Shown: one piece after another, positions 1 through 64,000 of the stretch
How positions within the stretch are numbered: the stretch's first letter is position 1
How the letters are laid out: every line of letters begins with the position of its first letter
Source of the DNA: Podarcis erhardii
Lineage: Eukaryota
DNA: 64,000 bases
NCBI GenBank assembly: GCA_964252035.1
Contig: OZ176211.1
Reading direction: 5' to 3' (one strand)
Made by a program: the position numbers and the translations under genes
Notes under the pieces: generated by a model
The model's input: only the letters and a program-made list of their open reading frames with translations
What the model was told of the DNA's origin: nothing
Database searches by the model: none

Positions 1-939
1 ATTCCAGGATAATTCTTTATATGTATTTGAACAAACAACTCTTTGCTTAGAGAATTGGGTATTTTCAGCATCGTTTTGGCTGAAAATAGCCCCCTATAAA
101 ACTGGGAACATTTTTTTTTAAAAAAATGAGATTCAGTGGTGACCTTTATCAGCTCTGATGACAGCTATAAATCAGGCTGAAATTCTCATCAACTTGCTGG
201 ACAGAATTCATTACAGACCAAGATTGCTGTGTTATTTTCTGTCTTTGATTGAGGGACGCCCTATTAAAATGAATTCAGCTTCAATAATATGAATCACACA
301 TTTCAAAACACAAAAGGAGGCCTATTACTCATTGATTCTTAGGACAACGATGATTACAGGACTTGGAGACTACTGAAGCCTTATTGTGTTTTGCTTTGGG
401 TCACAAAGCCGATCAATTTCTGCTTCTTTAAAGCAAGCCAATTTGCTCTTCATTAAATTTCGACCCTTTGCTGATGACGCGTATTGACTGTAGCAGCAAG
501 ATCTACAGCGCCAGCAGATCAATGATGGTTCACTTTTTTTCTTTTCTTCTCTTCTTTTCAGTAGGGTCCGAATTTCCAAAAAGAAGTGAAATCCTTCAAA
601 GATGGTTTAATCATTCAGAGTATAACATGCATAAACACATTGTCTCAATTGCCATGGGAATAACCATGTGGCTTGATTTCTCATGTAGCTCTAGAACAGA
701 GAGGGGAAACATGCGGACCTCCAGGGGCTGTTGGACCGCAATGCCCATCATCCTTGATCGTTGGCTATGCTGTCTCAAGGTGATGGGATAACTAGTCTCA
801 TAGGATCAACATGCCTAAATCCAATTAATGCAGGAAGGGGTTAATGCCATAGAGTAAGCTGTCCTGCCAGGCTTAGCAATGTCTATTTCCCTTCACTTTG
901 GGAAAAACTAGGAACTTCCCTGTTTAGGGAAGTTCTAAT

Positions 940-1054
940 GACTGATGTTTTAATGTATTTTTAATCTTTGTTGGAAGCCGCCCAGAGTGGCTGGGGAAAC
1001 CCAGCCAGATGGGCTGGGCATAAATAAATTGTTGTTGTTGTTGGGCATAAATAA

Positions 1055-1104
<50 letters not shown>
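940..1104 (+). mobile_element. L2-type LINE 3' end with duplicated (TTG)n tail
   Basis: Motif GGAAGCCGCCCAGAGTGGCTGGGGAAACCCAGCCAGATGGG then ATAAAT and a simple-repeat tail. The same motif recurs at 18794 (+), ~31220 (-) and ~56460 (-), where it is attached to L2 ORF2 remnants. Confidence 0.75.
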
Positions 1105-2784
1105 AATCAAGTCTTTGTTCTCCCCCTGTCCTCCCGAGAAGCTCAACATGTGAAGAGGTTTGAGCTGGTTGCTACAGCTCAGACCACATGGCTCTCACCA
1201 GCCGCTCTTGAGGACCTAAAGCAATATTTTAGTAATTTTTCACCAGTTTGTGAAAGCTAAATTTTACTATCTGTGCAACCTTTTCTGAAGCACGTGAATC
1301 TGACCTCTGGAGAATTTTTAAGAGGGGATTTTGGAAGTCACTTTAAAGGGTGTATTTTAAAAGTCTAACAGCCTATATGTCTACACTTTACTTTGCTGCA
1401 TATTCTGTGACTTTAAATCTCTGCTGGGATTCTGTCACCAAAGTGTTCTTCCCCTAAACTTGGATCTTGGTATCCAGGAATTTTCACCAACAATCCGGAG
1501 GGTCACAGATGGTGCCCATCCCTGCTCTAGCATGCTTGTTTTTCTTCTATTGGAGGCTGCATTTCAGATGGATAGTGTTACATGCATTCACAAAAGAATC
1601 ACTTGACATTCAAAAAATATTTTAACTATACCTAGATTTGTGGCCCTTAGGGATTTGTTACACATCTGCAGTAACATGGATTTAGTTACCTCTTAACACA
1701 CAAAGCCATTTTATTACGCAAGCAGGGCTGGCTGAAGAGGGACAAATTCAGAGAACATTTCAAGGCTTCCTGTGGGAATCTGAATCTACATTAGAGATAA
1801 TGAAAACAAATCCTACTGCACTTTAACTGCCAACAAAAGGATGGTCAACTAAAATCCAGGCAGGGTGGAAGTGGAAAGAGATATGTTTAAAATCTCTGGT
1901 TTTGATCATAGGAATTCAGCTATTGCTAGTATATACAGCAGTAGTTTGCAAACTTACTTTCTTTTTTAAGTGGACAGTTATTTATCACATTTGCTGCAGT
2001 GCTGTCTTTTCAGTCTGTACCAGTTGCTTTGAGTTAAATTGCCTGGAAACAGTATTGTTGTGCATTTCAAGGCAATAGAAGTTCATACATGCCGTTTTCA
2101 TGGAACTCTTTCAACACTGACCTCTGTGCATCTGCCTAACCCCAAATGCTGCATGAAATTCTAGGTGTAACCTAGAGGTTCTGAGTTTGTTCACATTCAT
2201 GACAAACGCTGGCTGGGCCTATTAGGAACCCAGGAACCCAGGAAGTCTGCCTATATCAGGTCAGACTATTTGCACATCAAGCACAATGTGCTAGTTCTTA
2301 TTGACAGAGGTTCTCCAGCAGGGAAGTCATGAGAAATTGGATTCAGTTCAAATTTAAAGGTGGACTTGCCTGGTTTGCACTTTCCAAAGCAATAGGCAAA
2401 CTGTAACACAGCCCTCCTTCAAATTTTGCACTTCTCTGAATTTTGCAATGCAGTTCTCCAGCCAAGTTGAATCTATAAAAATGCATATAATAGAATAAAG
2501 TGTTCATATGAATGCATATATTCATGAAAATAACATAAAACCCACATTATATTAGGGGAAATTGCATGCAAAAATGTGTACTAGGAGAAAACACCGATGA
2601 ATGTACAGGAGGAGGAAGAGGAGCAGCATAATAATAATACTAATACTACTACTAATAATAATAGATATATAAATGTAAAGAGCCATACAGATTTGCCCAT
2701 TCCTGCTCTACAGGGTCTTTCTTCCAGGATCACCTTCTACCTAATCCTTCACACTGTTGTTCTGTTCTCTCTTCTCGTCTTTAG

Positions 2785-2879
2785 ATACAGAATTCATTTA
2801 TAGAAACCGGAACGGCTCTGTGATACTGCACAATGTTGAAACAAACAACTCAACGGTGTTAATAGACAACAAAATAATT
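2785..2879 (+). CDS. DPP6: DPP6 internal coding exon (95 bp): (D)[31 protein letters not shown]
   Basis: Polypyrimidine tract plus TTTAG acceptor ending at 2784; GTAAGT donor at 2880. The peptide matches the recalled DPP6 segment [32 protein letters not shown]. Starts in phase 1, ends in phase 0. Confidence 0.93.
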
Positions 2880-3204
2880 GTAAGTACCACATTTAATGGG
2901 CAGGTTTATTTCACAGTTGTCCGGTTTTCAGACCAATAAAATGGCTTTAGTTTACTTCTTGTACCACCTTGAATAAGTAGTACACTTATTAAATATCTTG
3001 GCCTTGGCAGCAGCAGAAAATGCAAAACACAGATCTTTTAACATACCTAGAGCTCAGATTCCATACTTGCTGCAGCATTTTGATCTTTCCGTTTCTAACT
3101 GTTTAATGGTCTGTGTGCCATATGAGACACGTGAGCCAAGCCTAGCTCAGTAATAATGCCAAGTTCCATTATGAAACACACAGGCAATTTTATCTTATCT
3201 TCTT

Positions 3205-3628
3205 TGTCAGAGAACTGCCATCGGAGCCAGAGGGAGAGGGAGGGCTCCAGAGGGATTACGGAGAGCGTCCCAGGAGGGAGAGAAGCAGCCCATCTTTTGG
3301 GGAGGGAAATAAGCGTAGCACCAGTGGAGAAGGGGGAATCAGCGAGGTGGCTCCATGACTCCTCGCCAGAGACCAGCGGGGAGAGCACGGGTCCTCCGCT
3401 GCCCACACCCTCCCTGTGCAGAAGGCTTCCGCGCAGGGAGAGTAGGCGGAGACAAGGTGTCAAAGAGCTTCTTTGCTGGAAGAAGTTCAAGAAACGCCCA
3501 CTGACGGATTCTGCCAGCGACTGAGACAGCCACGGGTGAGTGGCTGTCCAGACAGAATAGGGTTCACCCAGGTAACTCAGCCAGGTGTGGCGACAACTTA
3601 CGCACGAGCAACCCCTAGAACCATTACA
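3205..3628. mobile_element. Solo LTR, family A copy 1 (424 bp)
   Basis: TGTCAG...TTACA termini with a perfect 5-bp TSD TTCTT (3200-3204, 3629-3633). Both ends and the interior are homologous to 8969-9424. Orientation unresolved. Confidence 0.85.
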
Positions 3629-3736
3629 TTCTTCTTAAAAGAAGCAAGCAAATGTATCATGGTCATGTTCTTGGATTTCAAATCTATGCACATGCACTCA
3701 AATGAATTTATTTGTGATTTTTTTCTCTCTCTTTAG

Positions 3737-3811
3737 GTGTCCATGAAAGCTATTCGATATGAAGTTTCACCAGACAAAAAATACGGACTTTTTGCCTATG
3801 AAATTGCGCCG
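3737..3811 (+). CDS. DPP6: DPP6 internal coding exon (75 bp): VSMKAIRYEVSPDKKYGLFAYEIAP
   Basis: CTTTAG acceptor ending at 3736; GTAAGT donor at 3812. Phase 0/0, in frame with the previous exon. Matches recalled DPP6 [25 protein letters not shown]. Too short for the ORF track. Confidence 0.93.
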
Positions 3812-4879
3812 GTAAGTAGACAGACTGTGTTACAGACAAATAATTAACCGCATTTTCCTATTTGACATGATGGCCGTAGCTCCAGTCTACATTTTACCCA
3901 GATATTCCTACAGAAATGGTACAGTTTGGTTGCTAAAGAAGTTTGGGCTTGTTCAAACATAATTTTAGACAATAAAAATATCAGCTCAGTTATATCTTAA
4001 AAATCGAATACTGCAAAATGGAGAGCAAGAGGGAATAGCTGGCAAAAGCTATTAAAAAAGGAGGGATGGAGTATTAGCTAAAATGACATTGCATTCTTCT
4101 TTCAAAGTGGTATATGCTCAATGCAGGGAGAGGCAACCTTTGACCCTTCAGATGTTGTCAGACATTGGACATGCTGGTTGCCATTGATGGGATTTGGCAC
4201 ATATCCCAGCAAGCGGTCACCGTTTAGAGTAAAGACAGGGAAATGGTCATTACTTACTAGCACACGTTATGAATGTTAATTGATGGTTCCTCCATTTGAC
4301 CAGTGTAGTGCTGCTGATTTTATCTGCATGAATGAGCATAACAGCCAGTGCTGCAAAGGCCACAATTATCTTTATATCTGCTGTGGAATTAGTTGGGCGC
4401 ATGAGAAGGGGCCTTGAGGTCCCAGATGCTGGATCTCTTTATAGACCTGGGATTCTTCCACTTTTGTTTCTGTACAACTTCCAACACCACACACAAAAAG
4501 GTCGGATATTTCCTCTTCTTTTTAAATACTTGAAGGATTTTTTTATTTTATTTTTTGAGATAAAAATTTGCATATGCCAATATGAGAGGGAGACCTGAGT
4601 CACCAGCCACAGTATAACACAGCATGAATAGAAGTGTTTTTAAATGCAATGAAATCCTGGCTCGTAGTCAATGGGCTTAGAAAAGGGGAAGCAATACCTT
4701 TTAATAATTACACTGTTACCCCAGGGACCTTTTCTCCTCTTCGCATCACTGGAATGTAGATACAGAAATGGAAGATTATAGTGTACTCCCAATTGTAAAT
4801 GAAAAATTCTGAGAGAAGGTGTTCACTATAGAAAAGCTTCATCACGAAAAGGTTGTGGCAGTTCTGGAAAAGCTATGGA

Positions 4880-5110
4880 AAGGGGCAACTGAAAAGGGAG
4901 GAGGAATCCACACACCCCCATGAAGAAAAGTTACCGTTTGGAGCTAGGAATAAGCTGTGCAATGAGGGACTTGAAATAAAATTGCTCATGAAATTATACA
5001 GGATGTGAAGAGAGACATTTTTGCTGCAAAATACTGGAGCCTGGGATCATTCAGGGAAGCTGAGTGTTGGAAGGTTTTGGACAGACAAGATGAAATACTT
5101 CTTTATGAGA
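4880..5110 (+). mobile_element. Degraded CR1 LINE fragment
   Basis: Contains GGGAAGCTGAGTGTTGGAAGGTTTTGGACAGACAAGATGAAATACTTCTT, similar to the CR1 ORF2 3' region at ~18875-18930. Boundaries approximate. Confidence 0.55.
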
Positions 5111-5415
5111 GCCGGCCCACCCATTTGGTAGCATGAAGCAGCCGCCTCAGGCAGTGTAAATGCAAGAGGAAGCTGCCCCACCATCTCCAGAGAAGCAACC
5201 CAGGTCAGAGGAGGCAGCAGCTATGGCAGAGCAGCACAGCCTTCCACCTCCCATTTTTGCCTCCAGTCCTCCCTGCTCCTAGGGGGTGGAAAGTGTCCAG
5301 GGGCAAAGCTCTGTGAAACAAGGACACCTGCTATCTGGACAGTTCACATGATTCCAGTAAGCTCCCAGCTGCTATAGAGTCTGACTCTTTAAACTCATTA
5401 TAGGCCATCAATGCC

Positions 5416-5480
5416 AAGAAATCCCATAACAAGCCAAGAAAGCTAGAAGAAATCCCATAACAAGCCAAGAAAGCTAGAAG
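5416..5480. repeat. 31-bp perfect tandem duplication
   Basis: AAGAAATCCCATAACAAGCCAAGAAAGCTAG at 5416-5446 and 5447-5477. Confidence 0.95.
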
Positions 5481-5544
5481 TCCAGCCAAGTGCATCAGGA
5501 CCTGGACATCTGGTTGAGTACACTACATGTAGCAGATTTAGTGC

Positions 5545-5649
5545 GAGTGCCGAAACCCGGAAGTAACCTGTTCTGGTACTTCCAGGTTCGGCGCTGTGCG
5601 CAACCAAAAAACACGTAACCTGAAGCATCTGTAACCCGAGGTACCACTG
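5545..5649. mobile_element. Truncated Tc1/mariner-type MITE (right end only)
   Basis: Ends GTAACCCGAGGTACCACTG followed by TA, the same TIR as the six full copies. No left TIR found; left boundary approximate. Confidence 0.7.
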
Positions 5650-6779
5650 TAATTTGCCTTCTAAACCTCCTTCCTAAATCACTCTATAAATTTAAACAGA
5701 AGGTAAATGTCAATGTCTCTCACAGCTGAAATAACACATTAATTCTAATCCTTCTGCTCCCAGTGCTAGAGTTAAGGATGAACTATTAACGTTTATTACT
5801 ACTGGATTTGGTTCCTCAGATGTCCAAAGATTTCGGACATACAAATTGGGTCCAGATAGCAATATTCTTCTGCCCATTGCCTCCCCCAACAACCTAAGCG
5901 ACTTAGATTCAAGATGGTTTTTTTTTTTTTTAATTAAACAAATACACCTGGGCATAGAGATGCTTGAAAGTGCCTGATAAAATATTTGGCAGTAGGGCTA
6001 AGTGAAATTCTGAGGGCTGAGGATAGGACTTTAGTCCTTTATCCATCCCTAAGAACAGCCAAAGCAAAATTAATTGTGAGAAATTGTGCCCAGCTTGTAT
6101 AATTGATATGGGTTGCATCATTTATTTAGGTTTGAAGTTGCTTGGTGCAAGCTTGTTATCCCCACCCTGTCCCATGTTTTGCAGCTGGAATATGGCTATC
6201 CTTCTTTTGAGGAGTTTTAACATTAACACCCAAATAGCAAGCAATCAGCAGAGTAAACTTCTGGACAAATAAATCCTTACAAATTCTTTTCTTTTTTGGC
6301 ACATTTTATTGAAAAGCCAGACTACAGAATATAGCTGCAATGCCGTGCATTCTTACTCATGCATAAGTCCCTTTGAAGTCAGAGTGGTCTGCTTCTAAGC
6401 AAACGTGCATAGAATCGATCTGTAGAATAACCTAAAAGGCCAGTATATTCCCTCACCTTATCACAGGTGCATTAGGCACAATGTTTTCTCTTACCTGCAG
6501 AGCAAAAGAGACTTAAGTGGAGTTGCAGGTCTAGAAAGAGGCAGCTCTACAGAATATCTAAAACGTGGCAAAGCAAAGTTAAACATGCATTTTCTTTTTA
6601 TCCAGCTGGAATTCTAAATTTTCAGGATTGTGTGATGATTCAGAATTTAGCAACAAGAGAACTAAGCAGAGCATCATTCCAACAGCATGTAAAAGAACTG
6701 CACTGGCTGCCAATATTCTTTAATTTAATTTATTTGTTACTACATTTATATCCCAGCTTTCCTCCAAGGGATACAAGCT

Positions 6780-6965
6780 GCCACCATTTCCATTTATTTA
6801 TATCCCTACAACAACCCTCTAAGGTAGGTTAGGCTAAGAGACTGTGATTGTCTCAAAGGCACCCAGAGAGAGCTTCATGGCTGAGTGGAAATCAAATCTC
6901 CACTTGTTTCCCAAACCTTGGTTTCCCAAGCCTTAGTCCATACTAACCACTACATTGCACTGGTT
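6780..6965 (-). mobile_element. Old MIR/Squam3-like SINE remnant
   Basis: CCTACAACAACCCT...AGGTAGG...CACCCAG...GCTTCATGGCTGAGTGG...TAACCACTACA resembles the younger copies at 15724 and 46917. Confidence 0.55.
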
Positions 6966-7127
6966 ACCATACCAAGGTTAAGGTTTTGTTACTATTGTAC
7001 GAAGTCTTGAACATCTTGAGCTCAGAATGCCTAAGAAATTGCCTTCTCCTCCCTACAGACCCATTTAGTCACTAAGATTGTGGTCCCATTGGCACTATAC
7101 ATTTGGAACAGTATCATACTACATTAA

Positions 7128-7432
7128 GGATGCGGGTGGCGCTGTGGGTTAAACCACAGAGCCTAGGACTTGCCAATCAGAAGGTCGGCGGTTCAAATCC
7201 CTGCAACGGGGTGAGCTCCCATTGCTCGGTCCCTGCTCCTGCCAACCTAGCAGTTCAAAAGCACGTCAAAGTGCAAGTAGATCAATAGGCACCACTCCGG
7301 CGGGAAGGTAAACGGCGTTTCCGTGCGCTGCTCTGGTTTGCCAGAAGTGGCTTAGTCATGCCGGCCACATGACCCAGAAGCTGTACGCTGGCTCCCTCAG
7401 CCAATAATGGTCAGGGGTCTCTTTACCTTTAC
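7128..7432 (+). mobile_element. Sauria SINE (lacertid type) with an internal deletion
   Basis: tRNA-like head GGATGCGGGTGGCGCTGTGGGTTAAACC and (ACCTTT) tail. 13-bp TSD with one mismatch (CATACTACATTAA 7115-7127, CATACTACTTTAA 7433-7445). Family name from recall. Confidence 0.9.
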
Positions 7433-7570
7433 CATACTACTTTAAGCAGTCACAAAGAATCCAGAGAGCTATAGTTTGTTAAGGATACGGAGAGTTGTAC
7501 GGAGATACCCTATTCCCCTCAGAGAGATACAATTCCCTGAGTTCCCAAGGAAGAAGGATTGATTGTTAAA

Positions 7571-7744
7571 NNNNNNNNNNNNNNNNNNNNNNNNNNNNNN
7601 NNNNNNNNNNNNNNNNNNNNNNNNNNNNNNNNNNNNNNNNNNNNNNNNNNNNNNNNNNNNNNNNNNNNNNNNNNNNNNNNNNNNNNNNNNNNNNNNNNNN
7701 NNNNNNNNNNNNNNNNNNNNNNNNNNNNNNNNNNNNNNNNNNNN
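7571..7744. other. Assembly gap (174 N)
   Basis: Run of N. Confidence 1.
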
Positions 7745-8810
7745 AAGCAGCTGAGAAAGGGAATTTAGTGAAGGAGTGTGAAGTGAAGAGTTAAGAACCC
7801 TTCTTCTTCCTGTCACTTTTTTCATTTAAAACAGAAATCTTCCCACCCCTTCTACTGCTACAATTCCTTTTTAAATTTTTGGTGCAGAGCCTGGGTTATC
7901 CACCCCATGCCTCCCATTTTACAACTTCTTAAGTCCTAAAAATCCATTCATAGGAGCTGTTTTGTGCACAGTGCCCTTGTGCATTGCTAAGGGTACCGGA
8001 GGCCTTAATCTGCCCATTAGTCGGATGATGTTGCAGTGGAGACTTCTAATATGATGTCGTTTAATGCTGGAGGGCTCCTGCTGTGACAGAGCCTTCTGTG
8101 CATGGTCCACGATGAGTGCCTTTGCAATCTTACTTAACAGTGTGCATTAGCCAAAAAGATTATCCCACCTCTGAGTGAAAGTAGGCAGCGCCTTTGAAAT
8201 GAATGTTTTGGAGCTGTTGGTTTTTCCATTTCTCCCCCCGCCCCCAGTAGTTTTAATAAGCCAAGTTTTCTGCTAGCTTATGCAAGTGAAACCTCTCCCT
8301 CAGATCTCATTTTTCAAAAATGTCTCTGATAATATTAAAAGATTCATGTAAGAGGAAAGGAATAGAAACTAGGTGAGAGCAGCTTAGAATAGGCTGCCTT
8401 TGTGTAGACAGTTGTTGCCTTCTGAGTCACAGAGACCAGGAAGAAGAAAAAGAAAAGCAGAGGTGGCATCTTTTCATTTATTTATATTTATTTCAAAAAT
8501 GTATATTCCACCTTTCAGGGCAAAACCTTCCCAAAGTGTCTTATACCAGCGCCATCATCCTCTATGCATCAGATACAGCAGCAGAGGCGTTCCTGTTAGG
8601 CAAACAGGGTGCAGTTTCACCAATCCCTTGCGAATTACGTATTTTAGGGCTAGGGAGGGGGTGGTCTGTGTTGAGCTTTATAGTTTTATCTGCTAGTTTG
8701 TAGGTGGGACTGTTGTTTTGTGTGTTGCTTGCATGCCGCTAATGTTTTCTGTCTCTGTTGTTTTGGTTTTGTTTTCCCAATGTGCCGTATGGAATATCAG
8801 TGTGTTATAT

Positions 8811-8812
<2 letters not shown>

Positions 8813-8856
<44 letters not shown>
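8813..8856. repeat. (AC)n microsatellite
   Basis: Direct observation. Confidence 0.98.
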
Positions 8857-8858
<2 letters not shown>

Positions 8859-8968
8859 CTTTTATGGTATGCAGAGGAGGAGGAAAATTCATGGAGGAGA
8901 GGGCTACCAGTGGCTACTAGCCAAGATACCTAGGCTCTGCCTCCACAGTTGGAGGCAGTAAGTACTTC

Positions 8969-9424
8969 TGTCAGGGAACTGCCATTGGCTCACGGGGGGA
9001 GAGGGGAAAAGCCGGATGGATTACAGAGAGCCCCCAAAGATCGTGGGAAGCAGCTCCTCCTCAGCGGAGGAGAGTAACTACGCTTCCAGCGGAGAGGAGC
9101 TTCAGGGCTCGGAGGAGGCGAGAGGGTGCCAGGACACCTTGCCTGGGCAAAGCGGGGAGGAGAGAGGTCCTCCGTTACCCACGCCCTCCTTGCGCAGTAA
9201 GCTTCCGCACCGAGAGGGGAGGCGCAGACTGGGCGCCAAAAAACCACTTTGCTGGGAAAGGTTTAAGGACCGCCCACTCACAGATTCTGCCAGTGAATGA
9301 GCCAGCCATGGGAGAGTGGCGCTCTGGACAGATAAAGTTTATTTTGGCATCACAAGCAAGGCTTCACAGCCGAGCAGGGAGGCATTTGCCTGCTTGCTCT
9401 CGAGAAACCCTTGGAACATTAACA
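8969..9424. mobile_element. Solo LTR, family A copy 2 (456 bp)
   Basis: TGTCAG...TAACA termini; 5-bp TSD with one mismatch (ACTTC 8964-8968, GCTTC 9425-9429). The interrupted CR1 supports the boundaries independently. Confidence 0.85.
9016..9300 (+). CDS. Putative LTR-internal ORF (94 aa; Ser/Glu-rich N-terminal half, Arg/Lys-rich C-terminal half), unknown function
   Basis: ATG to TGA lies wholly inside the solo LTR. The last 44 codons are 31/44 identical to the LTR at 3205-3628, with the same stop position. Expression not shown. Confidence 0.5.
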   Translation: MDYREPPKIVGSSSSSAEESNYASSGEELQGSEEARGCQDTLPGQSGEERGPPLPTPSLRSKLPHREGRRRLGAKKPLCWERFKDRPLTDSASE

Positions 9425-9834
9425 GCTTCCGAATACCAGTTGCTGGAAGCCACAGGAGGGGAGAGTGGCTCCTCCTGCTTGTGGCTTTCCCATAGGCATC
9501 TGGTTGGCCTCTGTGAGAACAGGATGCTGGACTTTAAGGGCCATCAGCCTGATCCACCAGGCTCCTTTTATGTTCTTAGTGTATTGGGGCATATTTTTTC
9601 AATGGAAGTCGCTTGGAGACCTTTTGGGTGGCAAGCGGCCAGTAAGTTTAATAAGTAATAAACAAACAATGTTGCTCTCCTCTGAGTCAGCCCCCCCCCC
9701 CCATATATCTTCCTGCCTTACTTACAACTAGTCTAAGGGACTGATGGTCTTGCCTGTCAGCTTCTCCGTCATTAGTCTCAGTGTTTTCCTTGTAGAACTC
9801 CACAGCAGGAGGCAGATGGGGAGAAAATTAGAAT

Positions 9835-10060
9835 GCTATGTGATCTGATGGTGAATTTGGGGTGACCCAATGCAAAAATCCTGAGGATCCGTGTGGATCC
9901 GTGCTTTGTTACCATGGTTTTGCGCCATTGTGGCCCCACAAAACAGTGGGTGCGTGATTTCTTTGGTGCAGGCTGTAGCTATGTGATCTGATGGTGAATT
10001 TGGTGCTATGTGATCTGATGGTGAATTTGGGGTGACCCAATGCAAAAATCCTGAGGATCC
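9835..10060. repeat. Complex local direct repeat: 56-bp unit x2 plus a 26-bp partial copy
   Basis: 9835-9890 is identical to 10005-10060; the first 26 bp also appear at 9978-10003. Confidence 0.95.
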
Positions 10061-10230
10061 ATGGGCTTTTACCTCCCCACTCCCAGGCAGCCTCCTTTAT
10101 CTCTAGCGTCCCTTATCTCCCTCCGATCGCTTGCTGATCAGCGACTTTGTTTCAACACCCACTTCCCTCTTTCAAAAAAAAAAAAGCATGATCTGCTTTT
10201 CGCCCCTGGGCAATTTGGCTCCAGGGACCA

Positions 10231-10314
10231 CACATTTCCTCCATAAGAAACACAGACATTTCCCCGTACTTTTTAGGAAGAAAAAAGTGTGTCTTATGGA
10301 GCGAAAAATACAGT
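10231..10314. mobile_element. Truncated Tc1/pogo-type MITE (one end)
   Basis: Matches the terminal ~80 bp of the 47792-48051 element and ends GAAAAATACAG followed by TA. Confidence 0.75.
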
Positions 10315-10537
10315 ACTTGTGCCTGGTTATTATTGGTACCAGGTCCATCCACTGTTGAGCTCCTTGCCTTCTGTCATTCCAGCCCCATTGGGTATCAGCC
10401 ACAAATGCAGAGTCGATCACACACAAGTGTGGGGAGGCCTGTATATACACATTGATCTTATTCTATTAAAATGTGCGTAGGGAGTGCCTGTGTGTTTATT
10501 CTAATGAGTTCATAATGCATGCTTGTTGTCTGCTTTT

Positions 10538-11517
10538 GTTGTTGTTGTTTAGTCGTTTAGTCGTGTCCGACTCTTCGTGACCCCATGTACCAGAGCACGC
10601 CAGGCATTCCTGTCTTCCACTGCTCCCGCAGTTTGCTCAAACTCATGATGGTAGCTTCAAGAACACTGTCCAACCATCTCGTCCTCTGTCGTCCCCTTCT
10701 CCATCTTTCCCAACATCAGGGTCTTTTCTCATGAGGTGGCCAAAGTATTGGAGCCTCAACTTCACGATCTGTCCTTCTAGTGAACACTCAGGGCTGATTT
10801 CCTTCAGAATGGAGAGGTTTGATCTTCTTGCAGTCCATGGGACTCTCAAGAGTCTCCTCCAGCACCATAATTCAAAAGCATCAATTCTTCGGCGATCAGC
10901 CTTCTTTATGGTCCAGCTCTCACTTCCATACATCACTGCTGGGAAAACCATAGCTTTAACTATACGGACCTTTGTTGGCAAGGTGATGTCTCTGCTTTTT
11001 AGGATACTGTCTAGGTTTGTCATTGCTTTTCTCTCAAGAAAGCAGGCATCTTTTAATTTTGTGACTGCTGTCACCATCTGCAGTGATCATGGAGCCCCCA
11101 AAAAGTAAAATCTCTCACTACCTCCATTTCTTCCCCTTCTATTTGCCAGGAGGTGATGGGACCAGTGGCCATGATCTTCGTTTTTTTGATGTTGAGCTTC
11201 AGACCATATTTTGCACTCTCCTCTTTCACCCTCATTAAAAGGTTCTTTAATTCCTCCTCACTTTCTGCCATCAAGGTTGTGTCATCTGCATATCTGAGGT
11301 TGTTGATATTTCTTCCGGCAATCTTAATTCCGGCTTGGGATTCATCCAGCCCAGCCTTTCGCATGATGAATTCTGCATATAAGTTAAATAAGCAGGGAGA
11401 CAATATACAGCCTTGTTGTACTCCTTTCCCAATTTTGAACCTGGAGCAGGAACCAGCAAGCCACTCCAGTATCCCTGCCAAGAAAACTCCATGGACAAAG
11501 ACAACAGGCATATAAAA
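10538..11517 (-). mobile_element. Bov-B (RTE) LINE, 5'-truncated, with an inverted 5' segment (11441-11517)
   Basis: RT peptides GVQQGCILSPCLFNLYAE, LRYADDTTL and AFELWCWRRLLRVPWTARRSN; (CAA)n tail. Perfect 13-bp TSD GTTGTCTGCTTTT (10525-10537, 11518-11530). Frameshifted, non-autonomous. Confidence 0.95.
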
Positions 11518-11977
11518 GTTGTCTGCTTTTAGAATAGCTAAAGAGGGTGATCGACACACTTTTTTTTTTTTCAGTCAAACCTGAGGGAGAACTTCTCAAG
11601 TAGGTTGGCATCAAGCAGTGCCATTCTTTCCCATATTTTTGTGAGAGACAGACAAATGCTGGGTTTATAAAGATGAAACTGCCGGTATGAGGGTCTTGAT
11701 TGAGGGCCACCTCATCATCTCAGTGGGATATAGAAGCCCAAGTATAATTCTTCAAGTCAGTCTCTCTTTGGCTGCTTTGACAGACAGGCATGGATTTATA
11801 TATATATAAAATCCATTCACTATCTTTCATTTAAAGTGCCCCAATCTTTAGGACATGCAGGAACCAGCCAGGAATTAATTGGTAACTAAAGTGATGAGGT
11901 GGTGCAAATCTACCTGGAATCACCTGCTTTGATGTGAAAGCTTTTCCCCTTATCTCAAATGGTTGCCCACTCACAGG

Positions 11978-12062
11978 TTTTTTGTTTTGTTTTGTTTTGT
12001 TTTGTTTTGTTTTGTTTTGTTTTGTTTTGTTTTGTTTTGTTTTGTTTTGTTTTGTTTTGTTT
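11978..12062. repeat. (TTTTG)n microsatellite
   Basis: Direct observation. Confidence 0.98.
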
Positions 12063-14544
12063 AAAGGGCATCCTTTTCATGCTTAGAGATTTTACACCTG
12101 TCAGTTCCTGAAAATGATTTAAGTTCTACCTGCTCATCTTAATTTTTGCAGTTGTTTTTTTTAAAAAAAAAATCTTTTAAATATTCTTTACGTGTTAGTG
12201 GTCATTTTTGTAGGTGATTTAATAGATGAATCAGTTAAAATTTGGGTTGACTAAAAGAGGCTTTGTTTAATTTTGCAAGAGGGTTAAAAAAAATTTTTTT
12301 TTAATGGAGGTGTTTATGAGCATGGCAGATGGCAAGCCCCATTTTTTTAAAAAAAAGGAATTCCCTTTCTGAGATAAAACCTCCTGTAACACACATGCAC
12401 ACAGCTACTGATTTGTTCATTTCCTAATTTAATTGGTCGATGGAACGACTGGACCATAATAAATAAACAAAACCAAGCACTAAGAAGCAAGGGCTCTGAT
12501 TATTTTATTTGGGGAACTGACTTGTGGGTGGAGTGGATTTTCTCCCTTGATTCTCTCCCATAATGTCTTCCCTGTTTCTCTCCAGCACGTTATTCCATAT
12601 CACTTTCATTGTCTTCCCGCTTGGTAAGGCCACTTGATGCCCCCGAAGCTGATGCTTCAATAAAACAATTACTATTTGGTGCCTTAGGACTCTTTCATTG
12701 CATTTCTCCCACATTTGCATTCATATTTAATGCTCGTAGTTCCCTTCTATCTGAATGGAATCCTATTTCTTAAAGAAATGAATATTTTGAAGAAGGAAAG
12801 GTGAAGATTCCTATCCTTCAGGTGTCGGTTTTTGGAATAATAAATATTGCTCTAACTTGGCTCCATTGTTGCCGTTGTCATTTCCATTTATATTCCTCCC
12901 TCCCTCCCAAAGGAGCCCCAAGCAGCAAACCACTTCAATAACAATATCATTAAAAGCATTCCAAAAACTGCTTAAAACAATTGCATTCTCTCAGGCAAGG
13001 ATTTTAAGGTTTCCAGGAACACTGCATTTCAGCCAGCAAATGTCTGGGCAAAAAGGAATGTTTCTAAATTCCTCTTGAAAGTCAGTAATGAGGATGACAC
13101 ATGCACCCATCATTGTGCACTAGAAGAAAGTTTGAAAGAAGTAATGTTCTACCCGTCTCCTGTTTTGGCTGTCGATTCAGATAAGTAGGTAATGTGAATG
13201 TGAAGTGTTTAGAATTTAATCCAACAGCATTGTCTTTTGTGGAGACTTGGCAGCTCGTTTTAGAGTAAGAGCGCAGTCAATTCCTGCACTATTCAAAGCC
13301 ATTCCCGGATTTTTGGCACTCTCTATTACAAAGATGGATTCTCCAGAGACAGTGTTACAGTGTTTCCTGAACTAAGACTTCTGTGTCTTGGTGGTCACGC
13401 TCAACCCACCTAATTGTGATAAGTTGCATGACTGCAGCACCTCTTGCCAAAGGACTCTTCAAAGTTTGTGTACAGTAAGAAGGGTTTGTTTTGTTTTGAG
13501 CCAGGTTTTGTGCCTAGACTTCTAACTGGATAATTTATAGATTGCAGATTGAATTTTAATCTGTCTGGGCAAACAGAGACCTTCTAACGCTGTGTACAAA
13601 GATCCACGGGCTTGTTGAGTGGATAGATCTTAATAACTTGTAAGCACTGTATAGTGCTGTGCAAGGCCTTATGGTAATCTAAATTAACCACTGCAGTTTG
13701 TGTAATTGGTAATAAAAGGAACACCAGAAACTAAATGAAGGGGAAAGTGGCTTTGCTGAGTGACAACAGTGAGATATTAAACAGAGAATACTTAATTGCT
13801 TTTATTATGAATGGCTAAAGCTGTAATGGTGTGACAGAGATAAAGAATTGCCCAGATCTTCCATAAAGCTATTTGTTCTTTGTTTCTAATTTAGCAGTCC
13901 ATTATGGTGGTGTTAGCTAGCTAAAGTAAAATTGAATAACTTAAGAAATTAAAGATTTCTGCGGGAACATACATAATGCACTGAGACTTTTAGGGCTGCT
14001 ACAATAGAAGTTATCTGTTTTCTGGTTAATGCGATGTGACTGCGTATTGCTGAAAAACATGGAGGAAATTAATCGTTGCTGTAATTAGAACCAGGCCAAT
14101 TATTGGCTGGGGAAGGATTGATTTAGGAACTATGGCTAAGCTATGCCACACCCTGTGATTAAATTACAGTTCCTTGCTCAAGTGACCAGATGTAAAGCAT
14201 CTATCCCTTTAATCACTGTGTAGAAGGTGCTGCTTGACTTTGAAAGGTGAGGAACGATACATCAACATCACCTTATTTATTGTTCTATGTTTTAAAACAG
14301 GTAGTTTTGGAGCAATATTCTGTTCAGTTCTCAGTATATTGGCACAGTCAGGGAATGGGGGAAACCCTTTCTACTGCAAGTCACTTAGAGATCTAGCAGA
14401 AGTTCCTTATCTACCTTCTGGCCATTCCTCAAAATCCATGGGTGAATTTTTCTGTTTAGATTGGATAATGTGTGTGATCAAAAGCTGCAATCTATAGCCA
14501 ATGGGAAATGTATATATTCATCTCTAATTATTCATCTCTTATTG

Positions 14545-14592
14545 TTGTTAGTCGCCCTGAGCCTGGCTTCGGTTGGGGAGGGCGGGATATAA

Positions 14593-14645
<53 letters not shown>
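14545..14645 (+). mobile_element. L2-type 3' end (second subfamily) with (ATT)n tail
   Basis: GTTAGTCGCCCTGAGCCTGGCTTCGGTTGGGGAGGGCGGGATATAAATTATT; reverse-complement homologues at ~29757 and ~33875. Confidence 0.7.
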
Positions 14646-14647
<2 letters not shown>

Positions 14648-14695
14648 CCAGCTTGCTTTTACCACCGTTAAACACTGAGTGCTTGTCCTTTACGA

Positions 14696-15021
14696 CAGTG
14701 TTTTTCAACCACTGTTCCGCGGCACACTAGTGTGCCGTGAGATGTTGCCTGGTGTGCTGTGGGAAAAATTGAAAAATTTGAAAGATTTAAAAATAAAGTC
14801 TTTTATAATTTTTCATATTTCTATTTACTTACTATTTCATAATAAAGTAATTATAAAATACTTTCTTTGTGTTTATTTGATTCCTGTTCAAGAGAATTAT
14901 TTTATATATAGTCAATATAGGCACAGAGTTAAATTTTTTAACATTTTCTAATGGTGGTGTGCCTCGTGATTTTTTTCATGATACAAGTGTGCCTTTGCCC
15001 AAAAAAGGTTGAAAAACACTG
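14696..15021. mobile_element. Non-autonomous hAT transposon (326 bp)
   Basis: Perfect 15-bp TIRs CAGTGTTTTTCAACC / GGTTGAAAAACACTG; perfect 8-bp TSD CTTTACGA (14688-14695, 15022-15029). Confidence 0.95.
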
Positions 15022-15495
15022 CTTTACGATGATATTAGGCTAACAAATAACTGCTTGTTTAGATCTGTTGTGAGAGAGCTCAGCCTTCAAAAGCAGGCCA
15101 CATCTTTGCATTAGCTATTTTGCTTGACTTATGTCTAGACATTCTTTGCCCATCTTGAAGTAAAACAATTTCTCTTTTCTGCCTTCCTCAAAGGCAAACA
15201 TGCATTGCCCCCATACTTTGCTTTGTTTGCTTAGCAACAGCTGACCCTAAATATTCAAAACGTGCTGCTTTATTGGGGGGCAGGGTGTCTTATTGTTTTA
15301 TTGTCGTTTTGCTTAACATTGCATTGCTACGGCATTGTGGTTTCTCTGTTTCATTGTTTGCTATATATACATATTGTATTTGTTATTTTGCAAACCACAC
15401 AGAGACTGACTTGAGTATTAAGCAATATATAAATATATGAAGTAAGTAAATTAACAATATGAAAATCTACCAGCTCTGGATGCAGCTCATACATA

Positions 15496-15714
15496 TAGTG
15501 GTACCTCGGGTTATGAACTTAATTCATTCTGGAGGTCCATTCTTAACCCAAAACGGTTCTTAACCTGAGGTGTGCTTTCGCTCATGGGGCCTGCCCCTGT
15601 GCCGCCAGTGCGCAATTTCCATTCTCATCCTGGGGCAAAGTTCTCAACCCGAGGTGCTACTTCCAGGTTAGCAGAGTTTGTAACCCAAAGTGTTTGTAAC
15701 CCGAGGTACCACTG
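15496..15714. mobile_element. Tc1/mariner-type MITE (CAGTGGTACCTC family)
   Basis: TIRs (T)AGTGGTACCTCGGGTT / AACCCGAGGTACCACTG flanked by TA. Confidence 0.9.
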
Positions 15715-15723
15715 TATTCCTAT

Positions 15724-15981
15724 AAGAAGAAGAAGAAGAGAAGAAGAGTTTGGATTTGATATCCCGCCTTTCACTCCCCTTCAGGAGTCTCAAAGCGGCT
15801 AACATTCTCCTTTCCCTTCCTCCCCCACAACAAACACTCTGTGAGGTGAGTGGGGCTGAGAGACTTCAAAGAAGTGTGACTGGCCCAAGGTCACCCAGCA
15901 GCTGCATGTGGAGGAGCGGAGACGCGAACCCGGTTCCCCAGATTACGAGTCCACTGCTCTTAACCACTACACCACACTGGC
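15724..15981 (-). mobile_element. Squam3-like tRNA-derived SINE
   Basis: On the minus strand: tRNA-like head GCCAGTGTGGTGTAGTGGTTAAGAG and (TTC)n tail. Second copy at 46917-47163. Name from recall. Confidence 0.85.
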
Positions 15982-16159
15982 TCTCTTTTAGGAATAGCCC
16001 ATTTAAACATTTTCTTCATTTCATTATACATAACCTATTTGTTTTATCAGACAATGCCTCCTAGGCATGTGGACCAGTGTGATTTGCACATTTTGGGGTA
16101 AAATTGTAAAAAAAAAAAGCTCGACAACTTTGGAGTAAAATCCTACAAAAAAATAAAAA

Positions 16160-16237
16160 TCAACAACTTCGGGCGGCCCTCACGCATATTCACTTCATCA
16201 AATCTGGCCCTCTTTGAAAAACGTTTGGGCACCCCTG
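16160..16237. mobile_element. hAT terminal fragment
   Basis: Ends CTGGCCCTCTTTGAAAAACGTTTGGGCACCCCTG, a typical hAT right terminus. No matching left end identified. Confidence 0.5.
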
Positions 16238-17404
16238 ATATAGATCACCCATACTTGCAAGCACAGTGTGGCCCCTCCACACCCTCACCCATGACCCAAG
16301 TGGATGCCGTCAGTTGTCTGAAGTGGGCCAGAGCATTCGGCCAATGTGCAGTACATGAAGCGAAGCAGCCTTCGTAATTAACCTGCTGTGAAGCAAGCAG
16401 GCACAGCAAACTCTGTTAAGGACCCTTAAGGTGTTGTTGCTTTCTTTGCACTGCCCTAATTTATTCGAAGAAAAAGAAAAGAAACGGAGTAATAAAAAAG
16501 AAAGAAAGCGCTTCACCTTTTAGTCACTCTGTCACTGCCAATAGTTTGACTCCAGTGGAGCTAACGTGGTGCTGTGAGGGACAGGTGGCCGAGCAGCAAA
16601 AAAAGAAAGCTTTTGTAATTGCTTGGCATGTCAGTTCTGTGCTCAGGAACATAGGCACCAGTTGGCAGATTGGATTAAAGTCCTCCTGCGGGTTGGCTTC
16701 GGTATGCTTAATACCTGCACTCCAGATTGCCTCTACAAATATTAAAAAGTGCAAACTACACCCAGTTACAAGGGATGCTGTTGGAGTGGCCACTTATGCA
16801 TTGCCAGAAAAAAGCAAAAAAGCAAAGACTTCACCACAAAAGGAGACAAAAGATTATGCACATTCGCATTTGAAAAGTGATGGTGGTGATACTTATTACT
16901 GCACCCTTCACCGGCAGGGACTAGGGCAAGTTACAACCATTTAAAACTCAGTATTAAAAGAAATTGAAACACATAACAGTCCCAGTAATCAGATGAGTCC
17001 TAAAAATGCAAAGCTCCGGTATCAAAAGCCAGGACAAAGAGGTGTGTCTTCAGCATCAGTTGGAAGCTGTGCAGTGATGGTGCCAGACACATCTCTGTGG
17101 GGGAAGGAGTTTCGTGGCTTAGGGGCTGCCATTAAGAAGGCCCTCTGCCAGGCCGCCACCACTACTGAACCTCTTAGGGCAGCAGAACTACCAGCCCGTC
17201 CCCCCAATAATAGCCAAAAGGTTCTGTAGGGAAGAAGGCAGTCTCTTGGATATTTGGGGTTTAATCCATCTAGGGCTTTATATGTATAGACACATGTTTA
17301 TAAATAATCACTTTAAATAGAAATACAATTCATCTGACAATGGTGGAGAAGGCTGAGGTCAGGTGAGATTTCTGCTCCTCAATTTGCTGTCCAGGTGCTG
17401 ACTA

Positions 17405-17795
17405 TGAATCACAGAACTATAGTGTTGGAAGGGATCCTGAGGCTCACCTGGTCCAATCCTCTGCAATGCAGGGATATGCAGTTGTTCCTTACGGGGATCG
17501 AACCTGCAACCTTGGCATTACAGTGGTACCTCGGGTTACATACGCTTCAGGTTACATACGCTTCTGGTTACAGACTTCGCTAACCCAGAAATAGTAGCTC
17601 AGGTTAAGAACTTTGCTTCAGGATGAGAACAGAAATTGTGCAGCAGTGGCGCAGCGGCAGCAGGAGGCCCCATTAGCTAAAGTGGTGCTTCAGGTTAAGA
17701 ACAGTTTCAGGTTAAGAACGGACCTCCGGAACGAATTAAGTACTTAACCCGAGGTACCACTGTAATCAACACCATGCTCTAACCAGATGAGCTAT
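17405..17795 (-). mobile_element. tRNA-derived SINE with CR1-like tail, interrupted by a MITE
   Basis: The flanks ...GGGGATCGAACCTGCAACCTTGGCATTA and ATCAACACCATGCTCTAACCAGATGAGCTA reconstruct the reverse complement of the SINE at 44322. Confidence 0.85.
17521..17762. mobile_element. Tc1/mariner-type MITE (CAGTGGTACCTC family)
   Basis: TIR CAGTGGTACCTCGGGTTA / TAACCCGAGGTACCACTG; TA on both sides. Confidence 0.95.
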
Positions 17796-18793
17796 CACTG
17801 TGTGGCAGACAACTGGTCACACAATGATCTGGTCAGACAACTTCAAGGCCCCTGAAAGCTCCCTTCTGATGGCTTATTCATCTTTAAACCAGACTCAGCC
17901 CTCCAGATAGAGGACACAGTCCAACAGAGGACAATCTTCTTGATGAACTCGTGTGGGTAGCATGCAGCTCCCTTCATCACTTGATTAGCCAATGCTTCAC
18001 TCTGTTCACTCCAAAACATTTTCTCCGAAAGTGAAGGGGGATCTCACCTGCTGGCTTCACTTGTGCTTGGCCAATGTTAGATGTGAGCAAAGCTCTACAT
18101 GTCTAGAACTGTATGCACATAGGCTCTTTGATGTGAAAGGGATCTCTGGACCATTAAGGTCCCCCAACTGTGCATACGGGGAGCACATCCACATGCTGTT
18201 AGATGACTGCAGAGCTCTGTTTGTGCTTGCCAATATCCCACTGCTTCCTTCCTTCCACATCTGTAGGCGAGAGCACAGCAAGTTTGACCCAAGCAGAATA
18301 TGTGACCCATCTTTGTTGAAAGGTGTTTCATTAGTCTGAACCCTGGGTGATGGGAAAGTTTTGTCTGTGTTGATTAATCTTCAGTTGATTTCTGGGTGAT
18401 GAGCATGCATCTGCGACCTGACCCCGTGAAGTATGAAAAGAGGCAAAATTTTAAAGATAGGTAACTCCTTTTTTTTTTCTTTTTTTTAAACTGATTCCAA
18501 AGCACATATTTCTTAGAGTAGGTCCAGCTTAGGGCACACTTGTTATACAGTGAGCAGTTCTGGCTGCTGTATCTCAAAAAGGATATTACAGAATGGGAAA
18601 AGAGGCAGAAAAGGGCAAGCAAAATGATCTCAGAACTGAAGGAACTACCCGATGGGAACAGGTTAGAATGCCTAGGGCTTTTTAGTGGGGGGTGGGAATT
18701 GGTGTGTAAGTGTGGACATGATAGATGTGTATAAAATTGTACATGAAATGAAGGAAGCAAGAAGCTTTTCTCCCTTTCTCAAAATACTAGAAC

Positions 18794-18835
18794 CCAGAGT
18801 GGCTGGGGAAACCCAGCCAGATGGGCGGGGTATAA

Positions 18836-18871
<36 letters not shown>
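18794..18871 (+). mobile_element. Short L2-type 3' tail inserted in CR1
   Basis: CCAGAGTGGCTGGGGAAACCCAGCCAGATGGGCGGGGTATAAA followed by (TTA)n. Confidence 0.8.
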
Positions 18872-18872
<1 letters not shown>

Positions 18873-18944
18873 GGCCATCCAAGGAAACTGAATGTTGGAA
18901 GATTTGGGACAGGCAAAAGGACTTCTTCACACAGCACGTACATA

Positions 18945-19551
18945 CCGTATTTTTTGCTCTATAAGACTCACTTTTTCCCTGCTAAAAAGTAAGGGGAAAT
19001 GTCTGTGCGTCTTATGGAGCGAATGCAGGCTGCGCAGCTATCGCAGAAGCCAGAACAGCAAGAGGGATTGCTGCTTTCACTGCGCAGCGATCCCTCTTGC
19101 TGTACTGGCTTCTGAGATTCAGATTTTTTTTTTCTTGTTTTCCTCCTCCAAAAACTAGGTGCGCCTTTGTTGGGATTCGCAGGATACTGAGTAAGTCTGC
19201 AGGCTTCAACAGGCTGATGCAATACTCTGTAAAGTGCTGGGTCAGAGTGACTCAGCAGGAGTGTGATTAATGTGATTGGCTATCACCTGTTTTAAAAGGA
19301 AGGCCTGTTCAACAGTAATTCTGGTTGGTGTAATTGTGCTGTGGTGTGGTGGTGCTGTGGTGGAGAGTATTCGTTTGCCTTAAGGAGCAGGTACTCTGTA
19401 TGGACTGTTTTTGTAAATACTTGTATATAGCTCACATTAAAAAGACTGCACTGAAAAGAAACCTGGGACTCTGAGCGTTTCGCTAAAAAGCGCCGCAAGG
19501 AATTCGCGACAGTCTTGTGGTCTGGTGCGTCATATAGAGCGAAAAATACGG
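18945..19551. mobile_element. Tc1/pogo-type MITE containing a solo LTR
   Basis: TIRs CCGTATTTTTTGCTCTATAAGAC / GTCATATAGAGCGAAAAATACGG, flanked by TA. Without the LTR and one TSD it is 258 bp, versus 260 bp for the uninterrupted copy at 47792. Confidence 0.92.
19168..19511 (+). mobile_element. Solo LTR, family B (344 bp)
   Basis: TGTTGGGATT...AATTCGCGACA; 5-bp TSD GCCTT/GTCTT. ATTGG at 19275, TATA-like TTTAAAA at 19291, ATTAAA at 19436. Absent from the sister MITE copy. Confidence 0.85.
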
Positions 19552-19728
19552 TAGTTAACTTTGAGTTTGCTAGCACAAAGTGTGGTGATGGTCAACAGTG
19601 GGATCCTCTTTAAAAGAGGATTAGACAAATTCATGGAGGGTAAGGCTATTGAGGGCTACAACCTATAATGCATATGTTCCGCCTGCTTGCCTGCCATGAA
19701 GGCAGTCATGTCATAATGGCAATATGCT

Positions 19729-20094
19729 GACATACAAGCTACGGGACAAGGATAACTGTGACTTTAAAGATGAACGGGAACCCTTTACAAAGTATTTGAA
19801 GACGCAACAAAGCGAACTGGACTCCTTGGCTGGCTTTGAATAAATATTCACAAACTTTTCTATTGATGATAATCAGCTAAAAAGTTTGAGGATCTATACA
19901 ACTGTGCAACATGCAGAAAACAGCATTCTTAGAGAAATCAGAGACTGGAACTGAGGGAAGCTGGAGGGTGGGGGTGGGTGGGTTTTGTGGGGGAGAGTGG
20001 GGGAAGGGAGGAAAAATGGGGAAATAAGGATGATATGTTTCTGGATAATATGTTTTGTTTTAATTTTGAATTAAAAAAGTTAAAATAAAATAAA
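19729..20094 (+). mobile_element. L1-clade LINE 3' end
   Basis: ORF2-like C-terminus (...DFKDEREPFTKYLKTQQSELDSLAGFE*), G-rich 3' UTR, (TAAAA)n tail. Perfect 16-bp TSD ATAATGGCAATATGCT (19713-19728, 20095-20110). Confidence 0.85.
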
Positions 20095-20202
20095 ATAATG
20101 GCAATATGCTACTGCTAGGTTCAGAGGCAACACACTTCTGAATACAAATCACAGGGGGGTCACAAGATTTAGAGTGTTTCTGGGCTTCCTGGAGCCATCT
20201 GA

Positions 20203-20255
20203 TCAAACCTGCAACCTTGGCGTTGTCAGCATCACGCTCTAAACAACTGAGCTAT
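20203..20255 (-). mobile_element. Head fragment of the CR1-tailed tRNA SINE
   Basis: CAAACCTGCAACCTTGGCGTTGTCAGCATCACGCTCTAAACAACTGAGCTA is homologous to the head at 17490-17795. Confidence 0.7.
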
Positions 20256-21269
20256 TCTTTTTCCTGGTGCCTGTGGTATGGTTTTAGGTGTACATTTAAA
20301 ACATTTTAACTATGTGTCCCATAAAAACATAAGCTGTGAAATATCTCTGAGGCGACAGGTGGAAAGAAGTGAGGTGAAGAAAGTCGTTTAAGATAATGTC
20401 TTACATTTAAAGTCAGTTCTGTCTGGCGCCAGAACGACCGGATATAATGGAAGGAAGACTATTCCCTTTCAATACTTGGGTGGCTGTCACAAATGCTTTT
20501 TGTAGCCTAATAAGTGGAGGCAAAACTTTTCCCTGCCAAACTCCAATTTGCCCCCCCCCATGTATTTATTCATAATTTTAAAAAAATTCTATACACCATC
20601 TCATGATAAAAATATCAAGGCAGTGAGCAAGACTAGATAAAGAAATACAACAGAACATAATATAACATTTAAAAAAATACCAAAAATGTATATTAAAATG
20701 ACTGGCAATCTTAAGAAGATTTAAGCTGTTGAAACAAAAGATTGTCTTCCATAAACACGGTTTTAACAGTGAGTCCCTAAGTGACTGTGGAGGCCAATTC
20801 TGGATCCACACGTCCTTCCACAGTGGGGACATTGGTTTCTGGGTGGGAGTTGATCACGGTGTGGATTTGCCAAGCGTGCCTTCCTCTTAGCACGTTTCTC
20901 CCATGCATCCTGAGTTTGAGTGTCTTCAAAGCCCCTGACACCTTTGGTAAAGGCTGTTCTCCAACTGGAGCACTCACAGGCCAGTGTTTCCCAGTTGTCA
21001 AGTGTTTATACTACATTTTTTACCAGAGACACTAGATAACAGACTTCTAGTTGAAGCTGGTCAGGCTTCTGAAACCCAGGGGATAATTAACCGCACTCTT
21101 GCAAGCGATGTCAGTCATGAAGCTGAGCTATAAAAGCTCAGGTGTTTCCTGGGCTCAAGCTGCTCAGGGTTTTGAACCTTGCCCAGCAGTATATGGGTAG
21201 AAAGTGCAGATGTTTCAGCAGAGATGTCTGCATGCTGCCAGCCATCTGCCCCTACCAGCTGTCTAGTAA

Positions 21270-21570
21270 ACCTTATTTATTATTTATTATTATTTATTAT
21301 TTATTTATTATTTATTCCATAAAATGTATCCCCCAATTGATTGTAAAAAGGGGGGGGGAGCCTCAAAGCAGTTCATAAAAATTAAACAATAAAATCGAGA
21401 AAAATTCACAACCATACGTTAAAACATGCAAAGGATAAAATAATAGAACAGATTAAAGTTACCCCAACTGGGTAGACTTGTTTAAAAAAGAATGTTTTTA
21501 GCAGGCACCGAAAAGAGCACAGCAAAGGGGCCATGGCTTGAGGCAGAGAGTTCCAAAGTAGACACTAAAC
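21270..21570 (-). mobile_element. L2-type 3' fragment (third subfamily)
   Basis: (TTATTTA)n tail plus GGGTAGACTTG...AAGAATGTTTTTAGCAGGCACC; homologues at ~50065-50420 and ~57960-58190. Confidence 0.6.
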
Positions 21571-23559
21571 AATCAAGTTCATACAAATGAGGAACCAAGT
21601 AGGATTCTTATGACTATAGTAGCAGGAAACAGGCTCCCTGAGAAAACTATATCAGTGTGACTCAGAAGCTGGCCATCCACAACATGGATTTCCAAGGGAA
21701 AGAGGCAGGGTGATGGAGTGAAATGCTAAATAAAGTTACCTGCAGAAACTGAGCTGTTAAAATGGTCAAATGTTTAATCTTTTGATTGAATTGGAATTAA
21801 TATTACTGTTAGCAAAAAATAATGTGCTGGTATATTTGCATTAATAATTACCGTACAATACACTTCCCTTAGCGAGCTGTATTGTGCCAGTGCCCATTGG
21901 AATTGCTTTTGCTGCTGTTCTACTATATTCATTGATTTTAATTACTTTTGTATTATTTTAATATGTTGGAAACCAGTGGTGTATTTTCCTATAAATGAAA
22001 CGTGTTATATAAATGTTTATAATAAATAGTGCCAGACCCTACTAGGCCTGTAGGTAAATACCTTGAGGTTGAGCCATACTGAGTAGCTATGCATCAGAGA
22101 GAGAGAGACGCAAATATGAATATATCTGAAAGCAATATTGATACTGCTACAAATCAGGAACCATTACATAATACTTAAGACACAGTATTATGCAACCAGC
22201 GTGTATTTTTATTTATTGCAAAAAAATCATCCCATTAACCAACAAGCAGCAGTCCTCTTGTGAGTCCTGGTGGTCATTTTTTCCTGCCCCCTGCCAAATG
22301 TTTGTCCGCTCAGGTTCAGCGCTTGTACCCTGTCTACTTTTGGTATTGAGCACTTTATACCTTGATTTATTTATTTGGGGAGGGGGGAGGAGATGCTCTG
22401 AAGATTATTATATTTAAGAAGCTCTTGGATTCTCTTTGCCTTCCACTCTTATTGCTGCACTGATTTATTTTCCTATTCCATATATTGCATTTTACCATCC
22501 GCTGCAACTTTGCAATTCTGCTGCTACTGTGATCAATCTGTTAGCTTTACCTAGTTGAATCTACAGTATTTACTGCCCCCCCACACACACACTTTCCCCT
22601 TTTCAACCTGACTGGACATTTGGCACGTTGGTGGTCAACTGTGATAATATATGGGTAAGGGGGAAGGGGTTTTGTTCAGATTCAAGTAGTTTTGGGAAGA
22701 AGTGGCAGTGGAGGTACAATAAGCTAGCTGAAGGAAATGGGGTGGGGGGCAGGTGTATATCTCAAAGTGTCCTGTTATTTCCCAGTCCTTGTCCCAGTAC
22801 ATGAGACCAAAGTTGCTCTGCCAATTTGCCCTCAGTCCTGGTGTTACTGCTGTTACATGCCGGATCAGTCCAGATTAAATAAAAACAAATCTTATACAGG
22901 ACTTGATCCCACATTGAATGACTGACTTATATCACTGTTAGCTGAGTTAGATGATCTGGAGGAGCTGAGCTTTCCCAAATTTGCCCCTGTTTCTTGATGT
23001 AGCACAAAACAAAATTGAGGGCCTAGGGTGAGGGGTTAGCAGTGGTCTGTCTCCATTTCCAGTGCCTCTGTCAAGATAAGATCTGGTTATCTGTGAGTAT
23101 ACGTGGTGTTAGATGCATGGCCCAGACACTGGCATCTTGACCACCCCAATTTCCAATAAGTTCCCCAACCTCAGCTGACAGAGATAGTCTTGGATATGTT
23201 ACCAAAGACATCTAGGTTTATGGTTCTGGAGAACCTCAACATTCATTCTAGGACTGCCTTGCCACAGGTGTCTCAAGACTTCATAGCTTTAATGGCAGCC
23301 ATAGACTTGTCCACACTTTGGGTCTGAGCAGGAAGATGGTGATTTGAGAATGGGGGATTTTTTCTTGATTCATTTTTTGTGGTCAGAACATTCCCTGGTG
23401 AGATTTAAAACTCACAGTGGCCACTTCCTTCCAAAGGAGTAGTGGACCTATCTGGAAAGATTGATTCTCAGAGTTGTCTAGGAGTTTGCAGTAGACGTAT
23501 TCCTGATAAAGCCCTTGTTTCTCTGTGGGATACTCAGATTATTGTAGGCATTGACACAA

Positions 23560-23770
23560 CAGCTCCCATCTACTCTTTTCCACTGCATGGAGCCCGGTTC
23601 AGCCCAGCTCCTTAGTTTACCCAGAATCTGGGGTAACAAAGCAATTAGGAATTAGACAGAAAAGATTGCACATCCCTGATGGCTGGCCTGTGTCAGAAGA
23701 AAGACAGAGGACTGTAGTCCTACCGATTCTCCTGGACCTCTTGGTGGCTTTTGAGACCGCCAACCATTTT
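23560..23770 (+). mobile_element. Old L2 RT remnant
   Basis: Translates to VVLPILLDLLVAFETANH, similar to the L2 motif LLILLDLSAAFDTIDH. Homology may extend further left. Confidence 0.55.
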
Positions 23771-24204
23771 ATCCCTTAGTAATGGTGTGTATGTATGGCA
23801 GTCTAAATACACAAGCAGATATTTTTTTTAAAAAGAAACCCTCTGCAATGTAGTTGTGCAGAAAATACTTCTCAGATATTGCTAGAAATACATGCATTTC
23901 CACAGTTTTAGGGGCAGAAATAGAGTCGTGTGAAATATCTGCCACCAACGCTATAGAAAAACCTATTAATGATGACAGGTGGCAAGGGATCTCCACACAG
24001 TCTATCATCATCAAGAGGAGACGCTAAGACTGTATAAACTGCCAAAATGGCTTACTTGAAGGTCGTTTGTGCTGTTTTGTGCCACAAAAATAGCTCAGCA
24101 ATTGGGGGGAGGGACTGTAGCAGCCTATGGTCAGTATGACAAGATGTGTTTCTATTTGTATTGTAGTAGTTATATCCAAATTTGTGTATACTTCTCTCTA
24201 TCAT

Positions 24205-24205
<1 letters not shown>

Positions 24206-24282
<77 letters not shown>
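24206..24282. repeat. Compound (GT)n(AT)n microsatellite
   Basis: Direct observation. Confidence 0.98.
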
Positions 24283-24284
<2 letters not shown>

Positions 24285-27200
24285 CACATAAATTAGCAAA
24301 TGTTAGGAAATTTCCTCTTTTTTGGTGATGAATTAGGTGCCCACCCTAAATAACAACTTAGGAGGGAGTCAGTTGCCTTCAGAAAAGCAGCCGTTTCATA
24401 TGCACCCATCCAGGGTACTCAAAAACTTAAAAACACAGGAGAGTCACTTTTTAATCTCCAGAGAGATGGTGCCAAGTGGAAGTCATCAGGAGGGCATTCC
24501 ATAATGATATGTACATAGACTGCCATGCTCTTACAGTTGCTTCAGCTGATCTTTAGTTTTCAGGTGAATGAGACACAGAGTTGGACCCCCTCCAATGCAG
24601 TGGAAGAAGTGAGGCATAATGGTCAGACGTGTGATAGAATTCCAGGAGGAGGTGGCTCAATACAGAGTTCTGAAGTTCTTTATTCCTGATCTTGACTTCC
24701 ATCCTCCCTGGTCTCATCAAATTTATCCATTTGTTTGTTTGTTTTCTTTGCATACCACCCCTGCAAGCAAGTTCGGCATGTGGTTGGCAGAGACATAAAA
24801 GATACAAGCCACAACAAAATGCTCAAACCAGAATAAAACAAATCTTTCTATCTAGCTGTATATACACATGTGTTTTATGCTGATTCTACGTCGTGGGGTG
24901 TGTGAGAGAGTGTGCATGCATGCATGTGTGCCTGGCAAGACATAAAATCAGCATAAAATGCACAGCTGGTAAAACAGTTTAAACCAGCAAGGGAGTGCTT
25001 GGTGCAAAAACTGAGGCACCTGATGGGTTGTAGTGACAAGGAGGTCTTCACCTGGAGCCTTAAAGACCATAGTGTGGAAACCAGATAGTCCTCCCTGGGA
25101 TTGCATGGATCAGGCACCACCACCCTTCCTGGCAACCATCTGCCACAATTAATTGGGGGAACTTGGAGAAGGGCACCCCAAGAAAATATTGCGGTCCAGG
25201 TAGCTACGTATAGGAGAGAAAGAGCCTTCTGATAGCATGTCCCCAAGTTGCTTAGAGAACCTTCAAGAGGAAGAGCAGAGTATTGGTGGCGATAAGTTGT
25301 AGTAGTATCAGTAGTAGTCAATAATGATGTAAAGGCTTTTACAAATGGAAGAAAACTGTATCTCCACATTGTGAGCCTGTATATGTTCATGGCCTGCTTT
25401 TGCACTGATTCCAGAAAGGTAATGAAGCCTATTTAGACATAGATTGGTTCCGATTCATTACAGAATGTCATGACCAGGCAGCGCTGAGAGTTTTTCATTT
25501 GACAATTAGCCCTTTCAGCCTCGAAAAGATTTAAAACCAGAGGGGGGAAAAATAACATCTGTTATTCTGCAATGAAAATGAACTCCTCCAGTGACAGGCT
25601 GGCTGAGTGACTGATGGATGATGCAGGACAAGAGGGACAAGGACTGAGTTGCTCTGTGGGGGCGTCATTTTAGAGGTGGTGCCCCGCGATGTGCTGAAGC
25701 AACGAAAGAGAAACAATCTAATATCCAGTTAAGTGTGAGCAACCTGGGCCAAGGACAGTTAAGGTTCCAATAGTATGCACACTTACCTAGCAATAAGCTG
25801 TTCTGAAAAAATGTGTATAGGAGTGCATTACCAATATCATTCAGTTTTAAAGAGATTTAAGGCCTAGGCTGCAGATGGGCAGGGTACAACAACAACAACA
25901 ACAACAACAACTTGCCACTGCCTCTGAGGTTGCTCCCAGGCCATTCCAAGTATAATTTTCAGGCGCCTGATGCTCATCATCATCATTATTTATTAAATTT
26001 TTATCCCACCCTATACCCACAGGTATACCATATATTGAGTGCCTTTATGATCCTTCCAAGTGGTAAGGGGAATTCTGCCATGCATCAGCTGCTGATGTGC
26101 ACTAAAATGTTGCCTTCATGGGCTCATTGTATGGAGGCCCACAAGTTAGCCACACCTGGTGAAAGTGGAACAGGTTGAATTGAATTTTGGGTCTTCTCTT
26201 CAGTTGAAGAGGTTTGGCTGTAAATTAGGGATGGGGGATTTGTGACCTCCCCCTAGATGTTTTTGGACTCTAGCTCTCCTCGTCGCTGACCACTGACCCT
26301 GCTGGCTCCCATGATGGGAGCTGAAATCCAACAGCATCTCGTAGACCTCAGATTCCCCATCCCTGGTTTAAATCCTTCAGCCATTCTTTTGACAGGTTGC
26401 AATCACCCAAACCTTTTTCATAGAGGTTTTTGTGAGGATAAAATTAGTTTGCCTGAGGTCCTTAGGCAAGGACAGGTACAAATGCGAAGAGAAATATTAT
26501 ATCTGTACATCACAATTTTGTTTATACATCAGAAGGGTTTGTTCTTCTCTAAATGATGGCTTTGAAAGAGGAGATGTGGACAGATTTGGTTTGGATTGCC
26601 CAGTTAGGCCTACTTATAACTGGCTCATTTTGAGCACCGCAATTTAGATGGCTCAGTAATGTTGCTAATGACTATTGAAAACTCATCATGGCAATTAGAA
26701 GCAGGAGTATTTCATTACCAAAAGCTCTGACACTAGTGCACACCGCAAGTACGTTTTAGCATGTTCTGCAGAGAAGTTGTTTACAGGGAAGCAATTAGCT
26801 CCCTGTTGTTCCAAATCCAATTGAATGTGCATTCTCAGGACAGGCTGGGGAATGAGGAGGAGAAGGAAGGTGAAATGAAACTAGCTTTTCATCCTGGCTC
26901 AGGGATTGGGAGGGAGACCACAGCCACTTAGGTCTGTATTTGTTAATATAAGGACTGCCCTCTGGGACTAGCAAACAGAGAGTACCCTTGGCCAAAATTA
27001 TTTTACTGGGCCATTTGAGGGGAAGCAACCTTTATCTGTCAGCCCTGAGTCAAAGGCAGGCAAAGTCTATTAAAAATTGTTCCCCAAGCATCTTTGTGCT
27101 TTGCCCTCTTAGGTTTTAAATTGTTATAAACCTTGCAGAAGCAACACTATTACTTTCACTACAAACTGTTTAAGCACAGCATATTGAGATACAGGTCTTC

Positions 27201-28839
27201 TAACACTACAAATATTCAACTTTAAGTGATAAAATCAATAAGTAGAGAAGGAAACCATACAAATCAAACATTTTTGAATTCTGCCTTCCATCTTACAAAT
27301 TTAATTTTAGACATTCCGGTTCAAACCATTGCTATTTTTCTTGTTCCCAATGCGTCACATATAGAATTCTATCAGCTACAATCATGTGCCAGAGATAGCT
27401 GATGACCCTCACAGTCCCTTCCAACTCTACAATTCTATGATTCTGAGGTCTAGAAGACACCATGTTGGTAATCCATGATATATGCAACTGATTCTGCATG
27501 GCCTAGAGTTACAAGCCAGGAAGTGAAGCCTGGTGGGAAGTCTGCTTGGAGCAACAATGTCTATTAGAGGACATTTAGCAATGAATGCATTCGCTTTGCA
27601 TGCAAAAAGTTCAATCCCCAACATCTTCAGGTGAGCCTGGGGAAGAAGTAGACATCTATGTGACTCTCCTTTAACTGCCATGGCTTCCATCAAGGAAGAT
27701 GGTGAGAATTCTCCTCTACACAAAACTACAGTTCTTAAGATACCCCAGGAGAGGAAATGACCATGACTATTATAACCTTTTGATCTTTAAGTGAACAGCA
27801 ATATTGAAAATGTAACACATGCTCTAATATCAAACCCACAATAGATTTGGTTGTTGGTAATCTAAAAATGTTTGTAGATGTTTTTAATGTTTGTAGATGT
27901 TCTTAATTGTTTTTAAATGGTTTAGGTTATGTTTTGTTCAGTTTTTAATTGTATTGCTTTTACTCTGTTGTTCTTGGCTGCCTGGGCTCCCTTGGGAGGA
28001 AGGGTGAGAGAGATACTTAAAAAACAAAAGCAGCAGTAGCAGCAACAACAGAGCGAGGGGTTCTTTTAAAGTAATAAGCTTCTTAGAAGGACCTATCTTT
28101 CACCTGAATAACTCAGTAGGAGTGAGCAACCTGGTTGTCATTGCTGGTTTACACTTCTCTCCCCACCCCCAGCTTCCTTTAATTTTTATTTCATCTTTGC
28201 AGGACTCCCAGAATTCAGCTCCTGGGGTCAAGAGTTTTTGCTTTTTTGACTTGCTGTAAGTTGGTAGCCCTGATAATAAACAGTGAGATCAAGCCTCCAG
28301 TTCAGAAGCAAGGCTTAAGCCAATAAACTCTCACATCCCAGCTGGAAAAGGGCACCATGACTTTCTCTCCTGTGCTAGCAGATGTAATGCCTGGGCATAT
28401 TTACAGTGGGATAGAACAGAGTGACGGACTGTTTGCCTGTCATAGCTGTGCACCCTGCCTCTGCCGGACCAAGGTGTCCTCATTAAAGCTTGTTCCAAAT
28501 TTAGCTATTGCTGGGAGCATGTGCCCCTAGCATAATCAAAGGCCCTGTATCCACAGCGATGACAGAGAGCATCTGGAGTCATAGGACTCGCCAAACGTTC
28601 TAATAAGGTGTGAGGTGGAAAGAATACACAGCCACGCTAGGTGAATTAATTCTCTCTCCCTCTCTATGACAGAACGAAATTGGTTTTTGTATCTCCCCCC
28701 CCCCCCCGCTTTGCAAATGCAATTAAGCACAAAACAAATCCCAGGTATTTCCTCATCCTAGAGCTGTAGCGATAACAGAATCTTGACACTTTACATTACT
28801 AATCCCCTTTTTTTCTCTCACTTTAATTTCATTCTGCAG

Positions 28840-28892
28840 ACGTATCAGCATTCGTATACAGCTTTTTATGTCCTCCGAAAACTGCCTGATGG
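28840..28892 (+). CDS. DPP6: DPP6 internal coding exon (53 bp): TYQHSYTAFYVLRKLPD(G)
   Basis: CTGCAG acceptor ending at 28839; GTAAGT donor at 28893. Phase 0/2. Matches recalled DPP6 IYQHSYTGYYVLSKIPHG. Confidence 0.93.
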
Positions 28893-29158
28893 GTAAGTGA
28901 TATGATGTGGTACCTGGGGTTTCTGCAGATTAGGAGAGCTGCTGGGAAGCGAACCGTCCTAAGCAATGTGGGCTTGTGTCCATTGTGTGCTTTAACCATT
29001 CAACACTGGCAGAGCCTATAATGGAATAAGGGCCTTTCCTTGAAAAGGGAACACAATGAATCTCAACGTTGAACAGCATGATCCAGTAGTGAGCAGCAAA
29101 GTGTTGCACTGATTCCAGCTCCACCCACGTCCCTTCCTTCATCCTTCATTTTAGAATA

Positions 29159-29384
29159 CAGTGGTGCCTCGGGTTACATACGCTTCAGGTTACACACTCT
29201 GCTAACCCAGAAATAGTGCTTCAGGTTAAGAACTTTGCTTCAGGATAAGAACAGAAATTGGGCTCTGGTGGCACAGCAGCAGCAGGAGGCCCCATTAGCT
29301 AAAGTGGTGCTTCAGGTTAAGAACAATTTCAGGTTAAGAACGGACCTCTGGAACGAATTAAATACTTAACCTGAGGTACCACTG
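29159..29384. mobile_element. Tc1/mariner-type MITE (CAGTGGTACCTC family)
   Basis: TIRs with flanking TA. Confidence 0.93.
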
Positions 29385-29389
29385 TAGTG

Positions 29390-29705
29390 AGAGAAACCTG
29401 CTGAATCAGACCAAAGGTCCATCTACTCCAACATCCTGCCTCCTGTTGGAAGCCCACATTCAGGACCCAAGCACAATAACTCTCTTCTGCTGTTATTCCC
29501 GAGCAACTGTATTCAGTGCCTCCAATTCCAGCAGTTGCACATAGCCATCATGACTATAGCCTTATCCTCCATGAATTTGTCTATTACTCTTTCAAAGCTA
29601 TCCAAGCTAAAGGCCGTGATCACATATTTTGGAAGCAAGTTCCACAAATTCATTATGTGCTTTGTGAAGAAACGCTTCCTTTTGGCTGTTCTCAAGTTTT
29701 GTAAC
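29390..29705 (-). mobile_element. CR1 3' fragment
   Basis: Minus-strand peptide LRTAKRKRFFTKHIMNLWNLLPKYVITAFSLDSFERVIDKFME resembles the CR1 ORF2 end. Confidence 0.8.
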
Positions 29706-29754
29706 AAACATCTTCTGAGTCATCCTCATTTTGCAGCATTCAACTGGCATAAAA

Positions 29755-29756
<2 letters not shown>

Positions 29757-29804
<48 letters not shown>

Positions 29805-30042
29805 TTTTATTTATATCCCGCCCTCCCCAGCCAAAGCCGGGCTCAGGGCGGCTAACAATAATCAAATAATCAAACATTCTAAAAATATTTCATTATAAAA
29901 ATTAATTAAAATCAAATTAATGGCAACCGATTAAGCAAAATTCTGTGCAGGTTGCCAGAGGAGGGAGTCAGGCTGCGCCCTGACCAAAGGCCTGGTGGAA
30001 CAACTCTGTCTCGCAGGCCCTGCGGAAAGATGTCAGGTCCCA
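29757..30042 (-). mobile_element. L2-type 3' fragment with (AAT)n tail
   Basis: Minus-strand peptide DLTSFRRACETELFHQAFGQG and the same tail as 14545. Confidence 0.75.
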
Positions 30043-31199
30043 CATCCTTTTGAACTTAACGTCTAGTCGTTTGTTGGACCTGATCTTCTGCACTTCCTCT
30101 CTGCACATGCCTGCTTTGCCAAGAGTGTGTCTCACGATGCAGTTACACAATTCCGCTAGCTGACGTGTTGCCACAGAATAACATCTTAGGTGAAACGCCA
30201 CCTCGTGCATTGGTTACTGACCTGTTTTTTATTTGCACAGGGGCTGTAACAACAGGGTCACATAGTAATATGATTTGGGGCTGGTGCAGCTAGTGGAAAG
30301 AGATTTCTTTCTGAAAACAGATGTCCAGAGGCTTATCACATCCCAAAAAAGCCCTTCAGAATAGTATTAATTTAGAACAATTAGCTTGCAGTGTGGACAC
30401 ACACTGAATCATTTGCACATCTGATTCAATCCTTCCATTTGTGTGAGCATCAACCTTGAAAATATAGTTTTAGTTTTACTTATTATCTACTTTATTAAAA
30501 TATTTTTAAACCACCTTTCATTGGCTTTGGCCCCAAAACACCTAAAGGTACATCTCTTCCCATGATAGACCTTCTAGGGTGTTACGATATGCAAGGAGGC
30601 AGAGGTAGACCTTAAAAGTACCATGCAATGCGGCATGGAAGGACCTTTTCTGTGTTGGCCCCACCATTGCATACATTTTGTTGGTGGGCCAAGATGCACC
30701 TTTTTGTATTGGGCTTTTGGTTGAAGGGTGAGTTGAGAGCTTCACTCCCTCTGTATTGTTGCTCGTGGTCTTACTTGCTGTGTGGTTGATACAACCTAAT
30801 TGATGGATTAGTGTTCTTGTGCACTACTTGGCTTACTTGTTGTTTTAGCCGTACGTAACCAGCCCTGAGACAGCATAGCAAAGGATGAGCTATAAATGCA
30901 CATAAATAAATATTTAAAACATCAGGGTGGTTTACAAAATAAGATCAAAAAAAGTCATATCGCCATGAAATATAGTCAGAGCATCTTTAAAAAGCAGTAA
31001 ATCACAACAGGAATGGCTAAACAACTAAAATAGCCAATGAGAACAAAGGGCAAGGTGGTCCACAGTTTTGATGCTATATCAGAGAAGGCACTCTATCTCT
31101 CATTGACTTGTAGAAAAACCTCCACAGCAGATTTTTAGCACATTGGCAGCCTGCTGTTCTACCAACTATATGGTTCCAAGCTGTTTCTTCAAAGCTATT

Positions 31200-31570
31200 T
31201 ATTTACGGTATGTATTTATTAATACCCCGCCCATCTGGCTGGGTTTCCCCAGCCACTCTAGGCGGCTTCCAACAAAAGTTTAAAAATACATTAAAACATC
31301 AGTCATTAAAAACTTCCCTGAACCTTCAGATGTCTTCTAAACGTCAGATAGTTGTTTCTTTATTTGACATCTGATGGGAGGGCGTTCCACGGGGGGGGGG
31401 GGGGTGCCACTACCAAGAAGGCCCTCTGCCTGGTTCCCTGTAACTTTGCTTCTCACAGTGAGGGAACTGCCAGAAGGCCCTTGGCGCTGGGTTGAATGAT
31501 GGGCTTTTAGATGCTCCTTCAGGTATACTGGACCGAGGCCATTTAGGGCTTTAAAGGTCAGCACTAACAG
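31200..31570 (-). mobile_element. L2 LINE 3' fragment
   Basis: Peptide LTFKALNGLGPVYLKEHL plus the shared L2 tail motif. Confidence 0.85.
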
Positions 31571-32123
31571 AAGTCAGCACCTTGAATTGGATCCACAAGC
31601 AAATAACCAGTGCAGTTAAGACTTACTTGTTGGTTTCCCTGTTATATGGTGGCACAATGATTACTTGTTGGTTACTGATTGCAAAGTTCAGCAAATAGTA
31701 ATCTTGTCCCAAGAGAGAGAGAGAGAGAGATTTCAGTAGGGGTTTTTTTTAAAAAAAAGGAGAAATCTAATTCTTTGTGACTGACATACAGTAAATTAGA
31801 TTCAACATTTCAAACAGCGGCTGTGAGGGCCTTTTAGATCAGAGCCGTAGTTCACTGCACACTGCAACTCACTGATCTGCTGTTAGATCAGATCTGTGTT
31901 CCTGGATTTCTATTGTATTCTTCATCAAAAGACGTTTTGTAAGCATGGGTTGGTCTGTAGACGGAGCAAGTCCCGTCCCCCCCTTTTCGGGGTGACCCAG
32001 TGAAGTTGATCAATCAGGAAAGTGGGGGCTGTTCTTCAAGCAATGCACCCAAATTATGGAATGCTTTCCCTGGAAATACGCTAGGTGCCAACTTTTTTTA
32101 CATTCTTGCACAATGCTAGGACT

Positions 32124-32221
32124 TTCTGCCCAGACATTTATGAAAAGTTCTCTTTCTCCTTCTGCCCAGACATTTATGAAAAGTTCTCTTTCTCCTTCTG
32201 CCCAGACATTTATGAAAAGTT
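32124..32221. repeat. 36-bp tandem repeat, about 2.7 perfect copies
   Basis: Unit TTCTGCCCAGACATTTATGAAAAGTTCTCTTTCTCC at 32124, 32160 and (partial) 32196. Confidence 0.95.
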
Positions 32222-33571
32222 AACCCACTGGTAGGTTTTAACCTTTCATATTAAATTTGCATTTTCCTCTTATTTATTTTATTTAAAAAAATGGAGTGTT
32301 GTTGCTGTTTCAGGTATTGTAACCTGCCCCTGAGACCTTTTAATATAGGGAAGGGTAAAAATACTCACTTCTGCAAGGTTAGGATAGCTCTTTCAACGGC
32401 TATCAGTCAAAAAAGCAAAACGAAATACTCGTGTTTGGAAGCGACGTTATGTCTAGTTGTGTTGTTTGCATCTGCTGGTATGCAGAAGGTTTTGCCAAGC
32501 CATGAGTTGATCCTTCACATTCCGGTGGAGGCTTACAATAGTTTTGCTGCAGGCTGATGTGGTTAGAAGTCTGCATAATCTGGATTTTCAGCCTGCCCAG
32601 AGTGGGTGGGGTACAAATAATAAGATTATTATTATTGCCTTCATGGCTGCCACTTGCTGATATGGTTGTGGCATTGGGCCCCATATCCCTCACCACACTT
32701 GTTTCAACCCTGACTCAACCTCACCTGCCATTACAGCCTCTCCATTCCCTTCTCACTCTGCTGTCCATCTCAAGGGCCGATTCACGCAATAAGCAAAATC
32801 ATGTGATAAACCCATTCTTCTGTTTGAGTTGTTAGCAACTGTCATTATGTTATAATAATAAATAAATATGTTCCTTGTACATTGAGGCCACAGGCCGCAA
32901 GAACTATATATTTCAGGTTTCCTTCCTCCATGGGAGAAACCTCCCTGAATTGTGGTGGTGGGAATGAGGGAGGAAAAAGGTTGAAAGAAGCTGGTTTTAA
33001 AAAACCATTCCGATCCAGAGCTTAACTTTCTTCATATTTAGATGTTCCCAGTTGTGTTGCTTGAGTTGGTTCATCTCATCTACCATTGTTAGTTTATAAT
33101 TTGTGCTTAGGAACATAGGATTGTCATCCTACTAAGTCATCCTCACAGTAGACCTATTGACACCAATGGGTCGAAATGGCTTAAACCTATTGGAGCCAAT
33201 GGAACTACTCTACATGTAACTAATGTTGAATATTGCCCATAGAAAACTGCCTTATTCCAGGTCAGACTGTTTGTCTGTCTAGTTCAGTGTTGCAGTGAGT
33301 CTCTATGGAAGGGCCGCCCAGTCTGAAGTCCAGACGTTCTTGGACTCCATCTCCTATATTGTTCAGCCATTAACCATACTGGTTGGTGCTGATGGGAGAC
33401 GGGGTCCAACACTACCTGGAGGGCCCTGTGTTGGCTATCCCTGCTCTGTAGCCTCTTGCAGAGGTCTTTCCCATCACTTCCTAACTGGTCTTTTAAATCG
33501 GTGATGCCCAGAAGCTTCAGCACTCAAATAATGTCTTTCACCACTGAGCTACAATCCCTCACTTGAAGATA

Positions 33572-33813
33572 CAGTGGTACCTCGGGTTAAGTACTTAATT
33601 TGTTCCGGAGGTCCATTCGTAACCTGAAACTGTTCTTAACCTGAAGCACCACTTTAGTTAATGGGGCCTGCTGCTGCTGCCGTGCCGCTGGAGCACGATT
33701 TCTGTTCTCATCCTGAAGCAAAGTTCTTAACCTGAGGTACTATTTCTGGGTTAGTGGAGCCTGTAGCCTGAAGCGTATGTAACCTGAAGCGTATGTAACC
33801 CGAGCTACCACTG
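33572..33813. mobile_element. Tc1/mariner-type MITE (CAGTGGTACCTC family)
   Basis: TIRs with flanking TA; inverted relative to the 17521 copy. Confidence 0.93.
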
Positions 33814-33874
33814 TATAGGGATTTTATAAAATCTGAAGAAAATGCTGTGTGCTGCAAACTGCCTTTCACATTCC

Positions 33875-33922
<48 letters not shown>

Positions 33923-34041
33923 TTTTATTTATATCCTGCCCTCCCCAGGCCGAAGCTGGGCTCAGGGTGGCTAACAACAATCAAATAATCCCACATTCTA
34001 AAAACATTCCATTATAAAGTTAATTAAAATCAAATTGATGG
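33875..34041 (-). mobile_element. L2-type 3' tail with (AAT)n
   Basis: Homologous to 29757-29930. Confidence 0.75.
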
Positions 34042-34702
34042 CATCAGTTTAGCTTGTGTCATTTTATTAAAATTATTTTTGATAAATGGTTAAGGTTTGT
34101 GAATTTAAGCCATTATGCAGTTTATTTATGCTGCTAGAGAACCAAATATCCACTGTCTTCCCTATCACACGTCATAGAGCCCTGATTCCTTTTTGCTGGC
34201 TGTGCTTCTATCCGCAAACCCTATCATTCATATTATCTCTGAGAGCTTTCCAGCCATTTGAGTGGAACCTTAAGGTTCGAGCCACCATTATCCAGAAGAA
34301 CACCTTTTATTATTCTTATTTTGCAAAGGGATGGTCCATTAATGCCCTTGTTTTCAGCAGCAGGTGTTCAAATTAGGGGCTTATTAGCACAGCAAAAAAC
34401 CTCCAGACTCCCGTGTCCATCTTCTCATTTGCTTCCCCCCCCCCTTCAGTCCATAATATTGTGGATCAAGTTCATGTTGCACTAGGCTGCCATCTAGTGG
34501 GTTCTCTTATTTCTGTAGCTTGGGCTGCTGTTTTGCTGCTCCACAAAGCAATTCACACAAAATGGTTAATGTGGTGTTCTTCTTAACGCCAGATTCCAGT
34601 TGTACTGCCCTGTGCTATGCTTCTGAGTTATGGAGAATCTAAACTTTAGGACAAGAATCCTTGTGTAGCTCTCTGTTTGACTGCACGACAGACTGCACAT
34701 CA

Positions 34703-34745
<43 letters not shown>

Positions 34746-35245
34746 TCTTCTTTTATATGTATTATTTCATATGCAAACAGTCTTTCCATTGAGAGCATTA
34801 CAAAACACATTCAGCTTTACTCCATCATAATGGTGTTGTGCAGAATCCTGTGGTTCATTTTCTTTTAGCATGGCAGGTTATCATAGTGTTCTTCTGCTGG
34901 CATTATAAAATGGTACTGAGGAGGATAGAAAGCCCTGATCACTCCCCCATTTCCCATCCAGCCTCTTGCAAGCATCTTGAAGGCCAAGTGACTCAGTGCA
35001 AATTAACAGACTCTGGCACATAACCGGATGGAAACCAGCCTCCCTTTCAGTACATTCTTTTTTTGGTGGAGTGGTTACTCTGTGCCACGTGAGTACAGCA
35101 GCAGCAGCAACAACAACAACAACAAGCATGATCATTGTTACCATAAAATCGTAGAGTTCAAAGGGACCTTAGAGGTCCTCCAATCAAACCCATGTCCATG
35201 GTGCCTGCCAAAGAAAGCTCAATTCCCATGCAATCAGCAGTTTGT

Positions 35246-35750
35246 TGTTGTTGTTGTTTAGTCGTTTAGTCGTGTCCGACTCTTCGTGACCCCCATGGAC
35301 CAGAGCACGCCAGGCACTCCTGTCTTCCACTGCCTCCCGCAGTTTGGTCAAACTCATGCTGGTAGTTCCAGTTACAGATAGGTAGCCGTGTTGGTCTGCC
35401 ATAGTCAATAAAAAAATTCCTTCCTTCCTTCCTTCCAAAAATTCCTTCATGCTGGTAGTTTCGAGAACACTATCCAACCATCTCGTCCTCTGTCGTCCCC
35501 TTCTCCTTGTGCCCTCCATCTTTCCCAACATCAGGGTCTTTTCCAGGGAGTCTTCTCTTCTCATGAGGTGGCCAAAGTATTGGAGCCTCAGCTTCACGAT
35601 CTGTCCTTCCAGTGAGCACTCAGGGCTGATTTCCTTCAGAATGGAGAGGTTTGATCTTCTTGCAGTCCACGGGACTCTCAAGAGTCTCCTCCAACACCAT
35701 AATTCAAAGGCATCCATTCTTCGGCGATCAGCCTTCTTGATGGTCCAGCT
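35246..35750 (-). mobile_element. Bov-B (RTE) LINE 3' fragment containing a 79-bp insertion
   Basis: Peptide WTIKKADRRRMDAFELWCWRRLLRVPWTARRSNLSILKEISPECSLEGQIVKLRLQYFGH; (CAA)n tail; 8-bp TSD CAGTTTGT (35238-35245, 35751-35758). Confidence 0.95.
35368..35446. mobile_element. Short insertion resembling a Penelope-like terminus
   Basis: Perfect 14-bp TSD TCATGCTGGTAGTT (35354-35367, 35447-35460). CAGTTACAGATAGGTAGCCGTGTTGGTCTG resembles reptile Penelope-like termini from recall. The insertion is clear; the family is tentative. Confidence 0.6.
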
Positions 35751-36559
35751 CAGTTTGTACTTCCCTACAAATGGTTCTAGTCTTGCTCTCTGGAGCAGCA
35801 GATAACTAGCCTGCTCCAACTTCTGCAGTGACAGCCCTTTGGATCTTTGCAACCAAATCAGCATTCATCGTTTTTGTCAGGGATGCCAAATAAAATATTG
35901 AGGGGGCAGGTAAGCCCCACCCCACATAATCAGTTGTATGCCGAGGCTCACCCATACTATTTGAATAGCAATGCCCATCAACTTTGGGGGGTAGACCCCT
36001 CAAATATTTTATTTGAGGGGCCAAAGGGACCCCAAAGTTGGCTCCTAATGTTTCTGTGATGAATACCCCTCAACTTCAGTAGTCTTATGGGGAGGCAACA
36101 GCATTCAATAATAAATGGGCCAAAACAGCCAGTTTAACAACAGTAACGCAACTCCACGATGCAGAATAAAAGCACCAGAGTAATCAGTAAGTATGATGTA
36201 ATGAATTGCATGCAAAGCAGAGAACTCCGGATGACAGAATCAGGCGAGGCAAACCAGAGAGGTGGTTGCAGATGTATCCAGAGTGCAAATGGAGCCTGGA
36301 AGATTTAGGAAAGTTGTCAGGCACTCTCGCTTCCTTTGCCGTGGTTTTATATTTAACAAGTGATCTATATAATGTGGTGAATTAGAGGTGCATAGAAAGC
36401 CCACAGTAGACATGAAGTCTGTCGGACTTCTTTGCTTTCATTCATTGCTGAATCCATTATATTTCCACAGAGCCGAAAGGACAGGATTATACAGGGCCTC
36501 CAGACAATGTATTTCTATCAGAGCATTGCTAAATGTGCCCCAGCTGCAACAAAACATGT

Positions 36560-36682
36560 CTCTCCCATATCTGTCTGTACAGCCACAGCAGGCACTGGAA
36601 CTCTCCAGTGCTTGGACTTCACCCCTGAAGGCACATCCCTCCATTGTCTCCCGAGACAGATGGATGCCAGCAACAACAACTA
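36560..36682 (+). mobile_element. Dispersed repeat with (CAA)n tail (non-LTR 3' end, family unassigned)
   Basis: Reverse-complement homologue at ~61260-61385. Confidence 0.55.
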
Positions 36683-38344
36683 AATTTGGATGACAGAATA
36701 ATAATATGAAGATGAAGTAAGAAACAAATAATGCACTTACGTTCTTCACGTACAAACGCTTCCGGCTTTACTCAACTCCAGGAACATCTGGGCTAGTCTC
36801 CTTTTCTGAAACTCTGAAGAGCTGCTGCCGGCCAGTGTAGGAGGACACTGTTACTAGATGGACCATCTCTGTAGAAGGCAGCTTTCTATGCACCGTTCCA
36901 ACCCAATCTTTCCTTTCCTTTTTAAATTACTCTGTTAATGAAGAAGGAAGGTAAGAATAATTAGGAAGAGGCACTCCAGGCTAATTATGCAGAGCCATCA
37001 TTTATTTAATGAGGCGCAATCTTCAGTACTAGAAAGAAAGAAACTGGATCACAAGCAGTGCCAGATCAAGGAATATGGTGCAGATGCAGCCACTTCCACC
37101 TTCAGTCTTGCACAAAAAACAACACATCTTTTTACGTTCATCTGGCTGTGCCCTATTGGAGTTACCCAGCAATGCATTTGCTGCCTTTTGAATGTTTGAT
37201 TTGCTGCTGTGCTTCTGGACGATTAAATTCAAAGTAGTAAAGCTTAGATTTGGAATCTCCAGCTCCATGCTAGTTAAGGTTTGTGCGGAAATGGATTGCC
37301 AATAGTTCTTTGCAAGACAATCCTTTTATACCAGTTTGGTCTGGGTATCTTTTGTGTTCCACAAAACACAAAAGTGTCAGAGAGTTCACTTCCTCCCAGT
37401 AGTCGCCAAAATTCATCTGTATCTCACAAATCAGGCATTGTTGACAAAACCCATCCAAACTCAATAGGCAACCCCCACCCCACCCATGTTTAAACATCTG
37501 GATTGCCAGTTATTCCTGCAGCAATTGAATGCTAGAACATGCTGCTGGAGATAACAGTGATCCTTCTCGGCATGTGGCTATGAAGCCCAGAAAACCAAGT
37601 GGCCTGCAAAATCTGTACAATATTTAATGCCTTTTAGAGCACTTTCCTTCTAAGTGGTTCATTTTATCATTTGGTTGCTTTCAGCTTCTTGCCTTCCCCT
37701 TGGTGGATAAGGCATAGCTTATAGCAGCTGAGTCAGAAGCTGAATTAGAGAAGCCAAATGAGGAATATGATGCAACCATCTCTTATAGGAAAGGGAATCT
37801 TATCTCTGTCTACAGAACATTTTTGGGATGCCAAAGTTATCTATGCTGCAAAACTTGCAGCCCTGATCAATGATTCTGTGTCATCCAGACTGGATTACTG
37901 TAACTCCCTATTGTTCACCAGCCCTTGCCAGATTTTTAAATTGCTTCCAGAATTTTTCAAGGAATAGAAGGCCGCCAGCATAGTATCCCCAGTGGACAAA
38001 CACTGGCTCCTGCTGTGATCTGAGCCTTGCAAGTTACATAGCAAGCTTGTACATGCTTTAGGACACCAGGCAGCATACTGTTTGAGGACACCTTGACCGA
38101 TTCATCAATACCATCATGAAAGAAGCAAAAATGGCCACAAACACCCTCTATGATCCTGGGTGAACGTGCATTATGAAAACATTGCTGTGGTCTAAAATTC
38201 TCTTTTACCTCTGGAAGACTGTTCTTCCACTGCAGCTACTCTGTGACTGACACTGGCTTATTTCATTATCTCCATCAAGTTGTTGTTGTTGTTGTTAAGA
38301 GGTGCATCTTCAGCATTCATGGCAGTATAATGAAGAAGTTAAAC

Positions 38345-38480
38345 CAGGCTTCCTCAACCTCAGCCCTCCAGATGTTTTGAGACTACAATTCCCATCATCC
38401 CTGACCACTGGTCCTGCTAGCCAGGGATCATGGGAGTTGTAGGTCAAAAACATCTGGAGGGCTGAGGTTGAGAAAACCTG
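38345..38480. mobile_element. Palindromic hAT-like MITE
   Basis: CAGGCTTCCTCAACCTCAGCCCTCCAGATGTTTT / AAAACATCTGGAGGGCTGAGGTTGAGAAAACCTG; degenerate 8-bp TSD AGTTAAAC/AGCTAGAC. Confidence 0.8.
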
Positions 38481-41127
38481 AGCTAGACACAACTCGGTGG
38501 GGAGGGAATTCCACAACTTAAGGGTTGCCACAGGGAATGCCCATTCCTGTTATCCCACCCCCCAACTTTCTGGGGTTGGAAGAACTACCAAGTGCTGATC
38601 TTAACATCTGGTAGGGTCTGTAGGAAAGGAGGAGATCTTTCACATATTTGGGACCTAAGTCGTTTTGGGGATATTTGGGACCTAAGTCAACGAGGGCTTT
38701 AAACACTAACATGCGCACCTTGAATTGGACCTGGAAACAAACGGGCAGTCAGTGCAGCTGCTTTAGAACCGTGGCCAAGTCATCTCTGTCCAAAAAAGAG
38801 CCAGGAAAGAGCACTGCTGTGCTCAGGTGTTGCTTGTGGGTTTCCTGTAGGCATCTGGTTGGACATTGCGAGAACAGGATTCTGGGTTACATGGGCCTTT
38901 GGGCTGAGTCAGCAGCGCTCTCCTTACATTCTTAGGAACCCATGTCTTGCCTAAACAAACACATAGGGAATATTACCTTTTTTACATACTAATAATTGCA
39001 CATTTTGTATCAAAGTTCAAGTTATACAGGGAGCATATCATCCTGTCAGGGAGATTTTCTCCCAGTTATAAAACCCTCTGTTAGAATTCAGAATGCTGTT
39101 CATTCTCTGAGACACAGTTTCAGAGAGTGTGATGGTTTTTGATTATCTGTTCAGGTAAGCTCTACAGTTCCTGTGCTTTTTCTTTCTCCTTGTACTTCTG
39201 TGTATCTGCTGGGAAGTGCTTCTCATCCTGTCATTTTTCTCCTTTCCTCATTTGCAAGTGTTGAAGTAAACAAATCATGTGGTTTTTTATTTTTTTAACA
39301 AGGCCTTTTCTTTCTGTCAAAGTGTCTTGGTGCCTTCTGGAAGCTTATGTTTTTCTCAACACTCACCAGCCTGCCACTAACATTAATTTGTTTCTATACT
39401 GCCCTCCTTTTTTGGCCATTATATTGGGACATTTCATTTCAGCCCCAGTTCCAATGCAGTTGAGAGACTGCAAAGCAGAGGCAGTCATCTGTGAGTTAAA
39501 CCAGGCAATAAACAACTCCAAGTGCATAGGGAAGAGACTCCATGTTCCATACCTTCCAACTTCTGATGAAGGGCAGTTGGATGCACAAGGAATTAATAGA
39601 ACAGCAATGAGCCAGTTTGGCATATTTGACATATTCTTTGCAGGACAGTGGGGGAACTGAACCAACCCATATTGGCTAAGGCACTACAAACAGTGATTAT
39701 ATCACATGCAGTTGTCCCAATGAGCAGAAAACTGAGCACCAGCCTGCTAGAGTTCAGCATGCCAACTTGATGGACACCCAGTCCCTACTGAATGAATCTC
39801 ATTAACTGATTGACTCATATATAGGATTTTGGATTTCAGTCTATATTTGTTAATCTTTAAATTTAAATTTTGCAAAATGTTACATATGCATCCATATACT
39901 TCACTGTCCTCGTCATGCCCCTGATAAACCATTCATCAAATCAGTGCGTAGACTTGAAGAAACCCAATTCTAAGCGCATTTGCTCAGAAGTAAGGCATAT
40001 ATGCATTCAGTGAGACTTACTCTCAAACAAATAAGCGTAAGACTGCAGCCTTGGTCATCTTCATGGTGCCTCAGGACTGCAACAGCAGATTAGAGTGTTG
40101 GGTGCTCTCTTCCTGGACAGTCCATTGCAAGGATTGCTGTCAGGGCAGGATTCTGAGGCAGAGGTCCAGCAGAATGAATAGAGGGATTCCCAGTCACTGC
40201 AGGGTTGGTTTTATTTTTATTTTTTGTTTGTTTTGCAGAAGGAAGCAATGATCACCCTATTTCAATCACAAAGATGTTTCCAACTACCTCCTAACCATTA
40301 GTTCTTATCAGCCATTAAACAGCAATATACTTAACCACTTGAACAACTTGTTATCTCAAAAAGAACACCTTAACTCTCGGCCTTCCCCGTTAATTGATAT
40401 CACTTGCAAAAATTAAGAAAGAATGTAAATAAACCCTTGACTGATCTTCGTGCATGCTGACTTTCATAGAGAAGTCAGCACATCTTCCAGATGAAGATTA
40501 TACATGAAGCTCACACCTTTTGCACAGTGACAAGAGTAATTATACTCAAAATATCATGGCAGAAATGAAGTGAATGGAAGGCAAATTAATTAACTGAACC
40601 CTGGCTGAGTAGTTAAATACTGAAAATAATAAATGATCTGGAACACAAGAGAAAAATGAATGAGATTGTTGGAAACATGGATCTGCGTTCCATGATACAG
40701 GGGCATTTCAAGACCACCTTCCAAATGCTTGTTGATGTGCCTGTGTTCTACAAATAAGACCACAAGGGAAGACTCAGAGAAACAATAGAAGAATGTTTAT
40801 TGAGTTAAATTTAATTCTTAGAGAATATGCTGTACTTAATAATAAGGTCAAAACCAAGAGAATAGACAGAAGGTTCAGCAAGTGGTAGCCTCCACATTCT
40901 GTTCTCTAGCTCTCACCAGCCCCAGCCAGTATGGCCAAGTGGTCAGGGATGATGAGAATTGTAGACCCCAACAACGGCTGGAGGGCAGAGCAAGGTTGGA
41001 GAGACTTCTCCACAATACATGGCAATCCATTTCATGGCTTCCATGACTTAGAGCAAGCCCTGATCTCGGCAAGGATTGTTGACTCTGAGTTCAGTTCAAC
41101 CTCTGAGTCAGATGAATAGGTATTTTG

Positions 41128-41692
41128 TTTTTTGTTTTTTAATACATTTTTATTGAGATTTCAACAGATTTATAGTAACAGACAAAACAAAACAACATAA
41201 CAAAAAACAATAAACAATATAAAACACACAACCAAACAAAATAATTATATATGTTCAACTCTTACTCTCATATAGCTTACTTTCCTGACTTCCTCACATC
41301 TCCCTTTTCTGTATTCAAATTTCCAATTTTAATTTCAGCAAAATCTTGTTGTATTTTAACTAATTTTAACATTTTTTAATTTCTTTTAAATTAACCACTC
41401 CCACTGCTGTCCACTTATCTTCTAATCCCCCATCGCTTTGATTAATTTAACTTTGTTTCTTTACTTGTTACATAAAAACATATTTGCACATTCCTCTCAA
41501 CTTTGTCACTAATGCCTCATTGTCTCAGTATGCTGCATCACTTTAACATTCAAATAATTTACAATGTTTTTGCAGATAAACTTTAAATTTCTTCCACTCA
41601 TCTTCCGTTTGTTCTTCTCCCATGTCTCGGATTCTGCCAGTCATCTCTGCCAATTCCATATAGTCTATCAATTGCATCTGCCATTCTTCCAG
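41128..41692 (-). mobile_element. L1-clade LINE 3' end
   Basis: Peptide EEWQMQLIDYMELAEMTGRIRDMGEEQTEDEWKKFKVYLQKHC; A-rich tail; 9-bp TSD GGTATTTTG (41119-41127, 41693-41701). Confidence 0.85.
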
Positions 41693-44321
41693 GGTATTTT
41701 GAAAGAGCAGCACAAGGGGAAGCTGCACTGGCTAAAGGCTTAGACTCAAGCCTTACTTACTCAATGAAAGAAGAAGAAGCAGAATTAGAAAGCATTGTAG
41801 ATGGTATCTCATTAGCCCAGGGACAAGGAACCTATGGTTTTGCAGGTACAGTTGGACTTCGCAACTCCCATCAGTCCCAGCCAGCATGGCCATAGGTTCC
41901 CTAACCTTGCATTAAGAAAGAATAGTCATTTTCCAGGTGTTGAAACTGGTACAATAGAGCAAAATGTTCATTGTTCTACAGGCTTACCCCAACATCTGCC
42001 TGATCACATTGTTTCTGCAGGTTTTTCTAATGCTTGAAAAATAAAATTCCCTTACTGAGGTTGACCAGAGGCGCAATGAATTGCTGTGTACATCAAGAGT
42101 AACAATAGTTCTTCTCCTATGAACTTTCAACTCTGTTGAAAACTTTTTTCTGCCTCTAGCCTTTCCAGCTTGTCTAATCATAAATTGAAAAGGAATCGCT
42201 CCAGTTAAAAAAAAAATGAGACCAATAAACCATTGTTACCTGCAGTGATGCTGAGCCAGGCATCGCTTGGCAATGTATTATTCACCTGAATGCTGCAATA
42301 TTATATTTCTCCCTCATCTATTGTTGTTTGCAAAGTCACTGTAGATTTTGGAAGCAAGCCAGAAATGTTTTGCAGACTTGCTTCATCCAGAGGCATCAGA
42401 AAATTAACCAGAAGGTAGATCAATAGCTAGAATTATTTCTCATCTTTAAAAATAGATAACAGAGAGTGACGGGGGAGAAAGAGGGAGGGAAACAAAGCTT
42501 TTAAAAGCAGCAGAACTTGTATATGGCAGTTACAAAAGGGGGAACCTTCATTCATCTGTGTTATGTTACCCCTTATCCGTTATCAAAGCAAGTTTGTGCT
42601 TCAGATTCTCCTAGTAATAGAATCTCACTCTCCTGAAAGATGATGCAGTGAATGGAACTGACAGGGCCTGTCTGTTATGTGCTCTGGATGATTGCTTATA
42701 ATTGGGACTATGGCTTCTTGATGCTACATTCGTTCCCTGAAGCTTTAGTTACAAGCCTTAAGTAAAGTGTACAATCTGTTGATTTGGAAAATGGCAACAA
42801 ATGGGGGATAGGAGGTGTAACATAACATTTTGTAACATTTTCTGAGCAAGAGGGAAAACGATTGTCCAAATATTTTTATTAGGCAAGAGAAGGTCACATG
42901 TTCAGAAAGGCTGTTGAAGATTTTGGGGTGGGTTGTTGTTGTTTTCTGCCCTCTACTAGGGTCACTACCATGTGTCCTACTTTACAGTCCTCTTTTCTTG
43001 AAAAACAGTCAAAGGACAGCCGTCTGTCTGAAGGTGTCCTCTGTCCAGTCCAAGTTGGCTTTGATTTTACGGAACCATAAAAAGTTCACAGCTTCAAAAG
43101 TCAGCAGCGTATGTGTGGTATTTCTACACATAATTTTCTCAAATGTGTTAGAAATGATGAACAATTCCTTCTATGGTAGCTGATTCTAAACAGCAGCAGA
43201 ACAAATGTGGGTGTCTCCCAAGATGCTAGGTAGATATTTCATAGCCAATTTTAATGAAAATATATGGAGAGCTGCATATTTGCAAGCTTTATGTTGACTA
43301 AAGCATGGAAATGTAGAAGGAAGTCTGTGCTCGGAATTTGTGAATTCATGTGGTCTGTGTGGGTGCCTAAGGGAAGTGGATCTAACTCTCTTTCATGTCT
43401 ACAAGGCAACTTTTTCCGACACAACTATTTCATTCTCTCTGCACAGCACGATCTTCATTTAGATATGTTAGAATAGTTTTTAATTTAATTGATAACCTGG
43501 TGTTGTGTGCAGTCCTTTGCTGATTACAGGGAAACCTCCCACTTGCCTGCAATAGAGTTGGCAATATAAGCATCTAGTGCAGTTTTAATGCACGTTGGAA
43601 GTTTTTTCAGGAATAAAGCCTTAATTCCCCTTCTGTGGATGAAGTGACTGGTTCAAATGAGAGCAGCCTCTTAAAAAGGGACAATGAAGTAGAAGCAGGG
43701 TATAATTTTACTGTCCCTGTTTTTGTGCCTTAAATTCCCCCCATTGCTTCACCTTCTTGGTAGGAAAAGCTTGCCTGAATTTGTGTGTGTTGCCAGCAGC
43801 AATAAAAATTAGCAACCTTGGATAGAGAGGTGTGTGTGTGTGTGTGTGTGTGTGTGTTCCTTCCCTTCTCCTAAGCACAGTTATAATCACAGCTTGTTCT
43901 ACATTAACACCGTTTAGGGGGTGAACACATGGCTTGAGATTGGTAGCATCAGTTGCTACAGAGTGGGCTGTCACAGTGCATTACTTACTACCTCTGTTTT
44001 ATCCCTTTCAACCGAGTTGACATACTGAGAAAATGGGCTAAATGTACAGGAAGAGAGTGGCATATGGTTTCACCTCTGTCTCGCCCAACCTGCCACCCAA
44101 GTGACTGCGCTAACACAAAGCTGTTGCTGCATGCGACAGACAAACCATGGCAGACTTAAGACTGGTATCCACGTACCTGGGGCTAAACCTCATTGAACGC
44201 AGTGGGACTCCCTTCTCATAGGCATGCATATAATTTCACTGCCCCATCCGTATCATCTGCAAGCCTCTTTGAAACAGCATAGTTTGCCCTTTCTGTGCAA
44301 AAGCATTATGCCTGACACATG

Positions 44322-44610
44322 GATAGCTCAGTTGGTTACAGCGTGGTGTTGATAATGCCAAAGTTGCAGGTTTGATTCCCGTATGGGATAGCTGCATATT
44401 CCTGCATTCAGTGGCGTAGCATGGGGGGTGCAGGGGGGTCCGGCCGCACTGGGCGCAACATCTGGGGGGGGCGTGCTCGCACTAACTAATCTAGTGGAAG
44501 AGACTCGAGTGCTAAAATCCACGGGTTAGGGGGGGCGCAAATTACTTGCCTTGCCCCGGGTGCTGACAACCCACCCTACGCCACTGCCTGCATTGCAGGG
44601 GGTTAGACAA
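44322..44610 (+). mobile_element. tRNA-derived SINE (CR1-tail family) interrupted by a hAT MITE
   Basis: Head ATAGCTCAGTTGGTTACAGCGTGGTGTTGATAATGCCAAAGTTGCAGGTTTGATTCCC; resumes as CCTGCATTGCAGGGGGTTAGAC. Confidence 0.85.
44409..44586. mobile_element. hAT MITE (178 bp)
   Basis: TIR CAGTGGCGTAG / CTACGCCACTG; perfect 8-bp TSD CCTGCATT (44401-44408, 44587-44594). Confidence 0.93.
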
Positions 44611-45029
44611 GAAATTCACACTAAAACGCTGGATTTTTTTCCATGAGAATTGGTTTTTTTGGGAGGATATCACAAATTACTGCACAAATGTGGAGAACTG
44701 AATCTGTGACTGGAATAATGTGAAACCGAGAGAACCAAAACTGACACACCCTCCCATCCCTACTCCTAACACAACACACCTTGCTGCATTGTAATCAACA
44801 TCATGGAAGCCAGAAGGAAAAGTGTTTGCAAGTTTGTGGCAATAAATGCAGGGAAGGGGTTGTCCGCTGCTAAAAGTGGGGTGGTCAAAAGGGCTCTTTG
44901 GACACACACAACCTCTAGGAGATAAACCGTAAAGTAATGTTTTGGATACTGGCTCTTGTAAAATTTGATCCCAGGTATTAATGCAGCTGAAATTCTTACT
45001 TCTCCCTTTTCTTTTCTTTTTATCTACAG

Positions 45030-45111
45030 GGAACCTCAAAATTTGTATCCTCCCGAAGTTAGCAACACAAAGCTTCAATATGCAGGATGGGGACCCAAAG
45101 GCCAACAGCTG
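45030..45111 (+). CDS. DPP6: DPP6 internal coding exon (82 bp): (G)[27 protein letters not shown]
   Basis: Long pyrimidine tract plus CTACAG acceptor ending at 45029; GTAAGG donor at 45112. Phase 2/0 completes the split Gly codon. [21 protein letters not shown] fits DPP6 rather than DPP10. Confidence 0.96.
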
Positions 45112-45769
45112 GTAAGGAAGCCTTTGGCAAGTGGCTGTTTCGTTACAAATTCATTTGCACCAATGTGAACTGCAGCTGTCAAGCATGAAGTCGGGTATCT
45201 GCACACAGTACATCATGTAAAATGAGAAGCAGCACTGAGATGTGGATTAGGCCAAACCTGGCTCTGCTTCTCTAGTTGTAAAATGGAAGTCATGGAGCTG
45301 TTTGTGAAGTTTATCAAGAACGGGGTGGCAAACATACCTTTTGGGCTGCGGGAGCATTTACGTGATTAAAAACAATGCAAGCGTATAAAAATTGCTCTGC
45401 TAGATAAAATCAGAGGTCTGCCTAGTCCCAGCAGCAGCCAGCTAGATGCTTCTGGGAAGCCCAACAAATAAGGCCATGAAGGCAAGTATTCAGAGGTAGA
45501 GTGCCCCTGAAACTGAAGGTTCAGGGATAATGAAAATGACATAGCAATAGGATTACAGTAAACAGATTAAAGCACATACTATTTCTATGCATTCCAGAGT
45601 CCACAGCTGGACAATACCTTAATAAGGGGCAACCAAAATGTCAGAAAAGTGAGCAATAGTTGCTCACTATTTTGTGCCATTTGTGGTTGGTTCTAATAAA
45701 AGGAACCTGCTTCCGACTGAGGCAGACCATCCCTCCTCCTATCTCAGACTGACAGTGGCTCTCCAGGCA

Positions 45770-46018
45770 CAGGGGTCAGCAAACTTTTTCAGCAGGGGGC
45801 TGGTCTACTGTCCCTCAGACCTTGTGGGGGCTGGTCTGTATTTTTTTGGGGGGGATGAACAAATTCCTATACCCCACAAATAACCCAGAGATGCATTTTA
45901 AATTAAAGGACACATTCTACTCATGTAAAAACATGCTGATTCCCAGACCGTCTGCAGGCTCGATTTAGAAGGTGATTGGGCCGGATCCAGCCCCCGGGCC
46001 TAAGTTTTCCTACCCATG
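45770..46018. mobile_element. hAT non-autonomous element inside a minus-strand tRNA-derived SINE
   Basis: Termini CAGGGGTCAGCAAACT / AGTTTTCCTACCCATG; imperfect duplication CTCCAGGC/CGCCAGGG. The host SINE continues to ~46125. Confidence 0.75.
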
Positions 46019-46314
46019 CGCCAGGGTTTCAGGCTGGCTTCTCTCCCAGCCATACCTGGAGATGCTGGGAACTGAATTTGGGTCCTTCTGGATGTGAAGC
46101 AGATGCTCTCTCTCTGAGCTACATCCCTTCCCCAAAGTAGGTACTGCACAACTCCGAATTTCAGGGGCTTTCTTGTGGAGTAGCATGGCTTCCTCGTCTT
46201 TTTACGTGCCTTGAATAATTTCAAAACAGGCCCTCTTCCTGCAGACTAAGCAAGCAGTTTCACCACTGATAGAACTGTGGGGTGGGGAAGTCTCTGTCTT
46301 GCACAGGAGGCGGG

Positions 46315-46351
<37 letters not shown>

Positions 46352-46916
46352 AAAGGCTGATGGCTCAGTCTGATCCTTTGAGGATGCTCCGCAATGCTGC
46401 CAGTCTTGTGCATTCTGCCAGTCTTGTTTCCCCACAGCTCTTGTCGGTTTCCTTTTGCTCTTTGCGATCATTGGATTAACACCGTGTCACATGACGCAGC
46501 TGTGCATAAAATAAAGCACTCCTGCAATAACCAGAGACTGCCTTTGGGAGCTCTTGAAGGAGTTAGGAGGGAGAACATGATTTACTACTATTATTCAGTT
46601 CTTTAATTGGCTTGTTTGTTTTTGCTTTCTACGAATGGAGTGCATCTGCAGTTGAGACTGGGTGATTAAATTATGTGCATTTCTGTTTTCAGTCTTGTGC
46701 ATTAGTTGGGCACGCAGGAAGTCCTATCTGGGTCCCTCCTTCACCAGCAGTTCAGATGGAAACAACTGTACAAACTATAAGCTGCAATAAGCTCTGTGGG
46801 GAGAGTGTTCTCCTTTTATTCTGCACAGTACCTGCTTTGGGGAGGAATAAGCCTCAGTTTCCAATTTGGTGCTTAGGGCAGGCAATAGAATGATACACCA
46901 TGGATGTAGACAGCTC

Positions 46917-47163
46917 AGAGTTTGGATTTGATATCCTGCCTTTCACTCCCCTTCAGGAGTCTCAAAGCGGCTAACATTCTCCTTCCCCTTCCTCCCCCAC
47001 AACAAACGCTCCGTGAGGTGAGTGGGGCTGAGAGACTTGTAACTGAGAGAAGTGTCACTGGCCCAAGGTCACCCAGCAGCTGCATGTGGAGGAGCGGAGA
47101 CACGAACCCGGTTCCCCAGATTACGAGAATTACACCGCTCTTAACCACTACACCACACTGGCT
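46917..47163 (-). mobile_element. Squam3-like SINE
   Basis: Highly similar to 15724-15981. Confidence 0.85.
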
Positions 47164-47791
47164 CTCATCGACCAATCCTGCATGTATCCCTTTCTGTCCT
47201 TACTGACTGCTGTGAAAGCAGCAGGTGCTGCCAGTGTTTACTTAAGGCGCTGACATACAAATAGTTCGCGTTCAGTGAAAATTTTCAATCTTTCCTTGCC
47301 TGCTTTGGAAACAATGGGTGTTCTAGAAGATTCTGAGATAGTACTCATTGTCCAGGCCTTTTGAGAATGTACTCTGTAACACAGCCAATGCTCACTTGTG
47401 GCTCCATATTGCACACAAGCAAACCATCCTAGTGGTGCAGCAGTAAAACTGCTAGCATATTTGCAAAGCTAAGCAGGGTCTGGTATGGTTTCAGATTGGA
47501 TGGGGTACCACCTTTTGAGATTCCTGGAGGTTGGACTAGATAACTCTCAAGGTCTCTTCCAATGCTTCTATGATTCTGTGATCCTGCTCGCATATTGCAC
47601 CATTGGTAATTGTGAACAAGTCTACTTGAGGAAAGTTTATTCCCTGTAACTGAGCTTCTCACAGATAAATCCCTAATTTGGCATGGTAGGGATTCAATTA
47701 AGTTTGCATATAAAGGTGAACCTACCAAATTCATCTTTTTCCAAAACAATACACAAATTGAAACACAGTCATCCTTTGAAATTTGCACTTA

Positions 47792-48051
47792 CCGTATTTT
47801 TTGCTGTATAAGACGCACCAGACCACAAGACGCACCTAGTTTTTGGAGGAAGAAAACAAGGGAAAAAAATATTCTGAATCTCAGAAGCCAGAACAGCAAA
47901 AGGGATCTCTGCGCAGTGAAAGCAGCAATCCCTCTTGCTGTTCTGGCTTCTGGGATAGCTGCGCAGCCTGCATTCACTCCATAAGACACACACACATTTC
48001 CCCTTACTTTTTAGGAGGGAAAAAGTGAGTCTTATACAGCAAAAAATACGG
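47792..48051. mobile_element. Tc1/pogo-type MITE (260 bp, uninterrupted)
   Basis: TIR CCGTATTTTTTGCTGTATAAGAC at both ends, flanked by TA. Inverted relative to 18945-19551. Confidence 0.95.
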
Positions 48052-48309
48052 TATTTTGCAGTGCAGCTCTCAAGTCAAGCAATGTGGAGAAGGCGGAAGG
48101 AGAGTGTGACAACAATTGACATTCACACTTCTAAGAATTTGTGGTATATTTCTCCACCCAGGCAATGTGTAGTTTGCATAACAATGTATGTTAGAACAAA
48201 CAATATACAAAAATGTTTTATATCAAGAGGTATTCTGCTATGCAAAAACTGTGTATATTGGGCAAAATTGCATACAGACACGTGTACATTGGAGAAATTG
48301 GTTCTAAAA

Positions 48310-48445
48310 CAGGGTTTCCCAAACTTGGGTCTCCAGCAGTTTTGGAACTACAGTTCCCATCATCCTTGACCATTGATCCTGCTAGCTAGGGATGAAGGGA
48401 GTTTAGTCCAAAAAACAGCTGGAGACTTAAGTTTGGGAAACCCTG
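48310..48445. mobile_element. Palindromic hAT-like MITE
   Basis: CAGGGTTTCCCAAACTT / AAGTTTGGGAAACCCTG; interior similar to 38345-38480. Confidence 0.8.
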
Positions 48446-49474
48446 CGCAAAAATGTTTGTGCGTTTTCATGAGGACTTTTATTTAAAAAACCAATTGAAA
48501 ACTTCTGTGGAAATGCAGACAACTGAACTTAAGATTAGAGGAATGAGAAACTGAGAGTTACCAACAGTGACAGATTTGGTCATCCCTAATAGTTGCTGAA
48601 TGAACACCTGCTAAGGGCTAAAGAGCTGCGTTCTCAACCGAGTCACAACAGCTGCCTTCGCCCCAGGTGCATCTAACCCCTGCCTATTTTTATGGGCATC
48701 AGCATTCCAAAGACAGGGACGGATATCTCTTCCATGATGCTGCTGTCCTTTAAAGTGCAAATTTATGGGATTGCTCACGGCACCATATACACACAAAGCA
48801 TGTGCTCTGCCACTGAATTGCTAGAGGCACGGACTCTTACATCTGGACCGCAAGGCGGCAGCGGCACTTCTGACACTTCTCATTCATTATATTTTTCACT
48901 GACTTGAACTCAGGCCTGTGGGTCTCATTGAGTCTGAGGAAGTTGTACAGGGCAGTTTTTGAAAGTGGGGAAGAGCCTCATGAAAGTCTCTTTGGTTGCC
49001 AATTTCAATCCAGCCAATTTCAATCCAGCCAGCCAGATTTGTGCACAAACATAAATCTGACAGGTGTGTTTGTTTTTGAGCCGGGTTTCACAGAGCCTGC
49101 ACCATTAACTTTCCACGATTCGATTCTCTCATATCTCTTCATTTGCGGTGACATCTGAGTCAAAATTAAGCTGCAGTCCGCCATGTGTCATTAGGTTGGT
49201 TTAGGTGACTTGTAGGAGGCGAGCAGGAAGCCAGGAATGGAGAATATAATAATATTTAATAGCCATACCTATCTGTTCATTTGGAGGAGATGTCAAAGGG
49301 ATAGCCTCAAGAGAAACAATCCATTAAGCAATTGGGAAAGGGGAGTCTGTCAGGGCAAAGGAGGAATCTCATTATGGCTACTCTTAGCTTGAGGAAGATG
49401 TGAGGAGCCTGGAATTTTGTATAACACCTAAAATGGTAGTTTTCAGACTCTGTGCTAGGGCGGGCAGCCTATGA

Positions 49475-49600
49475 TAAGGTTACCAGACATCCCCATTTCC
49501 TGGGGACTGATTTACAAATCAGACCCCTGACAAAATCCATCTATTTAGTAGGGAGTTGAAAAGTGTCCCTGGATTCATTGAAAAAAATCTGGTAACTATA
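49475..49600. mobile_element. Small hAT (Tip100-like) MITE nested in another MITE remnant
   Basis: TAAGGTTACCAGA / TCTGGTAACTATA; 8-bp TSD with one mismatch GCCTATGA/GCCTATGG. Confidence 0.75.
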
Positions 49601-49802
49601 GCCTATGGCTGTCCAGAAGATGCTGAACTACAACTCCCATCATCCTTGATTATTAGCCATGCTGACTGGGACTGAAACTTGAGGTCTAGCGTCTTCTGGA
49701 GGCCACAGGCTCCCCAACCTGTTCTAAGGAATGCTGGGGTTCCTCAGAAGCATGTATTTGGTGAAAAGATAAGAAATCGCAGACAAGCTCCTGACAGCTG
49801 TA

Positions 49803-50044
49803 CAGTGGTCCCTCGGATTAAGTACTTAATTCATTCCGGAGGTCTGTACTTAATCTGAAACTGTTCTTAACCTGAAGCACCACTTTAGCTAATGGGGATT
49901 CCTGCTGCTGCTGTGCCGCCGGAGCACAATTTCTGTTCTTATCCTGAAGCAAAGTTCTTAACCTGAAACACTATTTCTGGGTTAGCGGAGTGTGTAACCT
50001 GAAGCATATGTAACCTGAAGCGTATGTAACCTGAGGTACCACTG
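49803..50044. mobile_element. Tc1/mariner-type MITE (CAGTGGTACCTC family)
   Basis: TIRs with flanking TA. Confidence 0.92.
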
Positions 50045-52854
50045 TACTGTTAACTGCCAAAGTTCATTTATTTTTATTTATTTGTTTCATAAAATTTATG
50101 CACCACTTGATTGTAAAAAAACAACAACACTTCAAAGCAGGTTACAAAAAGATAAGACAGTAAAATCAAGAAAAAACAAAACATTACTTTAAAAGATACA
50201 AAAGTTAATATACTAAAAAAGAATAAAATTGCCTCAGCTTTCTAAGCACCTAAGGTAGGCTTGTCTAAACAAGAATGTTCTTAGCAGGCACCCAAAAGTG
50301 TAAAGTGAAGCCGCCTGGTTGAGCTCAACAGGCAGGGAGTTCCAATGTTTACACCCTGCCACACTAAACAACCGAGTTCTTACAAAGCTCTCATTTCTTG
50401 GTTCAGATTATGAATTTACTATGCAGTGGTCCTCGCATGTGTTAATAATATAACATCATTTACTCAACAAGTTTGTCTGCAATTACAAATGGAGAACAGA
50501 TGTGGTTTTAAGTCTCTTTTTCCTCCCACCCCACGCCACCTCACTACCCTGAGCTTAAAGCAAGTGAGCCCAAAAGGATTGTTTTTAAACCTCCAGGAAT
50601 CAGGGATATTGAGGCTCCGGCAGTATAATAAGGTGCAGGCAGCATTACAGGTCAGTTTGGAACTCTCAGAAATAAATCATAATTTAGTCCTGGAACTGTC
50701 CGGTGGTGCTCATAATTGCTGACCCAGTTCTGAATCTAGCTGAAGGAAGCCAAGCTCAGCACGGCTGCAAATGTAGTGCGTCCATCACCGCCAACTTTCC
50801 CATACAGTGTACAGCTACACAGGAGTGTTGTTTGCACTCCAGGGTGCACTCTGAATTCATGCAAGTCCTAAGGCAAGGCTAAGGAAACTTGGCTGTCAGT
50901 CGGCATGGATTGAGTGCCAAGCTAGACACAGTGTTAGTTTTATGAATATAATTAAATTGCCCACTTTTAAATAGCAGCATTGGGATGGAGGAGGAGGGGG
51001 AAATCAGGGCACATAAACCTTCCTTCCTCCATACTATAGTCTGATGAAAATGCCCATGCTATTCTCCCCCAAGCGAAGCTTTTGTCAGCCTCTCACCCAG
51101 ACACTGTGGTGTCGATCCTCATATTCCCCTCCCTAATGCATCACCGAGTAAGCATTGCAAGTGTGTACCTGGACTCGCCAGCACTTGTGTATGTCCATAT
51201 ATACGCTGCTGAGAGTTTTAGGATATTTTGCTGGCATTATGAGGTGTGCTTGTTATGGATGTGTGTTAACCTTATGCCCACAAGAAGTCCTCGCACAAAG
51301 GAATAAAGAAAGCTTGGTTTATTATATGAAATAAGACTGACGATATATAAATGCTGCTTCAGACCGCAACGTTACAATCTAAGCAGGTAGCAAATCCTGC
51401 ACTGCATTCACACCTTGATTAAAGAGTAAAAGATCCCCTAACTTATTCTAAAAGGCCTACAGAAATGTGAGCGTGGCAGTTTTGCCCTAAACCCACACTA
51501 CGAGTGGAAAGAGGGGCGAAGAGGAAAGTATAACTCTCCTTAAAGTGAAGCTTCAGGGATAAGTGCTGTCCTGTTGGAACTAGAAGAAGTAGCCAACTAC
51601 TGGAAAATCTGGAGTTTTAATAATGTTCTTGGCTAATGCCTCCTTAGTAGGAGGGGATTTGAGATGAGCAATTTTCTGTCTTTCCCTCAGAGTTCCTGCC
51701 CATTTCTGACCTTGCTCATCCTGGTGAGAAAAGGACAGAAAACTGGCCATCCTGTTTTGCTTAACAAAAGGGTGAGACTTTGATAGCGAGCCATTATCTG
51801 AACCCAGGCCTCATAGCAATTCTGTTGTGGGTTCTCCATCTCTCCCTTGGCTTGAACTTGTTGTCATCCCACCAGAGGTTGCCTAGCAGGACTCCCAGGG
51901 CTTCATTATTTATGCTAACCACGAAGCCATCTTTTCTCCTTATTCTAATGTCCCGTTAATGTAATAAAATATTATCAATGAAGCAGCATGTTTCATTTCA
52001 CATGAAGAGATCTAATTTACAGTGGTGCCCTACATAAGCATCAGTGATATTAGGTTACAGAATACAAGATAATCCATCATGCAGAATTTAAAAGCACAAT
52101 TCAGGGTTCATAATAAAGGACACATTTGCTGATACATACTTTAAGTAATATAACAAGGCAGTTATCATTTAAAATGACTACTTTAGAAGCCTGGGATGCA
52201 AAATTGTATCCAGCCAATATTCTATTTGGACCCATTGAAAGGCTCTTTTTAGTTCTGCAAGGCAGCTGAAATGAGCTGCAGAGATTTCTTTAAAAGTGTC
52301 TAAATTATTGCAGCTGCTTGGTTGCAAAGCCCAAGTTATAGTTCTGAAGAGAGAGAGTGTGTACATTCGCTGGGGAGAGGAGCAGGGGGCCTCTTTCAAA
52401 ATATAAATGTGCTCTAGGATGTATTTATAATGCTAGAATGACTGAGCCGTGCAAAGGAGGCCTCACAATCAGTGTTACAATGATATCTGAAAAGTAGATG
52501 GAGAATACAAGAATGAAATATCTTTTCTTCAGTGTCTGCTCCGAAAGGAGGAATTTTTGAATTAGAGTACCATAAAATTATTCCTGCCACATCTCCTTCG
52601 TATATATTGAGTTTGGCGGCTTACAATTTTCACAGAATAAGCTTGAAATCATATACAAGAGATCGTTCTAGTTTTAAAGAGGATATGAGTTACTCTCACA
52701 AACAAACACCTTTTCCACAACTCACCAACATTACAGCGTAAGCACAATTAAGGCAAGCTGTTAGAACTGGTTGGAATACTGTAGCAGACACATCCTCAGC
52801 AAGTAATGTCAGCCTTAATACATATAGGAAGAAGCCATAGCTTAGTGGCTAAAG

Positions 52855-53349
52855 CAGAGGTTTTCAGTCCTTTTGGGTCCACGGCTCCCTTGACGAACTG
52901 CATTCTTTCTGCAGCATCCCTGTGAGGCTCAGAACCCGTTGTGTCACCCCTTCTCTGCAGAGCTAGCAGCCTCTCACCCTTTTTTGAACACCCTCCCTTG
53001 TGGAGTGTTCCCTCAGCTTCCTCTCCCCTCTCCTTGGAAGTTCTCTGGGCAGCCCCTACTGCCGCCTCTGGCCTCTGAGCTGCCCCCCGCCCCGCCCCAA
53101 AGAGAGGTACCTCCTTGCACTACCCCACAGGGGCTTGAGAAGCACCCCCTGGCCACCCCCAGAGGCACCATTCACCTGGAGAGCTTGTAGCTGGGGCTGC
53201 TGCAACAAACAGCTATGTAAGCCTTTGGGAGGTTAAGACACAAGAGGGCATCAGAGGAGGGAGGGAAGGAAAGAGGGACAGAGGCCAGTGTTGCCCACCA
53301 TCACTCGTGGCACCCCAGGGTGCCACGACACAGTGGTTGAAAACCACTG
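52855..53349. mobile_element. hAT non-autonomous element (495 bp) inserted in the tRNA-like head of a SINE
   Basis: CAGAGGTTTTCAGTC / GGTTGAAAACCACTG; TSD GGCTAAAG/GGCCAAAG (7/8). Host flanks GCCATAGCTTAGTGG and CATTTCTTCTGCAGATATTAAGG. Confidence 0.8.
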
Positions 53350-54948
53350 GGCCAAAGCATTTCTTCTGCAGATATTAAGGTTTCAGTCTCAGACCCTTCA
53401 ATCTCCAGTTAAGATGTTGGGAACAGACAACAATTCTTTTAATAATTCAAAGTGGTTTCAGTAAGATTACCTTTTCCATGGCATGGACATGGACATATCT
53501 CCCTGATGCTTCCAGTCAAACAGGTATCTGAAATAATATACAAAGCAGCACCTGTTTACCAGATGCAAAAGTGGGATGAATATACAACATCTCCTTCTGC
53601 TTGCCTTCAGTTTGGGGAGTGTGAAGGGGGTCTCCAGCCTCAGGTTGTGTTGCTGGGAAATATTTCTTGCTTTATTCCAGCCCAGGCCTAGATGGTTCCA
53701 GTGGCAAGATTCTGTGTAAGTTACACCTTCAGAAAGGTCTGTGGAGTAGCTCTGATGGGACTGTACCACTTAAGGAATGTGAGAAAGGGGCTGCATATCT
53801 GAGTGACCATCTGCAACTGGACGTTTCTCATTTAGTATTCTTCCTCCTTTGCCACTCATATATGCTTTGAGAGTTTCTGGTGATGGGAAGCCTGCAACTG
53901 TGCCATTAGTACTTTCAAATATGCCGTTGGTTTTCATATGTGAAATCTATAGGGGAAACCCTGAAAAGGAAGATTGTCTAAACATTGTGCAGAACAAGAC
54001 ACAGGCTGCACCAGCTTTGCCTGATACAAATTATGGAGCATTTCACAATTATGGTGACCTTGCAGAGCCTGTTTTGAAAGACTTGAAACTAATAATTCCA
54101 CTAACCTGATTTGCTAGTTTCCAGAAGCAGAGTCAGGCATGAAGATCTCTTTTTTAAGAATAGCACATGGCCACCATAACAGGGAAATTGGACTTCTGTT
54201 TTACTTTTCCATGTATAATCTAATTTTAAATGTTCGCATATGTGTGTAGTACATATATAGAGTATCTTGCACTGCGGTCCTCAGCATGTTTTCTTGCTAG
54301 TCCCAGTGAACTGAATAGCTTTTACTCCTATGTAAGTGTTATTAGAACTGCAAACTTTGATGACTCCCTTTCATCTAGGGCAGATACCCACATACGTGAA
54401 TCTCCTTTCTGTTGCTGTGTATTAAAACTGATTTCCTTCTGGAAATCCTTCTGCCAGGCTTTGTCCTTTCATGGCATGAGCCCATTTAGAGCTTATGCAC
54501 ATGCCCATTCTTTGGCATCGTCACTGAATGTGTCTCTGTGAATATGCCATCAGCCCTCCAAATCTTCCAACGATTATATTGTGCTATATCAGGTTGCTGT
54601 ATGAGATTTAAATTTTTTTGATACAGTGGTACACATCTCTTTGCTGATATGTGTGTATGGATACACACTCCCAACACTTTGGGTTCTGGTCAACTAATTT
54701 TTACTCAGAGTAGACTCATTTAAATTAATACCCATGAGCTAGTCACATCGATTAATTTCAATGGGACTTAACACTGAATTCCTCACATGGCAACAGGGAT
54801 CCGGTAACTCCCTGGAGCTGTTTGTCACAGCAAGGACTATAATTTCTGTCATAAAGGTATCGCTTTATTTGTGTCTGTCTTGAAGATTCAGGAATTGCAA
54901 ATAAGTTCCAGCTACCTCTTCTGCAGTCTCTCCTTTAGCTTGCTTTTA

Positions 54949-55163
54949 CAGTGGTACCTCTGGTTATGAACTTAATTCGTTCTGGAGGTCCGTTCTTAAC
55001 CTGAAACCATTCTGAACCTGAGGTACCACTTTAGCTAATGGGGCCTCCCGCTGCCACCGCACGATTTCTGTTCTCATCCTGAGGTAAAGATCTTAACCCA
55101 AGGTACTACTTCTGGATTAGTGGAGTCTGTAACCCAAAGTGTTTGTAACCTGAGGTACCACTG
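54949..55163. mobile_element. Tc1/mariner-type MITE (CAGTGGTACCTC family)
   Basis: TIRs with flanking TA. Confidence 0.92.
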
Positions 55164-56403
55164 TATTTCAGTGGAGCCCTAGTGGTGATGGGAGCTGATA
55201 AAGTGACTGGGATCACAGCTCTGGGGAAGGGGCAGTAACCCTTTCTTCTCCTGCTATTTTCCTGGTCTATTAGCACCTACTGGAGACCACCACAATAGTT
55301 GGGGATGGCTAACCTTGGTCCATCCAGGTGATGCTGTGTCAGTAATTTCATTCCCCATTGCTGATGTAACATGATATCCATGTTTACATTCCTGTACGAG
55401 AATGGAAGTAAACTTCTGTAACTTCCGCTCTTTGTTCTTTCTGCTCTCACGCAGAGGAGACATGTGTGTGAAGCACTCGGCTCACACTAGCTATGCTTTG
55501 TTGTTTTAATTTACCGTAAAGAAAGAAATAAATTCGGAATGCTACATATCTGAACAGTCTGCTTCCTGCTGAAACTCTGCTGCAGCCCGGAGGGGGTTTT
55601 TCTACCTCCCCTCACAGGGGGGGCTGGCAACAAGCTGGTCTACAACTCCCATCAACCCTGAACATTGGCCATGCTGGTTGGCACGGGTGGTGGTTGGACA
55701 ATCCCTCCTCTAACGCATGTTTTAAGATGTTGCCCTGACAATGTTAACCACTGGCTTCATGGACCACATCTGTTTTTCATTAGCTGTCCTGTTTTTCCTT
55801 GCATGGGGTTGCTCCATATTCCATACTCCCAGGGATTTGATGGAGAGAGCAGTGGTACCCTTTAAACTTTATCCCAGCCATACGAGATCCTCTTATCTGT
55901 GATTAGACCTCATTCAGCCAAGGCCTGCATCTGAATGACTCATCTGTATTGGGTGATGACATGGGTTTTCACATAAAACATATCTTTCTTTAGAGGGGAA
56001 TAGAGGAAGTAATGGACTATTATTCGGCATGCATAACATAATGAGAACCAAATGCCTCTTAAAAGTTATATTGCCTGTAATTCATATAATATATTGGCCA
56101 GTTCCAAGAATTAAAGCTATTTTGGGATACGTCTGTCCCCTTTTCGATGTCAAAATGATCAAAGCAGTTAAAATGTTAGGAGCATATTTCATGAAACATC
56201 TCAAAATCTATTTGTCATGGGTACCCTGAAGAATATAAACCCATTTATGTTGATAGACATCAAAAGTTTAAATGCTTTTAAACATGTTCCAGCTACAGCT
56301 TCCCATGGCATCTTAATTGCTGCTTTATTTTCCTTATGGGTTGCCTAAAAGATGCTGGACATGTTCAGATGTTATGCAAAGCCATATTATCGCTTCCATT
56401 TTA

Positions 56404-56404
<1 letters not shown>

Positions 56405-56453
<49 letters not shown>

Positions 56454-56790
56454 TTGTTTATACCCTGCCCATCTGGCTCGGTTTCCCCAGCCACTCTGGG
56501 CAGCTTCCAACAAAAGATTAAAAATACATTAAAACATCAGTCATTTAAAACTTCCCTAAAAAGGGCTGCCTTCAGAAGTCTTCTAAACATCAGATAGTTG
56601 TTGATCTCCTTGACATCTGATGGGAGGGCGTTCCACAGGGCGGGCGCCACTACCGAGAAGACCCTCTCCCTGGTTCCCTGTAGCTTTGCTTCTCACAGTG
56701 AGGGAACTGCCAGAAGGCCCTCAGCGCTGGACCTCAGCATCCGGGCAGAACGATGGGGGTGGAGACGCTCCTTCAGGTAGACTGGGCCAT
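56405..56790 (-). mobile_element. L2 LINE 3' fragment with (TTTA)n tail
   Basis: Closely similar to 31200-31570. Confidence 0.85.
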
Positions 56791-57135
56791 AACAATTGTA
56801 ATAATTACAATTATTTTAATCTCACCCTTGATCAAAATTCCGAGTAGCATGCATGGTCTTCCCACTCTGCTTTTATCCTCACAACAACCCCGTGCAATGG
56901 GGTAGGCTGAGATATGGTGGACCCAAGGTCATCCAATGAGCTTCGTGGCTTAGGAGGATTTTGAATCCAGCTCCAGCCTTCACTCTAATCCTACACTCTG
57001 AGAAGGAATATAGGAAACTCCCTTATATATGGATAGATTGTTTGTTCACCCAGCCTCGTATTGTCCACTCTGATGGGAAGCAGCTCTCCAAGGTCTTAAG
57101 GTTAGATAGTGCTTCCCCCCCCCCCCCAGAGATGC

Positions 57136-57937
57136 TTTTTTTTTTTAAGTAAAGATTTTCTTGTTTTACAGAAGTATGTGTAATGTCTATCGTATTTTTT
57201 CCATGTAACATTTTTACAAATCAGTTTCATTTGTTGAGACATTGGGGGTGGAGGGGGGGAAGATGGGGGGGTCGGGTGGCGATGTTTCTATTTTTCTTAA
57301 TGTATGTAGGGTTTGGTGTCAGCGTTGCTCGTGCCGGTTCTCTGCTGTTCATTTGTGTTTCTTTGGTGGTGAGAGAGGTTGGGATCGGCCTAGGGTGTGG
57401 TTGTTTGTTTGTGATTGGCTGTGGTGATCTTTGTTTTCATGTGTGAGTGGGATGGGTGGGTGTTTTGGATCAGGTTAGCCATATTGATTTGTATGCTGTT
57501 GGTGGATTCTTGTCATTGTCTTATTGGGCTGTGTATGTGATAAATGGTAGCCATCTTCTTCTGTTTGTCCCCGTGTCAGTTTCAGTTTATTGGTTATTGT
57601 TTCTAGTAAGGCTGTTTCCCATACTATTTGGTACCATTGGTCCATGCTTACTCCTGACAGGTCTCTCCAGTGTCTGGTTATGGTGTTTCTGGCTGCTGAA
57701 AGTAGGTGGGTTATGAGTGTTTTGTGGTGTAAATGGGCATTGTTGTCTTGGAAGATGTTTAGTAGGGCCAGTTCTGGGGTGATGTCTAATACTTGCTTAG
57801 TTATTTTACATATTTCTCGTATGGCTGTTGTCCAGAATAGTTGGATTTTGGGGCACTCCTACCACATGTGGAGGTATGTGCCTGTGGAGGTGCACCCTCT
57901 CCAGCATTTTGGTGAGGTTCCTGGGCGTATTAGCGCT
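57136..57937 (-). mobile_element. L1-clade LINE 3' end including the ORF2 zinc-knuckle remnant
   Basis: Minus strand reads CWRGCTSTGTYLHMW*ECPKIQLFW (CCHC motif with a TGG>TAG stop); poly(A) appears as T11 at 57136-57146; 16-bp flanking duplication. Confidence 0.88.
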
Positions 57938-59059
57938 AGGTTAGATAGTGCTTTTAACAAAACTTATTTATTTATTCCAATAAATTTATATACCACTTGA
58001 TTGTAGAAAAAACTCAAAATGGTTTGCAAAAAAAGATAAATCTATTACTAAACAAAATTACAACCATAATTAAAAACATACGTAAGGTTAAAATCGTTAT
58101 ATAATAGACTAAAACAAATTAAAACTTTATAAACATCTGGGTAGACTTGTCTAAGTAAGAATGTCTCCAGCAGGCTCCGAAAGTGCTAATTGAGCTTATT
58201 AATTGGAGGTAGTTGGGATTAACTGTGGCATCTTCTGCAGGTAAAAGATGTCCTCTACTACTGAGCTACAATTCCGCCCCTCTAAACACTACATTATCCC
58301 GTTTCTCTGGTTTTATTCTGTGTGCCTCACCATACTTTTAATATCTAGGTAAGAAGATGGGGTTTGAAAGAGAGGAAAGTGGAAATTATTTAATGTATGC
58401 CGTGGCTTATTTTCTCCCATCAAGCATCAGTTGGACACAGCTCTTTTTAATGCCTTTTTTTAAAAAAAAAACTCCACAAAGATTTGAAATACGTAAAAAC
58501 AAAGTTAAAAATTCCACTTATACGTACATCCAGCACTGCTTGTGAAGTGGAGTTCTTTTGCAGCCTGAGATCCTTTCTCTTGAAGATGCTGCGGACTTAT
58601 CCTGGAAATTTCTGCATGAAAAACATACGAACTGTTGCCTTTCCCATTGCTTACTAAATGATTATCATTTCTGCTAAATCAGAGGTGCCAGACCTGAACC
58701 ACGAATTTCTGCATGCAAAGTACATTTTCTGCCACTAAGCAAAAACCCCTTCCTCAAACCACATCTCTAGCTTTGATTCATAAAAGGGTGCGTTATAATG
58801 TGGATAACACTTTGCTTCAAAGAGTTGCTCAGGGAGCAGATTTCCCTAGGGGCAGCCTTCTCCATCGCAGTGGGGCGTCCGTGATGGTGCAAGGCAGAAC
58901 TTCCTCTACTGTGGAACTCAGACAGGGCTGGGGGAGACCTCATAGCAACACAAAAAGTGGCTCCCCTTATTTCCATGAGTGTACTGTACTCGTGATCACA
59001 ATTGAGTTTTATTTGTTGGATCATAATAACCTGTTGGTTCTCTCTTATGTTTTGTGCAG

Positions 59060-59180
59060 ATATTTATCTTTGAGAACAACATCTACTACTGTGCCCATGT
59101 GGGGAAGCAGGCCATCCGCGTGGTCTCCACTGGGAAAGACAAGGTTATTTTCAATGGACTCAGCGACTGGCTGTATGAAG
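59060..59180 (+). CDS. DPP6: DPP6 internal coding exon (121 bp): [40 protein letters not shown](E)
   Basis: GTGCAG acceptor ending at 59059; GTAGGA donor at 59181. Phase 0/1. Near-identical to recalled DPP6, including the DPP4-family DWxYEE motif split by the intron. Confidence 0.97.
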
Positions 59181-61606
59181 GTAGGATGGGAAGTTTTAAA
59201 AGCACTGCCGGCCCTTGAGTGTTTGCAGTGGACCTGTCTGTTGACAGAGAGTGGGGGGTATTTAATGAATGATCCCAAGCAAAAGCTTTAGTTTTCTGTG
59301 AAAGGCAGAGTTTCCTGGACACCCTTGAATTCTACTTAGGGGCTTCATGACACATCAATCTAGAAGTATCATTCCACTCTGGTCCCTCATTACAATTCTG
59401 AATATTCTGTGCCCCTTCTGTCTGATTAGCACTGGGTACGCATGGTGTCCTTCCTTAGAGTATTTGGATCTTGTCCATAAACCTCCAGTGGCAAAGGGTT
59501 CTGCTGAGTGACACTTACTTTGATATCAAAAAGATTTTGACATTTATATTGAAAAATGTGTGAAGAATCTAATAATAAACTGACCTTTTCCTGGTAAGCT
59601 TTTGGGTACTACAGTTGGCCAGTGTGACTGATGAGGTGCTGCAAGATGTTAATTGTGAATACAGTTTTGGCAGCCACTATTTAAAAGCTAATTGCTTTTT
59701 TATTTAGATGCATGCCTCTCCCAGACACCACTCTTTCTCTCATGGGCTTTGAAGTAACACAGTGCTTCATTTGGAATGATGCAATCATTCCCTTCAAAGC
59801 CTGAAAAAATTGAGAGTAAGTGGATGAAAGGAGAAAAAGATGGCAAATACGAATATTATATTATATCCGATTTATATCCCACCCTTACTCTAAAGTGCTC
59901 ATAGAGTTATTCCACTTTCTCCTCATGGCATCACTGTTTGGTAGGTTAACCTGAGATATGATCATTGGCCTAGCATCCTGCAGTGAGCTTCGCAAATAAG
60001 CAAGGATTCCTTGCTCCATGTTCCTGCCCACTGCAGCAGGCTAGCTTTACAAACCTGTCCCTACAGTTATTTGCATCAGAAAGTTTACTTGGTGGATAAC
60101 TAAATGTCCTCTGAGACTGTATCCTGCCCCTGGAAAACTGCTGATTGAGAGAAATTATAGTGATAGCAAGCTTAGAGGGCAGAGGCTAAGAGGACAGTGT
60201 TGCTGACACCTATTTTTATTCCATTACTGGAATGCTCAAAATGTTCTTTTAACTGTCATTGACTTTCAAGCCAGTCCTTTATGAGGAATTGGCATAGTGA
60301 AGCCACATTCATCTGCTGAGATAGCAAAATGGCACTGAGATCCAATGCAGTCTCCTTCCCTAACCCACTTGCCTTCAGATGTCATTGGACTACAACTCCC
60401 ATCAGCCATGGGCAGCGATCACAGATTAACAGAGTTGTGGGCCAATGATATTTGGAGAGCACCGGGTTGGGGAAGGTTAAAATGCAGCTTGAAAATCCTG
60501 ATCTGAAGCGGGGATGTCACTAAAAGTTAGCTGTGGAAAAGGTCGCCATCCCACTTTTAATGCTGCTTAAATGAAAGTTGGAGAAACAGGTCCCTCTTCT
60601 TTTCAGATGTGATCCATGTTTAATTAAAGCAAGGCATCACTCAAGTCTTCAGGCTTACCTCTCTTCTCTTCCTTTGGAACACCTGTGACATTTAGAGTGA
60701 ATGTGGACGTATGCTTTCATTAAATGATGACTGCAGCATCAGCAGAGGTCTTGCGTTTGGGAAAAGGCCATTGCAGAGCAAGCGCTGCAGACAGTGCTTT
60801 CAGATCTCCTTGAATCACCCAAACACAAGGTCATTTCACCCTTCCAGCTATATTGCTCCCCATCCATCCAGCTTCAGGCCTGCTTTGTATATCTAGGAGA
60901 ATCCAGTCATAAAGATTTTTCACCCTGGTTTGCCCTAGGGCTGAATCGACAGGGCGAGGGGGCTTTTTAGAAAACCTTCCCCCCACACCCATACAATAAG
61001 AAGCCACCTTTCAGCAGTCTTTCAAAGCATACAAAGTGGTGAGAAAACATAGGGCCAAAAGGATAGGAAGACACAACTGTGTTGCCGAGGCAACTAGAAA
61101 ATGATCCCTACCTTCCAGTGCTGTTCTGCATGGACCGTTCAGTCATTCCTCACATCTCCAAAAGTCACAGTTCATCACCTGGTTGCCTTGGGGAAAGGTT
61201 TCTTGTCCTGTTGCACTATGCTTTTAGGAATAATGGGTTGTATTTAGCGGAGTCCTACTCACTGTTGTTGTTTTTATCATCCATCTGCCTAGGAGACAAT
61301 GAAGGAGTTCATCTTTGGGGGTGAGGTCAAATTGTTGGAAGGTTGCAGTGCCTGCTGTGGCTGTAGAGACTGATAATGGAGAGGCACCCAATGAAATTAA
61401 TGATACTAAGCTAGTCATGTTCATTCATTTCAGTGGGTCTACCCTAAGTAGGGCTGGCACTGGATGTAACCCAATGCAACTGCCTCACAGCCATGCCTCC
61501 CCATGCCTTCCTTGTCTCCACACACTGTGCTGGAAGGGTAGTTTCATTGATCCTCACAACACGTTGTGGAAAGCCGCAGAACGTTTTAGAAATGCAGGAA
61601 CACGTT

Positions 61607-61716
61607 CCCGCCCTTTGAGGGCATCTGCTTCCAGGGCCCTCAGTGATGAAGCTAGGTAACCGAATCCGATTGGCTAAATAGCATCACAACATCGTTATGC
61701 TCAACCTCCATTGGCT
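61607..61716. promoter_or_regulatory. Candidate cis-regulatory cluster: GC box plus two NF-Y-type CCAAT boxes
   Basis: CCCGCCC at 61607-61613; GATTGGCT and CATTGGCT with ATTGG at 61669 and 61710. Motif match only. Confidence 0.25.
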
Positions 61717-64000
61717 GAGATCACAAAGTGAGAACAGAGAACTTAGCAGCAGGGAAGCACCAAAGATGGGGAACAAAGTGGGCAGGTGTAGTCACTCAGA
61801 GCTCCCAACCAGCATGCCACGCAGCCAGCTGCAGCTGGAAACAGGAGGAATCAGTTGCTCCTTAACTCGGTCCAGTTTGGAAGTTTGTATTTGTGGTTAA
61901 AATGGGGTGAGTGCAAATGAGCATCACCACTGAAGAGGTGCATGTCTTCATGCGTAGAATGGAAGCTGGAACGTTGCATGTGGGGACCCTGTGATGTGTA
62001 TAATGCATGAAAGGAGATATTTATTCACGTGATGGGGAAATATGGCATCAAAGATCATACCCACAGCCTACATTTAATGCACTCTCATGTCAGTCATGGC
62101 TTTCCCTCCCCCTGCCCCCTGCCCAAAATCCTGGGAGCTGTAGTTTGTCATGTATGTTGGGAATTAATAGCTCTGTGAAGGTTTCCCTAACAACTCTCAG
62201 CTCCCTTGACTACAGTTCCCAGGATTTTTTGGCAGAAGCCACAACTGCTAAAGTGGGTTAAGAGTTCTTTAAATGTGGGCAGCGCATTTCAGCGTGTGCC
62301 ACAAACCCTGCAGTGATTTGCCATTCTGCAGCTCCCCTGAAGCTAGCAGTCCTTTTATTGCCTTCCTTACTTTTGCTCTCTTGATCTGGCAGTCCCTGTG
62401 AATTTGCACTCTTGTGTTGTCACTCTTTTACCCTGCTATCGCTTTAGCAAGTGGCTGTGGCGAGGTGGGTTGCGAACATATGTTCAACCTTCTCCCCGTC
62501 TGTGCCAGCATTGCAGTGCCATATCATCAATGACTATCCTGAGATGAAGTAGACAGCAGCAACAGCACCATCCCCTTTGTGTTCTTGTTGTTCCTGGAGA
62601 CAGTTTGCATCGCCTTACGCTAGCAGACCAAGGGCTTGCAACCAAACAAACTTGGCTGATTGCCTTGGTTCATGATCCGCTTTATGCTTTTCTCCCACGT
62701 AGGATGCAAAGATTATTTTTCAAGCTTCCACCTTCAAAAGCAAAGTCAAGCTCCTTTTTTTGCAGGGGCAGGTGGTAAATATATGCTTGCAAGATCGCAG
62801 CTTTCTTTTCTGGATAAGGTTGCTTTGCATATGCATATTAGAATTTGCAGATTATGGTCCCAGCATTACCACCTTGGTGACACAGCAAGGCACTGAGACA
62901 GATGGCAAACCCCAAATAGACGGAAGTTGGTTTTTCATCTTTCTTGGAGCACGAGTGCTTTTGTCACAGTAAAGAAAACACGTTCTGGTATTAATCAGAC
63001 TATCTCCCTTCCACCCACCCACCCACCTCCCATTTCTTTCGTAAATCCGGAAGCGGATTTAAGGAGTTTTTCTGTTTAAAATGCAGGAGTTCGTTGGTAT
63101 TCAAACTAATCTTTTTTTGCTTTTGTAAATCCGCCATTGGGTAAACTTTCTTCAAGGTATTATGCTGAACTGTTGACTCCTGATGGTATGGTGGAACAAA
63201 AATATATTCAAATCAATCAGCACTGATGTAGTAGCATAATCTACTTAGTGAATTTAGCTGGAAGGTTTGCAAGCTGAGACATAACATGAAAGGATAGATT
63301 AAGCCTGGTTTTTGAAGCTAAAATAAACATTAGTATTGCATCTGTACAGTCTGATCTAACTTCTGTTTTCGCAGCAGCATCCTTTGAGTTTTTAGCACAA
63401 AAACCAAAGCAACTTCCAAAGAGGGGAGAGCAAAGGTCTATAACCACCTGCGGAGTCAGCTCCAGATGTTTGTTTGTTTGCAATGCACTGTAGAAATCAT
63501 TTAAATTAGAAGCACAGCCTGGTTGGCAGATACTTCAGGCCTCCAGCTTGGTATTGGTGCAAGGGAGAGAGACAAAGGTTTGTTGACCTTCAAGAGAGGT
63601 TTTGTGGTAGTAATGCAGACTGCAGGGTGGCTATAGATTTTTGCACGTCACCCCAATCTCTGAGCAGTGTGAGATTCAAGGGGTTCCAGATCCATATAAA
63701 TTTTGTGCAAATCTGTATCCTCTTTCATGCTTTATTTCTTTTCTTGGTGATTGCATTCCCCTCCTTTTTTGCCACTGTGTGGGGCAATACCAAGTACAAC
63801 TGCAGGATAGTGAGAGGTGGGGGAGATCATGGCTGCAATATGGAAGTTACCCTCCCTTAGAAAAAAACTCTGTTCAAGAATAAAAAGCACAGAAAACTCA
63901 CCCTGCACTGAATTTGGCAGTACAACCCAGGCCCACTCAGATGCAAAGGGATCAGAGGTTGGTGTCTAATGATCAACCACCCAGGCAGTCTTTGTGCAAT

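What the first reader, a model, noticed from the sequence alone, without database searches (positions are those of the whole stretch)
8969..9424. Candidate undescribed LTR-encoded accessory protein conserved between two diverged solo LTRs
Seen in sequence: two solo LTRs (3205-3628, 8969-9424) share termini and a reading frame. Over the last 44 codons (3390-3524 vs 9166-9300) there are no indels, the TGA is at the same position, and 31/44 residues are identical (GPPLPTPSLxxxLPxRExRRRxGxKxxLCWxxFKxRPLTDSAS). Of 31 nucleotide differences, 17 are at third codon positions, 8 at first and 6 at second; 10 codons differ synonymously. Inference: the frame was under purifying selection while the subfamilies diverged as active elements. 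The 94-aa product has a Ser/acidic half and an Arg-rich half (NLS or RNA-binding-like). Established: LTR-resident ORFs exist in some retroviruses (MMTV sag; HIV nef overlaps the LTR), but I do not recognise this peptide. LTR polarity is unclear: neither copy has a plus-strand AATAAA, and copy 2 has one on the minus strand at 9338-9343, so the ORF may be antisense to the element. Two copies give limited statistical power.
Basis: partly seen in the sequence, partly recalled or inferred. Interest (0 to 1): 0.8.

Follow-up and report, generated by a model that had tools for sequence, protein, structure and literature searches.

The report
Lizard retrotransposon integrase tail inside LTR
The conserved reading frame in these two lizard solo LTRs is not a separate accessory gene but the last ~110 codons of a Ty3/Gypsy retrotransposon's Pol protein running into its 3' LTR, and the part of that tail just before the LTR carries two conserved motifs shaped like those host proteins use to dock on the chromatin tether LEDGF, which would be a new way for a jumping gene to choose where it inserts.

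Summary
Both copies are solo LTRs (TG..CA, 5-bp target duplications) of a high-copy Tf1/sushi-type chromovirus in a lacertid-like lizard, in DPP6 introns. In full-length copies the LTR frame is continuous with pol (PR-RT-RH-IN-SH3-chromodomain), passes through the polypurine tract and stops inside the 3' LTR; one copy is open for 1359 codons. The ATG is subfamily-specific (30 of 30 vs 0 of 30). LTR polarity is plus. A self-primer that co-varies with the PBS places the predicted transcription start about 8 codons before the stop, so the frame is U3 and a solo or 5' LTR would not transcribe it. The basic C-terminal block is under purifying selection (pairwise dN/dS 0.18 vs 0.12 for the chromodomain). 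Pol extension into the 3' LTR is known in plant chromoviruses. The unexpected part lies outside the window, just before the LTR: two conserved helix-acidic linker-FxGF motifs with the layout of the LEDGF-binding motifs of JPO2, POGZ and KMT2A, beside a chromodomain that has lost its methyl-lysine cage. Binding is untested.

The parts
3205..3628 (+). Solo LTR, subfamily 1 (typical length 435 bp; this copy is 424 bp)
   Evidence: TG..CA termini, TTCTT duplication at 3200-3204 and 3629-3633; 3268 first-look candidates in G000, the 40 best full-length matches 94-100% identical
3206..3524 (+). Remnant of the Pol C-terminal frame in U3 and the start of R; frameshifted near 3333; no ATG
   Evidence: tblastn of P0002: residues 1251-1307 at 3206-3397 and 1297-1359 at 3333-3521, 87% identical
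3390..3524 (+). Last 44 codons of Pol plus stop: Pro/Ser-Pro, Arg/Lys-rich block, L-L-C-W, P-L-x-D-S
3500..3510 (+). Predicted self-primer (5' end of the element RNA, U3/R border), overlapping the L-T-D-S codons
   Evidence: Complement of the PBS in 5' LTRs; co-varies with it
8969..9424 (+). Solo LTR, subfamily 2 (456 bp)
   Evidence: TG..CA termini, 4 of 5 target duplication; 1826 first-look candidates, 40 best 89-100% identical
8998..9300 (+).
   Evidence: tblastn of P0002 residues 1269-1359 at 8998-9297; in L004/L061 this frame continues upstream through the PPT into the chromodomain
9166..9300 (+). Last 44 codons of Pol plus stop
9276..9286 (+). Predicted self-primer, subfamily-2 variant
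3737..3811 (+). Host exon of DPP6; the LTRs lie in flanking introns, sense to the gene (context only)
   Evidence: phmmer to DPP6 chains E 6e-5, DPP10 E 0.14; AG/GT borders in the sequence

Best explanation
The LTR frame is the last ~110 codons of the Pol polyprotein of a self-priming Ty3/Gypsy chromovirus: pol runs past the chromodomain, through the polypurine tract and into the 3' LTR, so every solo LTR carries a copy of that coding tail, which likely serves as the integrase's disordered nuclear-import and chromatin-tethering arm. Shown: the continuous frame, the stop inside the LTR, plus-strand polarity, purifying selection on the basic C-terminal block, predicted disorder of the tail. Inferred (about 0.9): the frame is translated only from the 3' LTR of full-length RNA, because the self-primer puts the RNA start about 8 codons before the stop. 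Inferred (about 0.6): the LTR-encoded Arg/Lys block is an NLS and/or DNA/nucleosome-binding element, as in the disordered C-terminus of Ty1 integrase. Inferred (about 0.45): the two helix-acidic linker-FxGF motifs between chromodomain and PPT bind the TFIIS-N-terminal-type (IBD) domain of LEDGF or HRP2 and tether the integration complex to transcribed chromatin, replacing H3K9me reading by a chromodomain whose aromatic cage is lost. The Ser/acidic LTR half is a loosely constrained spacer.
For: Frame: L004/L061 reads from chromodomain (Pfam Chromo E 2e-6) to the LTR stop without a break; P0002 is open for 1359 codons with PR, RT, RH, IN, SH3, chromo domains and ends with the same peptide as window copy 1; 37 of 50 distinct loci fetched with the fused query read chromodomain-to-stop in one frame, 3 of them with one internal stop (this set is biased towards in-frame copies); an independent Pfam SH3 search found a young subfamily with the same design (L166-L170); Logan protein P0003 and UniRef Podarcis P0004 also join integrase, chromodomain and tail. 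Polarity and promoter: PPT before 3' LTRs, PBS after 5' LTRs; primer and PBS agree at the variable dinucleotide in 25 of 28 5' LTRs across three main variants and a fourth variant agrees in 3 of 3. Selection: between-subfamily dN/dS 0.18 (basic U3 block), 0.18 (pre-LTR tail), 0.12 (chromodomain), 0.55 (Ser/acidic U3 half); tree-wide omega 0.40, 0.54, 0.26, 0.59, each better than omega 1 (2dlnL 32, 45, 78, 20). LTR-start-to-stop lengths of the main subfamilies are 331, 310, 301 nt, differing by whole codons. Motifs: both present in 35 of 37 tails, one in the other two; one pattern picks up exactly the known motifs in the JPO2, POGZ and KMT2A constructs and two in each of P0001-P0004; two such motifs in 0 of 100000 shuffles of the tail; definition read in PMC9987994 section 6; host LEDGF-family exons are in G000. 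Cage: first and third aromatic residues absent in 53 of 53 chromodomains of this clade, present in the 3 unrelated chromovirus fragments, which have no FxGF tail.
Against: No protein or RNA evidence: the RNA start is inferred from covariation, and the possible RNA runs were contigs only. Whether the protease leaves the tail on integrase is unknown. Tree-wide omega for the pre-LTR tail (0.54) is much higher than the pairwise value, so constraint there is concentrated in the motifs (post-insertion changes also raise it). In the older family B copies L142/L143 only the first FxGF motif can be read, the rest is frameshifted. The motif pattern was written after seeing the sequences; acidic stretches with FxGF may bind other partners. 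The cage/tail contrast is two clades, not independent events. No insertion-site preference was measured beyond 0 of 60 flanks being CpG-island-like. The FxGF motifs are not in the window itself. No homologue of the tail outside lizard-like records was found, in libraries poor in eukaryotic repeats.
Confidence: 0.8

Rival explanations
1. A free-standing LTR-encoded accessory protein (MMTV sag or nef type), expressed from its own ATG or by a spliced RNA.
For: ATG present in 30 of 30 subfamily-2 LTRs; 94-aa ORF intact in 16 of the 30 fetched copies; purifying selection on the C-terminal block.
Against: ATG absent in 30 of 30 subfamily-1 LTRs and in family B and the young subfamily; no stop separates the frame from pol; the frame lies upstream of the predicted RNA start.
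Confidence: 0.04
2. The selected frame is antisense.
For: One antisense frame shares third positions with the sense frame and is open in 100 of 126 main-family, 9 of 16 family-B and 7 of 7 young copies; 29 of 44 identical residues in the window pair.
Against: The sense frame is open more often (122 of 126, 11 of 16, 7 of 7), is continuous with pol, has a fixed stop; family B has a plus-strand AATAAA in R/U5. The antisense frame is the expected shadow of a sense ORF.
Confidence: 0.02
3. The tail is translated as part of Pol but conserved mostly for DNA/RNA reasons (U3 promoter elements, self-primer), and the FxGF motifs do not bind LEDGF/HRP2.
For: The end of the frame overlaps the self-primer (dS 0.54, dN 0.04) and its middle residue changes with the primer variant (T, P, S); dS in U3 (0.68-0.88) is below dS in the chromodomain (1.28), suggesting overlapping DNA constraint; the tail is predicted disordered.
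Against: Synonymous sites in the basic block diverge five times faster than non-synonymous ones even without the primer codons; L-C-W, the basic run and P-L survive in family B at about 40-50% identity; the motif F, G, F residues are kept in 36-37 of 37 tails while linkers vary.
Confidence: 0.14

Closest known systems
Tf1/sushi group chromoviruses (Takifugu sushi-ichi, S. pombe Tf1)
   Same: gag and pol in different frames, PR-RT-RH-IN order, chromodomain after integrase, self-priming PBS, TG..CA LTRs, 5-bp target duplication (group features from passages of bioRxiv 2022.12.06.519325).
   Different: About 210 extra residues after the chromodomain, half of them inside the 3' LTR; chromodomain without its aromatic cage. 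Whether sushi-ichi or other vertebrate members have such a tail was not checked (Butler et al. 2001 not read; no Repbase/Dfam here).
Plant chromoviruses whose pol ORF extends into the 3' LTR: CRM group A (CR motif) and Reina-clade Bingo1-4/7
   Same: Integrase C-terminus encoded in U3 of the 3' LTR and thought to act in targeting (passages of PMC3059260; PMC3605345). Bingo elements keep a group II chromodomain upstream of the PPT and extend into the LTR, the same layout as here.
   Different: Plant, tRNA-primed clades; in CRM-A the LTR part replaces the chromodomain; no FxGF motifs mentioned in the passages read. PMC3605345 says group II chromodomains had been seen only in plants.
TND-interacting motifs (TIM/IBM) of JPO2, POGZ, KMT2A, IWS1 that bind LEDGF/HRP2
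   Same: Hydrophobic helix (X-x3-F), 8-10 residue acidic Ser/Thr linker, FxGF; two copies in tandem as in JPO2.
   Different: Encoded by a mobile element's integrase; Trp often takes the first anchor position; binding not tested. Lentiviral integrases use LEDGF through their folded core rather than such a motif (recalled, and consistent with the passage).
Ty1 integrase disordered C-terminus (bipartite NLS with targeting domain)
   Same: Long disordered integrase tail with basic clusters and short host-binding motifs (abstract and outline of PMC7459421).
   Different: Copia element; binds Pol III subunit AC40; not LTR-encoded; no sequence similarity tested.
MMTV sag and HIV nef (recalled)
   Same: Coding sequence overlaps U3 of the 3' LTR.
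   Different: Those are separate genes with own start codons and mRNAs; here the frame is fused to pol.

Membership tests
Tf1/sushi-group chromovirus (Ty3/Gypsy) | Pol order PR-RT-RH-IN | tested here: met
   Pfam on P0002
Tf1/sushi-group chromovirus (Ty3/Gypsy) | Chromodomain C-terminal to integrase | tested here: met
   PF00385 E 6e-10; HP1 match E 3.5e-7; folds with pLDDT 85-90
Tf1/sushi-group chromovirus (Ty3/Gypsy) | Self-priming: PBS complementary to the RNA 5' end inside the LTR | tested here: met
   25 of 28 plus 3 of 3 5' LTRs co-vary, four main variants; pairing closes the predicted fold. Sequence inference, not a priming assay
Tf1/sushi-group chromovirus (Ty3/Gypsy) | Direct LTRs TG..CA with 5-bp target duplication; gag with CCHC; pol in the -1 frame | tested here: met
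   53 of 60 LTR loci with 4-5 of 5 matching flanks; LTR pairs 94-99.8% identical in 15 of 20 fetched regions, gag/pol -1 offset in L098, L102, L106, L109, L111; slippery site not examined
Tf1/sushi-group chromovirus (Ty3/Gypsy) | RT/IN phylogeny with sushi-ichi | not testable with these tools
Independent LTR accessory gene (sag/nef type) | Own conserved start codon | tested here: not met
   ATG in 30 of 30 subfamily 2, 0 of 30 subfamily 1
Independent LTR accessory gene (sag/nef type) | Separated from pol by a stop or frame change | tested here: not met
Independent LTR accessory gene (sag/nef type) | Own (spliced or U3-initiated) mRNA | tested here: inconclusive
   Only contigs of runs guessed to be RNA
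CRM group A centromeric retrotransposon | CR motif in the LTR in place of a chromodomain; tRNA-Met PBS | tested here: not met
   Chromodomain kept upstream of the PPT; PBS is self-complementary to the LTR
CRM group A centromeric retrotransposon | Centromeric location | not tested
   Copies are dispersed over many contigs; centromeres not mapped
TND-interacting motif (LEDGF/HRP2 IBM) | Short helix with hydrophobic anchors | tested here: met
   Anchors conserved in 34-37 of 37 tails; helix predicted for motif 1 at pLDDT about 65, none for motif 2
TND-interacting motif (LEDGF/HRP2 IBM) | Acidic Ser/Thr linker of 8-16 residues followed by FxGF | tested here: met
   Linkers of 8-10 residues, both motifs in 35 of 37 tails
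TND-interacting motif (LEDGF/HRP2 IBM) | Binds a TND/IBD | not tested

The most novel reading that the evidence does not exclude
A recently active clade of lizard chromoviruses has traded heterochromatin reading for host-motif mimicry: its chromodomain lost the methyl-lysine cage while integrase gained a tail with two cellular-type LEDGF/HRP2-binding motifs and an LTR-encoded basic block, tethering integration to transcribed genes. This would be the first LTR retrotransposon found to use the lentiviral tether, by a different, convergent binding mode.
Probability: 0.4. Interest if true: 0.8.

Novelty: new variant of a known kind. Interest (0 to 1): 0.55.

Why it matters
As given (a new accessory protein) the finding does not hold; a pol frame that overlaps the 3' LTR is a known design in plant chromoviruses, here seen in a vertebrate Tf1/sushi-type clade. 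It matters more for what it points to: how vertebrate chromoviruses choose insertion sites is open, and this clade offers a sharp, testable answer, tandem TIM/FxGF motifs matching known LEDGF partners next to a cage-less chromodomain, in a family with thousands of datable insertions in one genome. It also explains false peptides in automatic Podarcis gene models.

Tried and rejected
Pfam on the LTR peptide alone: no family. PDB sequence search with the pre-LTR tail: nothing below E 1.4. ESM Atlas by features on the tail: no usable hit; second look-up not available. Profile search of 1.84 billion representatives: 6 hits, all lizard-named or unnamed relatives. Two folds: tail disordered (mean pLDDT 50.4 and 46.6; only the chromodomain confident), so no fold search was run. 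Sequencing runs: no RNA holder listed; laying four runs guessed to be RNA gave only fragmentary contigs of many diverged copies and says nothing on start sites or splicing. Complex prediction of LEDGF IBD with motif 1 was not available: no verdict. Contig look-up for P0129/P0131 was closed, so their hosts are unknown. Three motif papers (PMC6065015, doi 10.1038/ncomms8968, PMC8943916) were not held. Earlier scan findings: none. Flank composition of 60 LTR loci: GC 0.43, CpG o/e 0.33, 0 of 60 CpG-island-like, near the window average, uninformative on gene-body targeting. The Met tally used a loose family split and was replaced; the cage position was off by one and redone. Likeness of the basic block to CENP-C, MLV ET-binding or cyclin-docking motifs was considered from memory only and dropped.

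Full report
Observation. The pair gives dN/dS 0.19 (p 0.001 against neutral). They lie in introns of DPP6 (exon 3737-3811). The closest named relatives are Podarcis muralis proteins, so the host is a lacertid-like lizard; near-identical DNA is held by runs of 8 coded organisms at a share of 0.2 or more.

What the LTRs belong to. Each copy has over a thousand first-look candidates in the genome (1826 and 3268). Of the 60 best loci, 53 have matching 5-bp flanks, i.e. are solo LTRs; a few are attached to internal sequence. L004 and L046 have a purine tract before the LTR and L003 has gag after it, all on the plus strand, which fixes polarity: the frame is sense. Fifteen of 20 fetched regions hold LTR pairs 94-99.8% identical around 2.7-5.2 kb of internal sequence. 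P0002, a natural open frame of 1359 codons, carries protease, RT, RNase H, integrase, SH3 and chromodomain and ends, inside the 3' LTR, with the peptide of window copy 1 (87% identical over 63 residues). Gag has a CCHC knuckle and pol lies in the -1 frame in five copies. This is a Ty3/Gypsy chromovirus.

The frame is the end of Pol. Of 53 loci L061-L113, three were duplicates; 37 of the other 50 read from chromodomain to the LTR stop in a single frame, the remaining 13 were frameshifted, truncated or missed by the pattern and were left out. That set was found with a fused query and is biased, but a search with the Pfam SH3 model alone returned a young subfamily (about 75 of 150 matches with a 1376-codon frame, counted by eye; five translated) with the same tail; its 396-bp LTRs are 99-100% identical. 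The ATG that defines the 94-aa ORF is in 30 of 30 subfamily-2 LTRs and 0 of 30 subfamily-1 LTRs. Window copy 2 is shifted by a base near its 5' end and copy 1 is frameshifted near 3333, which hid the open frame from the LTR's second base.

The frame lies in U3. The sequence after 5' LTRs is the complement of an 11-mer inside the LTR (window 3500-3510 and 9276-9286). The two agree at the variable dinucleotide in 25 of 28 5' LTRs (13, 7, 4 and 1 of four variants; 3 disagree), and a further double-change variant agrees in 3 of 3. This is the self-priming arrangement of the Tf1/sushi group, where the primer is the 5' end of the RNA (passages of bioRxiv 2022.12.06.519325). The RNA would therefore start about 8 codons before the stop: a 5' or solo LTR would not transcribe the frame from its own promoter, and the final L-x-D-S codons are doubly constrained. 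An older family keeps the basic block, L-C-W and P-L-x-D-S at 40-50% identity and has a plus-strand AATAAA; in L142 its LTR frame is also the pol frame, with a stop at the junction.

Selection. On natural copies, 454 distant pairs of 666 give dN/dS 0.12 (chromodomain), 0.18 (pre-LTR tail), 0.55 (Ser/acidic U3 half), 0.18 (basic U3 block without the primer codons). A codon model on a fixed tree gives 0.26, 0.54, 0.59 and 0.40, each rejecting omega 1 (2dlnL 78, 45, 20, 32); these values include neutral change after insertion. One antisense frame is often open too, but less often than the sense frame, as expected for a shadow.

How it likely works. The ~210 residues after the chromodomain are predicted disordered. 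The LTR-encoded end is Arg/Lys-rich and likely acts as NLS or DNA/nucleosome contact, by analogy with Ty1 integrase (abstract of PMC7459421); untested. Between chromodomain and PPT, outside the window, are two motifs of the form hydrophobic-x3-F, 8-10 acidic Ser/Thr residues, FxGF; both are present in 35 of 37 tails, their F, G and F residues in 36-37 of 37. TND-interacting motifs are defined as a helix, an acidic linker of 8-16 residues and FxGF, the last being the mark of LEDGF/HRP2 partners (PMC9987994, section 6 and passages; also passages of bioRxiv 624023). One pattern finds the motifs in the JPO2 (two), POGZ and KMT2A constructs retrieved and two per element tail; 114 of 100000 shuffles give one, none gives two (pattern written after seeing the data). 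More distant subfamilies keep the layout with other linkers (L164, L179, L186). In the young subfamily both FxGF are kept, but the anchor residues differ and the strict pattern does not match. The chromodomain lacks the first and third cage residues of HP1 in 53 of 53 copies of this clade, whereas three fragments of unrelated chromoviruses in the same loci keep them and have no FxGF tail. The simplest reading is a change of tether from H3K9me to LEDGF/HRP2-marked transcribed chromatin. Binding was not modelled or measured, processing of the tail is unknown, and insertion preference was not measured; I put this step at about 0.4-0.45.

Comparison with what is known. Extension of pol into the 3' LTR is described for plant CRM group A elements and for Reina-clade Bingo elements, the latter with a group II chromodomain upstream of the PPT (passages of PMC3059260 and PMC3605345), so the layout is a known kind. 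PMC3605345 states that cage-less (group II) chromodomains had been seen only in plants. Eight literature searches (listings and abstract starts only, except the papers named) showed no report of FxGF/TIM motifs in a retrotransposon integrase or of this lizard tail; only 3 papers held FxGF, transposon and integrase together, all on host proteins. The library lacks most subscription papers, Butler et al. 2001 was not read, no supplements were read, and Repbase/Dfam could not be checked, so the family itself may already be catalogued.

Verdict. Observation confirmed; accessory-protein reading not supported; it is the selected C-terminal tail of a Tf1/sushi-type Pol (about 0.93 for this part). New variant of a known kind. 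Interest 0.55, carried by the testable LEDGF-mimicry lead (probability 0.4, interest 0.8 if true).

Noticed in passing
G000 contig C19 (30 Mb); Roughly half (by eye) of the 150 listed chromodomain-plus-tail matches lie on this one small contig, often nested or in duplicated blocks; it looks like a W-type or heterochromatic chromosome (inferred).
   Followed up: no
L166-L170, L189-L200: A very young subfamily: 396-bp LTRs 99-100% identical, many copies with a 1376-codon pol frame, its own self-primer/PBS variant.
   Followed up: partly
P0005, P0128, P0130 (UniRef, Podarcis muralis): Automatic gene models splice the LTR peptide onto host proteins (a phospholipid-transporting ATPase, a SEC7 protein, a Gla protein); probably annotation artefacts, though exonisation is not excluded.
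   Followed up: no
L061:4914-5315, L174, L185: Unrelated chromovirus families in the same genome with an intact aromatic cage and no FxGF tail: a natural control for insertion-site studies.
   Followed up: partly
window 3330-3335 and L040: Window copy 1 and L040 (another chromosome) are both 424 bp with the same frame change: a small non-autonomous lineage or a recurrent deletion.
   Followed up: no
window 8920-9560: Copy 2 appears to be inserted into another short interspersed repeat that continues on both sides (not identified).
   Followed up: no
L152, L154: Two 5' LTRs carry the subfamily-1 primer with the subfamily-2 PBS; possible recombinants or intermediates.
   Followed up: no
window 15494-55167 and 38345-38480: Several ~250-bp dispersed repeats in both orientations and a 59-bp-arm inverted repeat (MITE-like).
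   Followed up: no
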